A stretch of 12,760 nt of DNA from Desulfuromonadales bacterium (GTDB lineage: Bacteria; Desulfobacterota; Desulfuromonadia; Desulfuromonadales; SZUA-540): assembly GCA_033549025.1 (NCBI GenBank), contig JAWSUS010000036.1:11096-23855 (forward strand), read 5' to 3'. The position numbers and the translations under genes are program-made. The notes below the pieces were generated by a model that saw only the letters and a list, made by a program, of their open reading frames with translations, ran no database searches and was not told the DNA's origin. The stretch's first letter is position 1. Each line of letters begins with the position of its first letter. This document shows positions 1 to 12,760 of this stretch, piece after piece.

Positions 1-26
1 GAGGAGAGCGAAGCGAACGGGCGTGA
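1..26. repeat. Family A palindromic element, right arm only (cut by window edge)
   Basis: GAGAGCGAAGCGAACGGGCGTGA at 4-26 is identical to the right-arm ends at 143-165 and 280-302. Confidence 0.9.
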
Positions 27-44
27 TACGGTCTTAAAGGCAAC

Positions 45-165
45 TCTCGCCCGCTCCTTGCAGTCGCTAGGGACACAGAGATCGCAGAGAAACCAGAGTC
101 TATTTTTTAGGTTTTGATCACTCTGTGGCCTCTGTGCCTCAAGAGAGCGAAGCGAACGGGCGTGA
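45..165. repeat. Family A palindromic element, copy A1
   Basis: Left arm TCTCGCCCGCTCCTTGCAGTCGCTAGGGACACAGAGATCGCAGAG; right arm CTCTGTGGCCTCTGTGCCTCAAGAGAGCGAAGCGAACGGGCGTGA (imperfect reverse complement); AT-rich loop. Confidence 0.92.
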
Positions 166-183
166 TACGGTCTTAAAGGCAAC

Positions 184-302
184 TCTCGCCCGCTCCTTGC
201 AGTCGCTAGGGACACAGAGAACGCAGAGAAACTAGAGTCTTTTTTTGGTTTTGATCACTCTGTGACCTCTGCGTCTCGAGAGAGCGAAGCGAACGGGCGT
301 GA
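184..302. repeat. Family A palindromic element, copy A2 (tandem with A1)
   Basis: Near-identical to 45-165. Tandem period 139 then 137 bp (GAGAGCG at 4, 143, 280). Identical 18-bp linker TACGGTCTTAAAGGCAAC at 27-44 and 166-183. Confidence 0.92.
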
Positions 303-321
303 TATGGTTTGGGGAGGGTGA

Positions 322-708
322 ATGGAGCTCAATGGACTTACGGCTAAGATCATCAAGGCCGCCATCGCAGTGCATCAGGAACTGGGGCCAGGTCTTTTGG
401 AATCGGTTTACCAAGCTTGTCTAGCTATCGCCCTCCGGCAAGAAGGTCTTGATGTCAGAACAGAAGTTTCTCTTCCTGTAATCTTTCGTGATAGCGTTAT
501 CCACGAACATGGGTTCCGTCTTGATCTGCTTATAGAAGATCAAATTGTGTTAGAGCTTAAGTCGGTTGACAAGGTCCAGCCTGTGCACATCAAGCAGCTA
601 CTCACTTATCTCCGGCTTGCTAAAAAGCCACCTGGTTTGCTGATTAACTTTAATGAGTCATTGGTTAAGAATGGTATCACCCGTGTAGCCAATGGCGTTG
701 ATATTTAA
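322..708 (+). CDS. GxxExxY protein 1 (PD-(D/E)XK nuclease-fold, PDDEXK_3-type), 128 aa
   Basis: VHQELGPGLLESVY (GxxExxY), RLDLL..IVLELK catalytic-like motif, QLLTYL, GLLINF; typical family length; GGGAGG RBS upstream. Confidence 0.93.
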   Translation: MELNGLTAKIIKAAIAVHQELGPGLLESVYQACLAIALRQEGLDVRTEVSLPVIFRDSVIHEHGFRLDLLIEDQIVLELKSVDKVQPVHIKQLLTYLRLAKKPPGLLINFNESLVKNGITRVANGVDI

Positions 709-728
709 ATCTTAAGAAAACACTTGAA

Positions 729-832
729 GAGACGTAGAGAAGGCAACGAAATCAAACCTGACTTTTCCTTTGGTTCGGATTTGATTTCTCTGTGATCTCT
801 GCGTCTCTAGTGAGCGATGCGAACGGGCGAGA
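729..832. repeat. Family A palindromic element, copy A3 (outer left arm missing)
   Basis: GAGACGTAGAGA (729-740) pairs with TCTCTGCGTCTC; inner GAAATCAAA/TTTGATTTC stem; ends GAGCGATGCGAACGGGCGAGA like the other A copies. Confidence 0.85.
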
Positions 833-834
833 TA

Positions 835-1896
835 ATGGATTTGAATTCAAAGATTTTTGTTGCTGGGCACAAAGGCCTAGTTGGATCGGCGATTGTGCGG
901 CAGCTTCAGGGTGCCGGTTACACCAACCTGATCCTGCGCTCCCATGGGGAGTTGGATTTAACTGACCAGCAGGCCGTGGCGACTTTCTTTGCCAACGAGC
1001 GGCCGGAGTATGTCTTTCTGGCGGCGGCGAAGGTGGGGGGGATTGTGGCCAACAACACCTACCGGGCCGACTTTATCTATGAGAATCTCACGATTCAGAA
1101 CAACGTCATTCATCAGAGTTATGTGCAGGGGGTGAAAAAACTGCTGTTTCTGGGCAGCACCTGTATCTATCCGCGGGAATGCCCACAGCCGATGCGGGAA
1201 GAGTACCTGCTGACGAGTCCCCTGGAATATACCAACGAACCCTACGCTGTGGCCAAGATCGCTGGCATGAAGCTGTGCGAGAGCTATAATCTGCAGTATG
1301 GCACCAACTTTATCAGTGTGATGCCGACCAACCTCTATGGCCCCGGTGACAATTTCGACCTGGAAAAGTCCCATGTGCTGCCGGCGCTAGTGCGCAAGAT
1401 GCATTTGGCTCGATTGCTAGAAGCTGGTGACAGGGGCGCCGTGCTGGCCGATCTGGGCGTGGATGACGAGGTTGCTGCCCAGGCGATTCTGGGGCGCTTC
1501 GGCGTGAGCGGCGAGCAGGTGGAGATCTGGGGGAGCGGGCGGCCGCGCCGGGAATTTCTCTGGAGTGAAGATATGGCATCCGCCTGTGTGTATCTCATGG
1601 AGAATCGTGACTTCAAGGATACCTATGAGGCCGGGGCGAAAGAGATTCGTAACACCCACATCAATATCGGCACGGGCACGGACATCAGTATTGCCGAATT
1701 GGCTGAACTGGTGCGGCAGGTGGTTGGCTTCGGCGGCAGGCTGGCTTTTGACTCGACTAAGCCGGACGGCACCCTCCGCAAACTGACGGATGTGTGCAAG
1801 CTGCATGCGCTGGGTTGGAAGCATCAGGTGGAGCTGAAGGAAGGTGTGCGGCGGCTGTACGAATGGTATCTCAGCCATGCCGAGGCACGGCGCTGA
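835..1896 (+). CDS. fcl: GDP-L-fucose synthase (long variant)
   Basis: [23 protein letters not shown]-binding start, [21 protein letters not shown] catalytic Yxxx[23 protein letters not shown]. Start set at 835 because the ATG at 817 lies inside repeat A3. Confidence 0.95.
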
Positions 1897-1911
1897 TTTT
1901 TAAAAAACATT

Positions 1912-2029
1912 TCACGCCCGCTCCTTGCAATCGCTAGAGCCACAGAGAACGCAGAGAAACCAAAATTCTTTTCGGTTATGAATTCTCTGTGATCTCTGTG
2001 TCTCGAGTGAGCGAAACGAACGGGCGCGA
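1912..2029. repeat. Family A palindromic element, copy A4 (solo, between fcl and manC)
   Basis: TCACGCCCGCTCCTTGCAATCGCTAGAGCCACAGAGAACGCAGAG ... CTCTGTGATCTCTGTGTCTCGAGTGAGCGAAACGAACGGGCGCGA; flanking ACAT/ATGT extends pairing to about 1907-2034. Confidence 0.92.
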
Positions 2030-2058
2030 GATGTCTTGGATTTAATAGGAGTGCTCAA

Positions 2059-3606
2059 ATGATCGTCCCTGTCATTCTCTCCGGCGGTGCCGGTACCCGC
2101 CTGTGGCCCTTGTCCCGTGAACTCTATCCCAAGCAGCTGCTACCCCTGGTCTCGGCGCGCACCATGCTGCAGGAGACGGTCGAGCGCTTAAATGGCCTGC
2201 CAGAACTCAGTCCGGCCATGGTGATCTGTAACGAGAACCACCGCTTCATGGTGGCCGAGCAGATGCGTCAGTCGAGTGTGCCGACGGGTGCCATCGTGCT
2301 GGAGCCGGTGGGGCGCAACACAGCGCCGGCCATCGCGGCAGCGGCTCTGCTGGCCCAAGCCAAAGGCGACGATCCGGTACTGCTGGTGCTGCCGGCCGAT
2401 CACGTAATTGCCGAGGCGGCGGTGTTGCGCCAGGCTATCAAGGCGGGTGCCGCGCTGGCTGAGCAGGGTAGGATGGTGACCTTCGGCATTGTGCCGGACA
2501 AGGCGGAGACGGGGTATGGCTACATTCGAGCGGGTGAACCGCTCGAATGTAGCCGTCCTTTGTCCTTTGTCACTTGTCCTTTGTCTAAAACCAATGACCC
2601 AAAACCAATGACGAATGACGCCGCGCAGCGGCTGACCAATGACCCGGAAGCGCTAGCTGCCGTTGCGCAGCGGCTGACCAATGACACCACTGCCTTTGCA
2701 GTGGCCGCTTTCGTCGAAAAACCCGATCTGGCCACTGCCGAAGAATACCTTGCCTCGGGCGACTACTACTGGAACAGCGGCATGTTCCTGTTCAAGGCCT
2801 CGCGCTATTTGGAAGAGCTGGAAAAATTCGCGCCCAGCATGCTGGCAGCCTGCCGGTTGGCTGTGGAGCAGGGGCAGAAGGATCTCGATTTTCTGCGCCT
2901 GGATGCCGAGGCGTTTGCTGCCTGTCCGGCGGACTCCATCGACTATGCCGTGATGGAGAAGACGGACGCGGCGGCGGTGATTCCCCTGGACGCCGGCTGG
3001 AATGATGTCGGGTCGTGGTCGGCCCTGTGGGAGGTCGGCGCACACGACCCAGCGGGGAATATCCTCAAAGGGGATGTGCTGGCCGAGGACGTGAAAAATT
3101 CCTATATCCATGCCTCGCAGCGCCTGGTCGCCGCCGTCGGTGTGGAAGACCATGTCATTGTCGAGACGGCCGATGCCGTGCTGGTCGCCCCCAAGGATCG
3201 CGTGCAGGATGTCAAGCACATCGTGGAACGACTGAAGGCGCAGAATCGCGCCGAGGCCCTGCTGCATCGGCGGGTGAACCGCCCCTGGGGAGCCTACGAG
3301 TGCATTGATCAGGCGGAGCGCTATCAGGTCAAGCACATAACCGTCCACCCCGGCGCCACCCTCTCACTGCAGATGCACCACCACCGCGCCGAGCACTGGA
3401 TCGTTGTGCGCGGGACCGCCAAAGTCACCAAGGGGGAAGAGGTCATCCTGCTGTCGGAAAACCAGTCGACCTACATCCCCCTGGGCGTCACCCACCGCCT
3501 CGAAAACGTCGGCAAAATCCCTCTGGAAATGATCGAAGTGCAGTCGGGCAGTTATCTGGGGGAGGATGATATTGTGCGGTTTGATGACGAGTATGGGCGG
3601 GGGTAA
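2059..3606 (+). CDS. manC: Mannose-1-phosphate guanylyltransferase / mannose-6-phosphate isomerase with an in-frame repeat insertion
   Basis: [55 protein letters not shown]-terminal cupin ([27 protein letters not shown]); AGGAG RBS. Confidence 0.96.
2518..2554. repeat. Perfect 16-bp inverted repeat inside manC
   Basis: GGCTACATTCGAGCGG (2518-2533), loop GTGAA, CCGCTCGAATGTAGCC (2539-2554). Confidence 0.95.
2555..2685. repeat. Heptamer-repeat element inserted in frame in manC
   Basis: GTCCTTT GTCCTTT GTCACTT GTCCTTT (2555-2582), then oppositely oriented CAATGAC CCAAAAC CAATGAC GAATGAC (2592-2619); 21-bp direct repeat GCGCAGCGGCTGACCAATGAC at 2623-2643 and 2665-2685. Confidence 0.88.
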
Positions 3607-3610
3607 GCGG

Positions 3611-3780
3611 TTAACCGCGGAGTACGCTGAGGGCGCGGAGAACTGCTTTTTTAGGGTAAAGGCAATAATCCTTGGCTTTCCCCCCCCGATCTCCACGATT
3701 GGCTTTGGAGTCCTGAACTCAAAGATTTTGTAAATAGGCCTGGAGATTTTCTCCGATCACTCCGCGATCTCCGCGGTAAA
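3611..3780. repeat. Family B palindromic element, copy B1
   Basis: 32-bp terminal inverted repeats, 3611-3642 TTAACCGCGGAGTACGCTGAGGGCGCGGAGAA and 3749-3780 TTCTCCGATCACTCCGCGATCTCCGCGGTAAA (25/32 complementary by hand count). Confidence 0.93.
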
Positions 3781-3789
3781 TAGGTCTTT

Positions 3790-4191
3790 ATGAATAATGA
3801 GATGAAATTTTCTGATGCTTTGAGCCCTATAACCGAGGTTGTTATCGGCTCGGCCATAAGGGTGCATCGGGAACTGGGGCCTGGCTTGCTTGAATCCGCC
3901 TACGAAGCCTGCCTGGCCTATGAGTTGACCGAAGCCGGCTTTCTGGTTGAACGTCAAAAGCCTCTGCCTGTGACGTACAAGGGAGTACAGCTTGACTGTG
4001 GTTACCGGCTTGATCTTGTCGTTGAGAACCGAATCATTCTCGAATTGAAAGCTGTCGATAAGCTGAGTCCGCTTCACGAAGCACAACTCCTTTCGTACCT
4101 TAAACTCTCCGGAATCAGTCTGGGCTATCTCATGAATTTTCACACCGACCTGATGAAGAATGGCATTCGGAGGATCGTAAATAATTATTAA
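3790..4191 (+). CDS. GxxExxY protein 2 (PD-(D/E)XK nuclease-fold), 133 aa (alternative start 3802)
   Basis: VHRELGPGLLESAY, GYRLDLVVENRIILELK, HEAQLLSYLKL, GYLMNF, KNGIRRI. Confidence 0.93.
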   Translation: MNNEMKFSDALSPITEVVIGSAIRVHRELGPGLLESAYEACLAYELTEAGFLVERQKPLPVTYKGVQLDCGYRLDLVVENRIILELKAVDKLSPLHEAQLLSYLKLSGISLGYLMNFHTDLMKNGIRRIVNNY

Positions 4192-4366
4192 CCGCGGAGT
4201 ACGCGGAGTGCGCTGAAGGCGCGGAGAACTGCTTTTTTTAGGGTAAAGGCAATAAACCCTTGGCTTTCTTCACGATCTCTACGATTGGCTTTGGAGTTCT
4301 GAACTCAAAAATTTTGTAAATAGATCTGGAGATTTTCTCCGCTCACTCCGTGACCTCCGCGGTAAA
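4188..4366. repeat. Family B palindromic element, copy B2 (direct repeat of B1)
   Basis: Aligns with 3611-3780 over its full length, roughly 90% identical by eye, with one extra 9-bp unit in the left arm; its TTAA start contains the TAA stop of GxxExxY protein 2. Confidence 0.93.
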
Positions 4367-4378
4367 GAGGAACTTAAA

Positions 4379-5722
4379 ATGAAGTGCTTCAAAGCCTACG
4401 ATATCCGTGGCCGGCTCCCCGATGAGTTGAATGACGACATCGCCTACCGCATCGGCCGGGCCTATGCCGAATTTCTTCGCCCGGGGCAGGTGGTGGTCGG
4501 TCGGGATGTGCGCTTGTCAAGTGAGGCCCTTTGTGAGGCTCTGAGCCGGGGGCTGACCGATGGGGGAGCGGATGTGTATGACATCGGGTTGTGCGGGACG
4601 GAGGAGATTTATCACGCCACCTTCGCCGCCGGTATGGATGGCGGCATTATGGTGACGGCGAGCCACAATCCTCTGGACTACAACGGCATGAAACTGGTGC
4701 GCGAGGGCAGTCGGCCGATCAGTGGCGATTCCGGGTTGCTGGAGATCCGGCGTTTGGCCGAGGAAGGGCGCTTTTCTGAGGCGGACAAGGGACAGGTGCA
4801 CCCGCTGGATATGAAGGCACAATACATTCGCCATTTGCTGGGCTATGTCGATGTATCCTCCCTCCAGCCCTTGAAAATCGTGGTCAACGCCGGCAACGGC
4901 TGTGCCGGGCCCGTCATGGATTTGCTCGAGAAGGAACTTCCTTTTGAGCTGATTAAAGTCCATCACCAGCCTGATGGCCATTTCCCTAACGGCATTCCTA
5001 ATCCGCTGTTGCCGGAGAACCGGGCCGCCACCTCGGAGGCCGTGCTTGAGCACGGTGCTGCTGTAGGTATTGCCTGGGACGGCGATTTCGATCGCTGCTT
5101 TTTCTTTGACGAGAATGGCCGTTTCATCGAGGGCTATTACATTGTCGGCTTGCTGGCCGAAGCGCTTCTTGTACGCCATCCCGGCGCGAAGATCATCCAC
5201 GATCCGCGCCTGACCTGGAACACCATCGACATGGTGAAGAGGGCAGGGGGGATACCAGTGCTGAGCAAGACCGGCCATGCGTTTATCAAGGAACGCATGC
5301 GGGCCGAGGATGCCATATACGGCGGCGAGATGAGCGCCCACCACTATTTTCGCGATTTCGCCTATTGCGACAGCGGCATGATCCCCTGGCTGCTGGTGCT
5401 TGAGCTGATGAGCCGATCCGGCCAGCCCCTGTCCGCCTTGGTGGATGAGCGCATGGGCCTTTACCCGGCCAGTGGCGAAATCAACCGGCGACTGGCTGAC
5501 CCGGCGGCGGTGCTGGCCCGGATCGAAGCCCGTTACCGGGCAGAGGCCTTGGCGGTGGACCATACCGACGGCCTCTCCCTGGAGTTTGCCGACTGGCGCT
5601 TCAATCTTCGCAGCTCCAACACCGAGCCGGTGGTGCGCCTGAATGTTGAATCCCGTGGGGATGAAAGATTGATGCAGGAGAAAACCCGGGAAATTCTCCT
5701 GGAAATGGACCGTGAAAATTAA
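4379..5722 (+). CDS. manB: Phosphomannomutase (CpsG/ManB type)
   Basis: [15 protein letters not shown] phosphoserine loop, AWDGDFDR metal-binding loop, GEMSAH, RSSNTEP; GAGG RBS right after repeat B2. Confidence 0.96.
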
Positions 5723-5736
5723 GCGAAAATAATGTC

Positions 5737-5765
5737 AAACTCAGGGATTTCCTGATGTTTTTTTT
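5737..5765 (+). terminator. Possible intrinsic terminator after manB
   Basis: AAAC-TCAGG-GATTT-CCTGA-T-GTTT short stem followed by a T8 run (5758-5765). The stem is weak. Confidence 0.45.
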
Positions 5766-5851
5766 CTGATCGATTCACTATATTCCCCACGCAGGTCCAA
5801 CCGAAGACGTCCTGTATACAGAGCCGTAACCCGTTCTTCCTCGATTAAGTC

Positions 5852-7522
5852 ATGGAAACTATTCTGATTACCTGTTTTTACGTGGGCATCACCGCCATGT
5901 TCGCTTCTCTGATCATGGTCCCTGTTTTGCGACGCTGGGCCCTGGAAAAAGGTCAGGTGGATGAGCCGGACCAGCGGAAGGTGCACACGGTGGCCATTCC
6001 CCGCATCGGCGGCATTGCCATCTTCATGTCGTTTCTCTTCTCCCACCTTGTATATGTGGATATCGACCCGCAGGTCAGGGGTGTGCTCGCCGGGGGCGTC
6101 GTCATTTTTTTCACCGGCCTGATCGACGATTTGCACGGCCTGACGCCCCGTCGCAAGTTTTTCGGCGAAATCGCCGGGGTGGCCATTGCCATTGCCATAA
6201 GCGATCTCTATATCCACCAGCTCGGCGATCTCTTCGGCTTCGGCAACATCGTCCTGCCAGCCTGGGTGGGCATTCCTTTTACGGTTTTTGCCCTCGTCGG
6301 CGTGATCAATGCCATCAATCTGATCGATGGGCTCGATGGACTGGCCGGCGGGATTTCCGCTATTGCCTTGGTCGTGTTCAGTGTCCTGGCCTACCGTGAC
6401 GGCAATGTGTCAGCCCTGCTTATCTGCTCAAGCATGCTTGGGGCTCTGCTCGGTTTTCTTAAATTCAACTTTTACCCGGCCCGTATTTTCATGGGCGATG
6501 CCGGCAGTTTGACGCTGGGATTCGTGCTGGCCTTCATGGCCGTTTTTATCACGCAGGGCGAATCTTCCACGACCTCTCCTGTCGTTCCAGCCCTCGTGCT
6601 GGGGCTGCCTATCCTTGACACCTTATGGGTGATGGGGCGGCGCCTGCTCCTGCGGCAGAGTCCCTTCTCGCCGGACAAAACCCACCTGCACCACAAATTC
6701 CTCAGCCTGGGACTCGACCACCGTTTTACGGTGCTGCTTATTTACGGCATCAGCCTCTTCTGGGCAACCGTAGCCATGATTTTCTCCCATGGCCACGCTG
6801 GTCTGCTGCTGGCCTGCTATCTGCTGACCACCTTGGTGCGCTACGGCATCCTCCGCTATATCCTGAGACACCCCGACCGCTTTGCTTTCCTGAAGAGAGA
6901 TTCCTCCGTCAGTTGGCGGAAATCACAAATTTTTCTGAGGATCGCCACGGTGGTAGACGGTCTGATGCCGGTCATGCTGATCACTCTGGTGTCATACCTG
7001 GGTATGGTGGCGGTCTGGGGAGGGGGAGGGGCGGCCCATTTGTGGCAGATCACCGGAATCCTGTTTCTGGGGATGTCCATTCTTCTCTACGTCACCGGGG
7101 ACTCGAACAACTATTTTTTTCTGGCTTCGCTCTATATCGTTGGTCTGGTCACCATTTTTGTGGCGGATTCCAGTGCGGACCAGGTCGTTCTTTGGGGCAT
7201 GCAGGTGGGCGAAATCACCTGGGTGGCCTTTATCCTGCTGGGCTGCATGGTCTTCATGAAGGTCATTTTCCGCTTTGAAGGGGAATTCTTCATCTCAACG
7301 CCCGACATGCTTATCCTCGGGATTAGCATATTCTTTGGCTTTTACAGCTTTCACTACAGCCAGCATGCCCTGGTTTCACCCGTTTTTTTAAAGGGCACCA
7401 TTTTTCTACTCGCCATTAAGGCCATCGGCTTCAAAAAAAAGCGGCGGAACCGTATCGCCGTCTACAGTTGCCTGGCGGTTCTTCTCGTTATCACCCTTAA
7501 GGGCTGGCTGGTGCCTCTGTAA
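5852..7522 (+). CDS. Undecaprenyl-phosphate N-acetylhexosamine-1-phosphate transferase (WecA/TagO/MraY family) with extra C-terminal membrane region
   Basis: DEPDQRKVH..IPRIGG, GLIDD, NAINLIDGLDGLAGG, FNFYPARIFMGDAGS, PDKTHLHH; about 200 additional hydrophobic residues at the C-terminus. Confidence 0.88.
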   Translation: METILITCFYVGITAMFASLIMVPVLRRWALEKGQVDEPDQRKVHTVAIPRIGGIAIFMSFLFSHLVYVDIDPQVRGVLAGGVVIFFTGLIDDLHGLTPRRKFFGEIAGVAIAIAISDLYIHQLGDLFGFGNIVLPAWVGIPFTVFALVGVINAINLIDGLDGLAGGISAIALVVFSVLAYRDGNVSALLICSSMLGALLGFLKFNFYPARIFMGDAGSLTLGFVLAFMAVFITQGESSTTSPVVPALVLGLPILDTLWVMGRRLLLRQSPFSPDKTHLHHKFLSLGLDHRFTVLLIYGISLFWATVAMIFSHGHAGLLLACYLLTTLVRYGILRYILRHPDRFAFLKRDSSVSWRKSQIFLRIATVVDGLMPVMLITLVSYLGMVAVWGGGGAAHLWQITGILFLGMSILLYVTGDSNNYFFLASLYIVGLVTIFVADSSADQVVLWGMQVGEITWVAFILLGCMVFMKVIFRFEGEFFISTPDMLILGISIFFGFYSFHYSQHALVSPVFLKGTIFLLAIKAIGFKKKRRNRIAVYSCLAVLLVITLKGWLVPL

Positions 7523-7625
7523 GTCCGGCCCTTTTTGTCCCTCCCTCCTTATTTTGCCCTCCTGCCCATTTTTCTCCCGAATGGGTATCTTCCGCCATGA
7601 ATCCCCGAGACATTTGGCCAAGCCG

Positions 7626-7634
7626 TGGTATATT
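7626..7634 (+). promoter_or_regulatory. Possible extended -10 promoter element for the cytochrome operon
   Basis: TGG-TATATT matches TGn-TATAAT, 77 bp upstream of the ATG at 7711; no convincing -35. Confidence 0.3.
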
Positions 7635-7710
7635 TTAACCCTTTAGGGCCTGACATGCCCTGACGGGCGGCAACGCCTTGAACCCCATTTTCCTCATCCG
7701 GAGCATCTCT

Positions 7711-9504
7711 ATGAATTATCCCGTCTGGTATCTGCCGGAGATCGGCGGAGGGGCGCTGATCGCGCTGATCGCGGTTGTTCATGTTTTTGTGTCCCACTTC
7801 GCGGTCGGCGGCGGGCTCTATCTGGTTCTGGCCGAGCGCAAGGGCATCCGGGCCAACGATCAGGGCATTCTCGACTTCACCCGCAAGCACACCAAGTTTT
7901 TTCTGCTGGTGACCATGGTGTTCGGCGGCCTGACCGGGGTGGCCATCTGGTTTATCATCTCCCTGGTGCAGCCTGCCGGTACCTCTTTTCTCATTCACAC
8001 CTTCGTCTTCGGCTGGGCGACGGAATGGGTCTTTTTTCTGGTGGAGATCGTCGCGCTCTTCATCTACTTCTACACCTTCGGGCGCATGGATCACCGGAAC
8101 CATCAGATTATCGGCTGGATCTATTTTATCGCGGCCTGGGTGAGCCTGTTCATTATCAACGGCATCATCGACTTCATGCTCACCCCGGGCGGCTGGCTGC
8201 AGAACGGCAGCTTCTGGGCGGGCTTTTTCAATCCGACCTTCTGGCCCTCCCTGTTTTTCCGCACCTTTGTCGCCCTGATGATGGCCGGCTCCTACGCTTT
8301 CGTGACCACGGCCTTTGTCAAGGACGCCTCCCTCAAGCGCACCATGACGGTTTTTTCGGGCAAATGGGTGCTCGGCGCGCTGCTGGCGGCTCTGCCCAGC
8401 GGGCTCTGGTATGTGGCTGTGCTGCCGCAACCGGCCATGGCCCTGGTGAAGGGCTCGTCGCCGACCATTGCGCGGGCCCTCTCCTGGGGGACCTGGGCTG
8501 TCGTCGGCATCCTGATCGTCAGCCTGCTTCTCACCCTGACCAAACCGGCCCGGCACAACATCATCTATGCCACCGTCGTCATGGTCTGCGCCTTTCTGTT
8601 TATGGGGTCGTTCGAATGGACGCGGGAGGGAGCGAGAAGACCTTATGTCATCAACGAAGTCATGTATTCCAACGGGATTTTCAAGCAGGATGTGGAACGC
8701 CTGAACGCCGAAGGTTTTCTGCAAAACGCCAAATGGGTGCGTATCCAGGAATTTCACGAGGAGAGTCTGCTTGAAATCGGCCAGGACCTGTTCAAGAACC
8801 AGTGCTATGCCTGCCACACCATCGGCGGCTTTAACAACGATATTGTGCCCCGCACGGCCACTATGAGCTTTCCGGTCCTGGTCAGTTACCTGGAAACCAT
8901 CCACGACCGGCGTTATTTCATGCCTCCTGTGGCGGGTTCTCCGTCTGAGCTGAGGGCTTTGGCGACCTATATTTACAGCGGCCTGCAGGGCAAGCCGGTG
9001 GAGGAGACTGTCCTGCCGACCACCGAAGCCGGCCAAATGAGCCCCGGCGAACAGCTGTTCAACGACAATTGCGTTTTCTGCCACGAGGCGGCATTGATCA
9101 AGACCAAGACGGCCGACTGGTCGCGCGAACGGATTCGCCAGGGGATGGACAACCTGAGCGGACTCAATCCGGCCATGCCTGATTTTTATGGTTCGGATGA
9201 GGAAAAAGAGCAGTTGAGCGACTTCATCCTGGCCCTGAACGCGCCCGCATCCCAGGTCGTCGGGGCCCAGCATCATCCGGGCGAAACGGTCTTCGAGACG
9301 CACTGCTCCATGTGCCACAGCCTGCGGGCGGACTACAACCCGCTGCTGCCGAAAATCGACGGTTGGGAGCGCAGCCGTCTGCGTCAGGCCCTAGACCGGC
9401 TTGATTCCCTCAACCCGGCCATGCCGCCGCTCCAGGCGAGCGACGAGGAGAAAGACGCCCTGGCCGACTACCTTATGGAAGAATCCCGGGAGGTCCAGCG
9501 ATGA
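7711..9504 (+). CDS. Cytochrome bd subunit I (CydA)-like membrane protein fused to three class I cytochrome c domains
   Basis: GGAG RBS at 7700-7703; multi-TM N-terminal part with HVFVSHFAVGGG and FEWTREGARRPYVI (like the CydA ExGRQPW motif); CYACH 8803-8817, CVFCH 9070-9084, CSMCH 9304-9318, each followed by an MP motif as candidate distal Met ligand. Confidence 0.82.
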   Translation: MNYPVWYLPEIGGGALIALIAVVHVFVSHFAVGGGLYLVLAERKGIRANDQGILDFTRKHTKFFLLVTMVFGGLTGVAIWFIISLVQPAGTSFLIHTFVFGWATEWVFFLVEIVALFIYFYTFGRMDHRNHQIIGWIYFIAAWVSLFIINGIIDFMLTPGGWLQNGSFWAGFFNPTFWPSLFFRTFVALMMAGSYAFVTTAFVKDASLKRTMTVFSGKWVLGALLAALPSGLWYVAVLPQPAMALVKGSSPTIARALSWGTWAVVGILIVSLLLTLTKPARHNIIYATVVMVCAFLFMGSFEWTREGARRPYVINEVMYSNGIFKQDVERLNAEGFLQNAKWVRIQEFHEESLLEIGQDLFKNQCYACHTIGGFNNDIVPRTATMSFPVLVSYLETIHDRRYFMPPVAGSPSELRALATYIYSGLQGKPVEETVLPTTEAGQMSPGEQLFNDNCVFCHEAALIKTKTADWSRERIRQGMDNLSGLNPAMPDFYGSDEEKEQLSDFILALNAPASQVVGAQHHPGETVFETHCSMCHSLRADYNPLLPKIDGWERSRLRQALDRLDSLNPAMPPLQASDEEKDALADYLMEESREVQR

Positions 9505-10553
9505 GCCCACTTATACCCACACCCGATACGCTGCCGGTGGCCTGGGGCTGGTTTCAGTTTCTTCTCCTGCTGACTCTGCCTTTTCACCTGCTGGCCATGA
9601 ACGCCATGGTGGGCTCGGCCGGTCTCGCCCTCTATGCCCGTTTTCGGCCCGATGAACCCTCCCGCCGACTGGCCCATGAGCTGGCCAAGGTTCTGCCCTT
9701 TCTGGTCGCTTTTACGGTGAACTTCGGGGTTGCGCCTCTGCTGTTCAACCAGGTGCTGTACGGGCATTTTCTTTACGTCAGCTCCATTCTGATGGCGGTC
9801 TTCTGGCTGGCGGTTATCCCCCTGCTTATTCTGGCCTATTACGCCCTCTATCTCTATGACTTCCGCTTCAACGCCCTGGGCAAGGCGGGGACGATATTCC
9901 TGGCGATGTCCCTGCTTATCTTTTTTATCATTGCCTTTATCTATACCAACAACATGACCCTGATGCTGCTGCCGTCCGAGTGGGTGGCCTATTTTCAGAA
10001 TGACGGCGGCACGCTTCTGAACCTCAGCGACCCGACCTTACTGCCGCGCTACCTGCATTTTATGATCGGCGCCCTGGCCGTGGGGGGACTCTTTGTCGCG
10101 CTCTTCGGCAAATGGCGCGAAAAAGGGGATGCCGCCATGGCCGCGACCGCCGTGCGCCTGGGAATGTCGACCTTTACCTGGCTGACTCTGGTGCAGATCC
10201 TGGTCGGGCTGTGGTTTCTGGTCGCCCTGCCCAAAAAGGTGATGCTCATTTTCATGGGCGGCGATATGCTGGCGACGGTCATCTTTTTGGTCGCCCTTAT
10301 CCTGGCTTTGGCGGTGCTGGTGACGGGGCTGAAGAAAAAGGTCTATCTTACCGCCGGCCTCGCCATCACCCTGGTGGTCCTGATGTCCTTTATGCGCGCC
10401 TATGTGCGCATGGGGTTCCACGAACCCTATTTTTCCGTGCGGTCGCTGCTCGTCGTGCCGCAGTATTCGCCCATGTGGGTGTTCTTTCTGTCTCTGGTTG
10501 CCGGCCTGCTCTGTATAGGCTGGATGATCAAAAAGGTGGTCGAGATTCGATGA
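9501..10553 (+). CDS. Polytopic membrane protein, probable second (CydA-like) subunit of the upstream complex
   Basis: ATGA overlap with upstream stop; about 9 hydrophobic segments; His in helix 1 (LPFHLL) and PRYLHF resemble CydA heme-ligand positions. Confidence 0.7.
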   Translation: MSPLIPTPDTLPVAWGWFQFLLLLTLPFHLLAMNAMVGSAGLALYARFRPDEPSRRLAHELAKVLPFLVAFTVNFGVAPLLFNQVLYGHFLYVSSILMAVFWLAVIPLLILAYYALYLYDFRFNALGKAGTIFLAMSLLIFFIIAFIYTNNMTLMLLPSEWVAYFQNDGGTLLNLSDPTLLPRYLHFMIGALAVGGLFVALFGKWREKGDAAMAATAVRLGMSTFTWLTLVQILVGLWFLVALPKKVMLIFMGGDMLATVIFLVALILALAVLVTGLKKKVYLTAGLAITLVVLMSFMRAYVRMGFHEPYFSVRSLLVVPQYSPMWVFFLSLVAGLLCIGWMIKKVVEIR

Positions 10554-11377
10554 AGGCTGGCACCCATACCCCATGGCAGGTGGCTTTCGCCCGGCTGGGT
10601 CGCGGAATTCCGCTGATGATTCTGGTCTGCTTGATGTGGGGGCAGTTTTCGGTCGCAAGAAGCGAGGCTTTTCGGGTCATTCAGCTTCAGCATCGCTTCG
10701 CCGCAGATATCCTGCCCTTGGTGGCCCCTTTGCTTGAAGAGGGCGAAAAAGCGACGGGGAGCGATTCGGTGCTGGTTCTGCGCGCCTCCACGGGCCGACT
10801 CGCCGAGCTCACCGACCTGATCACCGCTCTGGATAGGCCCCGGAAAACCTTGAAGATTAGTCTTCGGCAGACGAGGGCAGGGCAGACGGGCGATCTTAGC
10901 GCCGGGTTTTACCGGGTCGGGCCGGATCAATTTCAGGCGGAAGGCCAGCGAACCTTGGGGAACCGGCAACAGACCACCGAGTCGTTTCTGCGGGTTCTTG
11001 AAGGGGAAACCGGCCTGTTGATCCTGGGGCGGGAAGTCCCTTTTACGACGGCCATGACGGTGTTTTCCGGGAGGCATCGCGGGTTTTCCCGGACGGTTGA
11101 ATACAAATCGGTGACGACGGGCTTCTGGGTGCGCCCGCAAGTGCTGGGGAATAAAATATCCCTGGAAGTGGCCCCCCACATGATGGCCCAGGGGCAGCAG
11201 GGTGAAGAGACCCTGGAGTTTCAACAGCTCAAAACGACGCTTGAGTTGTCTCCCGGCCAATGGGTGGATCTGGGGCAGCAACTGCAGCAGGCGGACGAGG
11301 TCAGTTTGTCCATTGTGCGGCTGCAGACGGGGCTTACCCAGGGCGAGGGGCGTGTCTGGATTCGTGTGGATGAGTAA
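10550..11377 (+). CDS. Small secretin-like exported protein (NolW/secretin N-domain plus short beta-rich secretin-like domain), 275 aa
   Basis: ATGA overlap at 10550; signal-like LMILVCLMWGQFSVARS; VIQLQHRFAADILPLV..LITALDRP N-domain pattern; LRVLEGETGLLILGREVP, TGFWVRP, LKTTLELSPGQWV secretin-type strands. Confidence 0.65.
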   Translation: MKAGTHTPWQVAFARLGRGIPLMILVCLMWGQFSVARSEAFRVIQLQHRFAADILPLVAPLLEEGEKATGSDSVLVLRASTGRLAELTDLITALDRPRKTLKISLRQTRAGQTGDLSAGFYRVGPDQFQAEGQRTLGNRQQTTESFLRVLEGETGLLILGREVPFTTAMTVFSGRHRGFSRTVEYKSVTTGFWVRPQVLGNKISLEVAPHMMAQGQQGEETLEFQQLKTTLELSPGQWVDLGQQLQQADEVSLSIVRLQTGLTQGEGRVWIRVDE

Positions 11378-11396
11378 TTAAACAGGGAGGTTGTAC

Positions 11397-11696
11397 ATGG
11401 CTGTTGTGGAAGTGAGTATTACGCCATTGGGAACCGCGACGCCCAGTGTTTCGGCCTTTGTGGTCGGCTGTCTCGAGGTGATCCGCAGCTCGGGGCTCAC
11501 CTATCAGTTGACCCCGATGGGGACCGTTATCGAGGGCGACCTGGACGATATTCTGGCCGTCATTCGCCAGATGCACGAAAGTCCCTTTGAGTCCGGCGCC
11601 GTGCGGGTATCGACCTCGATCAAGATCGACGACCGGCGGGATCTGCCCCGTCATACCATGGCGGGCAAAGTGCGCTCGGTGGAGGATAAACTGTAA
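11397..11696 (+). CDS. MTH1187/YkoF-like thiamine-binding family protein
   Basis: MAVVEVSITPLGT, YQLTPMGTVIEG, RVSTSIKIDDRRD; GGGAGG RBS at 11385-11390. Confidence 0.9.
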   Translation: MAVVEVSITPLGTATPSVSAFVVGCLEVIRSSGLTYQLTPMGTVIEGDLDDILAVIRQMHESPFESGAVRVSTSIKIDDRRDLPRHTMAGKVRSVEDKL

Positions 11697-12389
11697 ATGC
11701 TTAAAGCCGTGATCTTCGACTTCGACGGGGTTATCGTCGATACGGAACCCCTGCACCACCGGGCCTTCATGGACGTTCTGGCCCCCTTCGGCATTTCCTG
11801 CAGCTGGCCGGAGTATCGCGAACACTATATGGGCTTCGATGATCGGGATGGCTTTCGCGCTTTTTTTGAGCGGACCGGCAAAACGCTGGCAGATAGCGAC
11901 CTGCACCAGCTGATCGCCCAAAAAGCCGCCGCCTTTGGGCGGATTGCCGCCCGGGGCGTCACGCCGTACCCCGGTGTCGTCGAGCTCATCAAATCCCTGG
12001 CCGCCAGGCTGCCTGTCGCCCTGTGCAGCGGGGCCCTGCGCAGCGATATCGAGCCGATCCTCAGCGGCCTTGGCATTGCCCCTCGTTTTTCCGCGCTGGT
12101 GACGGCGGACGATGTACAGCACAGCAAGCCCGATCCCGAAAGCTACCGGCTTACGGTCTCACGCCTCAAACAGAAGGGACTGCTTGAGGATTTCTCCCCC
12201 GAGGGTATTCTTGTTATAGAAGATACGCCGGCCGGCATCGATTCAGCCCGCGGTGCCGGCCTGTCTGTCCTGGCCGTATCGAACAGCTATCCGCAATCTT
12301 TTCTTGAATCATTGCAGGTGCCGGTCGTTTCATCCCTGGCGGGTTTGACCGACCGGGACCTGGTGTCTTTGGTCAGCCAACCACTCTGA
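11697..12389 (+). CDS. HAD-superfamily phosphatase (subfamily IA, beta-PGM/CbbY-like)
   Basis: IFDFDGVIVDTE motif I, CSG motif II, KPDPE motif III, VIEDTPAGI motif IV; directly abuts the upstream stop. Confidence 0.92.
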   Translation: MLKAVIFDFDGVIVDTEPLHHRAFMDVLAPFGISCSWPEYREHYMGFDDRDGFRAFFERTGKTLADSDLHQLIAQKAAAFGRIAARGVTPYPGVVELIKSLAARLPVALCSGALRSDIEPILSGLGIAPRFSALVTADDVQHSKPDPESYRLTVSRLKQKGLLEDFSPEGILVIEDTPAGIDSARGAGLSVLAVSNSYPQSFLESLQVPVVSSLAGLTDRDLVSLVSQPL

Positions 12390-12421
12390 CGCGCCTGGTC
12401 AGGGGGACAAGGAGGGGACCT

Positions 12422-12643
12422 ATGCATTCCTTTTACCACTTGTTGGAAAGGGCCCAGGAAGCAGGATCTTTGAGTCGGGGGGATTGGGAAAAAATCTACA
12501 CCAGCGCCATTGTGGGCGATGTCCGGGAAGTACGAGACATGCACTCCCTGTTCACCCTTGTCTCTCTGGTGATCGCCGGTGAGGTTTCGGTGGATGGGGT
12601 ACCCCAGGCCGAAGTGATCAGACGGCTCTCTGTACTGGCCTGA
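12422..12643 (+). CDS. Hypothetical protein, 73 aa
   Basis: GGAGG RBS at 12411-12415, co-oriented with the operon, plausible composition; no motif recognised. Confidence 0.65.
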   Translation: MHSFYHLLERAQEAGSLSRGDWEKIYTSAIVGDVREVRDMHSLFTLVSLVIAGEVSVDGVPQAEVIRRLSVLA

Positions 12644-12670
12644 AATCAGCGGATGATTCCCGTTTTTTTC

Positions 12671-12699
12671 TTGACACCGGCAAGGTGATTTGCTATCAA
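12671..12699 (+). promoter_or_regulatory. Sigma70 promoter for the tRNA
   Basis: TTGACA (12671-12676), 17-bp spacer, TATCAA (12694-12699), with TG at 12691-12692 as extended -10. Confidence 0.75.
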
Positions 12700-12738
12700 T
12701 ACCGGGCCTTGGAGGTTGTCATCTTCAGGCAAATTTTC

Positions 12739-12760
12739 GGCCCCGTCGCCAAGTGGTAAG
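12739..12760 (+). tRNA. 5' part of a tRNA, probably tRNA-Cys (truncated by window end)
   Basis: GGCCCCG-TC-GCCAAGTGGTAAG fits acceptor strand, T8 and D-arm. GCCAAGTGGTAAG with G1 is typical of Cys; Gln is similar but usually starts with T. Anticodon not visible. Confidence 0.7.

Follow-up and report, generated by a model that had tools for sequence, protein, structure and literature searches.

DDE insertion sequences have MITE derivatives, homing enzymes cleave the allele that lacks the element, at a single fixed position, and TnsA of Tn7 requires TnsB. In the REPIN-RAYT system, also named REPtron, the enzyme RAYT (TnpA-REP) is of the HUH Y1 family, according to the available part of an account in which MITEs are also defined (10.1101/2021.07.10.451892). 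For rRNA intervening sequences, excision by RNase III is described in the available part of another source (PMC4990558). The GxxExxY family is listed, in the part available of a third (PMC3424549), as having an unknown function and multiple transfers, and the literature searched, with most subscription journals outside its coverage, yielded no link between this family and flanking repeats. A preliminary description of the locus studied here had proposed that two GxxExxY genes, each with its own palindromes, form a REP/RAYT-like unit. From the comparisons presented below, GxxExxY cassettes emerge as a candidate for a new type of minimal mobile DNA, and we consider it reasonably probable that both modules are copies of a widespread cassette of this sort, with a nuclease that likely binds, and probably nicks, the arrays at the cassette's own ends.

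Two GxxExxY genes and their hairpins in a sugar-nucleotide operon

The window, the whole stretch of 12,760 nucleotides that was analysed, comes from the source genome (G000; G001, G002, G010 and G027 are other genomes compared). It holds a host sugar-nucleotide operon on the plus strand, with an fcl-like gene of the NAD-dependent epimerase family (835-1896; named from the preliminary description and gene order), manC, a mannose-1-phosphate guanylyltransferase/isomerase (2059-3606), and manB, a phosphomannomutase (4379-5722). Both GxxExxY genes lie within it in the sense direction, as had been described: gene 1 at 322-708 (plus strand, 128 aa), with the ribosome site GGGGAGG at 311-317, and gene 2 at 3790-4191 (plus strand, 133 aa). 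Their identification holds up, with scores of 136.9 and 153.1 bits against TIGR04256 (cut-off 35) and of 133.6 and 149 against PF13366 (cut-off 22), the sole Pfam match of both genes, and the proteins are 50% identical, close to the half estimated by hand. The modules are also more AT-rich than their surroundings, as claimed (GC of 0.46 and 0.48 for the GxxExxY genes vs 0.57-0.62 for fcl, manC and manB), and the reported lack of a transposase or integrase is borne out for the six ORFs profile-scanned within 322-7522.

Upstream of gene 1 lie hairpin A1 (45-163), with inverted arms of CRCAGAG units and 19-nt inserts at about 51-69 and 141-159, and its tandem copy A2 (184-300), with inserts at about 190-208 and 278-296; downstream is A3 (728-832), whose left arm is degenerate and whose right arm carries an insert at about 808-826. 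Gene 2 sits between B1 (3611-3780), with arms of CGCGGAG/CGCTGAG units, and B2 (4188-4366), the left end of which overlaps the gene 2 stop codon. The bracketing of both genes by palindromes, including the tandem A1/A2 pair, is confirmed by folding: z is -4.05 for A1, -3.97 for A2, -5.70 for A3, -2.9 for B1 and -4.9 for B2, and in each case 0 of 200 shuffles folded equally well. To these we add a gene-less solo copy, A4 (1910-2030), in the fcl/manC gap (z = -8.7), and, at 1-26, the right-arm remnant of a further family-A hairpin, truncated by an N gap immediately before base 1. Two further A copies, one 99% like A1, lie beyond that gap, which leaves the tandem A count uncertain (probably 3, up to 5).

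The hairpins consist of 7-bp units with the consensus C-R-C-N-R-A-X, spaced 8-10 nt. A1 and A2 are 92% alike and B1 and B2 87%, whereas A and B are only 33-41% alike; the two families thus differ, as stated earlier, though they are variants of one shared design, from which A departs by two extra 19-nt inserts within its outer units. manC itself contains an in-frame insert of about 46 codons (2518-2690), in which a perfect inverted duplication of 16 bp precedes heptamer arrays; its repeat class is distinct from A and B. Very small mobile cyanobacterial repeats were reported in 2008 and may be akin to these repeats or include the 19-nt inserts.

The catalytic residues are intact in both proteins (E27, D68, E78, K80, Q92 and Y96 in gene 1; E35, D75, E85, K87, Q99 and Y103 in gene 2) and, in the numbering of gene 2 used from here on, are conserved among 213 genes at D75 (213/213), E85 (212/213), K87 (213/213) and Q99 (211/213). 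The QxxxY motif belongs to the RecB family. No solved structure related by sequence was found; in a structure search with the predicted model (pLDDT 92) the nearest folds, both with Z 8.2, were Cas4 SSO0001 (rmsd 4.2 over 100 aligned residues) and the nuclease domain of BpuSI (rmsd 3.1 over 95). By the core fold of this model and the intact D...ExK residues, the proteins are members of the PD-(D/E)XK superfamily. Identity with Cas4 of CRISPR adaptation was considered and rejected, there being no conserved cysteines in the GxxExxY alignment, no cas neighbours at the scanned loci and a Cas4 profile E of only 0.0035-0.044, and so was a known defence system, for which PADLOC gave weak matches only.

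Flanking arms and their covariation with the protein

The predicted enrichment of palindromes beside GxxExxY genes is present across genomes: an inverted-repeat score of at least 24 between the flanks was obtained for 173 of 213 GxxExxY genes vs 35 of 2213 control genes of G000, and in a fresh gene set inverted arms flank 72 of 89. The order left arm-gene-right arm is found in 95 of 163 typed loci, and a gene between two whole hairpins, as in the window, is a minority arrangement. Each arm is a tandem array of two or three non-palindromic 7-bp sites that starts a median of 11 nt past the upstream stop codon, and the linker lengths of left and right arms match in 93% within an element vs 52% across elements. 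Of the REP/RAYT-like unit first proposed, the cognate flanking repeats stand, but the basic unit is a gene inside one inverted repeat; the likeness to RAYT architecture is further reduced by several gene copies per genome, by changes of site, by arrays of 7-bp sites instead of stem-loops and by the small number of solo hairpins.

The last base of the unit, X, follows the protein clade. When only downstream arms are considered, X is G in 118 of 122 genes of the Leu33 clade and is not G in 85 of 88 of the Phe33 clade, and where a genome has both clades, protein clade and repeat type agree completely in 12 of 13 cases; repeat type thus follows the protein and not the host. Every one of the 17 named phyla in which a locus could be typed, archaeal ones among them, has G-type arms. 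Two further bases vary with single residues near the start of the protein. In the pooled sets, unit position 5 is G in 109 of 114 Thr15 genes, and A in 51 and G in 37 of 88 non-Thr15 genes; position 4 is A in 56 of 67 Asn12 genes and in 40 of 94 non-Asn12 genes. The G in those 37 genes and the A in those 40 make the code one-sided. These residue-base links were discovered in the first 213 genes and held in the 89 new ones, where, with downstream arms only, Thr15 goes with G in 26 of 28 and non-Thr with A in 22 of 30. Codons 15-16 themselves resemble a unit, and the result was kept when typing used only arms outside the coding region. Non-overlapping clade contrasts came out at 19:0 and 18:3, and no other of the 48 positions that were scanned did better. 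Stricter independent-pair tests on well-supported branches have too little power and reach no significance: residue 15 gave 9 pairs, 4.9 vs 0.2, with a median p of 0.06, and residue 12 gave p 0.6-1.

The window holds this contrast in miniature. Gene 1 has Asn4 and Thr7 at positions 12 and 15, gene 2 has Ser12 and Thr15, and A occupies position 4 in 14 of 14 A units and in 0 of 10 B units, so that the window offers two natural enzyme-repeat pairs one site base apart. Residues 12 and 15 are typical helix-capping positions too; gene 1 Asn4 and Thr7 are candidate base-reading residues. The cognate pairing of protein clade and repeat type that had been suggested can thus be followed down to single residues, and since the repeat motif changes with specific amino acids across about 300 genes, each protein likely reads its own repeats and probably contributes to their movement.

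A search of the source genome for repeats of families A and B, advised in the preliminary description, did return gene-less copies, but solo and flanking hairpins together occupy about 15 sites (by BLAST and pattern scans, decayed ones possibly missed) and not REP-like hundreds. Solo copies are A4 and those on contigs C1, C4, C9, C16, C36 and C37. Solo hairpins are common to G000, G001 and G002 despite 6-10% DNA divergence, G000 retains hairpin types without their cognate gene, and one loop lies the other way round in G001 than it does in G000 and G002.

Movement, proposed mechanism and alternative explanations

In GxxExxY pairs that are about 80% identical but have unrelated flanks (L192/L194/L210, and L331/L369 within the same genome), the shared DNA extends from one outer arm to the other. 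Eleven pairs are at least 78% identical: flanks are unrelated in 5, each about 80% identical, and common in 6, one of which is a tandem pair within one locus, and none of the 11 represents near-identical copies at different sites. Empty junctions in relatives, another expectation of the earlier work, do exist. Among 23 distinct manC-manB junctions of relatives, 9 have a gap of at most 35 nt, and two junctions, which from their sequences we take to be Tex-PHP and rfbA-rfbC, are occupied in G001 or G002 but vacant in G000. A cassette of the same protein clade lies at tex-PHP in G027 and G010 also, so some empty sites may be losses. Some junctions have been reoccupied by different GxxExxY clades, sites otherwise vary widely, and in three relatives the manC-manB junction carries four-helix-bundle (TIGR02436) cassettes with heptamer arms. 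The 47 neighbours identified by Pfam-based calls at 36 loci are varied housekeeping genes, 43 of them co-oriented, with no transposase, integrase or reverse transcriptase among them. The 64 simple elements examined showed no target-site duplication, direct repeats scoring 4.95 in own pairs vs 4.62 in crossed pairs; a short duplication could have been lost from old insertions. GxxExxY genes occur in 32 of 41 near relatives and in at least 17 phyla including archaea, with a patchy presence across genome sets (19/61, 18/41, 25/41) and a protein tree that mixes phyla. There are 3 genes in G000 and up to 11 matches, many of them fragments, in other genomes; viral contigs contributed 3 distinct loci in three scans. 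Among the sequencing runs considered, none with RNA was listed, and the four DNA runs with a small share contained nothing but fragments from other organisms and were left aside.

Sequence comparison establishes the layout, the consensus and spacing of the sites, the covariation, the intact catalytic residues and the arm-to-arm boundaries. The cassette is a gene for a PD-(D/E)XK-fold protein of about 125 residues enclosed by inverted arrays, each with two or three 7-bp sites, which the protein would likely contact through the start of its first helix, several protein copies binding every arm while the DNA is double-stranded. Both arms would be brought together, or be paired when single-stranded. 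A nick, probably near the outer ends of the arrays, followed by repair, would copy one arm from the other, giving homogenised arms, flipped loops and tandem hairpins, and might occasionally insert the unit elsewhere without target duplication, so that the cassette and gene-less hairpins, the latter being presumed cassette derivatives, reach new gene junctions with the help of host repair. To our knowledge, a lone PD-(D/E)XK nuclease has no strand-joining chemistry. Survival would be mainly between the stop codon and the ribosome site of co-transcribed genes, where an insertion does little harm and is transcribed by the host; movement would be slow, with vertical inheritance and decay thereafter.

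Other explanations can be imagined for the same observations. The protein could be a domesticated host factor that binds its cognate arrays for self-regulation, or marks and processes cruciform or stalled-fork DNA at the hairpins, the cassettes and hairpins being spread passively by recombination and horizontal operon transfer. Such a role would suit the strong purifying selection indicated by dN/dS of 0.02-0.13 in 8 of 9 computable gene pairs, the maintenance of cassettes and solo hairpins by vertical descent over long times, the flanks shared by six of the eleven close pairs, and the rarity on plasmids (8 of 72,556 records) and absence of matches in 50,697 phage records. We nevertheless hold it to be rather unlikely in view of the patchy presence, the numerous matches and fragments per genome, the unrelated neighbours, the arm-to-arm boundaries and the mixing of phyla in the tree.

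Still less credence is given to an action of the arms as RNA, in which they would form a stem enclosing the gene within the operon transcript, to be excised or processed either by RNase III or by the GxxExxY protein, much as happens with rRNA intervening sequences or type III toxin-antitoxin RNAs. All hairpins do fold well as RNA, most identified neighbours are co-oriented, the arms start shortly past the upstream stop codon, and RNase III excision of rRNA intervening sequences provides a precedent, as far as the available part of its source goes (PMC4990558). G.T and A.C mismatches between arms are, against this, equally common on the sense strand (67 vs 79 in 72 solo hairpins, 80 vs 79 in 95 gene-spanning pairs) and so do not point to selection for an RNA stem; copies of family A lie in either orientation with respect to transcription; and Rfam gave no gathering-score match in 10 loci, the window match being at chance level only. 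It seems equally improbable that the cassettes and hairpins owe their movement to another enzyme acting in trans, whether an HUH Y1 transposase/RAYT or some host recombinase, with GxxExxY only binding or trimming the ends. HUH-type insertion is compatible with the absence of target duplication, and G000 has six Y1_Tnp matches, but no such arms lie within 700 nt of any of them (three are at or near contig ends, which leaves one of their flanks short), the arms track the GxxExxY sequence, and the catalytic residues are invariant.

A bolder reading can be put forward tentatively, as slightly more open to doubt than to belief: a class of bacterial and archaeal mobile DNA whose sole enzyme, a Cas4/RecB-like nuclease of 125 residues, would use a simple helix-to-base code (residues 12 and 15 and the clade-defining loop), cut its own arrays, move itself, and give rise to the 9-mer hairpins dispersed over many genomes. 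Members of the family would then form a naturally occurring collection of tiny nucleases with sequence specificity, the target of each written beside its gene. A very widespread orphan family gains a predicted substrate that can be read beside each gene, and exchange of two named residues should retarget it; an origin is also offered for intergenic palindromes without a known mobilising enzyme. Mobility, if confirmed, would constitute a transposition-like route without DDE, HUH, serine or tyrosine recombinase.

Comparison with known systems

The nearest solved folds are those of Cas4/RecB-family nucleases (SSO0001, Pcal_0546, AddA, lambda exonuclease), which share D...ExK and QxxxY with GxxExxY; unlike Cas4, however, GxxExxY is much smaller, lacks the Fe-S cluster cysteines and has no cas neighbours in the loci scanned. 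PD-(D/E)XK homing endonucleases, free-standing or intron-borne, and Tn7 TnsA are likewise PD-(D/E)XK nucleases serving a selfish element. GxxExxY differs from the former in that it covaries with the element's own ends and its sites vary, and from TnsA in that no recurrent partner gene lies beside it. ORF-bearing 23S rRNA intervening sequences and TIGR02436 cassettes resemble it in having a small gene inside an inverted repeat, so far as the available part of their description extends (PMC4990558), but have another protein fold and another repeat period, and the GxxExxY arms show no G.U excess over A.C such as would point to selection of an RNA stem.

With DDE insertion sequences and MITEs the cassettes share one gene between terminal inverted repeats that hold several binding sites (putative here), homology that stops at the outer arm ends, gene-less derivatives and decayed copies. 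They differ in that no DDE transposase was found (window ORFs scanned; 0/47 neighbours), nor target-site duplications or near-identical multi-copy expansions, and the protein has only 125 aa. The REPIN-RAYT system, as portrayed in the available parts of its description (10.1101/2021.07.10.451892; PMC8266576), has in common with the cassettes an enzyme gene with cognate palindromic repeats, enzyme-repeat co-evolution, extragenic doublet hairpins that lack the gene and vary in their spacer, slow turnover, and rarity on plasmids and phages. The differences are that GxxExxY has a PD-(D/E)XK fold and no HUH enzyme; that RAYT is single-copy, at a conserved site and vertically inherited, whereas GxxExxY has several copies at many sites, a phylum-mixing tree and a presence in archaea; and that a REP arm is a stem-loop, typically with hundreds per genome, whereas the GxxExxY arm is a non-palindromic 7-mer array with about 15 sites in G000. 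The GxxExxY cassette works like REPIN-RAYT, yet stands outside it by its enzyme, its copy number, its change of sites and its presence in archaea.

The partnership of GxxExxY genes with flanking repeats

The association of GxxExxY nuclease-fold genes with palindromic repeats is real and widespread. The two genes of the window, gene 1 (322-708) and gene 2 (3790-4191), are open reading frames with TIGR04256/PDDEXK_3 membership, and their proteins are 50% identical, in agreement with the hand alignment of the preliminary description. Its view that both modules interrupt a sugar-nucleotide operon and are more AT-rich is likewise borne out: the genes split a run of a gmd-like gene (it looks like gmd, judged by sequence), an epimerase gene, manC and manB, with a G+C content of 0.46-0.48 versus 0.57-0.62 in the host genes. 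The flanking palindromes A1, A2, A3 (family A), B1 and B2 (family B) are genuine, as 0 of 200 shuffles reached an equal fold. A gene-less family-A copy, A4, lies at 1910-2030, and two further copies of family A, one of them 99% like A1, lie past an N gap (C36:11002-11095, directly 5' of the window) that interrupts the family-A tandem. Since the copies flanking this gap are 95-99% alike, part of the tandem may be assembly overlap.

The two families had been described as different. They are indeed distinct, but both are variants of one design: a left arm, a variable loop and a complementary right arm, the left arm being purine-rich with two or three units of C-R-C-N-R-A-X (X, last base) spaced 8-10 nt apart. 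Of the two, only family A bears two different 19-nt inserts (51-69, 141-159, 190-208, 278-296, 808-826, 1918-1936 and 2005-2023), each taking the place of one outer-unit base. Upstream on the window's contig, one of the inserts is found again on another type of hairpin; one sits on arms with units of several types (15 of 302 loci) and thus could be an independent, very small element that targets these repeats. About 15 hairpin sites in all were found in the source genome, and a strict scan found 5 in the real genome versus 0 in two triplet-shuffled ones. Elsewhere, hairpins of three 9-mer types are nested in each other's loops (L060), and a short G+C-rich palindrome is nested inside a family-A hairpin (L290).

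The enrichment of palindromes beside GxxExxY genes holds well beyond the window. An inverted repeat spanning the gene (score of at least 24) was found for 173 of 213 genes (227 full-length genes minus 14 with short or gapped flanks) versus 35 of 2213 control genes of the source genome, and an inverted or direct repeat for 194/213 versus 71/2213. A fresh set of 89 genes, which left out 7 hits lacking the anchor motif, gave 72 and 79, respectively. The nearest arms are arranged left-gene-right in 95 of 163 typed loci, and right-gene-left, as in the window, in only 17. TIGR04256 matches occur in 32/41 near genomes, 19/61 genomes across the phylum, and 18/41 and 25/41 genomes in two other phyla, with up to 11 per genome, many of them fragments; distant clades are under-sampled because, of the roughly 600 hits to two clade-specific patterns, the cross-phylum sets took the best 80. 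On plasmids the family is rare (8 of 72,556 records), and 50,697 phage records yielded no match. Three matches inside open frames of 883-1062 codons (L373, G173, G177) are possibly fusions to large proteins. The window downstream (5852-12389) includes a glycosyltransferase family 4 gene and, as we take it by eye, a membrane cytochrome c pair, a secretin-like protein, a small protein and a HAD hydrolase, all unrelated to these findings.

Covariation of protein and repeat

On the protein tree, the unit's final base undergoes 7 changes, versus 55 with shuffled labels. In a tally of arms 3' of the stop codon, X is G in 118/122 genes of one protein clade (Leu33) and other than G in 85/88 of the other (Phe33). 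Host composition is not the explanation, since every one of the 17 named phyla with a typed locus, archaea included, has G-type arms, and 12 of 13 genomes with both clades are fully concordant in repeat type. Two finer links, found in the 213-gene set, held in the 89 new genes: G at unit position 5 accompanies Thr15, and A at position 4 accompanies Asn12 (residue numbers follow gene 2). With coding overlap excluded, Thr15 goes with G in 26/28 new genes and 109/114 pooled, non-Thr with A in 22/30 and 51/88, and Asn12 with A in 56/67; the rule is one-sided, the common base being retained in many non-Thr genes and in many non-Asn genes. Taken over all branches, non-overlapping clade contrasts came out at 19:0 and 18:3, ranking first among 48 positions; with only the well-supported branches the test is underpowered, residue 15 having a median p of 0.06 and residue 12 not being significant. 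A structure model puts both residues within the opening turns of helix 1.

The window's own modules follow the rule. Gene 1 is Asn/Thr and its family-A units read CRCAGAG in 14/14; gene 2 is Ser/Thr, and A stands at position 4 in 0/10 family-B units. The T-type hairpin 3' of a third GxxExxY gene in the source genome (contig C37, L002:3783-4199) agrees with that gene's Phe33/Thr15 type. This third copy has lost E35 and Y103 to replacements, has no upstream arm and is apparently decaying. The cognate pairing proposed earlier thus finds its main support in residue-base covariation: the evidence that each protein would recognise its own repeat is strong but comparative, and we infer that binding is probably direct.

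The enzyme looks active. Each of D75, E85, K87, Q99 and Y103 is retained in 205-213 of 213 proteins. Of 9 pairs for which dN/dS could be computed, 8 have values of 0.02-0.13 and the closest pair has 0.47; two more pairs were saturated. The folds closest to the structure model (pLDDT 92) are those of Cas4, BpuSI and other PD-(D/E)XK domains, with a middling Z of about 8.

Evidence for changes of site

There is good evidence that the cassette, a gene with its inverted arms, changes site. Flanks are unrelated in 5 of the 11 gene pairs at least 78% identical; in four, one of them within a single genome, the homologous stretch begins at the left arm's outer end and stops at about the outer end of the right arm, and in the fifth it reaches about 70 nt further upstream. 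The neighbours, sampled at 36 loci, are unrelated housekeeping genes from trp, leu, urease, flagellar, oxidoreductase and transport operons; among the 47 that were identified, 43 are co-oriented, and there is no transposase, integrase or reverse transcriptase. The polysaccharide cluster to which the window belongs also includes, on contig C36 about 7 kb upstream, an open reading frame (L001:2811-4091) that by eye resembles an IS5-type transposase.

Empty junctions do exist: two that are occupied in same-genus genomes are empty in the source genome, and of the 23 distinct manC-manB junctions in relatives, 9 measure at most 35 nt. Other relatives hold, at manC-manB, an intact GxxExxY gene of another sub-clade (G004), a decayed one (G024) or, in two cases, nested gene-less hairpins. 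Some cassettes are common to several families, so that empty sites may be losses. Fast movement is also argued against by the absence of near-identical copies at new sites among the 11 pairs and by gene-less A hairpins common to the source genome, G001 and G002; in G003 these were not found at the same junctions.

A parallel class of cassettes uses the same slots. TIGR02436 four-helix-bundle genes lie between heptamer arms at manC-manB, the junction held by gene 2 in the window, in three relatives (L036, L037 and L043, in G007, G019 and G022), and 5' of them the manC 3' end is briefly repeated in inverted orientation, followed by heptamer arms. The same signature marks an in-frame insert of about 46 codons in the window's manC (2518-2690): 16 bp of host sequence, perfectly duplicated in inverted orientation, then inverted heptamer arrays. 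TIGR02436 had no match in the source genome, though heptamer hairpins persist there. At one junction (L075/L103), G001 has a GxxExxY cassette, G002 a frameshifted copy of it, and the source genome (C1:147195-147356) a heptamer hairpin; upstream of rfbA the swap is reversed, with a 9-mer hairpin in the source genome and a heptamer hairpin in G002.

Possible mechanism and known systems

We read the arms as putative arrays of protein-binding sites on DNA, between which a nick would set off copying or recombination. No target duplication was found in 64 simple elements, family A is present in both orientations, and one loop is inverted in G001 relative to its relatives. The two arms of an element are homogenised beyond their units, linkers agreeing in length in 93% within elements versus 52% across elements of the same type, and in sequence in 40% versus 19%; perfect mirrors of 39-45 nt extend into flanking bases. 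As G.T and A.C mismatches between arms occur in similar numbers, selection of the arms as an RNA stem is not apparent; this, with the two orientations of family A, leaves processing at the RNA level improbable.

On balance we favour a model in which helix 1 would bind the protein's own arm arrays, a nick near the arms' outer ends would start copying or recombination between arms, and the cassette would be reinserted with host assistance. That the protein is instead a domesticated binder, its repeats spreading passively, seems rather unlikely, and mobilisation by another enzyme is, like the RNA reading, given little weight.

PF13366 is listed as unknown, with multiple transfers (PMC3424549), and other orphan prokaryotic repeats are described without a GxxExxY gene (PMC3733652, PMC4679880); PMC3372372 and 10.1101/2021.01.26.428298 had no bearing on the question. 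The literature searched, with subscription papers and supplements outside its coverage, held no account of the link between GxxExxY and repeats, and the partnership is apparently unpublished. The layout resembles that of an insertion sequence with its MITEs, but GxxExxY cassettes have neither transposase nor target duplication. The earlier proposal of a REP/RAYT architecture with a different enzyme stands in part: an enzyme gene, cognate palindromes and gene-less doublets are shared with REPIN-RAYT (10.1101/2021.07.10.451892; PMC8266576). The GxxExxY system is nevertheless not a member of that class, as it has no HUH enzyme, is multi-copy, changes site rather than being fixed in place, and extends to archaea.
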